The notes beneath the pieces were generated by a model. The model ran no database searches. It was not told the origin of the DNA and was given only the letters and a program-made list of their open reading frames with translations. Shown one piece after another: positions 1-64,000 of a stretch of 64,000 nt of DNA (position 1 is the first letter of the stretch; each line of letters starts with the position of its first letter). The position numbers and the translations under genes were made by a program. Origin of the DNA: Desulfatiglandales bacterium (lineage in GTDB: Bacteria > Desulfobacterota > DSM-4660 > Desulfatiglandales > Desulfatiglandaceae); NCBI GenBank assembly GCA_963662465.1, contig OY759599.1, positions 384,001 through 448,000 of the forward strand. The letters are read 5' to 3'.

Positions 1-1482
1 CCATTGGCTGTACCAGTGTTCAGAGGTCTTGATTCGTTTCAGTATTTCCGCCAGAGCTTTTTGCTCTCCTCTCCGACCCAACGCGGAAAATGCCCTGGAT
101 GCCACAAGAGGGGAGGGGTCATCGAGAAGCCTCACCAGATCTGTGCGGGTTTCATCGCCCTGCGCAACGCCCAATGCCTTGGCCAGCCAGTAACGTTCCG
201 GGATGTAAGGGCTTTTCAGTATGCGTGGGTACGCTTCGAAGCTGGATGCATCCAGGCGTTTTTCTCGAAGCATTTTCAACGTCGCCAACCGTTCCCGTCG
301 GTTGCCGGACATGAGTGTTTCCCCCAGGTTTTCATGGTCGATGGTTTGCACCTTGCCCTGCCACAGGCAAATGAGCAGGGCAAGACCCGCTGAACAACAG
401 ATCCCGGCGGATGCCGCCGCAGCAATTTTCGGTGAAATCCATGTGCCGAGCCATAAGAATAAAAGCCAGTAGAGAAAGCTATAGAGGCTCACGGGAAATC
501 CGATTAGGAGCGACCAAAAGGTGAATTGACGAAAAAAGCGGTGTTTGTCCGTCGCCGACGAAAACGCCTTCAGAAATCGGGTTGGGTGGGTCTGGAATTC
601 ATTCCTGGGGATTCTCAGGACCACCCCGTTTCCATTGTCCATTAACAGCTCGTCACCTGCATTGATTAAAATCAGGTCCACATCTTTTTTCTCTCCCATG
701 TCGAGCCAGTCGTGGGCGAGCAGGATTTTATGCAGGCGTTTTTTGAATGGACCGCCCTCAAAAGCTTTAAGGGCGCAGGTCTTCTGAAGTTTCTGATCCA
801 GCGTTTTGAGGATTTCGGCTGGATAGAGGGTGTATTGGTAATAAAAGTTGACGATCTTTTCGCCCAGGGGGTTGGAAAGTAGAATGTGGTCCCGGATGTT
901 TAGAAACAGATGACTTTTCGCTTGTGGCGCCCACAGCATCGCTAACAGAATCACCGGTAGGAGGTGGGGCATTCCCCAATGCCGGGGTTGCTTTCCGGTT
1001 TTGGATGGCATCCAGCTGATGGCGGCCCTGAACGTCACCGGGGGGATTACGACAAAATAGAGGGTGGCGAACGGTTCAAATCCTTTCCAGTTGAGTACCG
1101 ATAGAATCCCTCCCCATAAGAAGAGAAGTGTAAGGAGGAAAATGGTGTTTCGGGAAAAAACACGTTCCCAGAGCCATGCCGCGGCCAGGGAGAGGAGGGA
1201 GATGCCCGCGCCTGTGCTCAAGGTGAAAAAAAGTCCTCCATAAACGGCGGTGGAGAAGTCTTGAAGACGGGCCATGATTTTCTGATTGGGAACCGGCAGA
1301 TATCCCCCCCCGTGAATGGCGGTAAGGGCATTGTAAAGCGACTGGTTGGCGTCATAGACCTGAAGGGAGGCGATGATCTGTGCTGCCGCGAGACCCGCAA
1401 GCATCGCAACGGCGGGCCGGCAATGGGCGCGCCATTGGGAAGCGATCGGGGAAGCGTTCTGGTAGCGAATCAATTGTTTCAT
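1..1482 (-). CDS. Membrane protein with C-terminal HEAT-like repeats (runs off window)
   Basis: Manually read frame from ATG 1482 (MKQLIRYQ...) open to base 1; several hydrophobic helices, then ERYWLAKALG...LLDDPSPLVASRAFSALG HEAT-like segment; absent from ORF track because it has no stop in the window. Confidence 0.7.
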   Translation of the reverse strand, partial: MKQLIRYQNASPIASQWRAHCRPAVAMLAGLAAAQIIASLQVYDANQSLYNALTAIHGGGYLPVPNQKIMARLQDFSTAVYGGLFFTLSTGAGISLLSLAAAWLWERVFSRNTIFLLTLLFLWGGILSVLNWKGFEPFATLYFVVIPPVTFRAAISWMPSKTGKQPRHWGMPHLLPVILLAMLWAPQAKSHLFLNIRDHILLSNPLGEKIVNFYYQYTLYPAEILKTLDQKLQKTCALKAFEGGPFKKRLHKILLAHDWLDMGEKKDVDLILINAGDELLMDNGNGVVLRIPRNEFQTHPTRFLKAFSSATDKHRFFRQFTFWSLLIGFPVSLYSFLYWLLFLWLGTWISPKIAAAASAGICCSAGLALLICLWQGKVQTIDHENLGETLMSGNRRERLATLKMLREKRLDASSFEAYPRILKSPYIPERYWLAKALGVAQGDETRTDLVRLLDDPSPLVASRAFSALGRRGEQKALAEILKRIKTSEHWYSQW

Positions 1483-1555
1483 AGGGAACGTACACAAATA
1501 CAAAGCATTTTTTCTTTTTAGCATTTTTTTCAGACCTGTTGGTTAAAATTTTTCC

Positions 1556-4108
1556 ATGCAAAATATCTGTTCTTCAATGAAACCCTTTGGCCTGCCCATT
1601 GATGCGGTCCTGGAGGATTTGAAAAGGGTGCTTGCCGAAAACCCCTGTGGGGTGCTTGAGGCCCTGCCGGGAGCCGGTAAGACCACCTGTGTTCCGCTTG
1701 CACTACGGAATGCGCCATGGCTTAAAGGTAAAAAAATGCTTGTGTTGGCCCCCCGGCGGTTGGCGGCGCGGGCCGCGGCCATGCGTATGAGCCATCTGTT
1801 GAAGGAAGCGGTGGGTCGGACGGTGGGCTACCGGGTTCGAATGGACAGCCGTGTCAGCGCTGAAACCCGCATTGAAGTGGTCACGGAAGGGGTGCTTACG
1901 CGAATGCTGCAAACTGATCCATCCCTGGAAAGGGTGGGATTGGTGATCTTTGATGAGTTTCATGAGCGCAGCCTGGATGCGGACCTGGGGTTGGTCCTGT
2001 GTCTGGACATGCAGGGGGTCCTGAACTGGGATTTAAGGCTCTTGATCATGTCCGCCACCATGGAAAAAGGTCCCGTGGCGGCCCTGTTGAACCATGCGCC
2101 GGTAATCACCTGTCCCGGATGTCTGTTTCCCGTTGAAACCCGGTATGTGGGTGAGCATACGCCAATCTGGTCCGAGGATGCCCTTTTCCGAGCGGTGCTT
2201 TCCGCTGTGCGCGAGGAAGCCGGCAGTATCCTGGTCTTTTTGCCGGGCGCCGGGGAGATTCGAAAGATGGCCCGGCGATTGACCGTAGCCCGGCTGGGAC
2301 CGGAATGGGTCATTTCTCCGCTGTTCGGCAATTTGAGTCGCGGGGATCAGGACCAGGCCATTTTGCCCCCGTCCAAGGGGAGGCGGAAAATCGTGTTGGC
2401 CACATCCATTGCCGAAACCAGTTTGACCATCGAGGGCATTCGGGTGGTGGTGGACAGCGGCCTTCAGCGGTCCCCGCGTTTCGACCCTCGAAGCGGCCTC
2501 ACCCGATTGGCGACACTTCCCGTATCCCGTGCATCGGCTGATCAGCGGCGAGGCCGCGCGGGCCGAACCGGTCCCGGCGTCTGCCTGCGCCTGTGGTCCT
2601 ATGAGATGCACGGGACATTGCCCGCGGCGCACCGGCCGGAAATTCTCGATGCCGATCTGGCGGGTCTGGCCCTGGATTTGGCCACATGGGGCGTAGATGA
2701 CCCCAAGACCCTTCATTGGCTCGATGTGCCTCCCAGAGGGGCATTTCATGGGGCCTGCGATCTGCTTCGGGAATTGGATGCCCTGGATCAGCATGGCAGG
2801 GTGACCGATCATGGCCGACGGATGGCTGATCTGCCGGTGCATCCGAGACTGGCGCATATGTTGATTGCCGCCGAATCCATAGGGCAGGGGAGGCTGGCCT
2901 GCGACGTGGCGGCGCTCCTGGGTGAACGAGATGTGGTGCGGTTTGAACCGGGTCGGCAGGATGCGGATATGGGGCTTCGGGTGGATCTCATGCGTGCCGC
3001 ACGCCAAAAAAAAACCTTTGTTGTTTCGTGGGGGACTGTAGATCAGGGCGCCGTGGGCCGCGCGATTCGCGTTTCGGATCATTTGCGTCGACGCCTCGGC
3101 GTTAAAGGCGGAAAGGGTGGTGCGGATGCCCTGGGGCGGTTATTGGCGTGGGCCTATCCGGATCGAATTGCCCAGCTTCGACCGGGTTTCAGGGGGCGAT
3201 TTTTGCTCGCCGGCGGTCGCGGGGCCTTTCTCGATTCAAATTCCCCCCTTGCCGGCGAGCCATTTTTGGTGGCGGCGGAGCTGGATGGGAAAGGTCGGGA
3301 GGCCGGAATTTATAAAGCCGCGCCCTACCGTCTGGATACCCTTATGAAACAGTTTGAAAACCGGGTTCAGTGGTCGGAATCCGTTTCGTGGAATCCGGAC
3401 CGAGGCTGCGTAAAAGCTCTGCGGAATCTGAAGCTGGGCGCCATCGTCCTGAGCAGTGAGCCCCTGCCCAATCCAGATTCCGAGCAGGTTCTAAAGGTAT
3501 TGCTTTGTGGTATTGCACAGCAGGGAATTCAGTGTCTGCCCTGGAACAAAACCCTCCGCCGATGGCAGGGGCGGGTGTGTTTTTTGCGGCGATTTCTAAC
3601 GGAAGATGAATCCTGGCCCGATGTCTCCGATGAGGGGCTTCTATTGAACCTGAATGACTGGCTGGCGCCCTATCTGGTCAAAATGGACCGAGTGAGCCAC
3701 CTGGTTCGGGTGGACCTCAAGGGGGCTCTTTTCAGCATGCTTACCTACCAACAGCACAAAGCCCTTGATGCACTGGCGCCCACCCATCTGGCGGTTCCCA
3801 GTGGTTCGCGGATTCCCATCGACTATGGAAATCCCGTGCCCGTGCTGGCCGTGCGGTTGCAGGAGATGTTCGGTCTTTCACAGACACCCGCCGTGGTCGG
3901 AGGGCGTCAGCCATTGTTGATTCACCTGCTTTCACCGGCCGGTCGCCCGGTACAGATCACCCAGGATCTGGCGGGTTTCTGGAAGACGGGCTATCTTCAG
4001 GTGAAAAAAGAACTCAAGGGCCGATACCCCAAACACTATTGGCCCGATGACCCGCTTAAGGCGAAAGCCACGGCGCGGGTTAGGCCATCTTTTCCCATTC
4101 AAAGGTGA
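1556..4108 (+). CDS. hrpB: ATP-dependent helicase HrpB
   Basis: GAGKTT, DEFHER, MSAT, QRRGRAGR motifs and HrpB C-terminus (LLSPAGRP...RYPKHYWPDDP). Confidence 0.95.
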   Translation: MQNICSSMKPFGLPIDAVLEDLKRVLAENPCGVLEALPGAGKTTCVPLALRNAPWLKGKKMLVLAPRRLAARAAAMRMSHLLKEAVGRTVGYRVRMDSRVSAETRIEVVTEGVLTRMLQTDPSLERVGLVIFDEFHERSLDADLGLVLCLDMQGVLNWDLRLLIMSATMEKGPVAALLNHAPVITCPGCLFPVETRYVGEHTPIWSEDALFRAVLSAVREEAGSILVFLPGAGEIRKMARRLTVARLGPEWVISPLFGNLSRGDQDQAILPPSKGRRKIVLATSIAETSLTIEGIRVVVDSGLQRSPRFDPRSGLTRLATLPVSRASADQRRGRAGRTGPGVCLRLWSYEMHGTLPAAHRPEILDADLAGLALDLATWGVDDPKTLHWLDVPPRGAFHGACDLLRELDALDQHGRVTDHGRRMADLPVHPRLAHMLIAAESIGQGRLACDVAALLGERDVVRFEPGRQDADMGLRVDLMRAARQKKTFVVSWGTVDQGAVGRAIRVSDHLRRRLGVKGGKGGADALGRLLAWAYPDRIAQLRPGFRGRFLLAGGRGAFLDSNSPLAGEPFLVAAELDGKGREAGIYKAAPYRLDTLMKQFENRVQWSESVSWNPDRGCVKALRNLKLGAIVLSSEPLPNPDSEQVLKVLLCGIAQQGIQCLPWNKTLRRWQGRVCFLRRFLTEDESWPDVSDEGLLLNLNDWLAPYLVKMDRVSHLVRVDLKGALFSMLTYQQHKALDALAPTHLAVPSGSRIPIDYGNPVPVLAVRLQEMFGLSQTPAVVGGRQPLLIHLLSPAGRPVQITQDLAGFWKTGYLQVKKELKGRYPKHYWPDDPLKAKATARVRPSFPIQR

Positions 4109-4265
4109 CTATGTTTCGTTCCCGGCTGCTGAATTCGATCCCGATTTCAGGGTACTCAGAAAGAGGTTTTTGCCAAAGCGGCGCGGGCGTGAGAGGAAAT
4201 AATACTTGCCTTTTGCTGTGAGGTGATGGACAAAGGGGGTCTTATCCATGTATAGAGATTCTGTT

Positions 4266-4907
4266 CTACGCAGCGCACGCTTTTCTTGAGTGGTCCGGGA
4301 GGGGAGGGCTCCGGTTGAGAATCTTGACCCCGCTTCCCGGTCCTTCCGTCACCTCGATGTGGAACAATCCTGGATTTTCATCCGACCCTCCGGGAGACAG
4401 CGCCCATATTTGCCCGGCGGGAAGCGGGTCCGTGCCGATGCTGTTCTTACTGTGAAGTTCAGGGGTGAAAATAAATTGTTCTATACCATCCGGGATCATG
4501 GTAAAGCTGAAATGGGTGTTTCGGAATTCAGCAGCGCCGATGCGTTTTTGCTGCTCTTTTACCCGCCATGCGAGTTTTGCACCCTGTTCATGGCCATAAG
4601 TATCGAGAGAACCGAGCTCCGTCCAGGCACAACCCACTTGAGATCCCGTCTCTTCCGATTCCAGGACGGAAATCCCCAGCGCAACCAACAGCTGCTTAAA
4701 TCGGTTATGGTTAAGGGCCTTTCCACCGGCTTTTTCTCTGGATTCAAATTCGGCCCCTTTCAGTGGACCCCCCAGTTTTTCAGCCAGCGGCATAAAGGCT
4801 GGTTTGGCCGTCGCCGTGATGGTGGGCAGCGCCGACCATCCATGTCCGAACGTTACCGCCAGATTGGACAAAAGGAGCCTTTCTTCCAGCATCCGGGCCA
4901 CATCCAA
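4266..4907 (-). pseudogene. Deletion fusion of a BREX PglZ fragment to a BrxL (Lon-like) fragment
   Basis: N-part ALPTITATAKPA...DTYGHEQG is PglZ-like; from ~4560 RVKEQQKRIGAAEFRNTHFS...DPLPAGQIWALSPG...IEVTEGPGSG is BrxL-like; both far shorter than full proteins. Confidence 0.65.
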
Positions 4908-4967
4908 ACCCAGCCCGTCCGTTGGACTGGATAAAAATGCAAATGGCGTCCAACTCTTTCCATTTTT

Positions 4968-5324
4968 CTAGGTCCAGAACTGCCCCTGGAATTGCAGCGC
5001 AAACAAATGCCTGGCCCCATTCGGGCACTGTTCCGCATTGCGGAAAGTAGACCGCCTGATACCCGGCAGGTAGATTACCGGCACATGGTCTCCGCTTTGA
5101 GTCTCTAACTGGTATCTCAACCACGCCGCCGGACCCGTCGCTTTGTCGGGATCATAGTCTCCCAGCGACCACAAGACGGGATGGTTCGCCCGCAGCAGAT
5201 CCAGGCATTCGATCCACAGGCGTTCCTCGTCAGGCCACAGAATGACCCGTGGAGACGCCAGTTCATGCCGGCTATACGAAGCCGCTTTCCGAATCGATTG
5301 GAGCATGGATGCAATGATGGTCAT
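4968..5324 (-). pseudogene. pglZ: 5' fragment of BREX PglZ (type B-like)
   Basis: VILWPDEERLW...LGDYDP...TGPAAWLR...PVIYLPG...LQFQGQFW resembles the PglZ N-terminus; stops after 118 aa. Confidence 0.65.
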
Positions 5325-5360
5325 AACAAGCTGTCCTTCAGTTTATTGTTTCTGGAAAAG

Positions 5361-5927
5361 GTTAAAACCCCCGCCTTTCAGGCGGGTAGCATTTTGCTAG
5401 CGGTTGGCTTATAATACTTGGCATGGAATACCGTCAAGGAAGCCACACTCGCTACAAGATTGAATATCATTTTGTTTGGGTAACCAAATACCGCTATCAC
5501 GTTTTGCAGGGTGATGTTGCCCTTAGAGTTCGGGAACTCGTGCGACAGACCTGCGAACGTTTCGAAATCCAGATAGTGCGTGGTGTGGTCAGCAAGGATC
5601 ACGTGCATATTCTCGTTTCGGCGCCACCAAATATTTCCCCTTCGGACATAATGCGAAGGGTGAAGGGAAGGGCGTCGCGAAAGATCTTTGAGGAATTCCC
5701 ACACCTGAAGAAACGATACTGGGGTAAGCATTTCTGGGCGCGGGGGTATTTCTGTGTCACATCTGGCGAGCTTACCAAGGACATGATTCAAGAGTATCTT
5801 GAGCACCATTTTGAAAAAGACCCAAACGATCGTTTCGATATCGAATAATTTACCGGCTAAAGCCGGTCTTGCTGGACTTTCAGTCCGCGCTTTTAAACCC
5901 ACCGTCTTCAAGACGGTGGTTGTTTAG
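5361..5927 (+). mobile_element. IS200/IS605-family element (tnpA only)
   Basis: Subterminal hairpins cccgcctttcaggcggg and ccaccgtcttcaagacggtgg flank tnpA; removal restores the HEPN gene end (GRETFPETIN*). Confidence 0.8.
5423..5848 (+). CDS. tnpA: IS200-family Y1 HUH transposase
   Basis: YHFVWVTKYR, DHVHIL (HUH), FWARGYF, IQEYLEH. Confidence 0.95.
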   Translation: MEYRQGSHTRYKIEYHFVWVTKYRYHVLQGDVALRVRELVRQTCERFEIQIVRGVVSKDHVHILVSAPPNISPSDIMRRVKGRASRKIFEEFPHLKKRYWGKHFWARGYFCVTSGELTKDMIQEYLEHHFEKDPNDRFDIE

Positions 5928-6339
5928 TCTCTCTTCCCAGAAGGGTTTCCATCCGTGCGATAAAACCGGTGCACTGTTCGAGGTAGGAATTGACCTCCTC
6001 TGGCTGAAATACCCGGAGAGGCTGATAATCACCTTCATGTCGGCTGTCGAAGATCCTGTTGTAAAATTTGCCCCACTCAGGTTCCACTATCCCTTCTCTG
6101 ATAAGATCCTTATGCAAAGCGGCCTTTACCCCGGTATGCTTCTTGAAAGATCGGCCGTCTTTCAATAACAAGGCCGTAAGCGCGTAGAAAGAGGCATAGT
6201 AGAGATTTCTAACGGCGGTCGTAAGTCTCCCTGATTCATATTCACTTCGCCCGGCCGCCAGCGATTCATGGGCCTTTTCCATCCAGTAAGACACAAGGAT
6301 GGATTTGTGATCCGGCTGACCGGAGTCCTTCGCTGTCAT
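5908..6339 (-). CDS. HEPN-domain protein (MNT-HEPN pair)
   Basis: YYASFYA...KKHTGV...RHEGDY; overlaps upstream MNT gene. Confidence 0.85.
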   Translation of the reverse strand: MTAKDSGQPDHKSILVSYWMEKAHESLAAGRSEYESGRLTTAVRNLYYASFYALTALLLKDGRSFKKHTGVKAALHKDLIREGIVEPEWGKFYNRIFDSRHEGDYQPLRVFQPEEVNSYLEQCTGFIARMETLLGRETKQPPS

Positions 6340-6683
6340 CGCATCGCCACCCCCTCCCTGGTGATTTCATCATGGATCGGGAGGGCGGTACAGATCCCCT
6401 CATTCCAGTCCTGAAGCGTATTGACGATGATGCTGATCACCACATCATGTTTCATCTCCACCTCAAAAAGAGCATCGACGATTGTATGTCGCTCCTTCCA
6501 ATGAAGCGGTTTTTCGGTCAACAGGAGCAAATCAATATCCGATTCCCGGTCGCTGTCGCCTCTCGCCTTTGAACCGAAAAGGATAACTTCTTTGACGGGA
6601 AAACGTGTTTTAAGAATTCGCGTCGCTTCTCTGATGGCCGCCGCTTCGTTCTCCTTTAGCTGCAATTCCTCAGAAGCTCTCAA
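6336..6683 (-). CDS. Minimal nucleotidyltransferase (MNT)
   Basis: LFGSKARGD...SDIDLL motif; likely TTG start after GAGGAGG. Confidence 0.85.
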   Translation of the reverse strand: MRASEELQLKENEAAAIREATRILKTRFPVKEVILFGSKARGDSDRESDIDLLLLTEKPLHWKERHTIVDALFEVEMKHDVVISIIVNTLQDWNEGICTALPIHDEITREGVAMR

Positions 6684-6777
6684 GCCAATCACCTCCTCAC
6701 AGTCGTTGTTAAACATGGATATACAGGATAAGCGGGATAAAAACAAATTCTGTCCATTCCTTGCATCCATGTTAATG

Positions 6778-7461
6778 TCATCCTTCCGTGATTTCACGGC
6801 GTTTTTCCTGAAGGAAACTTTCCAGTTCCTGCTTGCTGGGCAATTCAAGCTGGTATTTTGAAACGAAAAGACGATTGTCCACGTTCGTGGATAGGCCGGA
6901 TCGTTCGTAATAGAGCGTGGCGATCTGTCTTTTCAACGCCCGGACGGACCAGTTGCCTCGAATGCATTCGATCTCGTAAAAGGCCCGCTTGAGGGGGTCC
7001 TCAATGGCAAGGAGTTCAACAAGGTGCGTGAAGGAAAGCCGCTGGACCAACGTCGACGAATCTGCTCCAAATTTGGAAATCATTGATTTCCGAGTTTTCA
7101 GTACTTCACCGGATGGTTTTAAAATTCCTGGCAGAAGGCCAATGCTCGATTTGGAAATCACTGATTTCCGAATTGACGGATAGACATCAAAAAGCTGACG
7201 GCATAATCCAAGGTAGCGTCCGGTATAACATCGGTCCAAACATGCTTGCAGAGATTCCGAAAGCCTTTGAAGCAGCCGTGCTCCGTATTGCGCGCGGTCG
7301 GACCCAGCTTGTTCGTATTCTCGGATATACCCGCCGATGAGCCAGTTGCGAATCGTGAGCGTGGTGTTGACCGTGCGGTTGACCGCAGCGGCGCACTCGC
7401 TGTGCACTCGTCGCACGGCCTCCACCAGGTCGGTGAAGTCTTTTGCTGGTTTGTCGGTCAT
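6778..7461 (-). pseudogene. DUF1016/YhcG-family protein with internal deletion
   Basis: NWLIGGYI...YG...LSFTHLVELL...FYEIE...NWSVRALKRQI joined almost directly to terminal VSKYQLELPS; the PD-(D/E)XK nuclease part is missing. Confidence 0.75.
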
Positions 7462-7599
7462 GACGAAGGCTCCTTTAATGAACATGGATATACAGGATGA
7501 ACAGGATAAAATCTAGCCAAAGATATTTGAAATTTTCACTGTGCCCGAAACCTTTTTTATTATCAAATAGTTCCCAACATTCTGAGAGATATTCTCTCA

Positions 7600-7975
7600 C
7601 ATAAAATGCGTAAGAATCTACAATACTCCCGGCTTGTTTTAGTGAAAGCAGTCTTTTTGCACAAGCCAGTGATAGCGAAACCTGTAATTGGGACCGCTTG
7701 GCGGCAACGAGAGCCGCGAATGCTAAGTCGAGCAACCGCTCTCCACGAAGCCCGGCAAGGAAACCGACAAACATGGCATAGGCAGCAGAAACAGGACGAG
7801 GCTCAGGAAATTGCCGGGTCTTCTTCCTTTTGCCCGGAAAATGTCCAGGTGGTGTCCACATTTTGAGCCATGGATTTCTTCATGGCCCTGATTCCATAGA
7901 ACGCGGAACAAGGCTTTGGTGGGGTCCATGCTATAAAGTTCCACCAAATGGTGAAGGCTCTTCTTGCGACTGCTA
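7600..7975 (-). pseudogene. BrxA-like fragments
   Basis: Frameshifted pieces VELYSMDPTKALFRVLW and AAYAMFVGFLAGLRGERLL...KQAG resemble BrxA; same strand as pglZ/brxL remnants. Confidence 0.5.
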
Positions 7976-7976
7976 A

Positions 7977-9028
7977 CGGATGCGCCCTGCTTTAAATTCA
8001 GCGTACAGTTTTTCTCTTTGCTCGTGTTTGGTTTTCCCCGTAATCAACGGATAGCCCAATGTTTTTGAAATCTCTTCCAATTATGAAATATATTGTTCGA
8101 TGATCAAGATGTTGTCATCGGGATGATTGGCGATCAAATCCCCGGCAAGTTCGATTTTCAAAGGGTTTTCGACCGCGATGCGGTATCGCTGTCGTTTGGG
8201 GGCGCCGGCATAGCGGATTTCTTCCTTTCGAGGGAGCGGTATCCGGTATTCGGTGCAAATGGCTTCGGCGATGAATCCACGGTTTTCGAGGGTTTTCCAT
8301 GGCACATCGTAGCGTTTGGGACCGATCAGCGCAAATACGTCATCTTCCTTGCCGTCCTCTCGGACCAGGGTTGCGGTCAGACCCAACCGCCGTTTGGCTT
8401 GAATCGTCGTCGTGGCGCGGAACACCGGCGCCGGCAGCATGTGTACCTCGTCGTAAATGATCAACCCCCAGTTGTTGTGGGTAAAGATTTCCAGGTTTTT
8501 CATGGGCTCCAATTTATTCCGGCGATGGGTCAGCATTTGATAGGTGGTAATGGTGACCGGCTTGATCATTTTTAACTGACCGGTATATTCTCCAATGGAT
8601 TCGGGCGTCAGGGTTGTTTTGGATAACAACTCGTCTCGCCATTGATGCACGGAGACGTTGTTGGTGGCGATGATGAGGGTATGGCCTGAAATCCCGGCGG
8701 TGGTCCCGATGCCGATAATGGTTTTTCCGGACCCGCAGGGGAGTAAAATGATACCGCTGCCCCCCGTGGAACGGCCCCTTTGATAGAATGTATCGACGGC
8801 ATCCCTCTGGTAGTCCCGCAACGCAAATGCGTTGCCGTCCGTGTCAACATTTCGCAGGGCAATATCCAGATGGGCGCCCTCGACATAACCGCAAACATCC
8901 TTTACCGGATAGCCTGCCTTGATCAGCGCTTGTTTCACATTGCCCCGGTCGCCGGCATCGATCAGCCATCCGTCTTCGGCGGGTGTCGCCCAGAAGTGTT
9001 CTAATTCGGTGTTTTGCCCGATTCGATT
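7977..9028 (-). pseudogene. Partial duplicate of the XPB-like helicase gene (near-identical to 32349-33400)
   Basis: Direct ~1.05-kb match with scattered substitutions, premature stop at 8081, both ends truncated. Confidence 0.9.
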
Positions 9029-9233
9029 GCTCAGATTCAAATAGTGTAACGTTTGACCCCCAAATAACTGGCAAAATAGTGTAACGCTCATCCTCCGATA
9101 ACCCCGCCGCATTACCCCGCCGCATTATCCCGCCCAAAAAAAAGTAAAAGTTACCCCGCTTACCCCGCCGCTTTTAAAACAAAACCCGATTCAGTCTATA
9201 GTCTCTGGGTAAACCTGAACTCTGGAGACTGAA

Positions 9234-9596
9234 ATGGCTAAACATTCACTTGGCAAAAGGCCCTGTTCTATCTGCCGACAGTGGTTCCAGCCAGATGTAC
9301 ATCAGAAGGGCCGGCAGAAAACCTGCGGCAACCCCGACTGCAAGAGAGAACAGCATCGCAGGCAATGTGAAAAATGGAATAGAAGTAGAAAGAACAGGGA
9401 CTATTTCAAAACCAACTATCTTGACAAGAAAATTGAAGCTGTTCAAGAAGCGTTGCCGGATAAGCCACCCATTGCAAATAACCGGCATCCCCCCATTTTG
9501 CCCCATGAAATCATCATCAATGAATATGGTGCAAAACATTTGGTCATACTCAGATATTTGATTTTTCTTGTCATTCAGGAATGCCGAGTCCTGTGA
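9234..9596 (+). CDS. Small Cys-rich (zinc-binding) mobile-element protein
   Basis: CSIC...CGNPDC motifs, GGAG RBS. Confidence 0.6.
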   Translation: MAKHSLGKRPCSICRQWFQPDVHQKGRQKTCGNPDCKREQHRRQCEKWNRSRKNRDYFKTNYLDKKIEAVQEALPDKPPIANNRHPPILPHEIIINEYGAKHLVILRYLIFLVIQECRVL

Positions 9597-9641
9597 CCGG
9601 AGGTTCCCTGAAATCTGCGCATATCCACTCCAGCCAACCGC

Positions 9642-9810
9642 GACTAATCCCCAGACATGTTTAAGACGCATTGTTGAGTTAAGCAACTGAAATATATGTG
9701 AATACTCACCGACTAATCAAGTATTGAGTTTAAGACGCATTACAGCCATAACCCAATGAAAATAATGGAAATATCCACGGACTAATCGGATTTAGTGTTT
9801 AAGAGGCAAT
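9642..9810 (+). repeat. Three degenerate repeats with exact 69-bp period
   Basis: GACTAATC at 9642/9711/9780 and TTAAGA(C/G)GCA at 9661/9730/9799. Confidence 0.8.
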
Positions 9811-10348
9811 ATGACGGTATCCTCCCCTAAGGTATAGTGGATGGCGACAGCAGTTGTTGTCACCCACTGCCACAGAAAAAGCACTGTGGTTAACCCCACA
9901 CACGGAGAGATTGTCCATGAAAAAACGATTTTCATCCCATGAATTGTTTGAATTGAGAAACGCGATTCCTGTCAGGCGGCTGATCAGAGACGAGTTGCAA
10001 ATCCCTTCAAAAATCAGTGAAGGCGTTTTTCGTTTTCTTTGCCCCGTCTGCAATGAGTTCCAGACGGCGACGCATCCAGTCACAAACCTGGCCCGGTGCT
10101 TCAACGCTAATCAAAACTGAACCAAGTTTGCTAATGGAAATTGAACCATTGGCTGTCACCGCCGGTGAGTACGGCCCTCAGGTATAGCGGACGATGAGGG
10201 ATCCATAAGTGGCGGCAAAGGAGTCGTTGATGTAGATTTACTTTTCAATAAATTTTTATAAAATCTATTTTCTTTGGATTTGGTTTTCTTCTTCCAAGAC
10301 AGAGGCTTGGTTAAGTGGAAATGCGATTTACTTTGTAGAATGGATGGT

Positions 10349-10384
10349 GAAGGCCCGAAGTAGCCGCTTCGGGCCTTCTTTTTT
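10349..10384 (+). terminator. Intrinsic terminator-like hairpin
   Basis: GAAGGCCCGAAG-tagccg-CTTCGGGCCTTC followed by T6. Confidence 0.6.
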
Positions 10385-10433
10385 GACCACCGGATAGAGC
10401 CGGAAGCCACACACACGCCAATTTTATATAAGT

Positions 10434-10877
10434 GTGTTTCCGGCCAATTGCAAGGCCGGAATGATGGGAGATGTCCTTTTAAGAGTGGTTCAATGCCGAT
10501 GTTGTGGTTGCTTTTTTCACGTCTGTCGGTCGTGTTGGCGTGGCCAGGCCTATTGTGGGGAACGATGTCGCAGGATACGCCAAAGACAGCTGCACCGGAA
10601 AGCTCAGGGGAAATACCGCAATTCGAAAAAAGGGAAAGAGCGCCGTCGTTTGTACGAAAAAACAAAAAAATCCAAAAAAAATGGACTGAACCCTGGTGAT
10701 GATAGTTCAACACCTCAAAAAGACTGTGATATTGAACCCAAAAAGCGGTCGGGGAACCGACCCAGCTGTCTTTTTTGCGGGTCGATCGGGGTTGTTGTGG
10801 ACCATTTTCCTCGCCGTGCTTATGCAGGGAGGGTTTTTTCAGATGTAACAGGCTTTGAGAAAACCCCATATCCATGA
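10434..10877 (+). CDS. Cys-rich hypothetical protein (IS passenger)
   Basis: CRCC..CRSCWRGQAYCGERC and CLFC motifs; start uncertain. Confidence 0.6.
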   Translation: MFPANCKAGMMGDVLLRVVQCRCCGCFFHVCRSCWRGQAYCGERCRRIRQRQLHRKAQGKYRNSKKGKERRRLYEKTKKSKKNGLNPGDDSSTPQKDCDIEPKKRSGNRPSCLFCGSIGVVVDHFPRRAYAGRVFSDVTGFEKTPYP

Positions 10878-10889
10878 CAGGAGAAAAAA

Positions 10890-11309
10890 ATGATCAAAAA
10901 AAGAGTCCTTTTTCCCGAAAGAGTGCGTGTCATCAATGGAAGCTTCGGCTTTCTGGAGCATCGTTTTTTGAGAAACGGCTTTTGGGAGAGCCTGAATCAT
11001 CATGAGCTGCTGCTCTACATTTTTCTGGTGTTGGTATCTGACAAAAACGGGCTCTCTTATTATGGTTACGACAGAATCTGCCGGATTTTAAAGGTGCATT
11101 TGGATCAATATATCGATGCCCGCGATGGCTTGTTGGACAAGGATCTGATTGGGTTTGATGGCCGTCTGTTTCAGGTTCTTTCGCTTCCCAGACGTCCTGT
11201 GATTGTGAAACAGGTAAAGGAGATCCGGCAAGGAAATTGGGTCAGTCTTGGAGAAACCATAGAGGAAATCTTTCGGGAGACTGGGTATGGAATCCATCCG
11301 AACCGTTGA
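10890..11309 (+). CDS. Hypothetical protein, possible winged-HTH (IS passenger)
   Basis: AGGAG RBS; LLLYIFLVLVSDKNGLSYY..RICRIL resembles replication-type wHTH proteins. Confidence 0.6.
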   Translation: MIKKRVLFPERVRVINGSFGFLEHRFLRNGFWESLNHHELLLYIFLVLVSDKNGLSYYGYDRICRILKVHLDQYIDARDGLLDKDLIGFDGRLFQVLSLPRRPVIVKQVKEIRQGNWVSLGETIEEIFRETGYGIHPNR

Positions 11310-12171
11310 TATTCATTTGCTGGAGTTGCGTTACGCTCATTGCCGGATAATGAATCACCAGGCTTTAAAGCGATTGAGGGATTCCATCGAAACTTACGGG
11401 CAGATCGTTCCGGCCCTGGCTATTGAAGAAAAAGACAAACTGATTCTGATTGATGGCTACCTGCGTGTTCGAGCGCTTTGTGCTTGTGGAAAGGACCGGA
11501 TATGTGTCCAATTCTCAAAAGAAAACGAACAAAATGCCATGTTTTCGCTTTTAACCAAGGCCAATGAACGGCAATGGGAAGTCATTGAGCAGTCTGTTTT
11601 ACTTCAGGAATTACATCGGCGTTTTGGGTGCAGCCTCTCCCATATTGCAACCCGAATAGGGCGCGACAAGAGTTTTGTAAAACGGCGGCTGGACCTGGTT
11701 GAAGCCCTGCCGGAAAATATTTTGAGAACCGTGATTGCAGGCTCACTTTCAACCTGGGCTGCCAGCCGTGTCATGGCGCCGTTGGCGCGCGCCAACGGTG
11801 AAGACGCACAAAAACTGTTGGCCCACCTGGAAAAAGAACCTCTATCCACAAGGGAACTGGCCCGTTTCTACGCACATTACCAGAAAAGCAACCGGTCTGT
11901 TCGAGACCACATGCTGGAAAATCCATCCCTTTTCATAAAAGTTCTCGAACAAAGAACCCAGTCTAAACAAGCCAAAGAAGTTCATGATGGACCGGAAGGC
12001 AAATGGTTCAAGGATATTGAAATGGCATATGCGGTTCTCAAACGTCTGGTGAAAACCGTTTCGCATGTCCATTACCCAAAAAGCGATCAGTTGAAGAAAC
12101 AAACGCTCAAAACCTGGGTGAAAAAGATAGAAAAACAAGCACTGGAACTCAAGAAAGCGACCCAATTATGA
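11287..12171 (+). CDS. ParB/Spo0J-like protein
   Basis: LRDSIETYGQIVP...LIDGYLRVRA (ParB N-domain), HTH SHIATRIGRDKSFVKRRL; coupled to istA. Confidence 0.8.
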   Translation: MESIRTVDIHLLELRYAHCRIMNHQALKRLRDSIETYGQIVPALAIEEKDKLILIDGYLRVRALCACGKDRICVQFSKENEQNAMFSLLTKANERQWEVIEQSVLLQELHRRFGCSLSHIATRIGRDKSFVKRRLDLVEALPENILRTVIAGSLSTWAASRVMAPLARANGEDAQKLLAHLEKEPLSTRELARFYAHYQKSNRSVRDHMLENPSLFIKVLEQRTQSKQAKEVHDGPEGKWFKDIEMAYAVLKRLVKTVSHVHYPKSDQLKKQTLKTWVKKIEKQALELKKATQL

Positions 12172-13550
12172 TCCGACAATCCAAAAAAGATGCCATTGTG
12201 GAATTGAAAAAAACCGGCATGAGTTTGCGCGACATCGCCAAAACCCTGAAGGCCGGTCGCAATACCGTCACGAAGGTTTTAGATGATCATGACGAAGAGG
12301 CGGTACCCCAAAGGAACTCCCGGTATGAAGAACATGTCCCGTTGATCCGCGAGCTTTTCAAGGAATGTAAAGGAAATGCCGTGCGAGTAGCCGAGGAACT
12401 GGAAAGCCGCCAACAGATCAAAATCCCTTATCAGAGTCTGACCTGGATTATGAGAAAGTACGAGATCCGGGAACGTAAAAAAAGACGGGCGGGCCAATAC
12501 CATTTTAAACCCGGTCAGGAGATGCAGCATGATACGTCACCCCATCTGGTTGTCATTAATGGGAAAAAAATGTCGACCCAGTGCGCGTCCCTGACCCTGG
12601 CCTTTTGCCGAAGGATTTTTATTCAGTATTACCCCTGTTTTACCCGGTTTGAGTGCAAGGTTTTCCTAAAAAAAGCATTCGAGTTTATGGACGGGGTGTG
12701 TTCCCGGTGCATGGTTGACAACACCAATGTTATTGTGGCCGGCGGCACCGGGCCTGATGCATTGATTGCGCCTGAAATGAAATACTTCGGCGATATGTAT
12801 GGAACCCGGTTTGAGGCCCATGCTGTAGGAGACGCCAATCGAAGTGCCCGTGTGGAAAGGCCTTTTCATTTTGTGGAAAACAATTTTCTTCCCGGTAGAA
12901 CATTTGTTAGCTGGCAGGATTTGAACCGGCAGGCAATCGACTGGTGCCGGAATACAAGCGATAAAAAGTTTAAACGGGCTTTAGGGATGACGCCGGATGA
13001 GGCCTATGTCATTGAAAAGCCATATCTCATTGATTTACCGGCATACCAGCCGCCAGTCTATGTGGCAGAACACAGGGTAGCCGATGTTCAGGGATATGTG
13101 CACTTGGACACCAACCGCTATTCAGTCCCTGAAGCGCTGATTGGGAACTCCCTGGAAGTACAGAAACATTGGCTCAAGGTCATCGTTTACGACAAAAACA
13201 CAAAAGTGGCGGAACATGACCGCATACTGGATAAACGCAACACCCGAACAACCCTGCCCGGTCACCATGTTCCCATTCGAAGAAAAAAAGATCCCCGAAT
13301 CCCTTCAAAAGAAGAACAGCTGTTGACGGGAGAGGATGCCATCCTGGATGAGTATGTGGCTGAACTGAAGAAAAGAAGTCACGGTCGCGGTGTGGTCAAG
13401 TTACGTCGGTTGCTTCATCTGAAACGCACTTATCCCGGGGAACCTTTTTTGAAAGCCATAACACAGGCGCTTAAATATGGACTTTTTGATTTGTCGCGTC
13501 TGGAAAACATTATTCTCGATTATATCGCGGGAGACTTTTTTGATCTATGA
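12168..13550 (+). CDS. istA: IS21-family transposase
   Basis: N-terminal HTH, PGQEMQHD, VDN, ARVER DDE core, NRYSVP. Confidence 0.9.
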   Translation: MIRQSKKDAIVELKKTGMSLRDIAKTLKAGRNTVTKVLDDHDEEAVPQRNSRYEEHVPLIRELFKECKGNAVRVAEELESRQQIKIPYQSLTWIMRKYEIRERKKRRAGQYHFKPGQEMQHDTSPHLVVINGKKMSTQCASLTLAFCRRIFIQYYPCFTRFECKVFLKKAFEFMDGVCSRCMVDNTNVIVAGGTGPDALIAPEMKYFGDMYGTRFEAHAVGDANRSARVERPFHFVENNFLPGRTFVSWQDLNRQAIDWCRNTSDKKFKRALGMTPDEAYVIEKPYLIDLPAYQPPVYVAEHRVADVQGYVHLDTNRYSVPEALIGNSLEVQKHWLKVIVYDKNTKVAEHDRILDKRNTRTTLPGHHVPIRRKKDPRIPSKEEQLLTGEDAILDEYVAELKKRSHGRGVVKLRRLLHLKRTYPGEPFLKAITQALKYGLFDLSRLENIILDYIAGDFFDL

Positions 13551-14266
13551 AAAAGAAAATTGAACAGTTACTCATTGATTTGAAGTTTAAAGGCATGCTG
13601 AAGGCTCTCGAAGAACAGTTGGCTTCGGCTGAAAAGAACGGTTTTTCCATTCACGAGGTCATCTACAATCTCCTGGCTGAGGAATTACGTTTCCGGCAGG
13701 AGCGCAGCATGATCTATCGGGTCCAGATTGCAAAGCTTCCATGGGAATGGACCCTCAACTCCTTTCCGTTTGATCTTCAGCCGGGAATACAGAAGAGCCG
13801 GATCATGACGTTGTCCGGCCTTGACTTTATCAGCCGAAGAGAAAACATCGTGTTCCATGGAAAAACCGGCGTCGGCAAAACGGGATTGGCCGTGGGGATC
13901 CTTCGTCAAGCCATTATTGCCGGGTACCGGGGGCGTTTTTATAATGTTCAGGATTTGCTGGATCAGCTCTATGCGTCTTTGGCAGATCGGTCCACCCCGA
14001 AACTCCTCAATGCCCTTTGCAGATATGACCTGCTTCTGCTCGATGAACTGGGATACCTGACCCTCAAAAAAGAGCAGATGAACGCCTTTTTTAAACTCAT
14101 GAAAGATCGCTATGAAGCCGGTCGGTCCACAATTATTACGACCAATCTTCAACCTGAACAATGGTATTCGCTGCTTGAACCAAAGGACATGGTCGATGCC
14201 TTGCTGGATCGTCTCAACCATCGCTGCATCAACATTCATATTGATGGTCCTTCCCTCAGAAAATGA
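13547..14266 (+). CDS. istB: IS21 helper ATPase
   Basis: GKTGVGKT, LLLLDELGY, TIITTN, ALLDRL. Confidence 0.95.
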   Translation: MKKKIEQLLIDLKFKGMLKALEEQLASAEKNGFSIHEVIYNLLAEELRFRQERSMIYRVQIAKLPWEWTLNSFPFDLQPGIQKSRIMTLSGLDFISRRENIVFHGKTGVGKTGLAVGILRQAIIAGYRGRFYNVQDLLDQLYASLADRSTPKLLNALCRYDLLLLDELGYLTLKKEQMNAFFKLMKDRYEAGRSTIITTNLQPEQWYSLLEPKDMVDALLDRLNHRCINIHIDGPSLRK

Positions 14267-14352
14267 GATGTTCGCCAAAGGGCCGGTTTTGAGGTCTGAA
14301 TATCACCGGTCTGTTTGAATCTCGTTACACGAATATCAGAAATTACCTTGTC

Positions 14353-14562
14353 TTGGAGCTTGAAATGAGAGGTGGAAAACGGGTAGGCGCCGGCCGAAGA
14401 AAGAAACCGGAACATTTGAGACGTGAACTGCTCACCATTCGTCTCCCCAAATGGATGATTCTACAGCTGAAAAAAAACGGGGAAATTGGATATTTGATTG
14501 AGGACCAATTGGCGAAGGGAGGCCTCCTGAATTTACCGGACGACTATGACATAGACAAATAG
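14353..14562 (+). CDS. Small hypothetical DNA-binding protein
   Basis: RGGKRVGAGR...TIRLPKW, RHH-like. Confidence 0.45.
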   Translation: MELEMRGGKRVGAGRRKKPEHLRRELLTIRLPKWMILQLKKNGEIGYLIEDQLAKGGLLNLPDDYDIDK

Positions 14563-15019
14563 TTCCTCAATAAGCATTGCCCTTAACCGAAAAATCTAAT
14601 CCCCTCTTCTCTGCCATCACCATATTGATGGTATCCTCATCACTGATTCTTCAACCAGAACGCTACGTGTCTCACCAGCATTTTTAAAATACCATCTGAT
14701 ATACTCTTTCATGCAGCCTCTAACAAATTTACAAGAAAACCCTTCTAAAAGGAAAAGACCAGTGCGCAATATCTGGTTCCGTTTGGAGTAGCAAAACTGG
14801 TTCCATTTTGGTTAGCGCCCAAGCCCGGTGTTTCAGATGTGAAAAAAACTTCAATGCCATCGACCTTGTTATGGCTGTCAAGGGATTGGGTTTTAAAGAA
14901 AGTGTTGTGTTTTTGAAACAAATACTGGCGATGGACTCAAACCGCAACGGAGATGCCGGTCAGGCGGTGCGCACCCTTGCAGCAGGCATTGGCTTTTCAA
15001 TGCCGGGATTGAGGTAGTT

Positions 15020-15694
15020 ATGCATCAGGAACGATTAAACTACCTTGAAACGATTATTGCGGGCAAGCAACGGAATTTTTATGAACTGGGAAAGGCCCTC
15101 AATGAGATAAAACAGACTCGTTTATATCGGCTGGCCCTGTATGACAATTTTGGCGCCTACGTCAAAGCCCGCTGGGATATGGGCAGATCCCAGGCCTATC
15201 GGGTTATCAATGCCTATCAGGTCGTTAACAATCTGTCCCCAATTGGGGGCAGACTTCCTGTTAATGAGTCACAGGTTCGCCCCCTGGCCAAGTTAACTCC
15301 CCTTGAACAGCGGGCTGCCTGGAAACGCTTCCTGGCAACGGGCGAGGAACTGACGGCATTGAATATCAAAACCTTTGTCTGTTCAGACGACCGTTCTCAT
15401 AAAAACAATTTTGTCAATTTGACGGATCTTATCTCCGATGCGTACATGGATGCGGTGTCAACCATGATAGAGCAGATTCGCATTGCTCAGCATGACCGCT
15501 GGCAGAAGACCTCTCGCCAGGCAGCTCTCCTGTGGAATCAGGTCATAAGTACCCGAGCAAATGTTTTTCAACATCTTTTTGATGTAATCCGCAATATACA
15601 AAGGGTAAACACCATCTTAAAATACCCTAAAATATATGCTTGGGTACTTACAGGAGAAAATTTTGGCAAAGGAGCCGGACAATGGATAACCTAA
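15020..15694 (+). CDS. Mobile-element hypothetical protein, C-terminus frameshifted by a MITE
   Basis: ELGKALNEIK..RLYR...F..YV..RW...RSQAYR..LPVNESQVRPL; removing the MITE gives QVIQEKILAKEPDNG*. Confidence 0.7.
   Translation: MHQERLNYLETIIAGKQRNFYELGKALNEIKQTRLYRLALYDNFGAYVKARWDMGRSQAYRVINAYQVVNNLSPIGGRLPVNESQVRPLAKLTPLEQRAAWKRFLATGEELTALNIKTFVCSDDRSHKNNFVNLTDLISDAYMDAVSTMIEQIRIAQHDRWQKTSRQAALLWNQVISTRANVFQHLFDVIRNIQRVNTILKYPKIYAWVLTGENFGKGAGQWIT
15548..15648. mobile_element. 101-bp MITE with TA duplication
   Basis: TA|AGTACCCGAGCA...TGCTTGGGTACT|TA. Confidence 0.75.
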
Positions 15695-17205
15695 CATTGG
15701 ATGACCGTTTCCATTTGCTGCTCTACAAAAAACTCATGAACAAGCAGGGAGCTGCCCTGCGGCGGGCAAAAAAGTATTACAAAGATCAGTATCGGAAAAC
15801 CGGCATCATCCCGGGGCCGCTATTGCTTGCAGAGAAAGGCATTATGGAGGGCAGGCGATGCAGTGGCAGGCCTCGGTCGCTGGACGATGAGACCCGCAAG
15901 CGTTTTATTGCCATGGTCAAGGCATCCTGCGACCCATCAAACCCGGCGTTTATTTTTATCACCAGAAAGGCCAGAATCATAAAGAATTACCATCATTGGC
16001 TTCAAGCTGAGTTGAACCGACCCGTCTCTATTGCCGCCCTCCGGCGCTCAGTGAAGCGAGACAATCTAAAACCGTATCTTACTAGACCGGATTTTGATGA
16101 TGATGTGCCCACCAACCATTGTTTTGACCCGGCGCCGGTGTTTGATCTGATCCAGATGGATGGTTGCAAGTTCCATTATTTGAAAATCAGAGATGACAAT
16201 GGATACTGGCAACAACCCCAGGTGATTGAATTGTTTGATACGGGGTCCCGCTATATGTTTGTCCTCGATGTGTTCTTCTCTGAAAGCAGTTTAAATGCGG
16301 TGGAGCTGTTCACGCAGTTTTTGTTGAGTACGCCATTCCCCCAGAAAACCTTTCGTATCCGACCGGATAACGCCAAAGGATTTTTGAACCTCAAGCGGGC
16401 CTTTAACGCCGTGAACCTTGCCCATTCAGTTCCCAAAGGGTTTTATATGGACGCCGATTTCGCTCGAATCCATGCCCCTAAAGATAAAGCACACCTGGAA
16501 TCATCTCATCGAAGCCTGCATCATTTTGAGATCCGGATTATCAAGGCATTCGAAGACCGGATTGTCAAAACTGTCCCTGGTTATATTTTCACATGTGGGA
16601 AAAGGGAACAGATCACAGTAACCCTCCTTGATATCAGCCGCTATGAATTAAAGGCCAGTTCACTGATACAGGACTATTGTCATGAACACAACGCAACAAA
16701 ACATTATTTCAGCGAAAATGGAAAAATCTCAACCTGGGTTCCGGAACAGAAATTAGCGCATGTTTTCCAGACAGAGGAAAATACCCTGACTTTTGCACCC
16801 CAACAGGTAAAACAGTATATGAAGTATGGTCTGCGCAAAACCCCGGCAACGGTATCGACAAAAAAAACAATCCGATGTGATAACCGGATTTACCATGTAA
16901 CCGTTGGTGCGGACGCATTCAGTAATCACAAAAGCACCCCTGTAAAGATATCCCGCTATCATGACAAGCTGTTCATTTTCGAGCCCAAGGATAACGGAAT
17001 TCTTCTGGGGGAGGCCATGCCCATGACCCCACCGGAACACCCTGTAAAATCGCCTGTTATAGACATTGAAAAAGGGGAACTCGAACAGATCATTTCCTTT
17101 TTGGAACATTATGATATGACCGTTGATCGCCCTGCATTGATCGAGACATATAATAAGGGACTGTCATTGGAGAGAAAGGCTATCCAATTGGTTCTGGGGA
17201 AATAG
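15682..17205 (+). CDS. DDE integrase/transposase, 3'-truncated
   Basis: LIQMDG, IRPDN, KAHLESSH catalytic triad pattern; last codons derive from another IS fragment. Confidence 0.75.
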   Translation: MDNLTLDDRFHLLLYKKLMNKQGAALRRAKKYYKDQYRKTGIIPGPLLLAEKGIMEGRRCSGRPRSLDDETRKRFIAMVKASCDPSNPAFIFITRKARIIKNYHHWLQAELNRPVSIAALRRSVKRDNLKPYLTRPDFDDDVPTNHCFDPAPVFDLIQMDGCKFHYLKIRDDNGYWQQPQVIELFDTGSRYMFVLDVFFSESSLNAVELFTQFLLSTPFPQKTFRIRPDNAKGFLNLKRAFNAVNLAHSVPKGFYMDADFARIHAPKDKAHLESSHRSLHHFEIRIIKAFEDRIVKTVPGYIFTCGKREQITVTLLDISRYELKASSLIQDYCHEHNATKHYFSENGKISTWVPEQKLAHVFQTEENTLTFAPQQVKQYMKYGLRKTPATVSTKKTIRCDNRIYHVTVGADAFSNHKSTPVKISRYHDKLFIFEPKDNGILLGEAMPMTPPEHPVKSPVIDIEKGELEQIISFLEHYDMTVDRPALIETYNKGLSLERKAIQLVLGK

Positions 17206-17360
17206 AAAGCGCTCATAAATCAATACCGCAAAAACGATTGAAAATCCCCGGTGCGACTTGGCGCCCTTCTTCAATTGATCCTATGCTTGCATTGCGAGTG
17301 TTGAGAGCAGATGACTGGTGGGATGATTCCGGACTCAAAGGAATCAGAAGTTGTTGGCAG
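17171..17360 (+). pseudogene. C-terminal remnant of an ISKra4/ISLre2-like transposase
   Basis: KGYPIGSGEIESAHK..QKRLKIPGATW...MLALR. Confidence 0.7.
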
Positions 17361-17869
17361 CCTAACTCTCCAACAGCCGTGATTTACACCCAATCCGTTT
17401 ATTCCCGCCTTATTCTCACTCTCGCCCCTTCTGCAGCTTTAAACCCATTCTTTCAGAGGTTCACGATCTCAAGAATGCAATTGATATCATATGGGAAGTT
17501 TTCAAAACGGACAAGAGAGTCCGACGTTTGATTGTATGAAGAATGCTGTAACCAAAACAGGGGGGTGATTTATCATGGATGGGCTGAATGTGAAGCGAAT
17601 TAATAAACAGGGATAAATTTCCATTGACAAGAAATACGCAGGCAAGAAGGTTTAAATCGACCAATATCCCGATGGTACCGTTGTTTTGACGCCCATTGAG
17701 TTTATCAGTGAATTTGAAATCAATCTTCTCAAGTTCCGATCATTTCAGGACCGCCTGAAGGCTTTCGACCGATGGGAAGCAGTTCATGATGCCTCAGAAG
17801 CCAAGCTTGCTGATCTGGAGAGACATTTTGAGGATTGACCTAATCTTTCCCGGTTTTCAAAAAGATTTC

Positions 17870-18026
17870 GGTTCATCGCGGATTAACGTGAAATTTGGTT
17901 TGACTGGATTTTGGCCCGTGCTGTAGGTGCGAATTCAGTCGTACAGAGCAGATGCCCTTTGTGCGACTAAAGTTGCACCTACAATCGTTCCAAAAGTTAG
18001 GGCTTCACGGCAATCCGCGAAGAGGC
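17870..18026 (+). mobile_element. REP-carrying MITE (copy 1)
   Basis: End GGTTCATCGCGGATTAACGTGAAA identical to 55757; inner inverted REP pair; flanks aagatttc/aagatgac (6/8). Confidence 0.7.
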
Positions 18027-18402
18027 AAGATGACCCATAGCGGTTTAACGTGAACCGTGGATTGAAACCCTTCGATGAATTTCACCATATTTTCATCAAA
18101 ATAAATGCTCCTACAAAAAAACCTATTGACTTTTTCATTTTTTCGGAATAGCGAATGATTGAATTGAGTCAGCGCTATGATTTTGCGATTAACGTGAAAC
18201 TTGTTTCTGATGATGGTTTCACGGGGCCTGTAGGTGCGGCTTCAGCCGCACAGCATTGCTTTTTTAGGTTGTTCTTTTTGCGAAGTGTTCCGATTGTGTT
18301 GTACTCCGATTGTAGGTGCGACTTTAGTCGCACATTTCATTACGTTTTGCAATGCTTTCAAAAGGTTTTGGGGTCGGGTGATTTAATGAGGAGGGAAGGG
18401 CG

Positions 18403-19479
18403 GTGAAAAAAGAGATGAATCGGTTTTTAACGATTTGGGCGATTGGTTTGGCCGTGGTTTGCCTGTCTTTTGGAGCCCATGGGCGTGCGGCGGAAAAAGA
18501 CTGTAATGTGTTCATCAGTTGCGGGAATCCCTACGACTGCTGCAACAATGGAACCCAGGAACAGGACGGCAACTGCACCTGGTGGGCGTGGAAGATGATG
18601 TATGACCGGTGGGGGTATCGGGCGCCCACCTGGCACAATGCCGGTCAAGTATGGTTGGATGGCGCGCAACAGGCTGGGTTGCCCACGGGTGATGGAAATT
18701 CTCCCAGAGTCGGGTCCGTTTTTGTCCAATCCGGGCATGTGGGGTGGGTTTTCAAGGTGGACGGGAATACCATCTACACCACTCAAATGAACTGCGGATA
18801 TCCGGACCAGTACACTAGCGAACAGAACGATTACAAAACCTATGACATTACTACGCAAACGTTCCTGGGTTTCATCTATCCGCCGGACGGCTCCGGGCCG
18901 GTGCCGGATACGGGTGTGACAAAATGTTATGACACGGCCGGAAACGTCATCATCTGTCCGGATTCCGGTGAGGACTATTACGGCCAGGACGGCAATTACA
19001 CCATCAACCCGCCGTCCTATACCAAGCTGGATTCGCAGGGTTATGTTCTATCGGTTGCCGCCACATCCTGGGCCATGGTTCTAGACAATGTCACCGGGCT
19101 GTACTGGGAGGCGAAACAGAACAAGGACGGTGCCTCACATTACGATAATCCCCATGATGCCGACAATACCTATAACTGGTACGACGCGCAGAATATCTTC
19201 ATCAAGGCCCTAAACGACGCCAATTTCGGCGGCCATTGCGACTGGCGTTTGCCCACCAACAAGGAGCTGGCTTTTCTGGTGGATTACAGCATCGCGTATC
19301 CGGGGCCGACCATCAACATGACCTATTTTGCGAATACGGTGTCGTCCTATTACTGGTCGTCTACTACCTATGCCAATACTCCGGACGACGCCTGGCTCGT
19401 CGATTTCTACGATGGCTACCGCCTCTGGTACTGTAAGTCCTACAGCGATTACGTTCGGGCGGTTCGCGGCGGACAGTGA
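18403..19479 (+). CDS. DGR target 1: signal peptide + CHAP domain + DUF1566 (Lcl/CLec-type) domain with C-terminal VR
   Basis: GNCTWWAW...GHVGWV (CHAP Cys/His); PDTG..CYD, DNVTGLYWE, DWRLPT..EL, YWSST, VRAVRGG; VR matches TR. Confidence 0.9.
   Translation: MKKEMNRFLTIWAIGLAVVCLSFGAHGRAAEKDCNVFISCGNPYDCCNNGTQEQDGNCTWWAWKMMYDRWGYRAPTWHNAGQVWLDGAQQAGLPTGDGNSPRVGSVFVQSGHVGWVFKVDGNTIYTTQMNCGYPDQYTSEQNDYKTYDITTQTFLGFIYPPDGSGPVPDTGVTKCYDTAGNVIICPDSGEDYYGQDGNYTINPPSYTKLDSQGYVLSVAATSWAMVLDNVTGLYWEAKQNKDGASHYDNPHDADNTYNWYDAQNIFIKALNDANFGGHCDWRLPTNKELAFLVDYSIAYPGPTINMTYFANTVSSYYWSSTTYANTPDDAWLVDFYDGYRLWYCKSYSDYVRAVRGGQ
19338..19473 (+). repeat. DGR variable repeat VR1
   Basis: 136-bp ungapped match to TR; 21 mismatches, 20 at TR adenines. 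Confidence 0.97.
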
Positions 19480-19526
19480 TCGATTATTCGGTAATTTGAT
19501 GCTTTGTTCATTTGGAGCTGAAAATC

Positions 19527-19925
19527 TTGGCAAGGTATGAACATCTACCCCTATACAAAGCGGCCATGGACATGGGAGTCTATCTCGAAGGTATGGTCCA
19601 TAACTTCAGCCGGTATCACAAATATACCACCGGTCAGGAACTGCGTAGCCTGGCCCGCGAAATCATCAAGCTTATCATCTGGGCCAATTCGGTCCGGGAT
19701 AGGAGCGACATCCTGTCGGAACTGGTGATCCAGTGCGAAATGCTCAAGACCATGCTCTTTTTTGCCAAGGAAACCAAGGCGATTCAGAGCTTCAAGGCAT
19801 TTTAGCACGCCTCCGGTCTGGCGGTGTTGCTTTGCAGACAGAGCGAGGGCTGGCTTAAAAGCAGTCGAAAGGGCCCGAATCGCCCACCCCCGGATGGGAA
19901 AGGGGGGCCGGCGAGTGCGCCATGA
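19527..19925 (+). pseudogene. avd: Avd-like four-helix-bundle accessory protein interrupted by an in-frame TAG (19803-19805)
   Basis: MARYEHLPLYK...FSRYHKYTTGQELR; frame continues after TAG as HASGLAVLLCRQSEGWLKS; lies between target and TR. Confidence 0.8.
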
Positions 19926-20243
19926 ACACTGTGCGCCTCCCCCGCCTGGCGGTTCATGCAGGCATATTCATGCAGGGCGTGGAGGGATCCGCGCCCGGTG
20001 GAAGGAAATTCATTGCGGCCTGCACAGCTGTGGGTGCGACTGTAGGTGCGACTTCAGTCGCACAGCAACGTCGTGCGCCAATACCGGGTATGGCTTGTGC
20101 GAATAAATTCGCACCTACAGTGCAACCGTCCCGACGGCGGATGTTTTGACCCCGGGATGGGTTGTGCGGCTGAAGCCGCACCTACAGCACAGTGCCACAG
20201 CACAGCGCTATTGTGGGTTTCCTTCATCAAGTGGGGAGGTGAT

Positions 20244-20379
20244 GGTGTCGTCCAATTACTGGTCGTCTACTACCAATGCCAATAATCCGAACAACGCCTG
20301 GAACGTCAATTTCAACAATGGCAACGACAACTGGAACAATAAGTCCAACAACAATTACGTTCGGGCGGTTCGCGGCGGA
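20244..20379 (+). ncRNA. DGR template repeat (TR)
   Basis: AAC/AAT-rich invariant copy of both VRs (17 AAY codons), between avd and RT. Confidence 0.97.
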
Positions 20380-22009
20380 AAGTGTTCCCCTGCTGTCCTT
20401 CCGGTCAATTTATGATGCGTATCTGGATTGCCGAAGGAGAAAGCGCAATACCATCAACGCGCTCAGGTTTGAGGCCGATTTGTTGACCAACCTCTTTGAC
20501 CTGGCGCTGGACCTGCAAAAGGGACGGTATCAGCCCTCCCGCTCTGTCTGCTTTGTCACACGGTCCCCGAAGCTCCGCGAGGTATTCGCCGCGGACTTCA
20601 GGGACCGGATCGTTCATCATCTGGTGGTGCGGGAACTGGAGAAGATATGGGAACCGCGCTTTATTTATGATTCTTATGCGTCCAGAAAAGGGAAAGGCAT
20701 CCACTCGGCCGTGGACCGGCTTCAGGGATTCATGCGGAAGGTGACCCGCAACGGCAAGCGGGCCGGCTTTTTTCTGCAACTGGACATTCGGTCTTTCTTC
20801 ATGAGTATAGACAAACGCATTTTGTTTTCCCTGTTTGACCGGGACCGGAAAACATCGGATGTGCTGCGGTGGGTTTTGTCGGTACTCATTTTTCATGATC
20901 CCACGACGAATTATTGTTTCAAGGGAAACGGGAGATTGCTGGACGCCATTCCGCCCCATAAAACTCTTTTCAAGACCGGCCTGTACAAAGGGCTCCCTAT
21001 CGGAAATCTGACGAGCCAGTTTTTCGCCAACGTCTATCTCAATGAACTGGATCAGTTTGTCAAACATGAGCTGAAGTGCCGGTTCTATTTGAGGTATGTG
21101 GATGATTTTATCCTATTGGCGGAGAGTGAAGATCAACTGTTGAAATGGCGTCAGGCGCTGAGCGGGTTTCTGGAAGACCACCTGGCGCTACGTCTGAGAG
21201 GCGGTGACCGGGTGCGCCGGGTTTCTGACGGTGCGGATTTTCTGGGGTATGTGACCCGCCCCGGGTACCGTCTGGTGCGAAAACGCGTGGTGAACAATTT
21301 TAAATATGTGCTGGCGCGAACGCGGGACAAAATGGTGGTGGAGATGGCGGGTGACGCAGCGGCCGTCGGTGCGGCAGGACGTGCGGTTGCCGGTGCGACT
21401 GTAGGTGCGACTTCAGTCGCACAACCGGAAAAGAAAATCACCCGCGTCACCGGCGCCCCCGCAGGTGCGAATTCATTCGCACAGCCCACCAGGGTTGCGG
21501 TCCCGGGCATCCGCACACTCACGATCCGTCCCCGAATGGTCCTGCATTTGCGGCAGGTCCTGGCCTCTTACCTGGGCCATTTTCAGCATGCGGACAGCCG
21601 GTATCTGGTTGAGAGTATTTTCACAAAACACACCTGGCTCAGGCAGTTGTTTGTGTTTGACCGGGGTAAACTGAAGATGAAAGCCCTTCCCGTTCAAACC
21701 TTTCCATGCATGCGGGAGCAGGTGTGGTTTTTTAGAAGGCATTATCCCGGATTCATACTTTTGTTCCGGGTGGGCCGCTATGTGGAGCTTTACGGAAAAG
21801 ATGCTCGGATTTTGCGGGAATATGCCCATTTGAAGCTAGTGAAACAGCATCGGGGCCTGCGGGATTCGGTGGGGTTTCCGGTGAGCATGACCCGGGGCAT
21901 ACGCCGAAAGCTTTTAATGAGGGGTCACCGAACGGCGCTGGTGGCCCAGGGCGTCACCGGCGGGCGGGTGAGACGCCGGTATGTGGCAGAGCTGGCGTTT
22001 GCGACCTGA
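20276..22009 (+). CDS. DGR reverse transcriptase with C-terminal MutS-I-like domain (start uncertain; ORF overlaps TR)
   Basis: FRDRIVHH, LDIRSFF, GLPIGNLTSQFFAN (DGR-type SQ), RYVDDF, DFLGY; tail ILLFRVGRYVELYGKDA...VGFP. Confidence 0.95.
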   Translation: MPIIRTTPGTSISTMATTTGTISPTTITFGRFAAESVPLLSFRSIYDAYLDCRRRKRNTINALRFEADLLTNLFDLALDLQKGRYQPSRSVCFVTRSPKLREVFAADFRDRIVHHLVVRELEKIWEPRFIYDSYASRKGKGIHSAVDRLQGFMRKVTRNGKRAGFFLQLDIRSFFMSIDKRILFSLFDRDRKTSDVLRWVLSVLIFHDPTTNYCFKGNGRLLDAIPPHKTLFKTGLYKGLPIGNLTSQFFANVYLNELDQFVKHELKCRFYLRYVDDFILLAESEDQLLKWRQALSGFLEDHLALRLRGGDRVRRVSDGADFLGYVTRPGYRLVRKRVVNNFKYVLARTRDKMVVEMAGDAAAVGAAGRAVAGATVGATSVAQPEKKITRVTGAPAGANSFAQPTRVAVPGIRTLTIRPRMVLHLRQVLASYLGHFQHADSRYLVESIFTKHTWLRQLFVFDRGKLKMKALPVQTFPCMREQVWFFRRHYPGFILLFRVGRYVELYGKDARILREYAHLKLVKQHRGLRDSVGFPVSMTRGIRRKLLMRGHRTALVAQGVTGGRVRRRYVAELAFAT

Positions 22010-22016
22010 TCGAGTA

Positions 22017-23270
22017 TAGGTGCGGCTTGTAGGTGCGACTTCAGTCGCACAACAAATCCCTCGTTGTGCGACTAAAGTCGCACCTACAGTGGTGGTCTAG
22101 ATGGAGGTGATGGGAAAAATTGAAATGGGATTTACGGGTTGGGTTTTGATGACCAGTGGTCTCAAGAGATTGTGTTGTTGCGGGGTGGTATGGCGGATTG
22201 CTGTGCGACTGAAGTCGCACCTACAGCAGGACAAGGCTGGAGGGAATGAGGATGGAGTGTTGTGCGACTAAAGTCGCACCTACAGTTAGGAGCGTCCAAA
22301 TGCGGGGGATGCATCGATGAAGGGAAGGGGTGCTCCATTATATCCGCCAGGCTATGGGGCGTTGCGGGCAGGCCGGTGGAGCGAATCGGGGCGGTGTTAC
22401 ATGATTACCACGGTTACCGCCGACCGTGCGCCGGTTTTTCGCGATCTGTTTGCCGGTCGTTGCGTTGTTCGGGAGATGATGCGGTTGCACGGTGATGGAG
22501 TGGTGGCATCTCTGGCCTGGGTGATCATGCCTGATCACTTTCACTGGCTGGCGGTGCCGGCGAGTCCATGGAGCCTTTCAAAAGTCATTCAATTGCTGAA
22601 GGGGAGATCCGCGAGACGTGTGAATGAATATCTGGGTCGTACGGGCAGCCTCTGGCAGCCGGCGTTTTATGATTACGCGGTTCGGAAGGACGAAGATCTT
22701 CGCAAAATGGCCCGATATATCGTGGGTAATCCGATCAGAGCGGGTTTTGTGAAGCGGGTTGAGGAATACCCCCTGTGGGATGCGGTGTGGTTGTGATCGG
22801 TGTGTATGGCTCGATCCGATGTGTGGCCGGTTCACGATTGTAGGTGCGGCTTGTAGGTGCGACTTCAGTCGCACAACAAATCCTCACTGTGGGACTGAAG
22901 TCGCACTTACAGGAGGACAAGGCCGGAGGGAATGAGGATGGGGTGTTGTGCGACTAAATTTTCACCTACAGTCGTATTCCAAATGAAGGTGACGGGAAAG
23001 ATTGAAATGGGATTTACGGGTTGGGTTCTGATGGTCGGTGGTCTCAAGAGATCGTGTCGTTGCGGGGTGGTAAGGACGATTGTAGGTGCGGCTTCAGCCG
23101 CACATTTGGGCTGCGGATGATGGATGTACGGCGGGTGTTGTGCAACTAAATTTGCACCTACAGTGTTGTGCGACTAAAGTCGCACCTACAGTCGTATTCC
23201 AAATGAAGGTGACGGCAATGGGGGGTTGTGGGCAGGCGGATTATTGTGCGACTAAAGTCGCACCTACAGC
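22017..23270. repeat. REP/REPIN field around RAYT
   Basis: More than 10 copies of TGTAGGTGCGACT(TC/TT)AGTCGCACA or variants in both orientations, with longer duplicated spacers; more copies at 17922-18334, 20041-20186, 21400-21483, 26821-26871, 55810-55869. Confidence 0.9.
22317..22796 (+). CDS. REP-associated tyrosine transposase (RAYT)
   Basis: YMITTVT, VIMPDHFHW, LWQ..FYD..VR, YIVGNP.RAG; flanked by GTAG-type REPs. Confidence 0.92.
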   Translation: MKGRGAPLYPPGYGALRAGRWSESGRCYMITTVTADRAPVFRDLFAGRCVVREMMRLHGDGVVASLAWVIMPDHFHWLAVPASPWSLSKVIQLLKGRSARRVNEYLGRTGSLWQPAFYDYAVRKDEDLRKMARYIVGNPIRAGFVKRVEEYPLWDAVWL

Positions 23271-23513
23271 ACGGAAGCATCTCTTTTGTTGCGAAAAGCA
23301 TGGGCAAAGGATGTGACTATCAGAAGCACCGGTCCATGGCAAAGAGGGGTCGGAAGAGCGTCATTTCATTTTAGCGACGGGCATAAATATTTGGCGGCCG
23401 CATTGAAGGGCGCGGGGAAAATGGATCAGGAAGAGGCAGGCGTGATACGGATGCCTCTTTTGTCGGTACGGTTCCATTTACCCGTGTCTGTGCTGCCGTA
23501 GAAGGAGGAAGGC

Positions 23514-26500
23514 ATGAAAGCAATGCGATGGGCAACAGCCGTCATGGCCCTGTGGGTCGTAATCACGATCACGCAAACGGCGTACGCGGCCTTTGTGGAC
23601 AATGGCAACGGCACGGTGTCCGATACGCGAAGCGGCCTCATGTGGCAGCAGGATACGGCCAGGGATGCTGGGGGAAACTATGATACCATGACCTGGAAGG
23701 AGGCCTTGGCCCACTGTGCCAATCTGGAGCTGCCGCCAGGCGGCTATACCGACTGGCGCCTGCCCACCATCAAGGAGATTCGATCCCTGGTGGATTGCAG
23801 TCAGTATAGTCCCGCCATTAATCGCAATGCCTTTCCCGATACGGTGTCGTCCAATTACTGGTCGTCTACTACCTATGCCAGTAGTCCGAACTACGCCTGG
23901 AGCGTCTATTTCTACAGTGGCGGCGACTACTGGGGCAATAAGTCCTACTACGGTTGCGTTCGGGCGGTTCGCGGCGGACAGTCTGGGGCATTCGGTTCTT
24001 TGGATCATTTGGTCATTTCGGTGCCGGCGGGCGCCCAGTCGGTTGGGGATGATTTTACCATCACCGTCACCGCCGAGGATGCGGCAGGGCTGCAGGTGCT
24101 GGATTTTGCGGGTAGCGTGAACCTTTCGGCCGAGGGGAATACCGTTGACCCCACCGCAGTGACCCTCTCCGGCGGGCATGGGAGCGCGTCCATTCGCATC
24201 TTGAACGTCGGCAAAACCCGGCTCAACTGCGACGGTTATGGGGCCTACGGCAACAGCCGGTATTTTGACGTGGCCGGGGAGAATCCCTGCATCGGGTCCA
24301 TCGAGGGGAGCGTGGTGGACTGCCGGGGCACCCGCGTGAGCCAGGCCACGGTGCGGGCCCGTGACGTGGAAGGGGACGTGATGGCGAGCACCACCACGGA
24401 CGGTAACGGAAGGTTTACGCTGGCAGACTTGACCTGCGGGCCGTATGATATCGAGGTTGAAAAATCCGGCAAAACCGCCACCGGCATCTGGAAGACGGTG
24501 GGCGGACATTACTGCACCACGGCCTTCGGGATCGAGCTGCCTTTGAACTGCGGAACTGAACAAGCGGTGGTGGTATTGGTCCCCGGCATCATGGGGTCCA
24601 GCGAATCGTCATGGGGGGGGGTTCCCAGCTTGCCGGCCGGTGCACCGGCACGCGCTTCGGATTTGCACATTCATGCCGAGGGGACAACCGGTTTTAAAAA
24701 ACTCAAAGAAGAACTGGAAGCGGCAAATTTTACCGTGGTGGAGTGTCCCTGGGACTGGCGGCTCAATTGTGAGCGGGCCTACCGGGAATACCTGAAGGAC
24801 AAAATAGACGAAGCCCTGGCGGATTCAGGCGCCGACAAGGTGTATGTGGTGGCCCACAGCATGGGGGGGCTTATGGTACGGGCCTACATTCAGAACAAGG
24901 AGAATTATCGGAACGACATCGCCAAAGTGGCCTTTGTGGGCACCCCGCATCAGGGGTCCTGCAATCCCTATTACATCTGGGAGGGGGGCGATCCCCTGGC
25001 GGTCGACGATATGGTCGGTCCGGCACTGGACTTTTATACGCGGACCACCGAGAAATTGTGGGGGAATTACAAGAGAGGCTGGAACACTGAAAACCACGAT
25101 GAGATCCGTTCGTTTATCAGAAGCGACGTGCAGTCCCTGCTGCAACTGATGTATGCGGAAAAATTCCTGACGGATATGCGTTCTTACTGGGCCGTGGAAA
25201 CCCCCGGCAATACCAACGACTGGCTGGACGACTTAAACGAAGGCGATGGGAATTACAACAAGCCGTACGATGTCATGAGCAAGGACGGTTCAAGCGGCAA
25301 CAAGGTGGAGGCCCGGTGCTTTGTGGGAGATTCGGCTGCTTCCACCATTCGGTGGGTCAAGATGGCCCGCACGAGAGGCAGTTCCGGGGCTACCGATGAC
25401 CGGTATGAGGACGGTATTCCACGAAATGAACGGCCTCAGAAAGATAACGTTTTATGGGGAAGCGGCGACAATACGGTTCCCTATGACAGCGCCGTTTATC
25501 CTTACACGAAGGGCTGGGCCCAATTGTGCGCGAAAAAATCCCAAAAAAAACACAGTGAACTGGTGAAGGATTTTGCGACGGACATCGTGCTTTTTTTGGA
25601 CCCCGATGCAGTGGTTTCCTCAAATGCCGCCACAAGGGATGACCCGACTCCGCCCGAACTGTCGGTTTCCATCACCGGCGGGATGCGCGTCCAGATCATA
25701 GATCCCGAGAACCGCAAAACCGGCGCCGACCCGGCCACGGGCCTGCCGGTGCAAAATATCCCCGATTCTATGTGCGCCTTTGATGTGGGAGGCGGCGGCG
25801 CGGCGGTGCAAAGCCCCGCGGCCGGGGCCTACCGGATCACTTATTTTGGCCAGGCGGACCGGGATTTCCAGATCTCGCTAGACTACCAGGATGACACCCT
25901 GACGGAGACCTACAGCTTTCAGGGGTTTCGGCCGGCAGACGCACAGACCTTTACCGTGAGTCTCAACCCCGCAGCCTCTCCCCGTCTCACCATCACCCCG
26001 TCCTGCAAGGCTCCCACCAATCTGGAGGCCAACCCCTACACGTCCGGCGAAACCCCGAAAACCCGCCTTTCCTGGTCCGCAACGGACGAAGCCGGCCTTT
26101 CCGGCTACAATGTCTATGGGGTGGCCCAACTGTCTCCCTATTTCTCCAAAGTGGCCACCGTGGCATCGAATGTCACCACTTATGATACATCAGACACCTG
26201 GAGTTCCGATGCCGCCACCACTGTCATGACCTATGCGGTGACGGCGGTGAAAACCGACGGCACGGAAAGCTTTTTTTCCAATACGGCCCAGAACGATGAC
26301 CGGGACCATGACGGCGTGACCGACGCACGGGAAGCAACAGACGGCACCAACCCGGACAACCCGGATTCGGACGCGGATGGCCTGAATGACGGGAAAGAAT
26401 CGGCATACGGTACCAACCCCCTGGTGAAGGACACGGACGGGGATACCTGGAATGACGGCGATGAAGTATCCGCCGGCACCGATCTCCTGGATCCTTATTC

Positions 26501-26789
26501 CATACCCCGAAGCGTGGGGTATGTGGACCCGGCCGGTGGCTGCAACGGCAACACCCCGTGCTACACAACCATACAGGCGGCCGTGGAAGGCGCCAAAAAC
26601 GGGGGCGTTGTTGAGATTAAGCAGGGAACCTATAGCGAAGAAGTGACGCTCGGGGCTGACAAGCAGGTGATGCTTCAGGGGAATTGGAACGATTCATTTA
26701 ACACCCAGAGCGGCATAACGACGCTGACGCACGCACCCAAAGCGCCCCTGGGGCGATTGACGCTGCGGGATCTGCTGGTGAAACCGTGA
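23514..26789 (+). CDS. DGR target 2: secreted multidomain protein (N-terminal DUF1566 with VR, Ig/CarboxypepD-like, LCAT-like alpha/beta hydrolase, FN3, Ca-binding Asp repeats)
   Basis: Signal peptide; DNGNGTVSD..SGLMWQ, WRLPT, YWSST, VRAVRGG; VLVPGIMGS, WDWRL, AHSMGG, GTPHQGS, GDNTVP; DSDADGLNDG repeats. Confidence 0.9.
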   Translation: MKAMRWATAVMALWVVITITQTAYAAFVDNGNGTVSDTRSGLMWQQDTARDAGGNYDTMTWKEALAHCANLELPPGGYTDWRLPTIKEIRSLVDCSQYSPAINRNAFPDTVSSNYWSSTTYASSPNYAWSVYFYSGGDYWGNKSYYGCVRAVRGGQSGAFGSLDHLVISVPAGAQSVGDDFTITVTAEDAAGLQVLDFAGSVNLSAEGNTVDPTAVTLSGGHGSASIRILNVGKTRLNCDGYGAYGNSRYFDVAGENPCIGSIEGSVVDCRGTRVSQATVRARDVEGDVMASTTTDGNGRFTLADLTCGPYDIEVEKSGKTATGIWKTVGGHYCTTAFGIELPLNCGTEQAVVVLVPGIMGSSESSWGGVPSLPAGAPARASDLHIHAEGTTGFKKLKEELEAANFTVVECPWDWRLNCERAYREYLKDKIDEALADSGADKVYVVAHSMGGLMVRAYIQNKENYRNDIAKVAFVGTPHQGSCNPYYIWEGGDPLAVDDMVGPALDFYTRTTEKLWGNYKRGWNTENHDEIRSFIRSDVQSLLQLMYAEKFLTDMRSYWAVETPGNTNDWLDDLNEGDGNYNKPYDVMSKDGSSGNKVEARCFVGDSAASTIRWVKMARTRGSSGATDDRYEDGIPRNERPQKDNVLWGSGDNTVPYDSAVYPYTKGWAQLCAKKSQKKHSELVKDFATDIVLFLDPDAVVSSNAATRDDPTPPELSVSITGGMRVQIIDPENRKTGADPATGLPVQNIPDSMCAFDVGGGGAAVQSPAAGAYRITYFGQADRDFQISLDYQDDTLTETYSFQGFRPADAQTFTVSLNPAASPRLTITPSCKAPTNLEANPYTSGETPKTRLSWSATDEAGLSGYNVYGVAQLSPYFSKVATVASNVTTYDTSDTWSSDAATTVMTYAVTAVKTDGTESFFSNTAQNDDRDHDGVTDAREATDGTNPDNPDSDADGLNDGKESAYGTNPLVKDTDGDTWNDGDEVSAGTDLLDPYSIPRSVGYVDPAGGCNGNTPCYTTIQAAVEGAKNGGVVEIKQGTYSEEVTLGADKQVMLQGNWNDSFNTQSGITTLTHAPKAPLGRLTLRDLLVKP
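23843..23978 (+). repeat. DGR variable repeat VR2 (internal, codons ~111-155)
   Basis: 136-bp ungapped match to TR; 18 mismatches, all at TR adenines. Confidence 0.97.
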
Positions 26790-26820
26790 GGGGCACATGG
26801 AGACGGGAGCTGGTTGCGGA

Positions 26821-26924
26821 TGTAGGTGCGTCTTCAGCCGCACAGCTTGTGCGACTAAAGTCGCACCTACAGCCCGGGCTGAAACATATTCAAAGCGCGG
26901 TTTCACGTTAATCCGCGATGAACC
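26821..26924 (-). mobile_element. REP-carrying MITE (partial copy, inverted)
   Basis: Reverse complement matches 55757-55833 including the terminal 24-mer. Confidence 0.7.
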
Positions 26925-27111
26925 GTTTCATGGAGCGGGCGTATCGGGCAGCCTGACCCGGAGAAGCTTCAAAGGTTAATTGATCCACATACTCCTTTTT
27001 CACCTCCCCCATGAGCCAGGTCTTGTCGGTCTGCCTGGGGCTCAGATGGTGAAATGGTCTTGACTCCTCATGCGAACAGGACTCTGTTTATCCGCATGTT
27101 TCGGGTCCTGC

Positions 27112-27741
27112 TCAGAGGATGCTGCCAAGAGATTTCACCCATTTCTCGAAGTCCTTTTTGACATGGTTCCAGTCCACCGGCCTGATCATTTTCACTTCAG
27201 GTTCCCCGTCCGCATCCGCAAAATACACCAGGCTCCTGATCACATGCCCTATGTCCCGATTTTGATATTTCTCCATGTACAGCCGCAGACAATCATCAAG
27301 GGAACAACCATGGGTCATGAGATGGTGCAGATCAAAAAAATCCTTGCGGGAGCCGCGGGAGGCTATGGCTGACAATTTCATGCAGGCAATGTCCTCCATG
27401 GAGGCCATTCGAATTGCCGTATCAGGTATGGGTACCGTGTTTCGAAGCATGGGATAGTCATAGCCGATGAAGCTGTTTTGAACTCCTTCAATGGTCAGAT
27501 AAACCGTCTCAATACTGACGGATTCCACCACATAGTCCATTTGCAATGCCTTCATCAGGCGGAATAGACCCTCCGGTTCACCAAGCTTCCGGATAAACCA
27601 GTCAAAATCAATAGAGCGCCGGTGACCCAGTTGAAGTGCCAGGGCGGTACCGCCGGCAAGGTAATACGCTGTGCCGGCGAGAACCTGCGCCAGAGAAGCG
27701 AGGACCCGCTTTTGTGCATCGCTCAATATTTCAATGTGCAT
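27112..27741 (-). CDS. AbiEii/AbiGii-type nucleotidyltransferase toxin
   Basis: YLAGGTALALQLGHRRSIDFD; MKL.AI..RG.RKDFFD. Confidence 0.88.
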   Translation of the reverse strand: MHIEILSDAQKRVLASLAQVLAGTAYYLAGGTALALQLGHRRSIDFDWFIRKLGEPEGLFRLMKALQMDYVVESVSIETVYLTIEGVQNSFIGYDYPMLRNTVPIPDTAIRMASMEDIACMKLSAIASRGSRKDFFDLHHLMTHGCSLDDCLRLYMEKYQNRDIGHVIRSLVYFADADGEPEVKMIRPVDWNHVKKDFEKWVKSLGSIL

Positions 27742-28093
27742 ACCTGCCGCTCCAGACAGAATATTTTCCCCTTGATTCCCGTACCCAGTCAGTTCTTTTT
27801 TCCTTAGCTATCCCAGTGACAAGGGACCAGTAATTGAGTTCGCGGGGAGGGAGTATAAGCCTTCCCCTCTTTTTCAGAAAGGAGGCCAGTTGCTTTTTGG
27901 AGTAGGTTTTTAGAAGCCAGCGCATGGCCTCCCAGTTTCCCCTTTCCATGATTCTGCTCATGACAAAATCACCATGTCTCACAATGTGGATGGTTTCCGG
28001 TTCGAGTTCCCAGAAAAGCTCAAAAAGAGATTCCGGGATACGCGTACTGTCCGCTAAATTCTCTTCGGTTTTTCCCATAACTACCCGTTCCAT
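27731..28093 (-). CDS. Putative cognate antitoxin (DUF6922-like)
   Basis: LFWE...FVMSRIMERGNWEAMRWL; overlaps the toxin start. Confidence 0.7.
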   Translation of the reverse strand: MERVVMGKTEENLADSTRIPESLFELFWELEPETIHIVRHGDFVMSRIMERGNWEAMRWLLKTYSKKQLASFLKKRGRLILPPRELNYWSLVTGIAKEKRTDWVRESRGKYSVWSGRYAH

Positions 28094-28340
28094 ACTCCCG
28101 CCTCTCTACTCCCTGCTCCAGACTACACGCCTCGATCATCGAATCCACTCAATACTGCCGGGGAAACGGCGGCGCGTTAAGGGTGAGAGAGGTTGTGGCG
28201 CTGCATTCACAATTGGTGTTCGGGCCGAATATCTTGACATTTCCGGCTATTTCCCGGGTCTCCCACGTGATGGTTTCCGTCTCTCCACATAGCGAAACCC
28301 AATTTTCCACAGAGAAGAAAACCAACGAAAAAAGTGGGAC

Positions 28341-29369
28341 TCAAATCAATCCATTTGTACCGGAAGGCACGCACGTTCCCCGAACGCGGCGCAGCATCGC
28401 TTCAAAGGCCTGCATATCATTACACCTGCATGCCTGCCGGAAAAGGGACTTCAGAGCGAACAGAGAATCCATCCGCTCAATCTCCTCCGCAACCCCACCC
28501 GGCACAAAGCCGAATTTCTCAAGCACCAGATCCAAAAGCATCTCCCGTGCATTTTCCACACTTCCCAAACTCTTGCCTTCCTGGATGCCCAGACTCTTGC
28601 CTCTATCCAAGCCTTCCTGGATGCCCAGACTTTTACCTTCCTGGATGCCCAGACTCTTGCCTTCCTCAATCCCTTTTTCTCTTGCAATTTGTACAATATC
28701 CAGCATTTTTAGCTCCTCCCACAGCGCAAGCAGACGTTTCTTGTCAATCATCTTGTTGGATAGAACCAGTGTGGCTGCCGTCAGTTGGGGGGATATCCTG
28801 CCGCCCCGGACCAGTTCCACCTCAAAGCGGATCACCTCTTCCACAAAACGGGCACGGTCATCCCCCTTTGCCTTGCCGTACAATGGCAACACCACCAGTT
28901 CCAGCCACTGCCTGAATGTCCCAGCGGCCACCTCCGCACGGATTTCCTCAAGCCGTTTTTTACCGTCCTTTCGGCTGAAATCAAGTACCACTGGGCGATA
29001 CGTCCCGCTGGTTGTTTCGAGACTGCGGGCATTTGGGTCCACTTTTCCGGAGGCCAGGATCACATCCGTCATCCCAGGTCCCCATTTCTTCGCCCCCAAA
29101 AAATAATAGGCCGCAAACCGGTATAGGTCAGAGCGATTCAAATCCCGTTGTTCCTCCATATGAAACAGCGCGCCCGTCGTATCTCGTACCATCACATCCA
29201 CCCGACCTGCTTGCACGCGAATGTCCACCGGCTTAAATCCAAACACGTCTTCCACCGGGGCTGTTTTAAGCCCGATGGCGTCCAGGGTTTCCCCTTTCAG
29301 TGCCTCGGCCATCCACTTCACGGTGAAATCGTAATTGTGCAGATAATCGGTTCCATTCTTGCCTTCCAA
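28341..29369 (-). CDS. Rpn/YhgA-like PD-(D/E)XK protein
   Basis: RVDV...HMEEQ; C-terminal EGKSLGIQ repeats (24-bp units ~28570-28670) and LEKFG tail. Confidence 0.75.
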   Translation of the reverse strand: MEGKNGTDYLHNYDFTVKWMAEALKGETLDAIGLKTAPVEDVFGFKPVDIRVQAGRVDVMVRDTTGALFHMEEQRDLNRSDLYRFAAYYFLGAKKWGPGMTDVILASGKVDPNARSLETTSGTYRPVVLDFSRKDGKKRLEEIRAEVAAGTFRQWLELVVLPLYGKAKGDDRARFVEEVIRFEVELVRGGRISPQLTAATLVLSNKMIDKKRLLALWEELKMLDIVQIAREKGIEEGKSLGIQEGKSLGIQEGLDRGKSLGIQEGKSLGSVENAREMLLDLVLEKFGFVPGGVAEEIERMDSLFALKSLFRQACRCNDMQAFEAMLRRVRGTCVPSGTNGLI

Positions 29370-29701
29370 TGGATATCCACCTCCGGAATTCAGTTTCTTT
29401 TTACACCCCCAACGGTCAGGCTCCTACGGGCTTCAATGTCAACATTCTCCATTCGCTACTCAGGCAGTTTTAAGCGTTATCAGGCACTGTGGGCATCCTC
29501 ATTTTCTTGAACACGATGAACAGGATTTCTTAGATGGACAGGATTAAGAGACGGCGTTCGGACAAATTCCTTCCCCACCTTACACCATTTTGTCCGCATT
29601 TTATAGGCCAATGGCAATCCTGTCCATCATTATAATTTTTAACAGCATGATCGTTTCAAAGAAAGGGCTTCCATTCGAAATAAAAATCCCTAATGATGTG
29701 A

Positions 29702-31707
29702 CGCATAAGTCTAAATGTTGTGGGGTTTACTCTAACATATTGAAATTATTTCATCTGTTAAACGGTTCCGAATCAATATCCTAATCAAAGCGCATTTCGT
29801 GAGGCCAAACATTTTTTCCTGAATTCGCCTTAGCGGAAAAAAGTTAGGGACTTTTTTTGATAAGTGTGCATAATCATAGTGCAACAGTCTATGTTAAATT
29901 AGAGAGGTTGCACATGATTAATAATATTAAGAGAGCTTTGACAATGTTGGACAAAGCTCAAAACAGACTTGCAAGACAATGTTATTACGATCCAAAACAG
30001 TATCCTGAGATTTTCTTTGAAATTGAGAAATGCATTAATGCCATCAGATCATGGATCAATGAAAGGGAGATGTTTCAATCATTGCAATATTTTTATGTAA
30101 CATTGTCTGCTCTTATTGATGAACTTGGTAGGTTAATAAGTCAATTATGGGATATTTGTAAGCCAATAAAAGGGAAAAAAAGCATTCCAAAAACACAACG
30201 GGATCGACAGAAAATTAGAATCTTTTATTCAATTCGTTCAATGATAAGTAATATTACTAAAAAATTGAATAATGTAAAAAGTCGTGATAGTACAATAAGT
30301 ATTGCATTTGAGATAGGGATGTTAAAATCTTTTGATAAATCCATAATCGAAAATGTAAAAAAGAAAATGGAAGACCTTGTTTCTAAACGAGGAAATCAAA
30401 CATATATCTTTCCTTATAATAACACCGAAAGCTATCATGCTCTCGTAAAAGATAGTAAGAAGTTTCGCATTGAAGTATTAGATAAACTCGATAAATATGA
30501 TCACCACACAGGCCATAATTCAACATGTTCTGGACCTAAAGAATATATTTTATCTGGTTTCCGCGGGAATCCTCGAAAAACAATAATGAATGGAGGAGAA
30601 CAACAGACATTCCCAATCCGCATGATACAATGCCGGAAGTGCAAACAAAAGTTCTCTCTTGTTCCCAGCTTTCTCCCAAGGGAAAAGAATTTTGGTATAG
30701 AGATTATTGGGCACGTATTTCGGAATATGTACCGTTTTAATGCGAGCATTCAAGGAGCCATCGAAAGCCTTAAAATTATTGGCAAAAAAAGTGTCAAAAG
30801 CAAACAAACCATCTTGAACTGGAATCGATGGGCAGGAACACTTCATCCTGCAACAATACTAACAAGAGCAGGAGTGAAAGGCTCAGGATATCTACAGGAA
30901 GATGAGGGCTTTGAAAAAGAACCAAATTTAAGAACTTATTCTGTAGTTATGGTCGATCCTGAAAATTTATTAGTATGGCACTCCGATTATGTTGATCATG
31001 TTGATGAAGAAAACCTGTGCGGTTCATTTGAGGATTTTTTGCAAAAAATCGACTTCAAAATCCTTGGTGTAACAAAAGATAAGTGGAAAGCCTCAACCAA
31101 TGCTATCAAGACCGTATTCCATAACATTTGGGTCGGATATTGCCATCGTCATTGTTTGAAAAACTTCTACGATGCACTATCAAAATATCAAAAAGAATCA
31201 AAATGTACCGACCAAGAAGTGGACAAGTTTTATAAAAAATTTAAGAAAGTTTTGAAAACATCCACATCTAAAGTTAACTTGGAAGTAAAGATTAAGGCAT
31301 TAGATGACGATGCATTTTCTCATCCATTACTAAAAAAGAGGGTAGTAGAATTAAAAGAAAATGCCACTCATTATACCTCTCATAAAAATAGAAATGGGAT
31401 AAAACAAACAACCTCCATTGTTGACAATTATTTAAAAGGAATCAAACGTAAACTAAAACAAATTGAGAGTTTTCGAGATAAGAAATGGGCAAGTCTTTTC
31501 TTTCGAGCACATGCGACTATCAGGAATTTTGTCCCATTTTTACCTGGCGCAAAAAATGCTCATAAAAGTCCCTTTGAATTAGCCAACGGCCAAACATTTG
31601 ACTTACCTTGGATTCAAGTTATGAATGTTCATAATGCATTCTTGTTTACCGAAAACGCCTTTTAATTTTGATGGGTTATACAACCCCACAACATTTAGAC
31701 TTATGCG
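29702..31707 (+). mobile_element. Intact AT-rich insertion sequence
   Basis: Perfect 26-bp TIR CGCATAAGTCTAAATGTTGTGGGGTT; 8-bp TSD TGATGTGA (29694-29701, 31708-31715). Confidence 0.92.
29914..31665 (+). CDS. DDE transposase (IS256/Mutator-like C(2)H motif; family uncertain)
   Basis: CRKC zinc knuckle, QEDE, TKDKW, YCHRH; sole ORF between TIRs. Confidence 0.8.
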   Translation: MINNIKRALTMLDKAQNRLARQCYYDPKQYPEIFFEIEKCINAIRSWINEREMFQSLQYFYVTLSALIDELGRLISQLWDICKPIKGKKSIPKTQRDRQKIRIFYSIRSMISNITKKLNNVKSRDSTISIAFEIGMLKSFDKSIIENVKKKMEDLVSKRGNQTYIFPYNNTESYHALVKDSKKFRIEVLDKLDKYDHHTGHNSTCSGPKEYILSGFRGNPRKTIMNGGEQQTFPIRMIQCRKCKQKFSLVPSFLPREKNFGIEIIGHVFRNMYRFNASIQGAIESLKIIGKKSVKSKQTILNWNRWAGTLHPATILTRAGVKGSGYLQEDEGFEKEPNLRTYSVVMVDPENLLVWHSDYVDHVDEENLCGSFEDFLQKIDFKILGVTKDKWKASTNAIKTVFHNIWVGYCHRHCLKNFYDALSKYQKESKCTDQEVDKFYKKFKKVLKTSTSKVNLEVKIKALDDDAFSHPLLKKRVVELKENATHYTSHKNRNGIKQTTSIVDNYLKGIKRKLKQIESFRDKKWASLFFRAHATIRNFVPFLPGAKNAHKSPFELANGQTFDLPWIQVMNVHNAFLFTENAF

Positions 31708-31817
31708 TGATGTGACGCTACAGGCAATGAGAGAGGCGAAGGAATTGGACGGCCATTTTGTCACTGTGGATGATTTCAGCAAATAGCCTGGCTATGAAGT
31801 TATTCAGAACCAAACCT

Positions 31818-32070
31818 CAATACCCGTGGATGAATGACGTTCATCCTTATGGCTGATCTGTATTTCACCATGAAGGGCATGAAGACCATGAAGAAGTTCA
31901 CTTTTGGAACTTAATAAGGAAAAGATAAAATCTGATTAAATGATGTTAATTTGAATATATTTATGAGTTTTGAAAATCCGGTTCACTTTTTTCACCCAGC
32001 CTCTTCATGCCCTTCATGTTCTTCATGGTAAACCAAACAATGCATGAATCAAATTCATTCACGGGTATTG
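31818..32070. mobile_element. 253-bp MITE
   Basis: TIR CAATACCCGTG(G/A)ATGAAT; flanks aaccaaacct/aacctaacct (9/10); internal inverted CATGAAG repeats. Confidence 0.7.
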
Positions 32071-32092
32071 AACCTAACCTCCCCTCCATAGT

Positions 32093-33763
32093 TTATCCAA
32101 AATACCGAATATGATATCTATACCCCTGTTCCACCAGAAAGAGCTGCCGGTTCAGCGCAAAGGTTTGTTCATCGGTTCCTTTGGACACCAGTGTATAAAA
32201 ACTGGAGAGCCGGTTATTGGGACGCAGGATGCGACCCAGGCGCTGGGCCTCTTCCTGGCGAGAACCGAATGACCCGGAAATCTGGATCATCACGTTGGCG
32301 TCGGGCAGGTCGATGGCGAAATTGGCAACCTTGGAAACCACCAGAATTCGGATGCGCTCTGCTTTAAATTCAGCGTACAGTTTTTCTCTTTGGTCGTGTT
32401 TGGTTTTCCCCGTAATCAACGGATAGCCCAATGTTTTTGAAATCTCTTCCAATTGTGAAATATATTGCCCGATGATCAATATGTTGTCATCGGGATGATT
32501 GGCGATCAAATCCCCGGCAAGTTCGATTTTCAAGGGATTTTCGGCCGCAATGCGGTATCGCTGTCGTTTGGGGGCGCCGGCATAGCGGATTTCTTCCTTT
32601 CGAGGGAGCGGTATCCGGTATTCGGTGCAAATGGCTTCGGCGATGAATCCACGGTTTTCGAGGGTTTTCCATGGCACATCGTAGCGTTTGGGGCCGATCA
32701 GCGCAAATACGTCATCTTCCTTGCCGTCCTCTCGGACCAGGGTTGCGGTCAGACCCAGCCGCCGTTTGGCTTGAATCGTGGTGGTGGCACGGAACACCGG
32801 CGCCGGGAGCATGTGTACCTCGTCGTAAATGATCAACCCCCAGTTGTTGTGGGTGAAGATTTCCAGGTTTTTCATGGGCTCCAATTTATTCCGGCGATGG
32901 GTCAGCATTTGATAGGTGGTAATGGTGACCGGCTTGATCATTTTTAACTGACCGGTGTATTCTCCAATGGATTCGGGCGTCAGGGTTGTTTTGGATAACA
33001 ACTCGTCTCGCCATTGATGCACGGAGACGTTGTTGGTGGCGATGATGAGGGTATGGCCTGAAATCCCGGCGGTGGTCCCGATGCCGATAATGGTTTTTCC
33101 GGATCCGCAGGGGAGTACAATGATACCGCTGCCCCCCGTGGAACGGCCTCCCTGATAGAATGTATCGACGGCATCCCTCTGGTAGTCCCGCAACGCAAAT
33201 GCGTTGCCGTCCGTGTCAACATTTCGCAGGGCAATATCCAGATGGGCGCCCTCGACATAACCGCAAACATCCTTTACCGGATAGCCTGCCTTGATCAGCG
33301 CTTGTTTCACATTGCCCCGGTCGCCGGCATCGATCAGCCATCCGTCTTCGGCGGGTGTCGCCCAGAAGTGTTCTAATTCGGTGTTTTGCCCGATTCGATT
33401 CAAAACGGTTTCATCGAGTACCCGCAGGCGGAGTTGCTTGTCCTCTGCCTTTTCGAGAATCAGCATGCCGTATAATCCATGCCACTCCCGCATATCGGCA
33501 AGCACATTGGCGGGGGGAGCATATCGAGAAAAGCGTATTATACCTGCCTTGATTTCCACAAATGAGGTGTTTAGCGCAGCAGCATTCCACATGGAGAGCG
33601 GCGTCACCCGATAGGTGTGAATAAATTCCGGGGATTTTACCAGTTCGGCAAATAAGGCCAGAAAGTCCCGACATTCGGCATATTGATGGTGCGCCGTTTC
33701 AAGCATGAAGGTACGATCGCTCTGGATAATCAGAGGTCCGGTTGCGGGAGTCGCATTTGTCAT
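32093..33763 (-). CDS. XPB/Ssl2-like DNA repair helicase
   Basis: PLIIQSD, ELVKSPE.IHTY, LPCGSGKT, DEVH, GLTAT, GSRQEEAQRLGRILRP. Confidence 0.93.
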   Translation of the reverse strand: MTNATPATGPLIIQSDRTFMLETAHHQYAECRDFLALFAELVKSPEFIHTYRVTPLSMWNAAALNTSFVEIKAGIIRFSRYAPPANVLADMREWHGLYGMLILEKAEDKQLRLRVLDETVLNRIGQNTELEHFWATPAEDGWLIDAGDRGNVKQALIKAGYPVKDVCGYVEGAHLDIALRNVDTDGNAFALRDYQRDAVDTFYQGGRSTGGSGIIVLPCGSGKTIIGIGTTAGISGHTLIIATNNVSVHQWRDELLSKTTLTPESIGEYTGQLKMIKPVTITTYQMLTHRRNKLEPMKNLEIFTHNNWGLIIYDEVHMLPAPVFRATTTIQAKRRLGLTATLVREDGKEDDVFALIGPKRYDVPWKTLENRGFIAEAICTEYRIPLPRKEEIRYAGAPKRQRYRIAAENPLKIELAGDLIANHPDDNILIIGQYISQLEEISKTLGYPLITGKTKHDQREKLYAEFKAERIRILVVSKVANFAIDLPDANVMIQISGSFGSRQEEAQRLGRILRPNNRLSSFYTLVSKGTDEQTFALNRQLFLVEQGYRYHIRYFG

Positions 33764-35469
33764 GACATCGACCCCACGATCTTGATTTGATACCTTTTTT
33801 TCAATTGATTCATGACCCCATTCAATTGCTTTTTTTGTTCGGCGGCGTAGGTGATGGATCGTTTGGTTTTATTGATTTCAACGGTGCATTTTTCTCTAAT
33901 CAGTGCCTTTACAAAGGCATCCAGAAACTGATCGGTTTCGAAAAACAGGGTGACAAAGGATTTTTGGGTGATGGTCATCAGCGCTTTGGTTTCGGTTTTC
34001 TTCCCTTTCTCCATTTTCCGGGTGAAAACCGATTTCACGCCATCCGGAGGGGCCGTAAAAGCATTGGATCCATGCGTTATCAGCACGGGAACCCGTCGGT
34101 CTTTTTCGAGCCTGGAAAAGAGCGTATCCGGTGATCGGACCAGTCGAAGGCCCGGCGACAGGGCTTCCAATTCAAAGTCTTTTAGGAGCGGTGGTAAATC
34201 ATTTCCTTCGTGCAATCCGCAGCCCCGGTATAAAATGAAGGTTTCCGAATGGCCGGCCCACTCATTCAGTTCCGCGGCAATGTTCGGAGGAAGGGGATTG
34301 TGGGTCAACTCCTGGAGATATCTTTTCAAATCCAGAGATTTGCCATCAGCCATATATTCAACCGCTTTCATTCGGTTTAATTTCAATATGCAAATTCTGT
34401 CGGAAGTCACAAGATCTGAAAAGAGCGTGAGTCTGTTCAGCATGGATGCCGGATAAAATTCGGATTCCAGATGGATTTCATGGTTGGGGTGAACCGTGAC
34501 ACGCGGTTCAGAAATCTCTCCGTTCATGAGTCGCGGAAAACATTCATTGATTTTGAATGCCTTCTGTTTTCCCATGGAAGGACTTTTTCCAGGGTTGATG
34601 GGCATGCCGTATGCCAGGTCCACATACCCCAGGGTTAAGGGGATATTTTCCAGGAACCGTTCCACAAAGCGGCCCTCCACCCTTTCGAAGGCATCTGGGT
34701 CCTTTTCAGATATTTTTTCATTCTTGTTCATTTGCTTGTCATGTTCTGAAAAATTGCAGTAGCGGCCCTGTTCTTTTTGCCATTTGTACTGGTAGGTGGG
34801 TTCTTTGGGAATCAAAAAAAACGGGTGCGCTGCTTTAAGATATCGAACCAGGGATGCGGTTTCATACCAGACGCCCGGCTTACAGGTTTTCAAACAACGG
34901 AACAGAAATTTTCTTACGTTGTCGAATTTGATGCCGGGCATGACGCCCCCGGCGCATCCCATGCTTGAAAATGTGTCGAGCCTGCCGAAAAATGATCTGC
35001 TGAAAAATTCGTTGTAACCCGCTGCAAATTCCCCAATCAGGGTATCGAATATGAATTGCTCCTGCTTCTGTAACGGCAATGCGAGAAACCGTTGATAGGC
35101 TTGATCATTGAAGTCAATATAATTATCAGGAAAGGCAGGCGATGCACTCGAATATCCCAGGTATTCTCCTTTCGTGTCATAGTTTGTAAAGCCGAGGGCC
35201 AGGGCCAACTCATCGATAAAATTCACCCAGGTGGATTCACCGTCTTCGTTGATTTCAGCCACGGCATCGGGATTAGCAAGCAAATTGGCGATACGCTTGG
35301 CATCCGCTTTGGGTATTTTGTTTTCACGTACGGATCGTTTGATCAGTCGATTTTGGATATGATCCACATAGAGGTGCAAATCCTTGCGAAGGTTAACCTT
35401 GACGGAACATTTTTCATAAGGGTCGACATTAATTATTTTTAATGCTGGTGATGCTGTTTTTTTATGCAT
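33760..35469 (-). CDS. Helicase-associated (XPB-binding-like) protein
   Basis: Coupled to XPB; VTVHPNHEI...LPPNIAAELNEW resembles Helicase_C_3. Confidence 0.65.
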   Translation of the reverse strand: MHKKTASPALKIINVDPYEKCSVKVNLRKDLHLYVDHIQNRLIKRSVRENKIPKADAKRIANLLANPDAVAEINEDGESTWVNFIDELALALGFTNYDTKGEYLGYSSASPAFPDNYIDFNDQAYQRFLALPLQKQEQFIFDTLIGEFAAGYNEFFSRSFFGRLDTFSSMGCAGGVMPGIKFDNVRKFLFRCLKTCKPGVWYETASLVRYLKAAHPFFLIPKEPTYQYKWQKEQGRYCNFSEHDKQMNKNEKISEKDPDAFERVEGRFVERFLENIPLTLGYVDLAYGMPINPGKSPSMGKQKAFKINECFPRLMNGEISEPRVTVHPNHEIHLESEFYPASMLNRLTLFSDLVTSDRICILKLNRMKAVEYMADGKSLDLKRYLQELTHNPLPPNIAAELNEWAGHSETFILYRGCGLHEGNDLPPLLKDFELEALSPGLRLVRSPDTLFSRLEKDRRVPVLITHGSNAFTAPPDGVKSVFTRKMEKGKKTETKALMTITQKSFVTLFFETDQFLDAFVKALIREKCTVEINKTKRSITYAAEQKKQLNGVMNQLKKRYQIKIVGSMS

Positions 35470-35497
35470 AATGGTTTATGTCTTTCAGGAAGGTGGA

Positions 35498-36874
35498 TCA
35501 AAGGGTTTTTATCGCAAATCCGTTTCGGGTTACGAGGGTTTCAACTTGACTCAATAATGCTTCGGGAAAAGCAATAAAATCACCCGGTAAAAAGAGGATC
35601 GTTTCATCCTTAAGAAACTTTTCCAGGGTTACTTTCAACCCGATGTTTTTCACTTTTGCAATCATCAGATTCCCATGAACCAGATGTTTTCCCCAGCGTG
35701 CTGAAACGGTTTGAAACGCCTTTCTAAAAGCTTCGGCTGTTTCAGCCAGCCATGTGGTCAGGGGAATTTCCCGGATTTCATGGAGAATCTGACCCATCCG
35801 GATGATGTCAGGCGATGCCGTCAAACACCCGTCGTGCAATTGGAACAGGGCGATTCGGGATACTATCTCCAGGTGCTTCAACGGGATGGTTTCGAGATCC
35901 ACCCTGATGCGGCCCGCGTCATCCACATGCAGATAATCCCCGTAACGCGGATCATCCCCTATTTCCAGAAATGCCCGGGCAGGCCGATACCATGTTTTGC
36001 CGTTGGCTTTTTGGCGAACCAAACAGGCTTTTTCCCAGCCGCGGTGGAAAACCTCATGAATATCCAGATTGCTCCCCTTGCCGCAGAAAATCTCAAATAT
36101 CGGTTTCAATTCAACCGGTTCGATCCATTGATCCGGACCAAGCAGGGAAAAGGCATAATTCAGCGTGGCCATGGGGGAGAGATAATGATGCAAATGATCG
36201 GCATACTCGAGATTTGGTACGGTGCATGCGGCCCATTCCCGTTGTTGCCATAAGCGAAAGGCATCAGTTTTGAACTCGCTTTCTCCCATCAGCAATACGC
36301 CTGCTTTCAAATCCCACTCAAATGGATTTTTCTTGCTCGCGGCAACAGGATCGAGAAGTTGATGAAGTTTTGCTCGGACAAAAGGGTCATTGAATTTACC
36401 CTGACCCGGCAACACGGTCAGTGATTCAAAAGGGGAAGGGAGATGGGCGTGCAGTTCTTCCGGAAATCCGAATATAAGCTGTTCCAATTTGGTTTTCTTG
36501 TGCGATAGGGACGGGTCGGTGGAAAACACCAGAACCCCGTTGCGAATCAGGCGTGTTTTGATGTGTTTAAAAACATGCCCATATCGTTGATTAAAGGTGT
36601 TGCTCCAACTGGATTTCTCTTCCGTCAGTCGTGCGAATACGGTAATATTCACGGGCTTTTTGATGCATTTTAGGAAATGGAGCAGGATGATTTCCTTACG
36701 GGTCAACCGGTTGAAAGCCGATGTTAAACCGACGGGGGAGATGAGAAGGTTTTCAAGAAGTCCGGGGGACACCGCATCGGCAAGCGAAAATCCTCGTGCC
36801 TTGCATATGGCCTTGGTATCGGCGGCGGCTAATTCCATTTTGCACATTCGTGCTGCGATTTCGGCTGTTTCCAT
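35498..36874 (-). CDS. Hypothetical protein of XPB operon
   Basis: 458-aa ORF, co-oriented, 28-bp gap. Confidence 0.7.
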   Translation of the reverse strand: METAEIAARMCKMELAAADTKAICKARGFSLADAVSPGLLENLLISPVGLTSAFNRLTRKEIILLHFLKCIKKPVNITVFARLTEEKSSWSNTFNQRYGHVFKHIKTRLIRNGVLVFSTDPSLSHKKTKLEQLIFGFPEELHAHLPSPFESLTVLPGQGKFNDPFVRAKLHQLLDPVAASKKNPFEWDLKAGVLLMGESEFKTDAFRLWQQREWAACTVPNLEYADHLHHYLSPMATLNYAFSLLGPDQWIEPVELKPIFEIFCGKGSNLDIHEVFHRGWEKACLVRQKANGKTWYRPARAFLEIGDDPRYGDYLHVDDAGRIRVDLETIPLKHLEIVSRIALFQLHDGCLTASPDIIRMGQILHEIREIPLTTWLAETAEAFRKAFQTVSARWGKHLVHGNLMIAKVKNIGLKVTLEKFLKDETILFLPGDFIAFPEALLSQVETLVTRNGFAIKTL

Positions 36875-37395
36875 ATTAATAAGGCATTTGTTCCAGTAGT
36901 GTTAAAGGGATTGTCGGAACCGGTTTTATTCTTCAATTTCTTGTCAAAATAGGGGGAGAATCAAAAACTTTGCGGCAACCGATAAAATTACCATAATCGC
37001 CATCCAGATGATGGCCGCAACGATGATTCCTTTGGCTTTTTTCTCCCCCATGGGGACCGCCTCTTGAAGCACAATGCTTTTTCCTTTCAACGCCTTTATG
37101 GTTTTGATATTTGAACGTGCCACCAGATGGTCCCCGACCGAAAGAGATATGACACAAATCCATTTGGGTGTCAACTTGCAAAAACTATTTGATATTCCAG
37201 TATATTGCACTTTTGAGGGCAAAACGGGGATTATTTGTGGAAATCCATTGCGAGAGGGCAAAGACGTTATGCCGAGGGCTGCTTAAAGACAACTTTGGTC
37301 TTTACCCTGCTCATACATTTTGTATATACTCAAAAAGTGTATATATTCAGATTACCGAAAACAAACAACTTAAAAGTCATTAAAATAAATTCATT

Positions 37396-38853
37396 ATGCA
37401 TTATTCTTCCTTTGCGCGGGTTCTGGGAACACTCCTGCTGGTGACCGGCGGTTCCATGCTGTTTCCCTGCCTTTGTTCTTTGTATTACCGAGAAGGAGAC
37501 CTGTTCGCTATTCTGATTTCCGCCTTTATTACAATGGGCATGGGATTTCCGTTGTGGTGGTTTTTCAGAAGAGACTATGATCTGGGGATCAAGGACGGAA
37601 TTGCGCTGGCGGTTTTTGGATGGATTCTGGTGTCCTCGCTTTCCGCGCTGCCGTTCATGATTCACGGGTCCATTCCTTCTTTTACGGACGCATTTTTTGA
37701 AATGATGTCCGGTTACACCACCACCGGCGCCACCATCTTGACGGATATCGAGCGGGTACCCCACGGTCTTTTATTCTGGCGAAGTGAGACCCATTTGCTG
37801 GGGGGAATGGGGTTTTTGACCCTGACGCTCATTTTTCTGCCCCATGGGGTAGGAGGACTCCGCATCTTTCGGGCGGAATCCTCCCCCGGTCAGATTATTA
37901 CCAAAGAACGGTTTAAGGCGCGAAATCGGGATACCATGATCTGGTTATGGGGGATCTATCTGGCGCTGAATCTGATGGAAATCATTTTGCTGTGCCTGGC
38001 CGGCATGGGCCTTTTTGACTCCCTTTGCACCGCTTTCGGCACTGTCTCCACATCCGGTTATTCTACCTGGAACTCGAGCATCGGGCATTACAACAACCCC
38101 TATTATGACTGGATCGTTATCATCTTCATGTTTTTGGGAGGGGTCACCTTCGTCCTGTTTTATCAGATATTGCACGGGGACTGGCGGGCGCTCAAAATCA
38201 ACACGGAGTTCCGGTGGTATATGGGTTTCATGGTGTTTTTCTGCGGGATGGTGTCGTGGATTCTCTGGAAGGAAAACACCTATCCCACCCTCATGGAGTC
38301 TATACGGTTTGGAACTTTTCAGGTCGCTTCTCTTTTGACCACCACGGGGTTCACCACGGCAGACTATGAACAGTGGCCCCAGGCCGCCCAGATGTTTCTC
38401 TTCGTGGTTTGTTTCATCGGCGCCTGCGCCGGGTCCACCACCAGCGGCATCAAAGTGGTCCATTACGTGGTCATTTGTAAATACATGTATGCGGCCATTC
38501 GAAAAATATTCCTGCAACCCATGTCGGTCATGAGTATCCGGTTGAACCAGCGGCCCGTGGATTCGTCCATTATCGACCTTTCCGTCTGTTATTTCATCGT
38601 CAATATCTTCATGGTGCTCGTGGGCGGGTGTGTGATGGTGCTGCTGGACCACATGGACTATCTGACCGGCATCAGTTCCGTCATCGCATCCCTGATGAAC
38701 ATCGGCCCGGGGTTCGGCGCCATCGGCGCATCGGAAAACTATGCCCATATTTCCGTTGCAGGCAAGTGGTTCCTGGCATGGAACATGATGGTGGGTCGGC
38801 TGGAAATGTTTTCGGCCCTGGTTATTTTCTATCCGTCATTCTGGAAAAAATAG
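37396..38853 (+). CDS. trkH: Trk potassium uptake membrane protein
   Basis: FEMMSGYTTTGAT, TTTGF, GSTTSGIK, NIGPG, GRLE. Confidence 0.95.
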   Translation: MHYSSFARVLGTLLLVTGGSMLFPCLCSLYYREGDLFAILISAFITMGMGFPLWWFFRRDYDLGIKDGIALAVFGWILVSSLSALPFMIHGSIPSFTDAFFEMMSGYTTTGATILTDIERVPHGLLFWRSETHLLGGMGFLTLTLIFLPHGVGGLRIFRAESSPGQIITKERFKARNRDTMIWLWGIYLALNLMEIILLCLAGMGLFDSLCTAFGTVSTSGYSTWNSSIGHYNNPYYDWIVIIFMFLGGVTFVLFYQILHGDWRALKINTEFRWYMGFMVFFCGMVSWILWKENTYPTLMESIRFGTFQVASLLTTTGFTTADYEQWPQAAQMFLFVVCFIGACAGSTTSGIKVVHYVVICKYMYAAIRKIFLQPMSVMSIRLNQRPVDSSIIDLSVCYFIVNIFMVLVGGCVMVLLDHMDYLTGISSVIASLMNIGPGFGAIGASENYAHISVAGKWFLAWNMMVGRLEMFSALVIFYPSFWKK

Positions 38854-38856
38854 AAC

Positions 38857-40263
38857 CTATTCCAGAAACAGTTGCTGAACATCTTTTAGATTGAGAGACA
38901 TGCAGATAACGATCGCCCTTTCGTTTTCCCGGATATGGGTGTCGCCCACCGCCGTTCGCCATCGTCCATCGCGAAAGACGCCGCCGATGAGAATTTTGCC
39001 ATAAAATGATGGGTCCAGCTTTGAAAGAGGGCGGCGCGTGATGGGAGAATTAGGCGCCGCCGCCAGTTCAACCACTTCGGCGTCAAATCCATGAAGGTGG
39101 ACTACGGAAATCAGTTCCCCTCTTCGGATGAATTTCAGGATTTCGTTTCCCGCCAGGATCTTTTTATTCAGCGCGATATCGCTGCCGCTGGTTGTGGCCA
39201 GCACCAGATATTCTTCCTTGGTACACAGAGAAATGGTTTTGGTTTGCGTTTCGCTCCCATTGCCGTTTCGGGTTTCCATCAGGCGTTTGGCCATCAGGCT
39301 GCTCAAAATATTGGTCTCATTTTCGCCGGTGGCCGTGATAAAGGTATCCATGTCGCTAAGTCCCGCGGACTGAAGCACTTCCAGTTCCGTACCGTCCCCG
39401 TGCAACACCTCCGTATTATTGAGCGTAAAAGAGAGTTCTTCGGCGCGTTCCTGATCCTTTTCAATAAGTTTGACCTGAACGGATTTTTCAAGCAGTTCCG
39501 CAACGCGGCTTCCTACCAGACCCCCGCCCAGGATCATCACCCGATGGCGGCGTTGTTCTTTGACGCCGGTCAAGGCCATCAAGCGGGGCAGATTTTCTTT
39601 TGCGGCCATGATGAAGACCTGGTCGTGAGGTAGAATTTCATGGTCTCCACCGGGTATGATGGTGGTGATGCCCCGGGCGACGGCTACCACGCGAAACGGA
39701 AATTCATGGTGAATTTGCGAAATTTCCTTCAATTTTTTAAACGCAAGAGGTGAACCATCGTGGATGCGGGTCGCCATCATCTGCATTTGCCCATCGGCGA
39801 TATCGATGATTTCGTTGCCCGCCGTCAGTTTAATGAGACGTACAATTTCCTGTGCCGCCAGTTCTTCCGGATGAATGATCATGTCGATTTTTAAATCATC
39901 GGCGGTCAGAACCGAGTGTCGGATGCCGAATTCCAGTGATCGAACCCGAGCAATTTTAAGGGGGATGCCGAAACGATCGGCAATCAGGGAAGACAACATA
40001 TTGATGGCGTCATTATCCGTAACCGCGATGAGCAGATCCATCGCCTGCGCTTCCGCTTCTTTCCAGCAGTCGATGCTCATGGCCGTCCCTTGAATCAACC
40101 GGGCATCCATATGCCCTTCGGCATAGGCCAGCAGTTTTCCACTGGGCTCGATGGCGGTTATGGCATGCCCCTCATGCACGAGCCGTTTTGCCAGATACAA
40201 CCCGACCCCCCCGAGTCCGAGAATCAGGATATTTTTAGAACGGTCTTTTTTCTTTTCAAACAT
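38857..40263 (-). CDS. trkA: Trk system NAD-binding subunit
   Basis: Two RCK domains (GLGGVG; GGGLVG), 468 aa. Confidence 0.95.
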   Translation of the reverse strand: MFEKKKDRSKNILILGLGGVGLYLAKRLVHEGHAITAIEPSGKLLAYAEGHMDARLIQGTAMSIDCWKEAEAQAMDLLIAVTDNDAINMLSSLIADRFGIPLKIARVRSLEFGIRHSVLTADDLKIDMIIHPEELAAQEIVRLIKLTAGNEIIDIADGQMQMMATRIHDGSPLAFKKLKEISQIHHEFPFRVVAVARGITTIIPGGDHEILPHDQVFIMAAKENLPRLMALTGVKEQRRHRVMILGGGLVGSRVAELLEKSVQVKLIEKDQERAEELSFTLNNTEVLHGDGTELEVLQSAGLSDMDTFITATGENETNILSSLMAKRLMETRNGNGSETQTKTISLCTKEEYLVLATTSGSDIALNKKILAGNEILKFIRRGELISVVHLHGFDAEVVELAAAPNSPITRRPLSKLDPSFYGKILIGGVFRDGRWRTAVGDTHIRENERAIVICMSLNLKDVQQLFLE

Positions 40264-40553
40264 GTGCTTCCATACACTCTTTAAAAAATTGCTTTTGGCA
40301 CCCGAAAATATATAAAGATATTCAGTCTTGTCAAGATGGATGGCAATGTTGTGTGGCGTTTCGTCTCGGCGCCTTTGTGGTTTTAGGCCGGCTTCAGGTC
40401 ATTCGAGTGTGTTTTGAGGTAAGTTTCAGTGACTTGAACCCCAATTTTTTCCGCATACTATTATTGACAATTCAAAGATGATCTGAGATTCTGTTTCCCT
40501 GCATCAGGTTTCAGGGCGGTTGCTCAATATACCCCCGCAAAAAAGGCGATGTC

Positions 40554-42050
40554 ATGAAATCATTTATTAATTTCCTTCTTGATTTAAATGTCTGGGTCAT
40601 GTTCCTGTTTTCCGTGTTGGGCGCCGTTCTTTTTTCCGTGCTGCTCGGTTTCATATTGAATGCCCTTTTCTACGATGGAACAAACAATCTATTGATGCTG
40701 GGGGCGATCGTAATACCGGCGATCGATGCGCCGGTTTTTATCATTTTGTTGATCATTCTTATTCGAGAACATCGAAAACTGCGGTCTGAACTGGATCATC
40801 GGGTGAAAGAGAGAACGCTCGAACTTGAAATTGCTTACAAACAACTAAGTCAGGAAATCAAGGAACGTAAAGAGATTGAAAAAAGACTGCTGCATGCGCA
40901 TAAAATGGAGTCCATTGGGACCCTTGCAGGTGGGATTGCCCATGATTTTAATAATATTTTATCGTCCGTGATCGGTTTTACGGAGTTATCTCTGGATGAG
41001 GTTGAAAAAGGCACTAAGTTGGAAGAAAACCTTCAGGAGGTTTATATCGCCGGTAAGCGGGCCAGAGACCTCGTAAAGCAAATCCTGACATTTGCTCGGC
41101 AGGCGGAAGAAGAGGTTAAACCGATTCAAATCAGCACCATTGCAAAAGAGGTGTTGAAGCTCCTGAGATCATCTATTCCCACAACCATTGACATCAGGGG
41201 CAATATTACAAGCAATGCCCTCATTATGGGAGATCCCATCAATATTCATCAAATATTGATGAATTTATGCACCAACGCTTCTTATGCCATGGAAAAGGGA
41301 GGTGTTCTGGAAGTGAGACTGGAGGATGTCAGCATTGATGGGAATTCAGAAATTTTTAATGGACAGAAGGTCGGTCATTACGTGAAACTGACAATTTCAG
41401 ATACAGGCTCGGGAATTCCTGAAGAAAATATCGAATCTATTTTTGAACCCTATTTCACAACCAAACCTGTTGGCGAGGGGACGGGCATGGGGCTTGCCAT
41501 GGTCCATGGCATTGTCAAAAAATATGGCGGAGGAATCCTTGTGAAAAGCGAGGTGGGCAAGGGTTCTGTTTTTTCGGTCTTTTTTCCGATCACGGAGTGT
41601 GAAGACGTATCCTTGAAATACCAGACCCGGATGCTTCCGTCTGGTTCCGAGCGCATCTTATTGGTTGATGATGAACTGCCGATTGTCAAAATGGAGTGCC
41701 AGGCTTTGGAGAGCCTGGGCTATGAGGTTTCCACACGCACCAGCAGTATTGAGGCGTTGGCGCTTTTCCATGCCAGGCCGGATGATTTTGATCTGGTAAT
41801 CACCGACATGACCATGCCGAATATGACAGGGGATGAACTGGCGTCTGAAATGATGGCCATCAGACCTGATATTCCCGTAATTCTCTGTACCGGATACAGC
41901 AAACAAATATCCCCCGAAAATATCGCCGATTTGGGTATTAAGGCATTGGCCTATAAGCCCATGATAAAGTCGGAGATGGTGGAAACCGTACGAAAAGTTT
42001 TGGACGATGCCAAGAGAATGAGCACGGAAAACTCTTTTCCTCAGGTTTGA
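40554..42050 (+). CDS. Membrane hybrid sensor histidine kinase/receiver
   Basis: AGGIAHDFNN, N/G1/F/G2 boxes, receiver LLVDD...D.TMP...KP. Confidence 0.93.
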   Translation: MKSFINFLLDLNVWVMFLFSVLGAVLFSVLLGFILNALFYDGTNNLLMLGAIVIPAIDAPVFIILLIILIREHRKLRSELDHRVKERTLELEIAYKQLSQEIKERKEIEKRLLHAHKMESIGTLAGGIAHDFNNILSSVIGFTELSLDEVEKGTKLEENLQEVYIAGKRARDLVKQILTFARQAEEEVKPIQISTIAKEVLKLLRSSIPTTIDIRGNITSNALIMGDPINIHQILMNLCTNASYAMEKGGVLEVRLEDVSIDGNSEIFNGQKVGHYVKLTISDTGSGIPEENIESIFEPYFTTKPVGEGTGMGLAMVHGIVKKYGGGILVKSEVGKGSVFSVFFPITECEDVSLKYQTRMLPSGSERILLVDDELPIVKMECQALESLGYEVSTRTSSIEALALFHARPDDFDLVITDMTMPNMTGDELASEMMAIRPDIPVILCTGYSKQISPENIADLGIKALAYKPMIKSEMVETVRKVLDDAKRMSTENSFPQV

Positions 42051-42179
42051 AGACCAATTTTCGCGCTTTTTAAAAATAATACCATTTTGTTTGCGAATAG
42101 TATATATGACAGGAAATTCTGGAATTTGTGGCACAGGCAATGTTGAGCCTGATACGATGATTGCGTTAAAAAAAACTGA

Positions 42180-44111
42180 TTGAGGCGAAAAGTGATTAAG
42201 AAAGGCGTTATGGAAAGGTGGAACCGGGAGGATTCCGCGGAGTTGTACCATATTCGAAATTGGGGGTCGGATTATTTTGACATTTCGGAAGCGGGCAATG
42301 TGATCATCCGGCCTATCCGCCATAACAAAGAGATTACCGTGGATCTCAAGGAAGTTCTCTCCGGCATCATAGACCGGGGCTACAATATGCCCGTACTCCT
42401 CCGCATTGAAAATATCCTGCACTCCCAGATCAAGGAACTGAATGACAGCTTTTGTTCCGCCATTAAAGAATACGGATACAAAGGGGATTACCGGCCTGTT
42501 TACCCTATCAAGGTCAATCAGCAGCAACAGGTGGTGGAGGCCATTACCCGGTTCGGCGCCAAATATCACCACGGGCTCGAAGCCGGCAGTAAAGCGGAAC
42601 TGATTGCGGCCCTGTCGTTTATGGATGACCCGGAAGCCTGTCTGATCTGCAACGGTTATAAGGATCGGGAGTTTATAGACCTGGGGCTGTATGCCTGTCG
42701 CATGGGGCTCAAATGCTTTTTTGTGGTTGAGATGCCCGGTGAACTGGACCTGATCCTTGAGCGGTCCAAAAAACTGGGGATTCTTCCATTGATCGGCGTC
42801 CGTATCAAGGTTTCCACCCAGGGGGGCGGTCATTGGATGGAAAGCGGCGGGGACCGAAGCATTTTCGGATTGAGCGTCACCCAGGTGCTTGAATTGGTGG
42901 AAAAACTCAAGGCTTGCGATATGCTGAACTGTCTTCAATTGCTTCACTACCATATGGGAAGCCAAATCCCCAATATTCGGGACATCCGTTCGGGGGTGAT
43001 GGAGGCTTGTCGTGTTTACGCGGGTCTGGTGAATGAAGGCGCGCCCATGCGGTATTTTGACATGGGCGGTGGCCTGGCCGTGGATTATGACGGCAGCAAC
43101 ACTAATTACATGACCAGCCGGAATTACAAGCTTGATGAATACTCCTCCGATGTGATTGAATCCATCATGAGCATCCTGGATGAAGAGCAGGTCCCCCACC
43201 CGACCATCATTACCGAAGCCGGCCGGGCCATCGTTGCCTACTATTCGGTTCTCTTGTTCAATGTTTTGGACAAGAGCCGCTTTGAGGGATATTCCTTGCC
43301 CGAAAAACTTCCTGACGAGACACACGAAACGATCCGGAATCTGTTTGATGCCTTTAAAGGGTTGAGCTTGAAGAATACTCAGGAATGTTACAACGACGCC
43401 ATATACTATCGAGACCAGATCCGCCAATTGTTCAAGGTGGGGGAAATCAATCTCAGAGCGCGATCCCTGGCTGAAAACATCTTCTGGCATCTTGTGCGGG
43501 ATATTGCCCAGAACATCACCCAACTGAAATTTGTTCCCAAGGATCTCCAGGATGTCCCCATCGCCCTTGCGGATACCTATTACGGCAATTTCAGTGTGTT
43601 TCAATCCTTGCCCGATGCCTGGGCCATTGAGCATCTTTTCCCCATCATGCCCATTCACCGGCTCAACGAAATGCCGACCTGCCTTGCGACCCTGGCTGAT
43701 ATTACCTGTGATTCCGACGGTAAAATCGACAAGTTCATCGACATTCACGGCGTTCGAAAAGCCCTTCCCCTGCACGAATTGATTTCGGGGGAAGAATATT
43801 ATCTCGGCGTCTTTCTGGTGGGCGCCTACCAGGAGACCCTGGGAGATCTTCACAATCTTTTCGGCGATACCAATGTGGTGAGTATCCGGGTTGATGAAGA
43901 CGGGCAATACAGCCTTGTGCGGGAACTGGAAGGGGATTCGGTGGCGGACGTCTTGTCCTATGTGGAATACGAACCCAAGGGTATGTTGTCGCGGTTCCTT
44001 AAATTTGCCGAGAAGGTCGTGGGTGAACGGAGAATCACAGCTCAGGAACGTCGCAAGATCGTGAAGGCCTATGAGGCGGGACTTCGGGGATATACCTATT
44101 TTGAGCGATAA
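42180..44111 (+). CDS. speA: Biosynthetic arginine decarboxylase (ATG 42210 is an alternative start)
   Basis: VYPIKVNQ, GLEAGSKAEL, HYHMGSQI, TCDSDG, GAYQE.LG. Confidence 0.95.
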   Translation: MRRKVIKKGVMERWNREDSAELYHIRNWGSDYFDISEAGNVIIRPIRHNKEITVDLKEVLSGIIDRGYNMPVLLRIENILHSQIKELNDSFCSAIKEYGYKGDYRPVYPIKVNQQQQVVEAITRFGAKYHHGLEAGSKAELIAALSFMDDPEACLICNGYKDREFIDLGLYACRMGLKCFFVVEMPGELDLILERSKKLGILPLIGVRIKVSTQGGGHWMESGGDRSIFGLSVTQVLELVEKLKACDMLNCLQLLHYHMGSQIPNIRDIRSGVMEACRVYAGLVNEGAPMRYFDMGGGLAVDYDGSNTNYMTSRNYKLDEYSSDVIESIMSILDEEQVPHPTIITEAGRAIVAYYSVLLFNVLDKSRFEGYSLPEKLPDETHETIRNLFDAFKGLSLKNTQECYNDAIYYRDQIRQLFKVGEINLRARSLAENIFWHLVRDIAQNITQLKFVPKDLQDVPIALADTYYGNFSVFQSLPDAWAIEHLFPIMPIHRLNEMPTCLATLADITCDSDGKIDKFIDIHGVRKALPLHELISGEEYYLGVFLVGAYQETLGDLHNLFGDTNVVSIRVDEDGQYSLVRELEGDSVADVLSYVEYEPKGMLSRFLKFAEKVVGERRITAQERRKIVKAYEAGLRGYTYFER

Positions 44112-44126
44112 GGAAAGGAGTGTACC

Positions 44127-45305
44127 ATGCCCAGTGTTTTGATTATCGGCGCGGGTGGTGTGGGGCAGGTGGTTGCCCACAAATGCGCCCAGGCGATTGA
44201 AGTGTTTGATCACATCTGTCTGGCCAGCAGAACCCTTGAGAAATGCGACAGGATCGCGGCACAGCTGCCTAGACCCATCCGCACGGCCAGGGTCAATGCG
44301 GACGATGTGCCGGCCCTGGCGGCGCTGATCCGCTCTGTAAAACCGGACCTGGTCCTTAATGTGGCGCTTCCCTATCAGGACCTTCACATTATGGATGCCT
44401 GTCTGGCAACCGGTGTCCATTATCTGGACACCGCCAATTATGAACCGTTGGACGAGGCCCGATTCTGTTACCAGTGGCAGTGGGATTACCATGAACGGTT
44501 TAAGGTCCGGGGTATCATGGCCCTGTTGGGAAGCGGTTTTGATCCCGGGGTGACCAACGTGTTCTGCGCCTGGGCGAAAAAGATGCATTTTGATGAAATT
44601 CATGAATTGGACATCATTGACTGCAACGCCGGGGATCATGGCCAGCCCTTTGCCACCAATTTCAACCCGGAAATCAATATTCGAGAGGTCACGGCGCCTG
44701 GGCGTTACTACGAAAACGGGAAATGGACGGAAACGAAACCGCTTTCCGTGGCAAAGGAATTTGATTTTCCAGAAGGCATCGGGCCCAAGAAAATTTACCT
44801 CATGTATCACGAGGAATTGGAATCCTTGATCCGCCACATGCCGGAAATTCAGCGGGCGCGTTTCTGGATGACCTTTTCCGACAATTACCTCAAGCACCTG
44901 GAGGTACTTCAAAATGTGGGCATGACCCGCATTGATTCCGTTGAGTATAAGGGTCGGCCGATTGTGCCCCTGAAGTTTCTAAAAGCCCTGCTGCCGGATC
45001 CGGCATCGCTGGGGCCTCTCACCCGAGGTCGTACCTGTATCGGGTGTTTCATCAAGGGTATCAAAGATGGAAAGGAAAAAAAGTACTACATCTACAATAT
45101 CTGTGACCATGAAAAGGCTTATGAGGAGGTTGGAAGCCAGGCCATCAGCTACACCACCGGTGTGCCTGCCATGATCGGGGCCATGATGATTCTGACCAAA
45201 CAGTGGCGGGGGGAAGGAGTCTTTAATATGGAAGAGTTTGACCCGGCCCCCTTTATGGAAAACCTCAACCGGTACGGCCTGCCATGGACCGAAATAATCC
45301 TCTAG
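44127..45305 (+). CDS. Carboxy(nor)spermidine dehydrogenase (saccharopine dehydrogenase family)
   Basis: IIGAGGVG, YLDTANYE, FATNFNPEINIRE, QAISYTTGVP; operon context. Confidence 0.9.
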   Translation: MPSVLIIGAGGVGQVVAHKCAQAIEVFDHICLASRTLEKCDRIAAQLPRPIRTARVNADDVPALAALIRSVKPDLVLNVALPYQDLHIMDACLATGVHYLDTANYEPLDEARFCYQWQWDYHERFKVRGIMALLGSGFDPGVTNVFCAWAKKMHFDEIHELDIIDCNAGDHGQPFATNFNPEINIREVTAPGRYYENGKWTETKPLSVAKEFDFPEGIGPKKIYLMYHEELESLIRHMPEIQRARFWMTFSDNYLKHLEVLQNVGMTRIDSVEYKGRPIVPLKFLKALLPDPASLGPLTRGRTCIGCFIKGIKDGKEKKYYIYNICDHEKAYEEVGSQAISYTTGVPAMIGAMMILTKQWRGEGVFNMEEFDPAPFMENLNRYGLPWTEIIL

Positions 45306-46441
45306 GACTGGACTTGGACCGGATTTCGACCCCCTGTTTTGTGGTGGATGTCCGGGCGCTCAAGCGGAACCTGGCCATTCTTCAGGATGTTCAGGATCGC
45401 ACCGGCTGTCGCATCCTCCTGGCGTTAAAGGGGTTTGCCATGTTCCGCGTCTTTCCCTTGCTGCGCCGGACCCTTCGGGGCGTGTGCGCCAGTTCTCCTC
45501 ACGAGGCGCGTTTGGGTCGGGAGGAATTTCAGAGGGAGGTGCATGCCTTTGCCGCCGCTTACAGCCCCGCCCATGTGGAGGACCTGTTGCGGTATTCGGA
45601 TGTGCTGGTGTTTAATTCTTTTTCTCAATGGCAGCGCTTCAGATTGATGGTTCAGAGTGCCTCCACGCCCATTCGGTGCGGCATCCGTGTGAATCCCGAG
45701 CATTCCGAAGGGAAGGTGCCCCTGTATGATCCCTGTGCCGTCGGCTCCCGCCTGGGCGTGCGCCGGGAACAGTTTGAGGGTCAAGATCTTACGGGGATCT
45801 CCGGTCTTCACTTTCACACCCTCTGCGAACACAATGCCGATGCTTTGGCACGCACGCTAACGGTATTCGAGGAGAAGTTCGGTACATTTCTCCCCGCCAT
45901 GGAATGGGTCAATTTCGGCGGCGGGCATCACATCACCCGCGCTGATTATGACGTGGCGTTGCTTTGTCGTCTGATTCGGGAATTTACCGCCCGTCACCCG
46001 CTGCGGGTCTATCTGGAGCCGGGGGAGGCGGTGGCGTTAAACGCCGGCATTCTGGCGGCTACGGTTCTGGATATCGTTCAAAATGATATGCCCATCGCTA
46101 TTCTGGATGTCAGTGTTCCCACCCACATGCCGGACGTTTTGGAAATGCCGTATCGGCCCGAGGTGGCGGGAGCCGGGAAACCGGGAGAGAAAGCGCACAC
46201 TTACCGACTGGCCGGTCTTTCCTGCCTGGCCGGGGATGTGGCCGGAGAATATTCCTTTGATCGTCCCCTGGGCGTGGGTCAAAAACTGGCTTTTCTGGAT
46301 ATGGCCCATTATTCCATGGTGAAAACCACCACCTTCAACGGTGTTGCCCTTCCTTCCATAGCTCTTTACGATAGTGAAACGGATTCTTATGAGGTGGTGA
46401 GAGAATTCGGCTATGAAGATTATCGGAGCCGTCTGTCATGA
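45284..46441 (+). CDS. nspC: Carboxynorspermidine decarboxylase
   Basis: LLALKGF, GLHFHTLCE, HMPDVLEMPYRP, CLAGD, HYSMVK..FNG. Confidence 0.93.
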   Translation: MDRNNPLGLDLDRISTPCFVVDVRALKRNLAILQDVQDRTGCRILLALKGFAMFRVFPLLRRTLRGVCASSPHEARLGREEFQREVHAFAAAYSPAHVEDLLRYSDVLVFNSFSQWQRFRLMVQSASTPIRCGIRVNPEHSEGKVPLYDPCAVGSRLGVRREQFEGQDLTGISGLHFHTLCEHNADALARTLTVFEEKFGTFLPAMEWVNFGGGHHITRADYDVALLCRLIREFTARHPLRVYLEPGEAVALNAGILAATVLDIVQNDMPIAILDVSVPTHMPDVLEMPYRPEVAGAGKPGEKAHTYRLAGLSCLAGDVAGEYSFDRPLGVGQKLAFLDMAHYSMVKTTTFNGVALPSIALYDSETDSYEVVREFGYEDYRSRLS

Positions 46442-47319
46442 TTATTCCGGTTAATATACCGTACCCATCCTTCCTGGCATCCGAGCTGGGCGAGATTGCG
46501 CCCGATCAGGCGTTGTTTCATGTGATTCCGGTCCCCTATGAAAAGACCGTCACCTATGGCATGGGCACGCGAAAGGGGCCTTCGGCCATTCTGACGGCGT
46601 CACAGCAACTGGAGTTGTTTGACGGCGTCGGTATTCCGGCGGATATGGGGATCTGCACCCGGGCGACATTGGATTGCCAAGGCGCCCCTGAAGTCGTCCT
46701 GGGAGAACTCTCGCAACAGGTGGAAGACGTTGCTTTGCAGAGAAAAATCCCCGTGATTCTGGGTGGGGAGCACACCATCACATCGGGCGCCCTGAGGGGC
46801 ATTGCGCGCGTGTTCGGTCCGGTGGGCGTGGTCCAGTTTGATGCCCACGCGGATCTTCGGGATTATTATGAGGGGTCTCCCTATAATCATGCCTGCGTCA
46901 TGCGGCGTGTGCTGGAGCAGGGACTCGATCTTTTTCAGATCGGCGTTCGGAGCCTTTCGCCGGAAGAGGTTCAATACCGGCGGGATCAAGCTGTCGGCCA
47001 TCTGGATGCCGTGGATATTGCTCGCGGAGGCATGCCGGAAATGATGCTGCCCCATGATTTCCCGGAAAACATCTATATCACCATCGATGTGGATTGCCTG
47101 GATCCTTCACTCATGCCTGCCACCGGGACGCCTGAACCCGGCGGCTTGACCTGGTATCAGATGACCGAGGCCCTTGCGGGGATCTGCGGCCGAAGACGGG
47201 TGGTCGGCTTTGACGTGGTGGAGCTGGCGCCGATTTTGGGTTTCCATGCGCCTGATTTTACCGTTGCCAGGTTAATTTATAATTTGATGGGTTTTATTTC
47301 CCGTAATTTACAGCCTTAA
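46438..47319 (+). CDS. speB: Agmatinase
   Basis: GGEH, DAHADL, DVDCLDPS..PATGTPEPGG. Confidence 0.92.
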   Translation: MIIPVNIPYPSFLASELGEIAPDQALFHVIPVPYEKTVTYGMGTRKGPSAILTASQQLELFDGVGIPADMGICTRATLDCQGAPEVVLGELSQQVEDVALQRKIPVILGGEHTITSGALRGIARVFGPVGVVQFDAHADLRDYYEGSPYNHACVMRRVLEQGLDLFQIGVRSLSPEEVQYRRDQAVGHLDAVDIARGGMPEMMLPHDFPENIYITIDVDCLDPSLMPATGTPEPGGLTWYQMTEALAGICGRRRVVGFDVVELAPILGFHAPDFTVARLIYNLMGFISRNLQP

Positions 47320-47757
47320 AAAGACCGATTTTTTTTGTCCCGCTTTTTGAAATACCCTATTTTGATTGTTTTTTAAGAACTTCCAGTTCTGGTACATGGA
47401 AAAATGGAATAAAAAATTCCGTTTCATGAATACCTATAAAAATCAAGTGATTGAGTTTGATTACCCCATTGCAGACGCTTTTTCCGCCTGTTTCTCTGAA
47501 TGTGTTGGTATTTTTTGACACCGAAAATTGTCTCAATTTAATTAACTAATATTAATCCATTGTCAATTTGCTAAACAATTTTGTCTTTGGCATACCTCTT
47601 GCTCTAGTACCCGTGTTTAGGAAATACGACATTCCAAGTTTTGCCGGCAATCCGTCTTTAAATTTTTCGGCCTCCTTGATGTCGGATACCGGTGACCGGC
47701 GACAAAAATATTTTGAAACGGTGGTATTTGACAACCACGTAAGGAAAGGAGCAATTT

Positions 47758-48096
47758 ATGGATTTTGATGATAATGCTTCGGAAGTAACAATTTCAGGTC
47801 TGCTCACGGCTACGGAGTGGAGTGATGACGACGATATTACGGATCTTGAAATCTCAGTTGATGACGACAGCTATTATGTGGAAAAAAACGCCGTGTGGTA
47901 TGAACTCGTTGATTTATGGGACACTCACGTGGAAGCCACCGGTATTGTTACGGAGGAAAGGGATGGCTCCAAACGGATTCTGGTTACCAGTTATGAACCG
48001 TTGGACGATGTGATTTTTGACGACGAGGAGATTGAATATGACGATGTGTACGATGAATTGAGTTTCGAAAATGATGGTGATGAAGCTAGAATGTAA
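47758..48096 (+). CDS. Acidic hypothetical protein
   Basis: AAGGAG RBS; resembles 48379-48675 (G.L...EW...). Confidence 0.65.
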   Translation: MDFDDNASEVTISGLLTATEWSDDDDITDLEISVDDDSYYVEKNAVWYELVDLWDTHVEATGIVTEERDGSKRILVTSYEPLDDVIFDDEEIEYDDVYDELSFENDGDEARM

Positions 48097-48127
48097 TTAG
48101 ATGAATTTACAGATTGGAGTCGATACA

Positions 48128-48346
48128 ATGCGGGATCAGATTATTTATTGCATCCAGTGTGATAATCCTTTTACGTTTACCGTGGCTGAACAGAATCGCT
48201 TGAATGCGCAGGGGTTTGATGCGCCAAAAAGGTGTCCGGAGTGTCGAAAACGCAAACAGAAGTCGAGTACTGCTGAAAAAAAGAAAAGGAAACGAAGCCG
48301 GGAAAACCGTGAACCCTGGGAAATCATGGAAGAAGATCTGGACTGA
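48128..48346 (+). CDS. Zinc-ribbon protein
   Basis: CIQC..F.FT..EQ....GF..PKRCPECR. Confidence 0.75.
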   Translation: MRDQIIYCIQCDNPFTFTVAEQNRLNAQGFDAPKRCPECRKRKQKSSTAEKKKRKRSRENREPWEIMEEDLD

Positions 48347-48378
48347 CGTCTGACATCTGCGCATGACATCAGGCAGCG

Positions 48379-48675
48379 ATGCCGTTAAACGGAAAAAACG
48401 CATGGGAATGGAAAATGCCACTGTATCCTTCAGATAGTCAAAAGGTGACCGCTAAAGGAATTTTGCTGCCATCGGAATGGGATGAAAACGGAGATGCGAT
48501 TGCGCTTACGTTATTTACCCATGATGAAGATGAATACAGGGTGGAAGGAGATAAAATATTGCCACAGCTGTTTGATGCCTTGCGTCAGGAACTCCTGGTG
48601 GAAGGGCATTTTCGATGGGAACGGGGAAGGAAAATCATTCGAATAACAGGATATCGTCGCTCAGATACTTTGTAG
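48379..48675 (+). CDS. Hypothetical protein
   Basis: GILLPSEWDENG...THDEDEY; start uncertain. Confidence 0.6.
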   Translation: MPLNGKNAWEWKMPLYPSDSQKVTAKGILLPSEWDENGDAIALTLFTHDEDEYRVEGDKILPQLFDALRQELLVEGHFRWERGRKIIRITGYRRSDTL

Positions 48676-48716
48676 ACGGGTCCTTCCGGCGATATGCTCT
48701 ATAACGGAGTCAAGGT

Positions 48717-49817
48717 ATGGCAGCAACCCTCTTAAATCATGCAAAGTCCAGCCTCAGCCTCCTGGATGGGGCTGCCGCACAAGCGCCGATTATTGCGGCG
48801 GAACTGCAGATGCAAAAGCGTCTGGCAGCCGATGTCGATCAATCTCTGGAAACAAGACTTGAGGCCTACGAGGATATTATGGAATCGGAAGTGGGGGACA
48901 CGAGCCTCACAAGATCCCGAAATATTGAGCGTGATGTGGGCCTGCGTCAGATTTATTTAAAATTCGAAGGGGGCAATCCCACCGGCGCACAGAAAGACCG
49001 TATTGCTTTTGCTCAGGCCATGGACGCCCTCAGACGCGGATTTGACGCCATATGCGTTGCCACTTGCGGTAATTACGGCGCTGCCATGGCCATTGCTTCG
49101 TCCATGGCGGGACTGCGATGTATCGCGTATATCCCCGAAGGATATCACACGCGGCGAATCGGTGAAATGACGAATTTCGGCGCGGAGATTGTGCGTGTTC
49201 CCGGCAATTATGAAGATGCGGTGACGGCATCCCGGGCAAGGGCTTACGCCGATGAGATTTATGATGCCAATCCCGGGGGCGCCAATACGGCCATTCAACT
49301 GAAAGCGTACGGAGAGATCGCCTATGAAATTTACGATGAACTGCGGGACGCTCCCGCCGTGGTGGCGGTTCCCGTATCCAACGGCACCACGCTTGCCGGT
49401 ATTTACAGAGGATTTCTAAGTCTTTACCGGCGTGGGAAGACTTCTCGAATTCCCCGTATGGTGGCGGGCTCTTCCCATAATAAGAACCCGATTATTCGGG
49501 CCTATATGAAAAATTTGCTTAACTGTGAAGATCTGTTGCCGTATCGGATTCGGGAAACCCCCATCAACGAACCCCTCATCAACTGGCATGCCATTGATGG
49601 GGATCATGCCCTTGAGGCCATCCGCAATACTGACGGTTGGGCATCCAATGCCAGCGATCGAAATATGACGACCTATGCGCGAATGATTCGGGAAAAGGAA
49701 GGACTCAATACGCTTCCGGCCTCTACGGCGGGGCTGATTGCGTTACTTTCAAAACACCAAAAAACGCCGCTGCCGGGAGATCGGTATGTGGTCATCCTCA
49801 CCGGGAGAAACCAATGA
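48717..49817 (+). CDS. PLP-dependent threonine-synthase-like enzyme
   Basis: LKFEGGNPTGAQKDR, TCGNYG, VPVSNGT, ILTG. Confidence 0.85.
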   Translation: MAATLLNHAKSSLSLLDGAAAQAPIIAAELQMQKRLAADVDQSLETRLEAYEDIMESEVGDTSLTRSRNIERDVGLRQIYLKFEGGNPTGAQKDRIAFAQAMDALRRGFDAICVATCGNYGAAMAIASSMAGLRCIAYIPEGYHTRRIGEMTNFGAEIVRVPGNYEDAVTASRARAYADEIYDANPGGANTAIQLKAYGEIAYEIYDELRDAPAVVAVPVSNGTTLAGIYRGFLSLYRRGKTSRIPRMVAGSSHNKNPIIRAYMKNLLNCEDLLPYRIRETPINEPLINWHAIDGDHALEAIRNTDGWASNASDRNMTTYARMIREKEGLNTLPASTAGLIALLSKHQKTPLPGDRYVVILTGRNQ

Positions 49818-50890
49818 AAAAGAGCTTCGATGGAAATGCCATCGTCTATTGTGAAGGCGCCTTTGGAACGACTAATGGAAAAACCGCCCACGGTCTGGTA
49901 CGACGATCCGGCCGTTACCGCATCCTTTCGGTGGTGGATTCTCATCATGGGGATGGGGATGCGGGTCTTGTTCTGGACGGCAAAAGGAACCATATTCCCA
50001 TTCACAAAAGCGTTATGGATGCCATTGGGGCTTTCAGCAACAGTGCTCGTCCCGCCACCCACCTGGTCGTGGGACTGGCCCCGGACGGAGGCCGTTTTCC
50101 CCCATACGTCCGGAAGGATGTGCTTTCAGCCCTGGAACAGGGTCTGAATGTGGATTCCGGCCTTCATGATTTTCTCTCCGAAGATGCGGAGATGAGCGCC
50201 ATGGCGGAAAAAAAAGGCGTCCGGATCAGGGATATTCGACGACCGCCCGAAAGAAAGAATCTCCATTTTTTCAGCGGGAAGATCGAAGAGGTATCCTGTC
50301 TGAATGTGGCGGTTCTGGGAACCGATTCGGCTATTGGAAAACGGACCACAGCCTGGATCCTGGCCGACGCCATGCAGGAGGCGGGATATGCCGCGGAAAT
50401 GATCGGAACCGGTCAGACGGCCTGGATGCAGGGGGTGCGATACGGCATCATTCTGGATTCCCTCATTAACGATTTCGTATCCGGGGAAATCGAGCATGCC
50501 GTATGGCGGGCGTGGCGGGAAGTACGCCCCAAGGTGATGATTCTGGAAGGGCAGGGGAGCCTCATGAATCCGGCCTATCCGGGCGGATTTGAAATCCTTG
50601 CGGCCGGACGGCCGGATATGGTGGTGCTTCAGCATGCGCCGGGCAGACGGGAGTATGACGGATTTCCCGGTTATCCCCTCCATCCCCTGGAGAAACAGAT
50701 CCAGGCCATTGAATTGCTGTCGGATAAACCGGTGGTGGCCATAACGGTGAACCACGAGGGCTTGAAACCTGGGGATATCCCCGGCATCTGCCATGACATA
50801 ACCCGTCATACGGGAATTCCCGCCTTTGATGTGCTTCAGGATGGCGCCGGGGAACTGGTGCAAATTTTGGAACCTCATATTAAATCGTAA
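49814..50890 (+). CDS. DUF1611 protein (DgcN-like)
   Basis: KTAHGLVR, SGLH, GTDSAIGKRTT, TGQT, EGQGSL; ATG overlaps upstream stop. Confidence 0.88.
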   Translation: MKKSFDGNAIVYCEGAFGTTNGKTAHGLVRRSGRYRILSVVDSHHGDGDAGLVLDGKRNHIPIHKSVMDAIGAFSNSARPATHLVVGLAPDGGRFPPYVRKDVLSALEQGLNVDSGLHDFLSEDAEMSAMAEKKGVRIRDIRRPPERKNLHFFSGKIEEVSCLNVAVLGTDSAIGKRTTAWILADAMQEAGYAAEMIGTGQTAWMQGVRYGIILDSLINDFVSGEIEHAVWRAWREVRPKVMILEGQGSLMNPAYPGGFEILAAGRPDMVVLQHAPGRREYDGFPGYPLHPLEKQIQAIELLSDKPVVAITVNHEGLKPGDIPGICHDITRHTGIPAFDVLQDGAGELVQILEPHIKS

Positions 50891-50902
50891 GGAACGAGGG
50901 AC

Positions 50903-53299
<2,397 letters not shown>

Positions 53300-53305
53300 C
53301 GTTCC

Positions 53306-54382
53306 ATGAAAATTGTGCGGATTGAGGCATGGCCGGTGACCCTTTTGATGAACGAATCCTACGCCATTGCCTATGAGACCGTTTGTGAAACCACCAATGT
53401 CTTTTTACGCCTGGAGACTTCCAACGGGATGAACGGCTATGGATGCGCCGCGCCCGATGAGCCGGTCACCGGGGAAACAGCCGATATGTTGCTTGAGGCC
53501 GTTTTGTCGGTGGTCGTTCCCTTGCTCAAGGGTGGAGATCCCCTGCGGCGTGCGAAGCTGATGCAGCATCTCAAGACCCACTTAAAAGATCGGCCGTCCC
53601 TCCTGGCGGCCGTGGATATGGCGCTTCTGGACATTCTGGGGAAAGTCTGCGGCCTTCCCCTGTGGAAGATCCTGGGCGGTTTCAGGGACCGCATGAAAAC
53701 CAGCGTTACCATCGGTATTTTGCCCGAGAAGGAGACCCTTGAGCAGGCCTTGCATTGGAAAGCTCAGGGTTTTCGCGCACTGAAGCTGAAGGGGGGCATT
53801 CATGTGGATTCCGATATTGTCCGGTTGCTTCGCGTGAGGGAAGTCGTGGGCGACGCAATGGAACTCCGTTTCGATGCCAACCAGGGGTTCAATGTGGAAG
53901 AGTCCCTGCGGTTTGTCAAAGAAACGCGAAAAGCGCGCCTGGAGCTGATCGAACAACCCACTCCCAGGGGCGCCCCCGAGTTGCTGAAACGCGTCACGCG
54001 CAAGGCTGCTATTCCGGTGATGGCCGATGAAAGCCTCATGACCTTGCGGGATGCGTTTCGCATTGCTCGGGGGGACCTGGCCGACATGGTTAATATCAAG
54101 CTTATGAAAGTGGGGGGAATCGGCGAAGCCCTGAAGATCGATGCCGTGGCAAAGGCCGCGGGTCTCGAAGCCATGGTGGGGTGTATGGACGAATCGGCCC
54201 TGGCCATTGCCGCCGGGCTTCATTTTGCTCTGGCATCTCCCAATGTACTCTACGCGGATCTGGATGGTCACCTGGACTTGCAAAACGACCCCGCCGCCGG
54301 GGCCGTTATTCTTCGCAAGGGAACCCTTTTTCCCACGGGAAAGCCCGGTCTGGGTTTTTCGCCTCGGATCTGCGATTTTTAA
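53306..54382 (+). CDS. Dipeptide (L-Ala-D/L-Glu) epimerase, enolase superfamily
   Basis: KLK, DANQG, EQP, ADES, NIKLMK, GCM.ES, DLDG. Confidence 0.9.
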   Translation: MKIVRIEAWPVTLLMNESYAIAYETVCETTNVFLRLETSNGMNGYGCAAPDEPVTGETADMLLEAVLSVVVPLLKGGDPLRRAKLMQHLKTHLKDRPSLLAAVDMALLDILGKVCGLPLWKILGGFRDRMKTSVTIGILPEKETLEQALHWKAQGFRALKLKGGIHVDSDIVRLLRVREVVGDAMELRFDANQGFNVEESLRFVKETRKARLELIEQPTPRGAPELLKRVTRKAAIPVMADESLMTLRDAFRIARGDLADMVNIKLMKVGGIGEALKIDAVAKAAGLEAMVGCMDESALAIAAGLHFALASPNVLYADLDGHLDLQNDPAAGAVILRKGTLFPTGKPGLGFSPRICDF

Positions 54383-54400
54383 TCTACAACCACTTCTTTC

Positions 54401-55144
54401 TTATCGCTTGAACCTTTTGCGAAAACCGGCCAGACCGAGAAGACCGGAGGCCAATAGAATAATGGTGGCAGGCTCCGGAACCGGGGCGCTGCTACCACCC
54501 TTGAGATTGACAACCAGGTCTTCATAGTCGCTATCTCCACCACCGGGGATATCCTCAAAAGCAATGGTATATCCTTTATTGGTTTCAAAAATAAGCGCAT
54601 GATCAACATCGTCGGAATTGCCGGCGGTGTAGGTGGAGAGTGGATTGCCCGTGTTATTGGAATCAAGATAGAAGCCGAAATACGTTCCTGCATCCACTGT
54701 AAACGTATAAGATGTATTCGCTGCGACTTCATTTTGAACAAAAAGTGGACTGAAATAGCTCATTAATGCATTGTCATAACCGTCGCTGGGATTTCCATTG
54801 TATGTAAAAACACCAAAAGGAGAATGAAAGCCGGCATGGCCGATCCCCAGGAATTCCACTTCCAGTTCACCACCGTCAGACGTGAAAAAGAGTTCATCCT
54901 GGAGCTGGTCATTAAGCGGATCGATGGCGGTTCCATCGGGATTGGTAATGTCGTTTACGCCGAACCAGTATTCCAGGTTTTCCCGGTTTGTTCCTGTATT
55001 TCCAATCTGAACGTTTTCAATGGTCGTATCTCCAAGATTGACCAACTCTAAATAGGTGGCTTCGCCATTGGATGCCATGCCAAACATGAATAATGGCAAC
55101 AGCACCACCGCCAATAATATTATTCTACTATTTTTCATATTCAC
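54401..55144 (-). CDS. PEP-CTERM sorted protein (DUF4114-like)
   Basis: Signal peptide; AFED..GGGDSDYEDLVV; VPEPATIILLASGLLGLAGFRKRFKR. Confidence 0.92.
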   Translation of the reverse strand: MNMKNSRIILLAVVLLPLFMFGMASNGEATYLELVNLGDTTIENVQIGNTGTNRENLEYWFGVNDITNPDGTAIDPLNDQLQDELFFTSDGGELEVEFLGIGHAGFHSPFGVFTYNGNPSDGYDNALMSYFSPLFVQNEVAANTSYTFTVDAGTYFGFYLDSNNTGNPLSTYTAGNSDDVDHALIFETNKGYTIAFEDIPGGGDSDYEDLVVNLKGGSSAPVPEPATIILLASGLLGLAGFRKRFKR

Positions 55145-55183
55145 TCTCCGTTTCCGGTTTTCTCACAGCGTCAAAAAAGGTTT

Positions 55184-55202
55184 TAAGCAAATTTTATGCC
55201 AA
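55184..55202 (-). promoter_or_regulatory. Sigma-54 promoter of the PEP-CTERM gene
   Basis: TTGGCATAAAATTTGCTTA (GG-N10-GC) ~40 bp upstream of start. Confidence 0.75.
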
Positions 55203-55462
55203 TTGTCTTGGCGTACCTTAACGGAGCAAAGGCTGCAAAAAAACAATTAGAACGTCATCTTAAATACTTAATCAATATTGTCATCAAATCCACGGGGGAA
55301 CGAAAACCCTTGATCCAATGCGGTTGTCTCAAAAATACTGCATCATTATAACACATAAAGTCCAAAACAAAACATCTTTTCCCCGCGACCGCTGTCGCTA
55401 TTCAATACACTGAAGAAAGATGGGCAGCCTGGGTTTTTTGCCTCGGATCGGCGATTTTTAGT

Positions 55463-55722
55463 TTACAACCACTTCTTTCTTCTAAAGCCCAGCAGCATGA
55501 GAATGCCCAGGATCAGCATCACCAGACCCACCACAGGATATCCCCAGTGCCATTCCAGTTCAGGCATGAATTTGAAGTTCATACCGTAGACCCCGGCAAT
55601 GAAGGTCAGCGGTATAAAGATGGTGGCAATGATGGTCAGGACCTTCATCACTTCGTTCATCTTATTGCTGAGGCTCGAAAGGTAGATGTCCAGGGTACTC
55701 GATACGGTGTCTCGAAGGGTTG
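55463..55722 (-). pseudogene. corA: 3' fragment of CorA Mg/Co transporter
   Basis: MNEVMKVLT...PLTFIAGVYGMNF..MPEL.W..GYP; 5' part absent. Confidence 0.9.
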
Positions 55723-56620
55723 TTAACCGCCTGCGCAATACGCATTTGAAGCCTTTGGTTCATCGCGGATTAACGTGAAATCGCGCTTTGAGATTGTTTC
55801 GGTTCGGGCTGTAGGTGCGACTTTAGTCGCACAGGGTAGGCTTAATGTGCGACTAAAGTCGTACCTACAATCCGCTCAGAAGCCAAATCTCACGCGAATC
55901 CACAATGAGCCAAGCCTTTTCACGTTACTCTTAACGACATCCCAATTAATGAGTTGCCAGTTTGGAGCTTGTTGTGGAAGTGCACCCGTCACGAAGACCG
56001 TCATTTGCTATTCTCCCATCAGAAGGTTCTTCAAATTATCTCACGCATGAGCACCCGCCAAAATTCAGCTCCCTTTCGGGCCGGAGATAACTCCGTATCC
56101 CACCCATTACAGGAGGGCATTGGCTTGGTAAGGCGTCTTGCACCCGCAACACCAACGGCCTGCCTCACGGTTGGCTTGCCACAAAACTTTATGGCGATGT
56201 TACGAGCTTACCACGTTCCGCAATAAATACTGTTAACTGACTTAGGTCCACCCCCTATACCGGCGGCACAACATCCGCGCCGGGCGTACGTTCGAGACTC
56301 CCGACCTGGCCGCACACCGTTTGGTCCAAGCCTATCGGCCTCTTTGGCTTGTTGCTGTTTACGATACTGCAGGTGTTTGAATATACTGACCATATCAGTC
56401 AATCCCAGCCCTAATCCGGATGAGGTTTCCAGAGGAACAGTCCACTCACGCTTTCTGTCCTGACCTTCCAACTTCAAAGGTCCTCGGTACATTGTCGGGA
56501 GGGCTTCACACCCCGTCATCAGCGCAACGGCAGCATGCCTCCCTAGGATGTCGGTGGCGGAACACCGAGTTTCCACGATTCTTCTGTGAAAACATATATT
56601 TAAAGCAACTTCGTGTCGCA
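55723..56620 (-). mobile_element. Truncated group II intron B (5' part and RT N-terminus)
   Basis: (G)TGCGACACG 5' end; ORF from 56004 MTVFVTGA...WQLINW...VKRL|QMRIAQAV (RVT_N-like), split by MITE and cut by a deletion into corA. Confidence 0.75.
55757..55911 (+). mobile_element. REP-carrying MITE (complete, 155 bp)
   Basis: TIRs 18/24 (GGTTCATCGCGG.../...CCACAATGAGCC); perfect 8-bp TSD AAGCCTTT; inner inverted REP pair. Confidence 0.88.
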
Positions 56621-57432
56621 GTCGGGTAGCCGGGGGCTGTTACCAGCCCCAAGCCCCAAAGAACCGTACTTGAGACTTTCACCTCATACGGCTCAAGCCT
56701 CTCAAAGGCCGACCCTGATGGGGCCACCCGCTGATTATAAAAAAAAAGTAACCAACTTTGCGATACTAACCGGCTGCCACTTACCGCAGTGGCGGGTGCA
56801 CCAGTCGACCAAAAGGCCACCGTCATTTGCTTTCCCGCCTTGGGTGGTTCGGCCGGGCTTCTCGCAAAGAGAGACCCGTCGGACGTCTGCTCGCTTTCGC
56901 GCCGGGCAAAGTTTGAGCCCGTATCCGTTTCATTACAAAACGGCATTCGCTTCTTCCGACATCCTACACCCGCATACCCATCGGATACCCTTGCGGGCAA
57001 CCTACCCAAAAGGGAGGTATACGGGGTTATCATGTTCCGCGTAAGTACCCGAGCAGGTTAGGTTCCGCCCCTACGCCGGTGGCACGACATCAGCGACGGA
57101 GGAGTTAGCAGCCTCCGTTCCTGGCCACGTACCTTTTGGTCCAAGCCTTTCAGCATCTTAGGCTTTTTCTCGTGACGACGCTGCAGCGATTCACATGTGT
57201 TAACCGTACTGCTCAATTCTAGCTCCCTTACCGCATGATGCTTGCAGAGTTGAGGTCCCCTCACGGTTCCCTCTTCCGGAAAATTCCGCGGGCTTCATTG
57301 TCCCGAGAGCTTCACACCCCTGGATTACTCCGGACGCATGTCCCGGTAGAATACCTGTTGCAGAAAACAGGGTTTTGTTATATGGTTTATATCAATATCT
57401 AAAACAGCTACTTACGCGACATCACGTCGCAC
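56621..57432 (-). mobile_element. Group II intron A with deleted ORF
   Basis: 5' GTGCGACGTG; domain V GAGCCGTATGAGGTGAAAGTCTCAAGTACGGTTC, domain VI, 3' end ACCCGAC. Confidence 0.85.
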
Positions 57433-57519
57433 CCGAACGACAAGCTCACCAGCGCCTCCTCCGACCCCCGCTGGAACCGCGGAAAAGTATCAGGCGTCTG
57501 GTGCAGCGTTTGGTTATTT
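57432..57519 (-). other. attC site
   Basis: AAATAAC...GTTCGGG on minus strand; core homologous to 62167 and 63858. Confidence 0.8.
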
Positions 57520-57676
57520 CCCTTACTTAATCACTCTTCCATGCATATTATTATGGGTTAGTATTGCCTCTTTGTCGGCATGAGATTCGTGGAAAGCACT
57601 GATGGGAAGAGGGAAGATATTCCGTTTGGACTGTGCATCACAACCCAGTGTTTGGAAAAGCAGTAAGACCCAACAG

Positions 57677-57904
57677 CTATATATTTGTAAGTTCCGGAAT
57701 ATGTTCATCTTCGTACTTTTCAATAAGTACGCCAATAACTTCCATCAAAGAGGCTAACGGGTGATTTTCATTTTCCCCAACTGTGTCAATCAGGCTATCT
57801 AATACTGCAACAAGGCGCTTATAATCATTCTCCGCATGGGGAACAAACACTAAAGTAGCCAATTCTGGCCAAGTTTTTTGGACGTTTTGCACTTCTGCTA
57901 ACAT
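57677..57904 (-). CDS. HigA-like antitoxin (short, no HTH)
   Basis: Y..L...LD.LID...HPL..L...IG.LIEKYE; follows HigB. Confidence 0.75.
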   Translation of the reverse strand: MLAEVQNVQKTWPELATLVFVPHAENDYKRLVAVLDSLIDTVGENENHPLASLMEVIGVLIEKYEDEHIPELTNI

Positions 57905-57907
57905 TGG

Positions 57908-58195
57908 TTACTCCTTCCATCTGCCTTCATCATATTCGGCGTGAGTTAAAATTTCGCGGATATACACTTTCTGACGATTGTAGTGTATAGCGGCAACCAA
58001 GCGTGCCTTATTCCCACCAATGTTGAAAACGGTCAATTTGCCAACTTGATCAGCGTGTGGAAAATCATTGCGCAATTCTACAAAAGAACAGAAACTGGCC
58101 TTCTTCATCATTCTATACCAGTTTTGGAGTGATGTTTTTGAATTAGGATGTTTTTCGGCAAACTCATTTAACCGTTTTCTCGTGATGATATGCAT
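57908..58195 (-). CDS. higB: HigB-family toxin
   Basis: MHIITRKRL.EF...VFNIGGNK.RL...THAEYD. Confidence 0.9.
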   Translation of the reverse strand: MHIITRKRLNEFAEKHPNSKTSLQNWYRMMKKASFCSFVELRNDFPHADQVGKLTVFNIGGNKARLVAAIHYNRQKVYIREILTHAEYDEGRWKE

Positions 58196-58300
58196 TTGAT
58201 ATTCTGAGCCTTCCCCAAATTACCATAAGGAGTTTCGCGCTTTTCGTAAGGCCGCTAGAGCGGTCCCATTTGAGGTTATGTAAAAATATTGTGGTTCTAC

Positions 58301-59236
58301 CTATGTTTTAAAAATCTCAAGAAATGCTATCTTCCTATTTTCTTCAATGAATACGCACTTTCTTGAAATGCTATCGTTTACATTAGCCGCAAGTTTTTCC
58401 ATTTCAGTGGCATCTCTGTAAATGAGTTTCCAACCCATGTAGGTCTCCATGTATCCAACATCTTTTATATCAGGCACAAAGTTCCCTATCAAAATGCGTC
58501 CCCCAGGTTTCAGCATTCCGAACATGGCATCCGTTATTATTGTTCCTACGAGATGCGGGAGGTAATCAAACAAACCAAGCGCATAGACCAAATCAAATTT
58601 TCCCAGTTGGAGTTCGTTCTTTATTAGCTGTTTGATAGTTCCATGTATGCAATTGATATTATCACAATCTCCGAATCTTTTTTCGACAAACTGAAGGCTT
58701 TTTGGATCTTGATCAAAGGCAACATATCTGCCTATACGGTTAGATTTCAAAGCTTCCACATAGTTAGCCTCATTCAGATGGCCAGAGGCAATCGACAAAA
58801 TGTCAGGCGATCGGACCGAATCAGCAATTTCATCAATTATTCTGGCAATAAGGTTTCGACGCTCTCTTACTGCGCATGGAGCCGGGGCTGAGCTCGTATA
58901 TTTGTAAATATTTTTTCCGACTTTCGAAGCATCGCCTACTGTTTTCGATACTGAGTCATCCCGGTAGATAAAGTCTATGAGAACCGCATCACCGGGATAC
59001 CCTCTTGGTTTTGAAAACGCTCTTGATGAAAAAGGGTCTTGGTGAACTATTTCTCGCAATGGATGCTCAATACATTTTTGCGAAAAATATTGCCATTCCG
59101 TATTATCCATAGATATACGAAAATCTTTCAGACCGCAAACAAGTTCCTCCATAGTTTCATGGACATCATCTGATTTGTCAATTTTTGAAAAAATGGAATC
59201 TAAAAATGCTTCTGCTTCCTCATGCTTCTTTTCCAT
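58301..59236 (-). CDS. Class I SAM-dependent methyltransferase
   Basis: KPRGYPGD, ILSIASG, FDLVYALGLFDYL, LKPGG. Confidence 0.85.
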   Translation of the reverse strand: MEKKHEEAEAFLDSIFSKIDKSDDVHETMEELVCGLKDFRISMDNTEWQYFSQKCIEHPLREIVHQDPFSSRAFSKPRGYPGDAVLIDFIYRDDSVSKTVGDASKVGKNIYKYTSSAPAPCAVRERRNLIARIIDEIADSVRSPDILSIASGHLNEANYVEALKSNRIGRYVAFDQDPKSLQFVEKRFGDCDNINCIHGTIKQLIKNELQLGKFDLVYALGLFDYLPHLVGTIITDAMFGMLKPGGRILIGNFVPDIKDVGYMETYMGWKLIYRDATEMEKLAANVNDSISRKCVFIEENRKIAFLEIFKT

Positions 59237-59279
59237 AACCCGACGCTCCTTCGCTTAAACGTTATCGTTGACTATGCAA

Positions 59280-59328
59280 AAATAACTAGAAGATCACCGG
59301 CTTTGTCCGCGTGGATCTTCGGGTTGTT
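59280..59328 (-). other. attC site interrupted by a group II intron (remainder at 61452-61455)
   Basis: Rejoined plus strand AAATAAC...GTT|ATAT; inner GAAGATCAC/GTGGATCTTC arms. Confidence 0.8.
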
Positions 59329-61451
59329 GTGTGCCGGGCACGGCACGTGTTCTTAAGGGTGCGCGCAATGTACCATGATTCCGATATTTTACGCAAGTCC
59401 CAGACCCAGCCAGGTAGTGGCGAAGGGTGTAGCGGTATCACAACCGGGTACCCGGTAACGGGCCTGGAGAGGCAGTGGCCTTGCCGCGGCAGGGCACCGC
59501 AAACGCACGGGGCGACGAACAGAAATCGAGTGAGGCGGGTCTGGTGGGACGAGTTCGCAACACAGAACAAAGTCCTCTAACTACTATAGGCCAGGCACGT
59601 TGTCGGCGCTCGTGTGCGGAAAGACACGTGTTTACCCCGGGAGGCCCGTTGCGTCTCGTAGGGAACTGCAACTGAAATCTACCGGAATATAAGGGAAAAC
59701 CGGTAAAACAAAACCCTGGCGTCAGGAACATTTCGAGTCATAGCCCTGACGAGCCCGGCCTATTGGTCGGGAAACACAAACAAATGGACTCGACAGATTG
59801 CGGAAACTACGAGTGAGCGAACCGTAAGGGGAGCCCACCGCGTAACGGGAGTCAGCAGAGGGCATATTAAGCCGGAGAAACGAGCCCTGAATAAAGGGAG
59901 GCCTCACTCCGGTGAAGGCCCGAACGGTCCCACCTGCCGAATGGCAGGGGTAAATGAAAGGGTTAATAAGGAGACGTTTCTAATGAATCCATTGCAGCAG
60001 TTGAAACAGCTTGAGCTGAACTTGGAATTCCCTGACACATTTGTGTCGCGGAATACAGGTTCTGAAGAATTCATTGCGTCACGGCTATCAGAAAGCCCGA
60101 CAGGTCAAATTCGGTTCATGGAGTCAATCCTTGAGCGGAACAACATGAGATGCGCTGTCAAGCGTGTAATCAAGAACAAGGGCGCCCCTGGGGTGGACGG
60201 AATGACCGTCCGCAAAATAGAAAAGTATCTGGAATGCCACAGGGACAAAATTGAGCAGGCATTGCTTGAGGGAAACTTCAAGCCTATGCCGGTACGGCGG
60301 AAAGAGATCAATAAGCCGGGAGGCGGAGTTCGCCTTTTGGGCATTCCGACCGTGTTGGATCGCGTGATTCAGCAGGCCATAGCTCAAGTCTTAACCGCAA
60401 TCTGGGATCATACCTTCTCGGAAACGAGCTACGGGTTCCGGCCAAACCGTTCACAACATGACGCTATGCGTCAATACTGTGAGTATGTAAGGCAGGGATA
60501 CCGGTATGCTTTAGATATTGATCTATCCAAATTTTTTGACCGAGTTAACCATGATAGACTTATGGCTCGCTTGGCCACCCGGATCAATGACAAGCGTGTA
60601 TTGAAACTCATTCGTAGTTTCCTTACTGCGGGCGTCATGATTGGCGGTCTTGAGCAGGCAACACAAGAGGGTACCCCGCAAGGCCCACTTTCTCCACTGC
60701 TCAGTAATATAGTCCTTGACGAACTTGATAAAGAGCTTGAAAAGCGTGGCCTTCGCTTTGTCCGTTACGCTGACGACTGTGTCATATTTGTCAGAAGTAA
60801 AACGGCGGCGAATCGAGTAATGCAAAGCATTAGCCGCTTTATCGTAAAGAAACTGCGACTAAAGGTGAACCGGGACAGGAAAGCGAAGACTCCGAAAGCG
60901 CCATTCGTCGTCCATGGGAAAGCAATGTAGGATTAGGCGTGACAAACTCACGCAAGAAACCGAAAATTCGCATTCACTGGAAAACAATTAAGCGGTTCAA
61001 AGAGCGGGTTCGTGAAATCACGGCCCGTCGCTGTGGGCGCAGTCTTAAACAGGTAATTGGCGAACTAAAGGTGTTCATGAACGGATGGTGGAACTATTAT
61101 GGTATTACCGAATCGTTCAACCGGCTCCGCCCTTTAGACCATTGGGTCAGACGACGCCTTCGGGCGCTTGTTTGGAAACATTGGAAGAACCGCCGAACCC
61201 GTGTAGAGAACTCCTGAAACGGGGTGTCCACCGCAACTTCGCGGTTACAACCGGGTGCGCTAGGAAAGGCCCCTGGAGGATGAGCAAAGTCAAATGGGTT
61301 CAAATTGCTTTACCGGATGCCTACTTTAAATCTCTCGGTCTTGTATTTCCCTGGATTTGATTCCTGCCTTGATCAGCCGAATCGCCGTATACGGACCCGT
61401 ATGTACGGTGGTGTGGGAGGGGGGAGCTGTGAGGCTCCTCCCTATCCCTAT
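59329..61451 (+). mobile_element. Group IIC-attC-type intron with frameshifted RT/maturase (59941-61360)
   Basis: TTGTT|GTGTG 5' junction; KGAPGVDG, LGIPTVLDR, RYADD; short domain V ATCGCCGTATACGGACCCGTATGTACGGTGGT; ORF broken into three pieces. Confidence 0.9.
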
Positions 61452-61460
61452 ATATTTTTT

Positions 61461-61874
61461 TTATTTTAAGATGACAAATTCTTTAATGAACGTTTCTGCT
61501 TTGATCACTCTGACTTTTGGAAACCTGACATTTTTCAAAATATTATAATGTTTGTCATTTGTAATCAGAAAGTCGGCGCCGCCGCAAACAGCACAGTCAA
61601 CAAATTTTTGATCGTCTTCGTTGGCAACGGGAAGGCGAAAGCTAAAAGTTGGATTGACGAAGACCACGTTTTCGGAAGTAAGGACAAAGAGCCAGAACTG
61701 CTCCAGCAGCTCATTCGGAAAGACTCTCTGTAAAATCTCCTCGTATTCAAGCAGAACGGATGTTGAGACCAGCAGTCTGTATTTTCCCGAATATATGCCT
61801 CTGAGAATGGGATGATAGTAACTCTTGGGGTTGAATCCGGAGAAAAATATGTTTGTGTCAATAACGAGTCTCAT
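61461..61874 (-). CDS. PIN-domain toxin
   Basis: VIDTNI...EYEE...DDQKFVDCA...ITND. Confidence 0.88.
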   Translation of the reverse strand: MRLVIDTNIFFSGFNPKSYYHPILRGIYSGKYRLLVSTSVLLEYEEILQRVFPNELLEQFWLFVLTSENVVFVNPTFSFRLPVANEDDQKFVDCAVCGGADFLITNDKHYNILKNVRFPKVRVIKAETFIKEFVILK

Positions 61875-62125
61875 TTTTTCTTTTCATTCCTGAATGTTTC
61901 AACAATTTCAAAAAAATCCTCTTCGCTCCATCTGTTTTTTTCAAAGGTTCCGGCAATTCCTTTCGACAAGTTTTCAAAGGCAGCCTTATTTATCAGTTTT
62001 TTTATGTCAATCGAATATGCTCTGGTCTTTAGCTCGTGAATTATTTGAATGGTGTCTATCTCATCTTTCTGAAAACCAATTTCTCCTAGTTTGCTGCAAA
62101 TTTCAGGTGTAATTGTTTCGAGCAT
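61871..62125 (-). CDS. Putative antitoxin/hypothetical
   Basis: Small ORF overlapping the PIN start. Confidence 0.6.
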   Translation of the reverse strand: MLETITPEICSKLGEIGFQKDEIDTIQIIHELKTRAYSIDIKKLINKAAFENLSKGIAGTFEKNRWSEEDFFEIVETFRNEKKK

Positions 62126-62166
62126 CTGTTTTTCCTTTCTTTAAAAAACCGCGATATGTGAGAAAA

Positions 62167-62252
62167 ATATAACGACAAGCTCACCAGCGCCTCCTCCGGC
62201 CCCCGCTGGAATCGCCCAAGTATCAGGCGTCTGGTGGAGCGTTTGGTTGGCA
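62167..62252 (-). other. attC site
   Basis: TGCCAAC...GTTATAT; imperfect palindrome. Confidence 0.85.
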
Positions 62253-62309
62253 AAACGGTGGTCGTTTCAGGATGCACGATTTTCGCTGTGTTCGAAAGGT
62301 CATTCTTGA

Positions 62310-62540
62310 TCATTTTTGGTTTGCCACGAAATGTTTGTCAAGTTGATCTAAGATTGCTAACCCCTTTTTGCGGTTGCCTTCGGCCGCGCGCTTGCGAAAT
62401 CGCATCTCGGCACTATGTCCGCGCAGTAGAGAAGAAGAAATTTCCTCATATAGCTTGTTAAGGCTCATTTTACGTTGTGCTGCCACAACCTTTATTCCTT
62501 GATGAATCTCATCGGGTAGTCGTAGAGTTATTGTTCCCAT
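62310..62540 (-). CDS. RHH/HicB-like antitoxin
   Basis: ITLRLPDEIH..IK..A....MSLNKL.EE. Confidence 0.8.
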   Translation of the reverse strand: MGTITLRLPDEIHQGIKVVAAQRKMSLNKLYEEISSSLLRGHSAEMRFRKRAAEGNRKKGLAILDQLDKHFVANQK

Positions 62541-62965
62541 TTTGCAAACTCCTTTAAAAATAATTCTGGGGTGATAATTCGGAAATTGTCAAAATGCAAT
62601 TCGCCACTTGTCAAATCTCGAATATTTCGCGTGATAATCAGCGCCGCCTGCCCGGCAACGGCCAGTTCAATTAAGTGGTTGTCGGCTTCATCTCTTAAAT
62701 TTGGTCGCCAACGGTAATAAATGTTGATCCATTGGCAACAGTTCAGAAATGCATTCAGCAAATTTTCTCGCTCTCTGGCCGAAATTGGACATTTCAAAAA
62801 AAGGGCATCCCGAGCAAGGATATCCTCGTATTCATAAAATAATGCCTCGCTCATCAAAGCCTGAAATTTTCCTCCCAGAACCAGTCTCAAAATGGAACGA
62901 CAAGTCTTAGCAGGCTGCAAAACCGCTGCGAGAAATATGTTGGTATCAACAATAATTCGAGTCAT
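62528..62965 (-). CDS. PIN-domain toxin
   Basis: IVDTNI...EYED...WRPNLRDEADNHLIELAV. Confidence 0.88.
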   Translation of the reverse strand: MTRIIVDTNIFLAAVLQPAKTCRSILRLVLGGKFQALMSEALFYEYEDILARDALFLKCPISARERENLLNAFLNCCQWINIYYRWRPNLRDEADNHLIELAVAGQAALIITRNIRDLTSGELHFDNFRIITPELFLKEFAKWEQ

Positions 62966-63840
62966 TATGTCATAAATTTCTCAAAATATGCAAGATCGAC
63001 ATCATATACAGTTCTTTTTGTTACCCCAAGTTCGACGCGTTGGAACATCTCAACAAGTTTAACGCCATCGACGAGTTCGACTTGTGGTGCCCCATCCCGG
63101 TTGGCTTCCTGAATCGCGGCATTGGTGAATGAAGACGTTGTAATGATAATGCCTTTTTCAGCTCTGCCAATCATTGCGTTCCTGAAATCACCAACTTGGG
63201 CACGTGAAACCAGATTGCCTTCTGCATATCTTTTGCATTGAAAAAGAACTTTGAAACTGACAAATGGATTTATTTCAAGAGTACCGTGGCCATCAATCCC
63301 GCCATCGGCCGACCCTCCGGTCACCTCAACATTTCCAAATCCGGATTCTCGCAAAAGTTCACGGCAAACTTTCTCAAAGCCAACAGGACTCAAGGAACGT
63401 AATGTGGTGATGAGGTCTGGTTTATCTTCGGAAATCAAGTCTTCAGGGGAGCTGTCTTCTTGTTCGGTTGCGTCAAGATTTTCTGACTGCCGTTGCTTTC
63501 TGTTCTGAGCATGAATAGCGACCCACTTCAAGAAAATCTCACGAGCTTCAGTTTCAGAAATCTGAGCATGTCTCCCTTTTTCTGTGAGCTTCCACGTGCC
63601 GTACTTTGAAGAATCCAGCAAGCCTTCCCAAACAAGATACTGCCTGGCCCATGCAACTTGATTGTGAAACTTGCTGCCTCCTGACTTCAATGTTTCGTCA
63701 AGAATTTCATCGGGTAAATTTAGACTATTGGCAATACGAGCGGACACTTCGCGAGGACGGCCCGAATCACCGAGATCACGGAGCGCATCGAGTAACGGAC
63801 CGAACCATTTGACAAATTCTGCTTTTGATTTTTTTGCCAT
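62965..63840 (-). CDS. mrr: Mrr-family type IV restriction endonuclease
   Basis: Mrr_N (NQVAWAR.YL...G.W.LTEKG); FE...DGGIDG...QCKRY...ITTS.F. Confidence 0.9.
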   Translation of the reverse strand: MAKKSKAEFVKWFGPLLDALRDLGDSGRPREVSARIANSLNLPDEILDETLKSGGSKFHNQVAWARQYLVWEGLLDSSKYGTWKLTEKGRHAQISETEAREIFLKWVAIHAQNRKQRQSENLDATEQEDSSPEDLISEDKPDLITTLRSLSPVGFEKVCRELLRESGFGNVEVTGGSADGGIDGHGTLEINPFVSFKVLFQCKRYAEGNLVSRAQVGDFRNAMIGRAEKGIIITTSSFTNAAIQEANRDGAPQVELVDGVKLVEMFQRVELGVTKRTVYDVDLAYFEKFMT

Positions 63841-63857
63841 CTTCTGTTTCTCTGATT

Positions 63858-63940
63858 TGCCAACTAGAAGATCACCGGCTTGTCCGGCCCCCGCCGGGAC
63901 CGCCCAAGTATCAGGCGTCTGGTGAAGCGCTCGGTTGTGC
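63858..63940 (-). other. attC site
   Basis: GCACAAC...GTTGGCA, 17 bp before the mrr start. Confidence 0.85.
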
Positions 63941-64000
63941 CGTCGATGTTCATTACTTGTACGAACTCTAAGCCGCTAATTTTTATTGGGGTTTCATTAT

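Follow-up and report, generated by a model that had tools for sequence, protein, structure and literature searches.

The gene at positions 18403 to 19479 of the window, by which we mean the whole 64-kb stretch of DNA analyzed here, starts with GTG and encodes, stop codon included, a 358-amino-acid fusion of a CHAP domain and an Lcl_C (DUF1566) domain; like the other features of the cassette that are given with window positions below, it lies on the forward strand. A Shine-Dalgarno-like GGAGG (18390 to 18394) can be read 8 nt upstream of the start codon, and a scan for promoters and terminators returned counts no higher than those in shuffled sequences. The first ~29 residues, MKKEMNRFLTIWAIGLAVVCLSFGAHGRA (18403 to 18489), resemble a Sec signal peptide without a lipobox: MKKEMNRFLTIWAIGLAVVCLSFGAHGRAAE at the N terminus reads as a basic n-region and a hydrophobic core, and AlphaFold models residues 2 to 23 as one helix. 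Export of the protein is predicted from these sequence features.

The CHAP module (residues 30 to 159; 18490 to 18879), as delimited by Pfam, Foldseek, VIA-align, profile comparison, and alignment with a paralogue, opens with a Cys-rich lead-in, CNVFISCGNPYDCC, and closes with FLGFIY, which marks the limit of similarity to that 799-residue paralogue. Comparison with relatives places next a linker, PPDGSG, and a conserved lead-in, PVPDTGVTKCYD (together spanning 18880 to 19074), followed by the Lcl_C/DUF1566 lectin-fold domain (residues 225 to 355; 19075 to 19467). The last 47 codons and part of the stop codon form VR1 (19338 to 19478), which was recognized by repeat comparison with the TR. An earlier note on this gene had listed a signal peptide-like start, the CHAP motifs, the domains, and VR1, all of which we found at the expected places, with GNCTWW at residue 56 and GHVGWV at residue 111. 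The layout that it proposed, an N-terminal CHAP catalytic module joined to a C-terminal binding module that is the variable region of a DGR, is likewise borne out.

RESULTS

The N-terminal module has a CHAP profile and a CHAP fold

A search with the CHAP HMM (PF05257), which the earlier note had suggested as a check, matched residues 55 to 130 with 37.1 bits (cutoff, 26) and an E value of 4.6e-9. The whole-protein AlphaFold model, built on 46 aligned sequences, had a pLDDT of ~90 over residues 60 to 130. When this fold was compared with the PDB by Foldseek, four matches were obtained at an E value of ≤0.001, namely, the CHAP-domain entries 9eum, 4cgk, and 9euf and, in addition, 2lrj, which is titled “staphyloxanthin biosynthesis protein” and aligns to the CHAP profile at an E value of 1.5e-22. 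The best of them (E value, 8.2e-5) was 9eum, the CHAP domain of the phi812 hub; 4cgk is PcsB. In VIA-align, the N-terminal domain, which was claimed to be CHAP-like from its motifs and does model as a CHAP fold, superimposed on the Staphylococcus saprophyticus CHAP domain 2k3a with a Z score of 11.2 (root mean square deviation of 2.4 Å over 103 residues). PcsB followed with a Z score of 11.1, Gsp amidase with ~10 (9.5 to 10.1 for glutathionylspermidine and trypanothione amidases, with 12 to 15% identity to Gsp amidase), and NlpC/P60 proteins with ~7. A profile of the subfamily (29 members) matched 2k3a at an E value of 7.2e-25, and a single-sequence search of the PDB with the CHAP part gave one weak match, 8ej5 (E value, 0.086). 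The Cys-rich lead-in, in the form C..CGNPYDCC, is common to the CHAP subfamily.

The Cys-His pair is kept, and Gln stands at the usual Glu position

The catalytic positions were read from a phmmer alignment of the CHAP domain with its relatives, which comprises 154 rows; the query is one of them, and some proteins contribute a second domain. Cys58 (codon at 18574 to 18576), at the position of the catalytic nucleophile, is Cys in 153 of the 154 rows, and His112 (18736 to 18738), at the position of the catalytic histidine, is His in 146. The position of the third residue, usually Glu, is occupied in the query by Gln128 (codon CAA, 18784 to 18786), as seen both in this alignment and in a profile-to-PDB alignment. 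Glu is found there in 119 rows (119 of the 141 that have a residue at this position), Gln in 3 including the query, and other residues in 19, the remaining 13 rows being gapped. Two residues further on, Asn is present in 73 of the 154 rows, and the query keeps it as Asn130. Glu is the third residue in each of the two closest relatives (P0004/P0271 and the paralogue P0123). Since the profile-to-PDB alignment puts the “sEmN” of the subfamily on VSEMN of 2k3a and ISEHN of the phi812 CHAP domain, the earlier statement that TQMN (residue 127 onward) takes the place of the usual SEMN is correct. Contigs of sequencing runs X1 and X3 show no difference at the Gln128 codon, although these may stem from the same organism and are not independent evidence.

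How much this replacement matters may be judged from CHAPK of LysK, for which the portion of PMC4126393 available to us reports that lysis was abolished by C54A and H117A and strongly reduced, yet not abolished, by E134A, the authors remarking that the Glu is less conserved than the Cys and the His. Because the E134A enzyme retains some lysis, Gln128 is a possible weakening and no proof of inactivity; by analogy, it may lower catalysis without necessarily abolishing it.

The lectin-fold domain ends in a variable region with adenine-specific changes

The C-terminal domain matched Lcl_C (PF07603) over residues 225 to 355 with 109.2 bits, against a cutoff of 34.9. Since the whole-protein AlphaFold model was poor in its C-terminal half, with pLDDT values of 26 to 49 per 10-residue block from residue 191, residues 165 to 358 were modeled separately. 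The resulting model (50 sequences; pLDDT, 86.5) best matches the C-terminal domain of Legionella Lcl (8q4e), with an E value of 3.1e-5 and a TM score of 0.62 on the target; C-type lectin-like domains come after it, at weak E values of 3.9e-2 and above.

In the span that was scored, TR and VR1 differ at 23 positions, 21 of which fall on TR adenines; the other two are a G-to-C change at TR position 20326 (codon 340) and a T at the 5′ edge. VR1 reads other than Asn at all but one of the 17 AAY positions set by the TR (16/17), and the computed upper bound of the coded diversity is ~10^24. A contig of run X1 covers 18307 to 18920 without difference, and run X3, from another sample, yielded a 437-nt contig over 19070 to 19477 with the same VR1, bearing in mind that contigs drop rare variants. 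Unitigs break inside VR1, as expected of a repeat common to TR, VR2, and VR3. The fraction of words present was 0.08 in RNA run X4 and 0.05 in RNA run X5. A similar 3′ flank of ~60 nt is common to VR1 and VR3; as for a hairpin after VR1, the DNA fold of 19455 to 19545 is no better than those of shuffled sequences (z, −0.48).

One TR serves three lectin-bearing targets

The 141-nt repeat is present in the window in three copies, TR, VR1, and VR2, and the cassette is arranged in the usual order of target, avd, TR, and RT. The downstream neighbor of the fusion gene is a bAvd-like accessory gene for 97 amino acids (19512 to 19805), whose scores of 33.3 bits for Pfam bAvd and 32.4 bits for NCBIfam DivGenRetAVD are below the respective cutoffs of 40 and 80. 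It is followed by the TR (20244 to 20384), identified by repeat comparison and containing the 17 AAY codons in the frame of the VR. The reverse transcriptase open reading frame as listed (20276 to 22009) overlaps the TR, its true start being uncertain, and encodes an RVT_1 domain (59.6 bits) with the motifs YVDD and SQFFAN and a C-terminal MutS_I-like domain.

The second target gene (23514 to 26789; 1,091 amino acids) encodes an N-terminal Lcl_C domain and then an LCAT/alpha-beta-hydrolase lipase-like domain. Its VR2 (23843 to 23983) differs from the TR at 20 positions; 19 are adenines of the TR, and the remaining one is a T at the 5′ edge. This protein resembles the CHAP fusion in being served by the same TR and in combining the same kind of lectin head with an enzyme payload; it differs in that the lectin head is N-terminal, the VR is internal, and the payload is an alpha/beta hydrolase instead of a cysteine peptidase. 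Searching the whole genome with the TR revealed VR3 (G000:C1:591994-592133), located 188 kb away, which forms the end of a 203-amino-acid Lcl_C protein and has 23 of its 25 mismatches to the TR at adenines. Altogether, the genome contains 38 Lcl_C matches. The idea that all DGR targets in this genome are enzymes was rejected, as the 1,504-amino-acid target of a second DGR showed no enzyme domain.

The genes examined around the cassette are IS21-type, transposase-like, RAYT, AbiEii, and helicase genes; none encodes a phage structural protein. As the earlier note had pointed out, no immunity gene can be recognized adjacent to the fusion: the small open reading frames in 17238 to 18406 are without a family match. 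Family searches, which may miss unrecognizable genes, likewise revealed neither an immunity gene nor a dedicated secretion gene near the fusion. The producer is most likely a diderm, judging from the names attached to the C-terminal relatives (Desulfatirhabdium, Desulfobacteraceae, and Thermodesulfobacteriota).

A common lectin module is joined to CHAP in a rarely found combination

The two halves of the protein have very different distributions. The C-terminal 54%, from PVPDTGVTKCYD on, is a very common module, matching 2,261 proteins at an E value of ≤0.001, and all but two of the best 120 of these matches cover the C-terminal half alone. In such ordinary relatives (e.g., P0002, P0003, and P0019), the PVPDTGVTKCYD lead-in stands directly after the signal peptide. 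The CHAP part, in turn, shares 51% identity (167 residues) with the N terminus of P0123, a multidomain protein of 799 amino acids with two CHAP domains that is the nearest CHAP relative within the same genome. Given that the lead-in follows the signal peptide in the relatives and that the similarity to the paralogue ends at FLGFIY, the fusion looks like a standard DGR target in which a CHAP module has been set behind the signal peptide, ahead of the start of the mature protein.

Judged by sequence searches, the combination of CHAP and Lcl_C is rare, these searches all being seeded with the CHAP subfamily of the fusion itself and thus not amounting to a census of every protein with CHAP and DUF1566. 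A word-indexed search with the CHAP part returned four proteins, query included, and a full HMMER scan of 1.84 billion representatives returned 435 matches at an E value of ≤0.001, 3 of them at ≤1e-30. The best 150 of these 435, including the query (P0001) and a metagenomic orthologue cluster (P0004), were combined with P0121 and P0122 into a set of 152 CHAP proteins and scanned with an Lcl_C HMM built from matches of the C-terminal module; Lcl_C was present in two, P0001 and P0004. Searching 200 further genomes of the order, among which 10 belong to the same genus and many are incomplete, gave no CHAP match at an E value of ≤1e-8. A scan of species-representative genomes gave no match to the CHAP Cys/His core; the 27 loci found matched residues 111 to 187 of the query only, a stretch that runs from the last part of the CHAP module through the linker into the lead-in. 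Metagenome contigs yielded one distant locus with 36% identity, and the ESM Atlas held no cluster with CHAP plus Lcl_C, the clusters found there being Lcl_C only, with scores of up to 0.79.

P0004 is cut at a contig end, and its 90% cluster includes the full-length P0271 (378 amino acids as called). P0271 is 62% identical to the query over 358 aligned residues; it keeps the junction FLGFIYPPDGSGPVP and the ending YVRAVRGGQ and differs most at the TR-templated positions. On the basis of this orthologue, the fusion appears to be a kept arrangement.

To see the fusion in the context of its family, we considered the partner domains of the 120 closest of 150 CHAP relatives, the 30 left out being mostly the lowest ranked. 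Pfam identifies 119 of the 120 as CHAP proteins, and most of their partners are modules that bind wall or sugar: ricin-type lectin (6 and 2), GBS_Bsp-like (5), choline-binding (2), SLH (1), and Lectin_C (1) domains. Such a combination is the usual build of modular wall hydrolases.

DISCUSSION

We give a probability of about 0.5 to the reading that the CHAP-lectin fusion is an exported peptidoglycan amidase/endopeptidase whose attachment is re-aimed by the DGR, a reading that draws on the analogy to characterized hydrolases and DGR targets. In this scenario, the RT would copy the TR RNA with errors at adenines, and the cDNA would replace VR1. This would recode as many as 17 positions, templated as Asn, in the ligand-binding face of the lectin but leave the CHAP module and the lectin scaffold untouched. 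Once exported, the protein would bind a surface ligand, probably a glycan, set by the current VR1, and the tethered CHAP domain would cut stem-peptide or amide bonds in the wall nearby. A second target of this TR is lipase-like, which favors an outward-directed degradative role, and by analogy the most likely use would be against other cells or debris, in antagonism or foraging, in concert with this second target.

Several observations count against this reading as a whole. A Sec-exported wall hydrolase of a diderm producer would meet the producer's own wall first, and yet neither an immunity gene nor a secretion gene is recognizable nearby. Moreover, if the targets are diderms, their outer membrane would keep a free enzyme from the wall unless it had some means of crossing. 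The score of the bAvd-like gene below curated cutoffs weighs in the same direction, as does the replacement of a conserved Glu by Gln128, which may mean that this copy is weakened. Finally, VR1 is identical in contigs of two samples, so that ongoing diversification is putative.

Alternatively, the CHAP module of this copy might be crippled by the change from Glu to Gln, which would leave a diversified adhesin or binder alone, its fold at most holding a wall fragment without cutting it, or a decaying gene. The scarcity of Gln in the alignment and the presence of Glu in the closest relatives speak for this, as does the strong effect of E134A on CHAPK. Nevertheless, the reading frame is intact along all 358 codons, and the protein still has Cys58, His112, and Asn130. 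In papain, it is an Asn that orients the catalytic His, and a Gln likewise keeps a carbonyl oxygen, which could still orient the His here. Together with the residual activity of CHAPK E134A and the lesser conservation of the Glu, as far as the accessible portion of PMC4126393 goes, this makes a crippled module unlikely in our view. It is also conceivable that the enzyme is active but acts on the producer, in wall remodeling, cell separation, or the turnover of sheath or biofilm, with the lectin anchoring it to self or kin. Many secreted CHAP proteins are autolysins, with PcsB among the best structural matches of our model; Sec export in a diderm leads to the producer's own periplasm; and the many Lcl_C matches in the genome could reflect a general surface theme. 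It is hard to see, though, why a housekeeping autolysin should need a hypervariable binding face, and the CHAP subfamily was not found in the 200 order genomes at an E value of ≤1e-8, which argues that it does not serve a conserved housekeeping function. As the lipase-like protein served by the same TR also fits outward-directed degradation better, we hold a self-directed role to be improbable.

The fold by itself does not fix the substrate, since it includes the Gsp and trypanothione amidases, and the CHAP module might thus cleave something other than peptidoglycan, such as a small-molecule amide, a lipoprotein, or a surface protein to which the lectin brings it. This seems rather improbable, given that the nearest solved sequence relatives are wall hydrolases or secreted CHAP proteins of staphylococci (2k3a, the phi812 hub, and PcsB), that the partners within the subfamily are wall- or sugar-binding modules, and that identity to Gsp amidase is low. 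It was in phages that DGRs were discovered, and phage lysins and tail hubs often contain CHAP domains (9eum and 8ej5); the fusion might accordingly be an endolysin of a phage or prophage, or a tail-associated lysin, whose binding domain is diversified by a phage DGR. The term endolysin, used in the earlier note, did not hold up. The protein has a signal peptide-like start; its gene belongs to a chromosomal DGR cassette amid IS-type, RAYT, and defense-type genes, none of the neighbors examined being a structural phage gene; a tblastn search of 50,697 phage records at an E value of ≤1e-5 gave no match to the fusion; and its nearest CHAP relative in the genome is the 799-residue multidomain protein. 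The target of the same TR located 188 kb away points in the same direction: in the part of the study by Wu et al. (2018; PMC5758913) at hand, remote targets are reported, with one exception, only for DGRs without phage association. We therefore regard a phage lysin as barely credible.

Features of the fusion recur in known systems. DGR targets with DUF1566/CLec2 domains form category “d,” with Legionella LdtA as type example (Wu et al., 2018, NAR; PMC5758913). According to the same source, as available to us, the fusion shares with category “d” targets the C-terminal Lcl_C/DUF1566 lectin fold with the VR inside it and the ending ...YVRAVRGGQ, and its DGR shares with those of the category the adenine-specific TR/VR differences, the order avd-TR-RT, the presence of several targets, one of them remote, and an RT with a MutS_I-like tail, of which three are described (PMC5758913). 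The domains appended in category “d” are adhesion or surface motifs (Big_2, Big_3, FimA-like, and BF2867_like_N), protease-related or kinase domains being mentioned for other classes of DGR targets only; in contrast to the fusion, no CHAP or other wall-hydrolase domain is mentioned for the category in the portion seen of that article (PMC5758913). A further difference is that LdtA is a lipoprotein, whereas the fusion lacks a lipobox.

With modular CHAP hydrolases (2k3a, PcsB, CHAPK of LysK, and the phi812 hub), the protein has in common the CHAP fold, the Cys-His pair, the xEMN strand (here TQMN), and the joining of a catalytic module to a separate binding module. It departs from them in that its binder is a DGR-diversified lectin fold instead of an SH3b, LysM, choline-binding, or ricin-type domain, and also in its Gln as third residue, its Cys-rich lead-in, and its probable diderm producer from the Desulfobacterota. 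In enzymatic bacteriocins of the lysostaphin, zoocin A, and pesticin type, the targeting domain is fixed, and an immunity or resistance gene accompanies the enzyme. By analogy, the fusion would work as these bacteriocins do, being a secreted wall hydrolase with a separate domain that chooses the cells to be hit, and “bacteriocin-like,” as the earlier note put it, is a reasonable functional analogy; unlike them, it has a hypervariable targeting domain and no recognizable immunity gene.

We found no CHAP DGR target described in the literature searched. The parts available of six DGR papers (PMC5758913, PMC8144416, PMC11661182, PMC6642488, PMC7159879, and PMC10907252) list protease-related, kinase, and alpha/beta-hydrolase-fold domains among DGR targets and name no CHAP domain, amidase, or peptidoglycan hydrolase. 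The terms CHAP, PF05257, and DUF1566 are likewise absent from the accessible supplements of PMC8144416, files 9 and 12 excepted. Thus, while the parts are known, the combination of CHAP with a DGR lectin is new relative to this literature.

DGR targets are usually read as binders, such as phage tail fibers, adhesins, and sensors. What the diversified lectin carries in the fusion is a wall-cutting module and, in the neighboring target, a lipase-like one. Provided that the enzyme is active, targeted hypermutation would redirect catalysis and not binding alone, and lysins of selectable specificity could be built on the natural scaffold that the protein provides. With one small protein, one catalytic Cys, and one defined variable face, the hypothesis lends itself to direct testing. 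It is tempting to speculate, although we consider this wider picture doubtful for now, that one TR rewrites the lectin heads of a wall hydrolase, a lipase, and a bare lectin and thus maintains a re-aimable degradative repertoire in a free-living bacterium of the sulfate-reducer type. If true, such a repertoire would be a diversifying toolkit for offense or foraging, an enzyme-armed counterpart of the antibody repertoire and a natural programmable lysin.

Reach of the cassette's template repeat in the source genome

The template repeat (TR) of the cassette has a third target 188 kb away, a 203-aa Lcl_C protein (G000:C1:591521-592132 in source-genome coordinates; L005:3521-4132 in the extracted locus), in whose variable region, VR3, 23 of 25 mismatches with the TR fall at TR adenines. 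About 60 nt 3' of the stop codon of this gene are similar to the 3' flank of VR1, the variable region of the CHAP gene. Lcl_C matches 38 times in the source genome, and around 6.76-6.78 Mb several of these matches form tandem domains within frames of 1143-1457 aa; likeness to the cassette's TR was found only at the VR-like places listed by the whole-genome TR search.

A second DGR is encoded at G000:C1:3597233-3606172 (loci L006 and L037). Its reverse transcriptase (RT) is 55% identical to that of the cassette, has a MutS_I-like tail as well and is missing the N-terminal part; a gene for a DDE transposase separates the RT gene from the bAvd-like gene of this DGR. As targets, this DGR has an Lcl_C protein of 190 aa and a protein of 1504 aa in which an N-terminal Lcl_C precedes CarboxypepD_reg and CARDB; no enzyme domain was detected.

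REP-like repeats in and around the cassette

Palindromic REP-like repeats of one family, counted in 9 kb as 14 copies of GTAGGTGCGACTTCAGTCGCACA and 12 of the complementary sequence, occupy window positions 18225-18337, 20025-20192, 21384-21486, 22011-22290, 22835-23274, and 26804-26877. Its copies flank on both sides a RAYT-type gene for an IS200-like Y1 transposase, which sits at window 22317-22796, after the RT and ahead of the second target, and are further found 5' of the CHAP gene and between the bAvd-like gene (avd) and the TR. The copies at 21384-21486 lie inside the RT open reading frame (20276-22009) and are read in frame (AAAVGAAGRAVAGATVGATSVAQP...); relative to the RT paralogue in the second DGR, they lengthen the stretch that separates the RT from its MutS_I-like tail by approximately 50 residues. 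Because the metagenomic orthologue of the CHAP-Lcl_C fusion (P0004/P0271) starts with a translated REP-like copy (VRLKAHLQ), its sequence suggests that the same repeat is present upstream of that fusion gene as well.

Relatives of the fusion and a shared C-terminal module

Another member of the orthologue's 90% cluster, P0272, from a 13-kb contig, is only 203 aa long and stops after the linker (...PGSGGEQML); this reflects either a frameshift or truncation of the allele, with loss of the lectin half, or a misassembly of the repeat. Among the 120 closest CHAP relatives, one shows an independent pairing of CHAP with a C-type lectin, in this case a canonical Lectin_C domain (PF00059, E value of 1.5e-22).

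The 799-aa double-CHAP paralogue from the same genome, P0123 (L001:718-3117, minus strand), ends in a module of approximately 75 residues (...CGSKKPCYKQISTAI...GGWNSDF...) that is 39% identical (E value of 3e-12) to the C terminus of the 1091-aa second DGR target (window 26520-26744). A module of this type was also found at the end of P0003, an ordinary relative of the fusion's C-terminal module. The approximately 75-residue end module may be a sorting or anchoring domain shared by secreted proteins of this lineage.

Follow-up and report, generated by a model that had tools for sequence, protein, structure and literature searches.

The closest described counterparts of the locus analysed here are the diversity-generating retroelement (DGR) of Bordetella phage BPP-1 (mtd-avd-TR-brt) and the Legionella pneumophila DGR with the CLec2 (DUF1566) target class. 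As in BPP-1, the TR/VR differences are adenine-specific, the RT is accompanied by an accessory gene (here a candidate Avd), IMH and IMH* are distinguished at the 3′ edge, and the variable repeat (VR) lies at the end of the C-type-lectin fold of the target. As in the Legionella/CLec2 class, the VR is found in a DUF1566/Lcl_C-type domain, and a MutS-related component is present, here as a tail on the RT. The VR of BPP-1 is located at the protein C-terminus, whereas the lectin domain stands at the N-terminus of the second target described below, ahead of 935 further residues. In addition, BPP-1 has a GC-rich inverted repeat (hairpin/cruciform) on the 3′ side, in place of which we find phased direct TTTG repeats, and the MutS_I-like RT tail sets the present locus apart from BPP-1. 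Wu 2018 describes Legionella LdtA as a lipoprotein whose VR is C-terminal and which requires an inverted repeat; unlike this class, the second target at the present locus combines an N-terminal VR with a predicted enzyme.

Large surveys describe a C-terminal VR as near universal, the explanation being that homing signals acting in cis have to stay clear of coding sequence (Roux 2021, PMC8144416). A 2024 survey (PMC11661182) places 87% of VRs at the end of the gene. Internal and N-terminal VRs have been catalogued, and their IMH must then overlap coding sequence (Wu 2018, PMC5758913); both features are thus already in print. The catalogued internal VRs resemble the one reported here in lying away from the gene 3′ end and in having a coding IMH, but they belong mostly to Ig-type targets (9/34 Ig1, 9/10 Ig2), and the account given of them contains no analysis of downstream signals; for CLec2 DGRs the same account records only one internal VR. 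With respect to such signals, efficient homing in BPP-1 reportedly requires a short stretch directly 3′ of the VR (Guo 2011, PMC3240598), and a GC-rich inverted repeat downstream of the IMH is stated to occur in 34% of DGRs (Wu 2018, PMC5758913). What is new is the presence of TTTG arrays 3′ of every VR, translated after N-terminal VRs, although Table S1 of Wu 2018 may list members of the lineage.

In the 64,000-nucleotide stretch of DNA that was analysed (the window), a three-copy direct repeat (19327-19477, 20233-20383 and 23832-23982) defines VR1, TR and VR2. Except for the REP-like block between RT and target gene 2, to which as a whole no strand applies, the features given with coordinates below are on the forward strand. 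The TR (20244-20383; 140 nt, 44 of them A) ends in GGAAAG(T), assigned as IMH*, and is overlapped by the ORF of the RT, a 577-aa frame (20276-22009; RVT_1, E 4.5e-16). This frame is intact, and its translation contains IGNLTSQ and YVDD motifs. The (I/V/L)GxxxSQ motif is given as a mark of DGR RTs (PMC3521204). The C-terminal extension of the RT (residues 479–560) matches Pfam MutS_I (E 1.5e-11); MutS-related parts already described include the MSL accessory gene of Legionella and, on three RTs, tails that likewise resemble MutS_I (Wu 2018, PMC5758913). Upstream of the TR is an Avd-like accessory gene of 97 aa (19512-19805) that matches Pfam bAvd with E 7.6e-8, its score of 33.3 bits falling short of the 40-bit cut-off. 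Related loci keep this gene next to TR and RT: tblastn relatives (E ≤ 1e-3) occur in 18/79 of them, 13 nearly full length. A small ORF of 114 aa between Avd and TR (19762-20106) has no Pfam match; its tblastn relatives, in 7/79 loci, also adjoin Avd. The interval between RT and target gene 2 holds REP-like repeats (families D3, D4 and D6) and a RAYT/IS200-like gene (22317-22796; Y1_Tnp, E 4.7e-10), the whole block spanning 22019-23270.

Target gene 1 (18403-19479; 358 aa) encodes a protein with a CHAP domain (residues 55–130, E 4.6e-9) and an Lcl_C domain (225–355, E 1.9e-31), and ends in VRAVRGGQ followed by a stop codon. Its C-terminal VR1 (19338-19477) differs from the TR at 22 positions, 21 at adenines and one at a G. 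A remote VR3, 188 kb away, has 23 of 25 differences from the TR at adenines, and for a partial VR4 the corresponding count is 10/11. The adenine specificity of the three full repeats VR1, VR2 and VR3 has P of about 3e-10 to 4e-10. Judged by these patterns, the DGR appears to serve no fewer than three full VRs as well as a partial one. The earlier reading of the locus as a DGR is thus upheld by adenine-specific TR/VR pairs and by the RT adjoining the TR.

Target gene 2 (23514-26789) starts with ATG and encodes 1091 aa, arranged as a signal peptide, Lcl_C, an Ig-like/CarboxypepD_reg region, an LCAT-like hydrolase, β-sandwiches and calcium-binding TSP3 repeats. VR2 (23843-23982; 140 nt) is in register with TR 20244-20383, and all 19 differences between them are at TR adenines, with none at non-adenine positions over the 140 nt; given 31% A in the TR, the chance of this pattern is about 3e-10. 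The altered positions fall within 23874-23956 (codons 121–148), with one more at 23979, where codon 156 is CAG in VR2 and AAG in the TR. The homology extends from the third base of codon 110 to the first base of codon 157. The proposed internal VR is therefore confirmed, while its suggested range (23843-23978, codons ~111–155) proves slightly short. The ORF and its translation bear out a position near the N-terminus: 935 residues follow Gln156 in frame, so VR2 does not take the C-terminal place that is usual, though not obligatory, for a VR. It had also been claimed that a single AAG codon in the TR can mutate to a stop. This holds for the 136 bp then considered, where codon 143 is the only AAG, but not for the full homology, in which a second AAG (codon 156) sits 1 nt past that range, in the IMH* part of the TR. 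In this frame, the other adenine-bearing TR codons (AAY, TAC, ACY and GAC) end in C or T, so that only AAG can become a stop.

It is extremely unlikely that the long ORF is a product of chimeric assembly or of a recent accidental fusion, with the true target ending at GGQ like VR1. In runs X1 and X2, public contigs are interrupted at 23872 and 23958, and VR2 is bridged by none of those listed; however, these break points coincide with the edges of the stretches that VR2 shares with TR and VR1, which is where repeats would be expected to cause breaks. Against a chimera, the N-terminal Lcl_C also runs on into the lipase in a same-genus contig, in four DGR loci from other taxa and in all 56 of 56 members of the family, and VR2 is followed by TCT rather than a stop codon, just as a stop is absent after all 10 internal VRs.

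We infer that VR2 is still being diversified. The alternative is that VR2 was once written by the DGR but is no longer a recipient, for instance since the REP/RAYT insertion came between it and the RT, and that only VR1 is serviced today. This would fit with the block of about 1.5 kb between RT and target gene 2, which is not at the corresponding place in a syntenic same-genus contig (G008), and with the fact that such cassettes do decay. In G008, the TR has a 1-nt insertion and the RT an internal deletion, and a second DGR in the own genome, with a matching layout and the N-terminal Lcl_C of a 1504-aa protein as target, is decayed with a 3′-truncated TR. The public data also leave room for it, comprising three runs from one study in the form of assembled contigs, of which no listed one crosses 23872-23958. 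We nevertheless regard a fossil VR2 as improbable. The decayed TR/VR pair of G008 has 13 non-A among 35 differences, compared with none over the 140 nt of VR2, the RT retains an uninterrupted frame and its catalytic motifs, and the IMH and flank of VR2 are also intact. Moreover, distant VRs can be served by DGRs in trans, and VR3 is A-specific despite its distance. Direct comparison of VR2 alleles with G008, whose DGR is damaged, agrees only in part with the expected restriction of variation to TR adenines: 23 of the 37 differences are at the 44 TR-adenine positions, whereas 14 are at the 96 others.

The arrangement with two targets recurs in other phyla. A-specific TR/VR pairs with the VR in an N-terminal Lcl_C domain of a long ORF are present in 10 of 79 related loci, a count that is not one of independent cases since the compared loci are related. 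The layout in these 10 loci is a small target with a C-terminal VR, Avd, TR, RT, and a large target with an N-terminal VR that is followed by 1038, 989, 1094, 2122, 1167, 1126, at least 65, 124, 104 and at least 254 residues, respectively. Four of the 10 ORFs encode proteins with Lcl_C, CarboxypepD_reg, LCAT and TSP3, and in a phmmer scan of homologues Lcl_C precedes the lipase in all 56 proteins having both domains. The locus and its relatives thus constitute a natural counter-example to the near-universal C-terminal VR position, in which the second target of a DGR lineage routinely has an N-terminal VR, in proteins of 1000–2200 aa.

The Lcl_C (DUF1566) domain of target 2 (residues 33–153; 23610-23972; Pfam, 124 bits) has a C-type-lectin fold. 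In the full-length AlphaFold model this domain has pLDDT <50, whereas a domain-only model reaches pLDDT 84; the best PDB match of the latter is the C-terminal domain of Legionella Lcl (8q4e, E 1.7e-5), and C-type lectin-like domains come next. VR2 closes this fold, which is the first domain of the mature 1091-aa secreted protein. To our knowledge, the C-terminal end of such a fold is where the VR sits in every DGR target.

The LCAT-like α/β-hydrolase comprises residues 352–720 (24567-25673) and matches Pfam LCAT (PF02450) with 52.3 bits against a cut-off of 21. The AHSMGG sequence (residues 447–452) includes Ser449 (24858-24860), which is predicted to form a catalytic triad with Asp652 (25467-25469) and His680 (25551-25553); in a 20-sequence alignment, neither Ser449 nor Asp652 varies, and His680 is kept in at least 90%. 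Foldseek searches with the hydrolase model retrieve BlEst2, LCAT, LPLA2 and bacterial lipases at probability 1.00, with TM scores (target) of about 0.5. The lipase label of the original prediction accords with the Pfam and Foldseek matches and with the conserved candidate triad residues. The domain resembles LCAT, lysosomal phospholipase A2 and bacterial family I lipases in its Pfam match and fold, in the nucleophile elbow AHSMGG and in having a conserved Asp and a conserved His, but differs from them in that sequence identity is at most 15%, and in that the predicted hydrolase follows a hypervariable lectin within a secreted multidomain protein of 1091 aa.

It is highly probable that a genuine DGR diversifies the N-terminal lectin head of this predicted lipase. 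In the proposed mechanism, an adenine-mutagenic cDNA copied from the TR would replace codons ~121–148 of target 2 and re-specify binding by the lectin head while leaving the enzyme untouched, yielding a lipase that can be re-aimed; target 1 would allow an equivalent re-aiming of a CHAP peptidoglycan hydrolase. The recipient signal would consist of the GC-rich IMH, ending in CAG as opposed to AAG in the TR, and of three to four phased TTTG repeats 3′ of it, untranslated after C-terminal VRs and read as protein after N-terminal ones. The putative IMH of VR2 is a GC-rich invariant block at its 3′ end (23958-23981, encoding VRAVRGGQ) that is identical across VR1–VR4. The candidate IMH and IMH* are also distinguished across loci, VRs ending in GGACAG (20/22 of those listed) and TRs in GGAAAG (9/10).

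The noncoding flank of VR1 (19478-19517) contains phased TTTG repeats, with three overlapping matches resembling ATTTGNNNATTTG at 19486-19514, and is homologous to the flanks of VR3 and VR4 (L004 and L006). At VR2, the invariant block and the TTTG array are both translated, as VRAVRGGQ-SGAFGSLDHLVIS. The flank proper (23982-24021, codons 157–169) has 47.5% GC, compared with 58.6% for the whole gene, and the linker of residues 157–169 is predicted to be unstructured (pLDDT <50 in the domain-only model). In general, three to four phased TTTG repeats are noncoding after C-terminal VRs and form an SGxFGxL..VIS linker after N-terminal VRs. The mean number of TTTG per 40 nt is 2.18 in 22 VR flanks, against 0.3 in 10 TR flanks and 0.23 in random windows; at least two are present in 18 of the 22 VR flanks, and the spacing is 8 nt in 17/28 intervals. 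Across the window, matches to ATTTGNNNATTTG with up to one mismatch are not enriched (12 found, 11.75 expected), and four of the 12 fall in the two VR flanks. A hairpin or cruciform 3′ of VR1, VR2 and VR3 was considered and rejected: inverted repeats of at least 7 nt do not occur within 30 nt after VR1 and VR2, and VR3 is followed by nothing more than an AT-rich palindrome.

The conserved flank could well owe its conservation to something other than homing, a possibility that we take seriously without favouring it. For internal VRs the cause would be constraint on the linker peptide, and after C-terminal VRs the flank would be a relic of that linker in slow decay, or an avd promoter/RBS. The peptide SGSFGNL(DH)xVIS is indeed frequent after Lcl_C in many multidomain proteins, and noncoding flanks resemble the linker in frame, for example Q*SIIGQFDPLVIL after VR3. 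Conservation across codon positions, however, speaks against peptide constraint. The linker carries 1.50, 1.29 and 1.41 bits of information at codon positions 1, 2 and 3 (n=10), whereas for the GTVTD..TGLMWQ motif in these genes the values are 1.67, 1.64 and 0.76 bits (n=8), its synonymous sites being nearly randomised. At linker codon 3, the residue may be S, L, P or A, yet the third base is A in 10/10 cases, and in 76/97 across all internal sites. Conservation of third positions like that of first and second points to a dual-coded nucleic-acid signal, and the predicted disorder of the linker also speaks against a peptide role. A linker relic is further opposed by noncoding arrays of three to four repeats in varying register in Nitrospirota, Desulfobacterota and Trichlorobacter-labelled loci, and an avd promoter/RBS by VR3 and VR4, where the array is present although no avd gene follows. 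The distribution of arrays in the own complete genome can be read both ways: at least two TTTG are present at 4/5 TR-addressed Lcl_C ends and at 5/21 unaddressed ones, the latter favouring another role, whereas at most one TTTG is present at each of the 12 unaddressed internal Lcl_C ends, after which the protein continues for over 20 residues.

From the pattern of base conservation, the TTTG linker after N-terminal VRs would thus be a dual-coded recipient signal, and the suggestion that homing signals of an internal VR must also be coding sequence gains comparative support from the translated IMH-like block and array and from the conserved third positions. More specifically, we tentatively propose that recipients are marked by three to four phased TTTG repeats and not by a cruciform, that these are translated inside genes, and that an Lcl_C domain with such an array is a DGR-addressable socket. 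If so, the widespread 'GQSGSFGNLVIS' linker after Lcl_C in Desulfobacterota and Nitrospirota would be a homing signal read as protein, and one retroelement could re-aim a set of envelope-attacking enzymes (CHAP amidase and lipase). Because the array is not exclusive to TR-addressed VRs, it may have another role at the nucleic-acid level or be a relic of former cassettes.

Since the lineage provides coding and noncoding versions of one 3′ flank, recipient recognition by DGRs becomes directly testable. For DGR-based protein evolution tools, a design rule may loosen, in that a variable cassette could be placed in front of a payload. Domain predictions for the two targets suggest a class of re-aimable lytic enzymes, lipase and CHAP hydrolase with hypervariable lectin heads, of which no description as a DGR target class appears among the listed results of a full-text literature search.

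The TTTG array is also present at many sites of MAG loci without a TR in the DNA examined. Lcl_C-like paralogues of the 'FAVRS' type that carry the array were considered as VRs of a third DGR and rejected, as the genome has no A-rich template for them and their mismatches are not A-specific. One 'FAVRS'-type paralogue, without TR or RT, has an Avd remnant.

Target 2, the lipase gene at 23514–26789 (+ strand), is an open frame of 1091 codons and contains the last copy of a direct repeat that occurs three times in the window (19327–19477, 20233–20383 and 23832–23982). The middle copy holds the adenine-rich template repeat (TR, 20244–20383; 140 nt, 44 A). All 19 differences between VR2 (23843–23982) and the TR are located at template adenines, which with 31% A in the TR has a chance probability of about 3e-10; in VR1 (19338–19477), 21 of the 22 differences are at template adenines. 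Between VR1 and VR2 are found, in order, an Avd-like gene (19512–19805; bAvd E 7.6e-8, under the Pfam cut-off), a small conserved ORF, the TR, and a 577-codon RT frame with the IGNLTSQ and YVDD motifs (RVT_1 E 4.5e-16). Judged by sequence, the element carries all hallmarks of a DGR, and VR2 has the A-only signature of its TR. About the C-terminal 100 residues of the RT form a MutS domain I-like extension (21710–21955, RT residues 479–560; Pfam E 1.5e-11). According to tblastn, such a tail follows the RT in 8 related loci, compared with three RTs, their similarity called “weak”, in Wu 2018 (PMC5758913).

The RT and target 2 are separated by a REP/RAYT block (22019–23270) with the REP-like palindromic repeat families D3, D4 and D6 and a RAYT/IS200-like gene (22317–22796); an extra copy of the REP-like repeat lies at 55801–55869. 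Public contigs of the runs break at repeat edges around VR2. In the public runs X1 and X2, contigs also contain a joint from 20119 to 22027, bridged by 22 other letters, that leaves out the TR and RT. The depth of this joint is 74–79 as against about 30–37 for the locus, its shorter side fits only 24 letters, and since it ends in REP-like sequence it may be a repeat artefact. A lower-depth public contig of 2312 nt is a relative of the RT and VR2 region (about 85% identity).

The genome is a single contig of 8.16 Mb (C1), and holds two further recipients of the same TR. VR3 (C1:591994–592129), 188 kb away, is complete and forms the end of a 203-aa Lcl_C protein; 23 of its 25 differences from the TR are at A. 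VR4 (C1:7189400–7189453) is a partial repeat of 54 nt, for which the count is 10 of 11. Both have the noncoding TTTG flank seen at VR1, without an avd gene behind it.

By inspection, residues 1–25 of target 2 resemble a Sec signal peptide with AYA at its end. Pfam places Lcl_C/DUF1566 at residues 33–153 (124 bits), CarboxypepD_reg at 262–321, an LCAT-like alpha/beta-hydrolase from 352–572 onward (52 bits, cut-off 21), and a bacterial TSP3 repeat at 951–970. In a full-length AlphaFold model (20 sequences; mean pLDDT 71) the beta-sandwich and hydrolase are predicted with confidence, but the lectin domain is not. The best PDB matches of this model are the lipase BlEst2, LCAT, lysosomal phospholipase A2 and bacterial family I lipases (prob 1.00). 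Ser449 (in AHSMGG) and Asp652 are invariant in the 20-sequence alignment, and His680 is present in at least 90%. A model of residues 24–168 alone (61 sequences; pLDDT 84) matches best the Legionella Lcl C-terminal domain (8q4e, E 1.7e-5), then C-type lectin-like domains; here the linker after Gln156 has pLDDT below 50. VR2 thus sits at the end of a C-type-lectin fold, to our knowledge the place of all DGR VRs. The unusual feature of target 2 is that the fold comes first among the domains instead of last. In target 1, Pfam finds CHAP, a peptidoglycan hydrolase domain, ahead of Lcl_C, and the VR is C-terminal, so both nearby targets would be envelope-degrading enzymes fused to a variable lectin.

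The original prediction placed VR2 at codons ~111–155 with ~935 residues following. The homology to the TR in fact covers codons 110–157, with changed codons at 121–148 and 156, and 935 residues do follow Gln156. Read in the target 2 frame, the TR codons that contain adenine comprise 17 AAY, two TAC, ACT, ACC, GAC and two AAG, of which only the AAG type can turn into a stop. The proposal of a single stop-capable AAG is correct within the 136 bp first considered (codon 143), but a second AAG, at codon 156, lies 1 nt beyond. Codon 143 is retained as AAG (Lys) in VR1, VR2 and VR3; for an assumed per-adenine substitution probability of 0.25–0.75, TAG is calculated to arise there in roughly 6–8% of homing events, and the calculated theoretical repertoire is about 1e24 protein variants. 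At codon 156, 9 of the lineage's 10 TRs have AAG and 20 of 22 VRs have CAG, a fixed IMH*/IMH difference of the sort that distinguishes donor from recipient. In two related loci (L031:6783–6920 and L025:7570–7702) the usual CAG at the VR end is TAG, making the protein one residue shorter, or CCG; this IMH position is therefore not absolutely fixed.

A protein-collection search with target 2 returned 1058 relatives at E<=0.001, of which the best 120 were listed. Among 121 proteins compared, Lcl_C precedes the lipase in 56 of 56 proteins having both domains. A same-genus contig (G008:C296) is syntenic, with target 1, Avd, TR, RT and a lipase gene with VR, and has no REP/RAYT block. Its element is damaged by a 1-nt insertion in the TR and about 536 nt missing from the RT, and its TR differs from its own VR2 at 22 adenines and 13 other positions. 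The synteny and the 56/56 domain order rule against an assembly chimera, which had been raised as a possible refutation, and together with DGRs in 10 of 79 related loci they also counter target 2 being a one-off. The VR2 alleles of the window and the same-genus contig differ at 37 sites, of which 23 are among the 44 TR-adenine positions and 14 among the remaining 96. Variation is enriched at TR adenines but not confined there. Overall, the observation behind the original prediction is confirmed, and its interpretation was right in substance.

The 79 loci encoding target 2 relatives come from a scan of one genome per species. A self-comparison screen identified A-specific TR/VR pairs in ten of them (L021, L025, L031, L035, L047, L052, L055, L068, L088 and L097), labelled as Nitrospirota, Desulfobacterota and Trichlorobacter MAGs; in L052 the signal is weak and only the downstream VR was paired. 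Nine of the ten have the full layout of upstream VR, Avd, TR, RT, and a second VR in an N-terminal Lcl_C. The upstream VR ends a small open frame in seven loci; in L031 and L068 it lies in a broken frame. After the downstream VR follow 1038, 989, 1094, 2122, 1167, 1126, at least 65, 124, 104 and at least 254 residues, and the long proteins of four loci share the Lcl_C, CarboxypepD_reg, LCAT, TSP3 architecture of target 2. The window's own genome has a second cassette of the same layout (C1:~3598000–3606000, minus strand), in which the TR is truncated at the 3′ end with loss of the IMH* part, and the RT is recognisable only over residues ~96–297. Both its VRs are A-specific throughout: over the 104-nt template the count is 15/15 for the second VR and 21/21 for the other, and a separate alignment gives 14/14 over 102 nt for the second VR. 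This second VR is part of the Lcl_C at the N-terminus of a 1504-aa protein with Lcl_C, CarboxypepD_reg and CARDB. As far as these loci indicate, an N-terminal VR is the norm for the second target in a DGR lineage that is widespread. A target 2 paralogue of 1455 aa (C1:6758958–6760354, minus strand; 54% identity) has three tandem Lcl_C domains, CarboxypepD_reg, LCAT and TSP3, and is directly preceded by a small Lcl_C protein with a TTTG array after its stop, a two-target layout without Avd, TR and RT.

A C-terminal VR position has been described as near universal and ascribed to a need for intergenic cis elements (Roux 2021, PMC8144416), and 87% of VRs are at the gene end in a 2024 survey (PMC11661182). 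Internal or N-terminal VRs are on record in 9 of 34 Ig1, 9 of 10 Ig2 and one CLec2, along with one CLec1 gene with three VRs and three N-terminal cases, and for internal VRs the coding sequence must constrain the IMH (Wu 2018, PMC5758913). The N-terminal VR2 is a known rarity rather than the first of its kind. Full-text searches of the DGR literature brought up neither a lectin-lipase target nor direct repeats 3′ of the IMH, and no mention of the two-target layout as a trait of a lineage. The value of the locus lies in the N-terminal VR as the rule for the lineage's second target, and in data pointing to a recipient signal that is translated.

The GC-rich final 24 nt of VR2 (23958–23981) do not differ among the four VRs and encode VRAVRGGQ. 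A GC-rich inverted repeat is present in only 34% of DGRs (Wu 2018, PMC5758913), and none was found 3′ of VR1, VR2 or VR3. Instead, about 40 noncoding bases with TTTG repeats follow the stop of VR1, VR3 and VR4, and the equivalent in VR2 encodes SGAFGSLDHLVIS. In the first 40 nt after 22 VRs (12 terminal and 10 internal, from VR1–VR4 plus nine loci), TTTG occurs 2.18 times on average, compared with 0.3 for 10 TR flanks and 0.23 for random windows of the same loci. At least two copies are present in 18 of 22 VR flanks; a random 40-nt window has that many with a probability of 0.027. Start offsets cluster at 9–11, 17–18 and 26–27, and the spacing is 8 nt in 17 and 9 nt in 5 of 28 cases. Since 8 is no multiple of 3, the array translates to a non-repetitive peptide. 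Conservation in the linkers of the 10 internal VRs with known TR is 1.50/1.29/1.41 bits at codon positions 1/2/3, as against 1.67/1.64/0.76 bits for the GTVTD..TGLMWQ motif of the same genes (n=8). Linker codon 3 encodes S, L, P or A, yet all 10 linkers have A as its third base, as do 76 of 97 internal sites over all 79 loci. The VR2 3′ flank is AT-rich, at 47.5% GC against 58.6% for the gene.

Because all its TRs are known, the window's own genome is a clean control. Among 26 Lcl_C ends reaching the profile end, at least two TTTG are found in 4 of 5 addressed by a TR, compared with 5 of 21 unaddressed; the 12 unaddressed ends with more than 20 further residues have at most one each. Three array-bearing unaddressed ends are paralogues of a “FAVRS” type, and another is directly upstream of the three-Lcl_C lipase paralogue. 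The paralogue at C1:487296, outside the 26 ends with a profile match ending short, has the array and an Avd remnant behind it, with no TR or RT. These exceptions cut both ways, and show that an array can persist without a TR addressing it; such ends may be remains of former cassettes.

By the established DGR mechanism, the TR RNA would be copied into cDNA with misincorporations opposite adenines, and this cDNA would replace the VR up to the IMH (Guo 2011, PMC3240598; Wu 2018, PMC5758913). We propose that the recipient is recognised by the IMH together with the TTTG array, which in this lineage would stand in for the GC-rich inverted repeat and be tolerated as a flexible linker in front-loaded targets, a proposal to which we give roughly even chances. 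The array may have a role at the RNA level or in recombination.

The FAVRS-type paralogues (C1:487296, 1171540, 1603946 and 7906562) are Lcl_C-like, end in FAVRS(R/Q)xDG-stop, and have a well-conserved TTTG array after the stop, with upstream identity of just about 72%. No adenine-rich template for them was found anywhere in the genome, a 44-residue Avd remnant lies downstream of one, and they may be orphaned former DGR targets. In the window, a 300-nt direct repeat (97%; 7977–8276 and 32349–32648) lies inside two ResIII/XPB-type helicase genes, one of them a 343-aa fragment. The about 24 kb between the copies contain an IS21-type pair (12168–14266), the DGR and an AbiEii toxin gene (27112–27741), and may represent an island that has inserted into a helicase gene or duplicated part of one.
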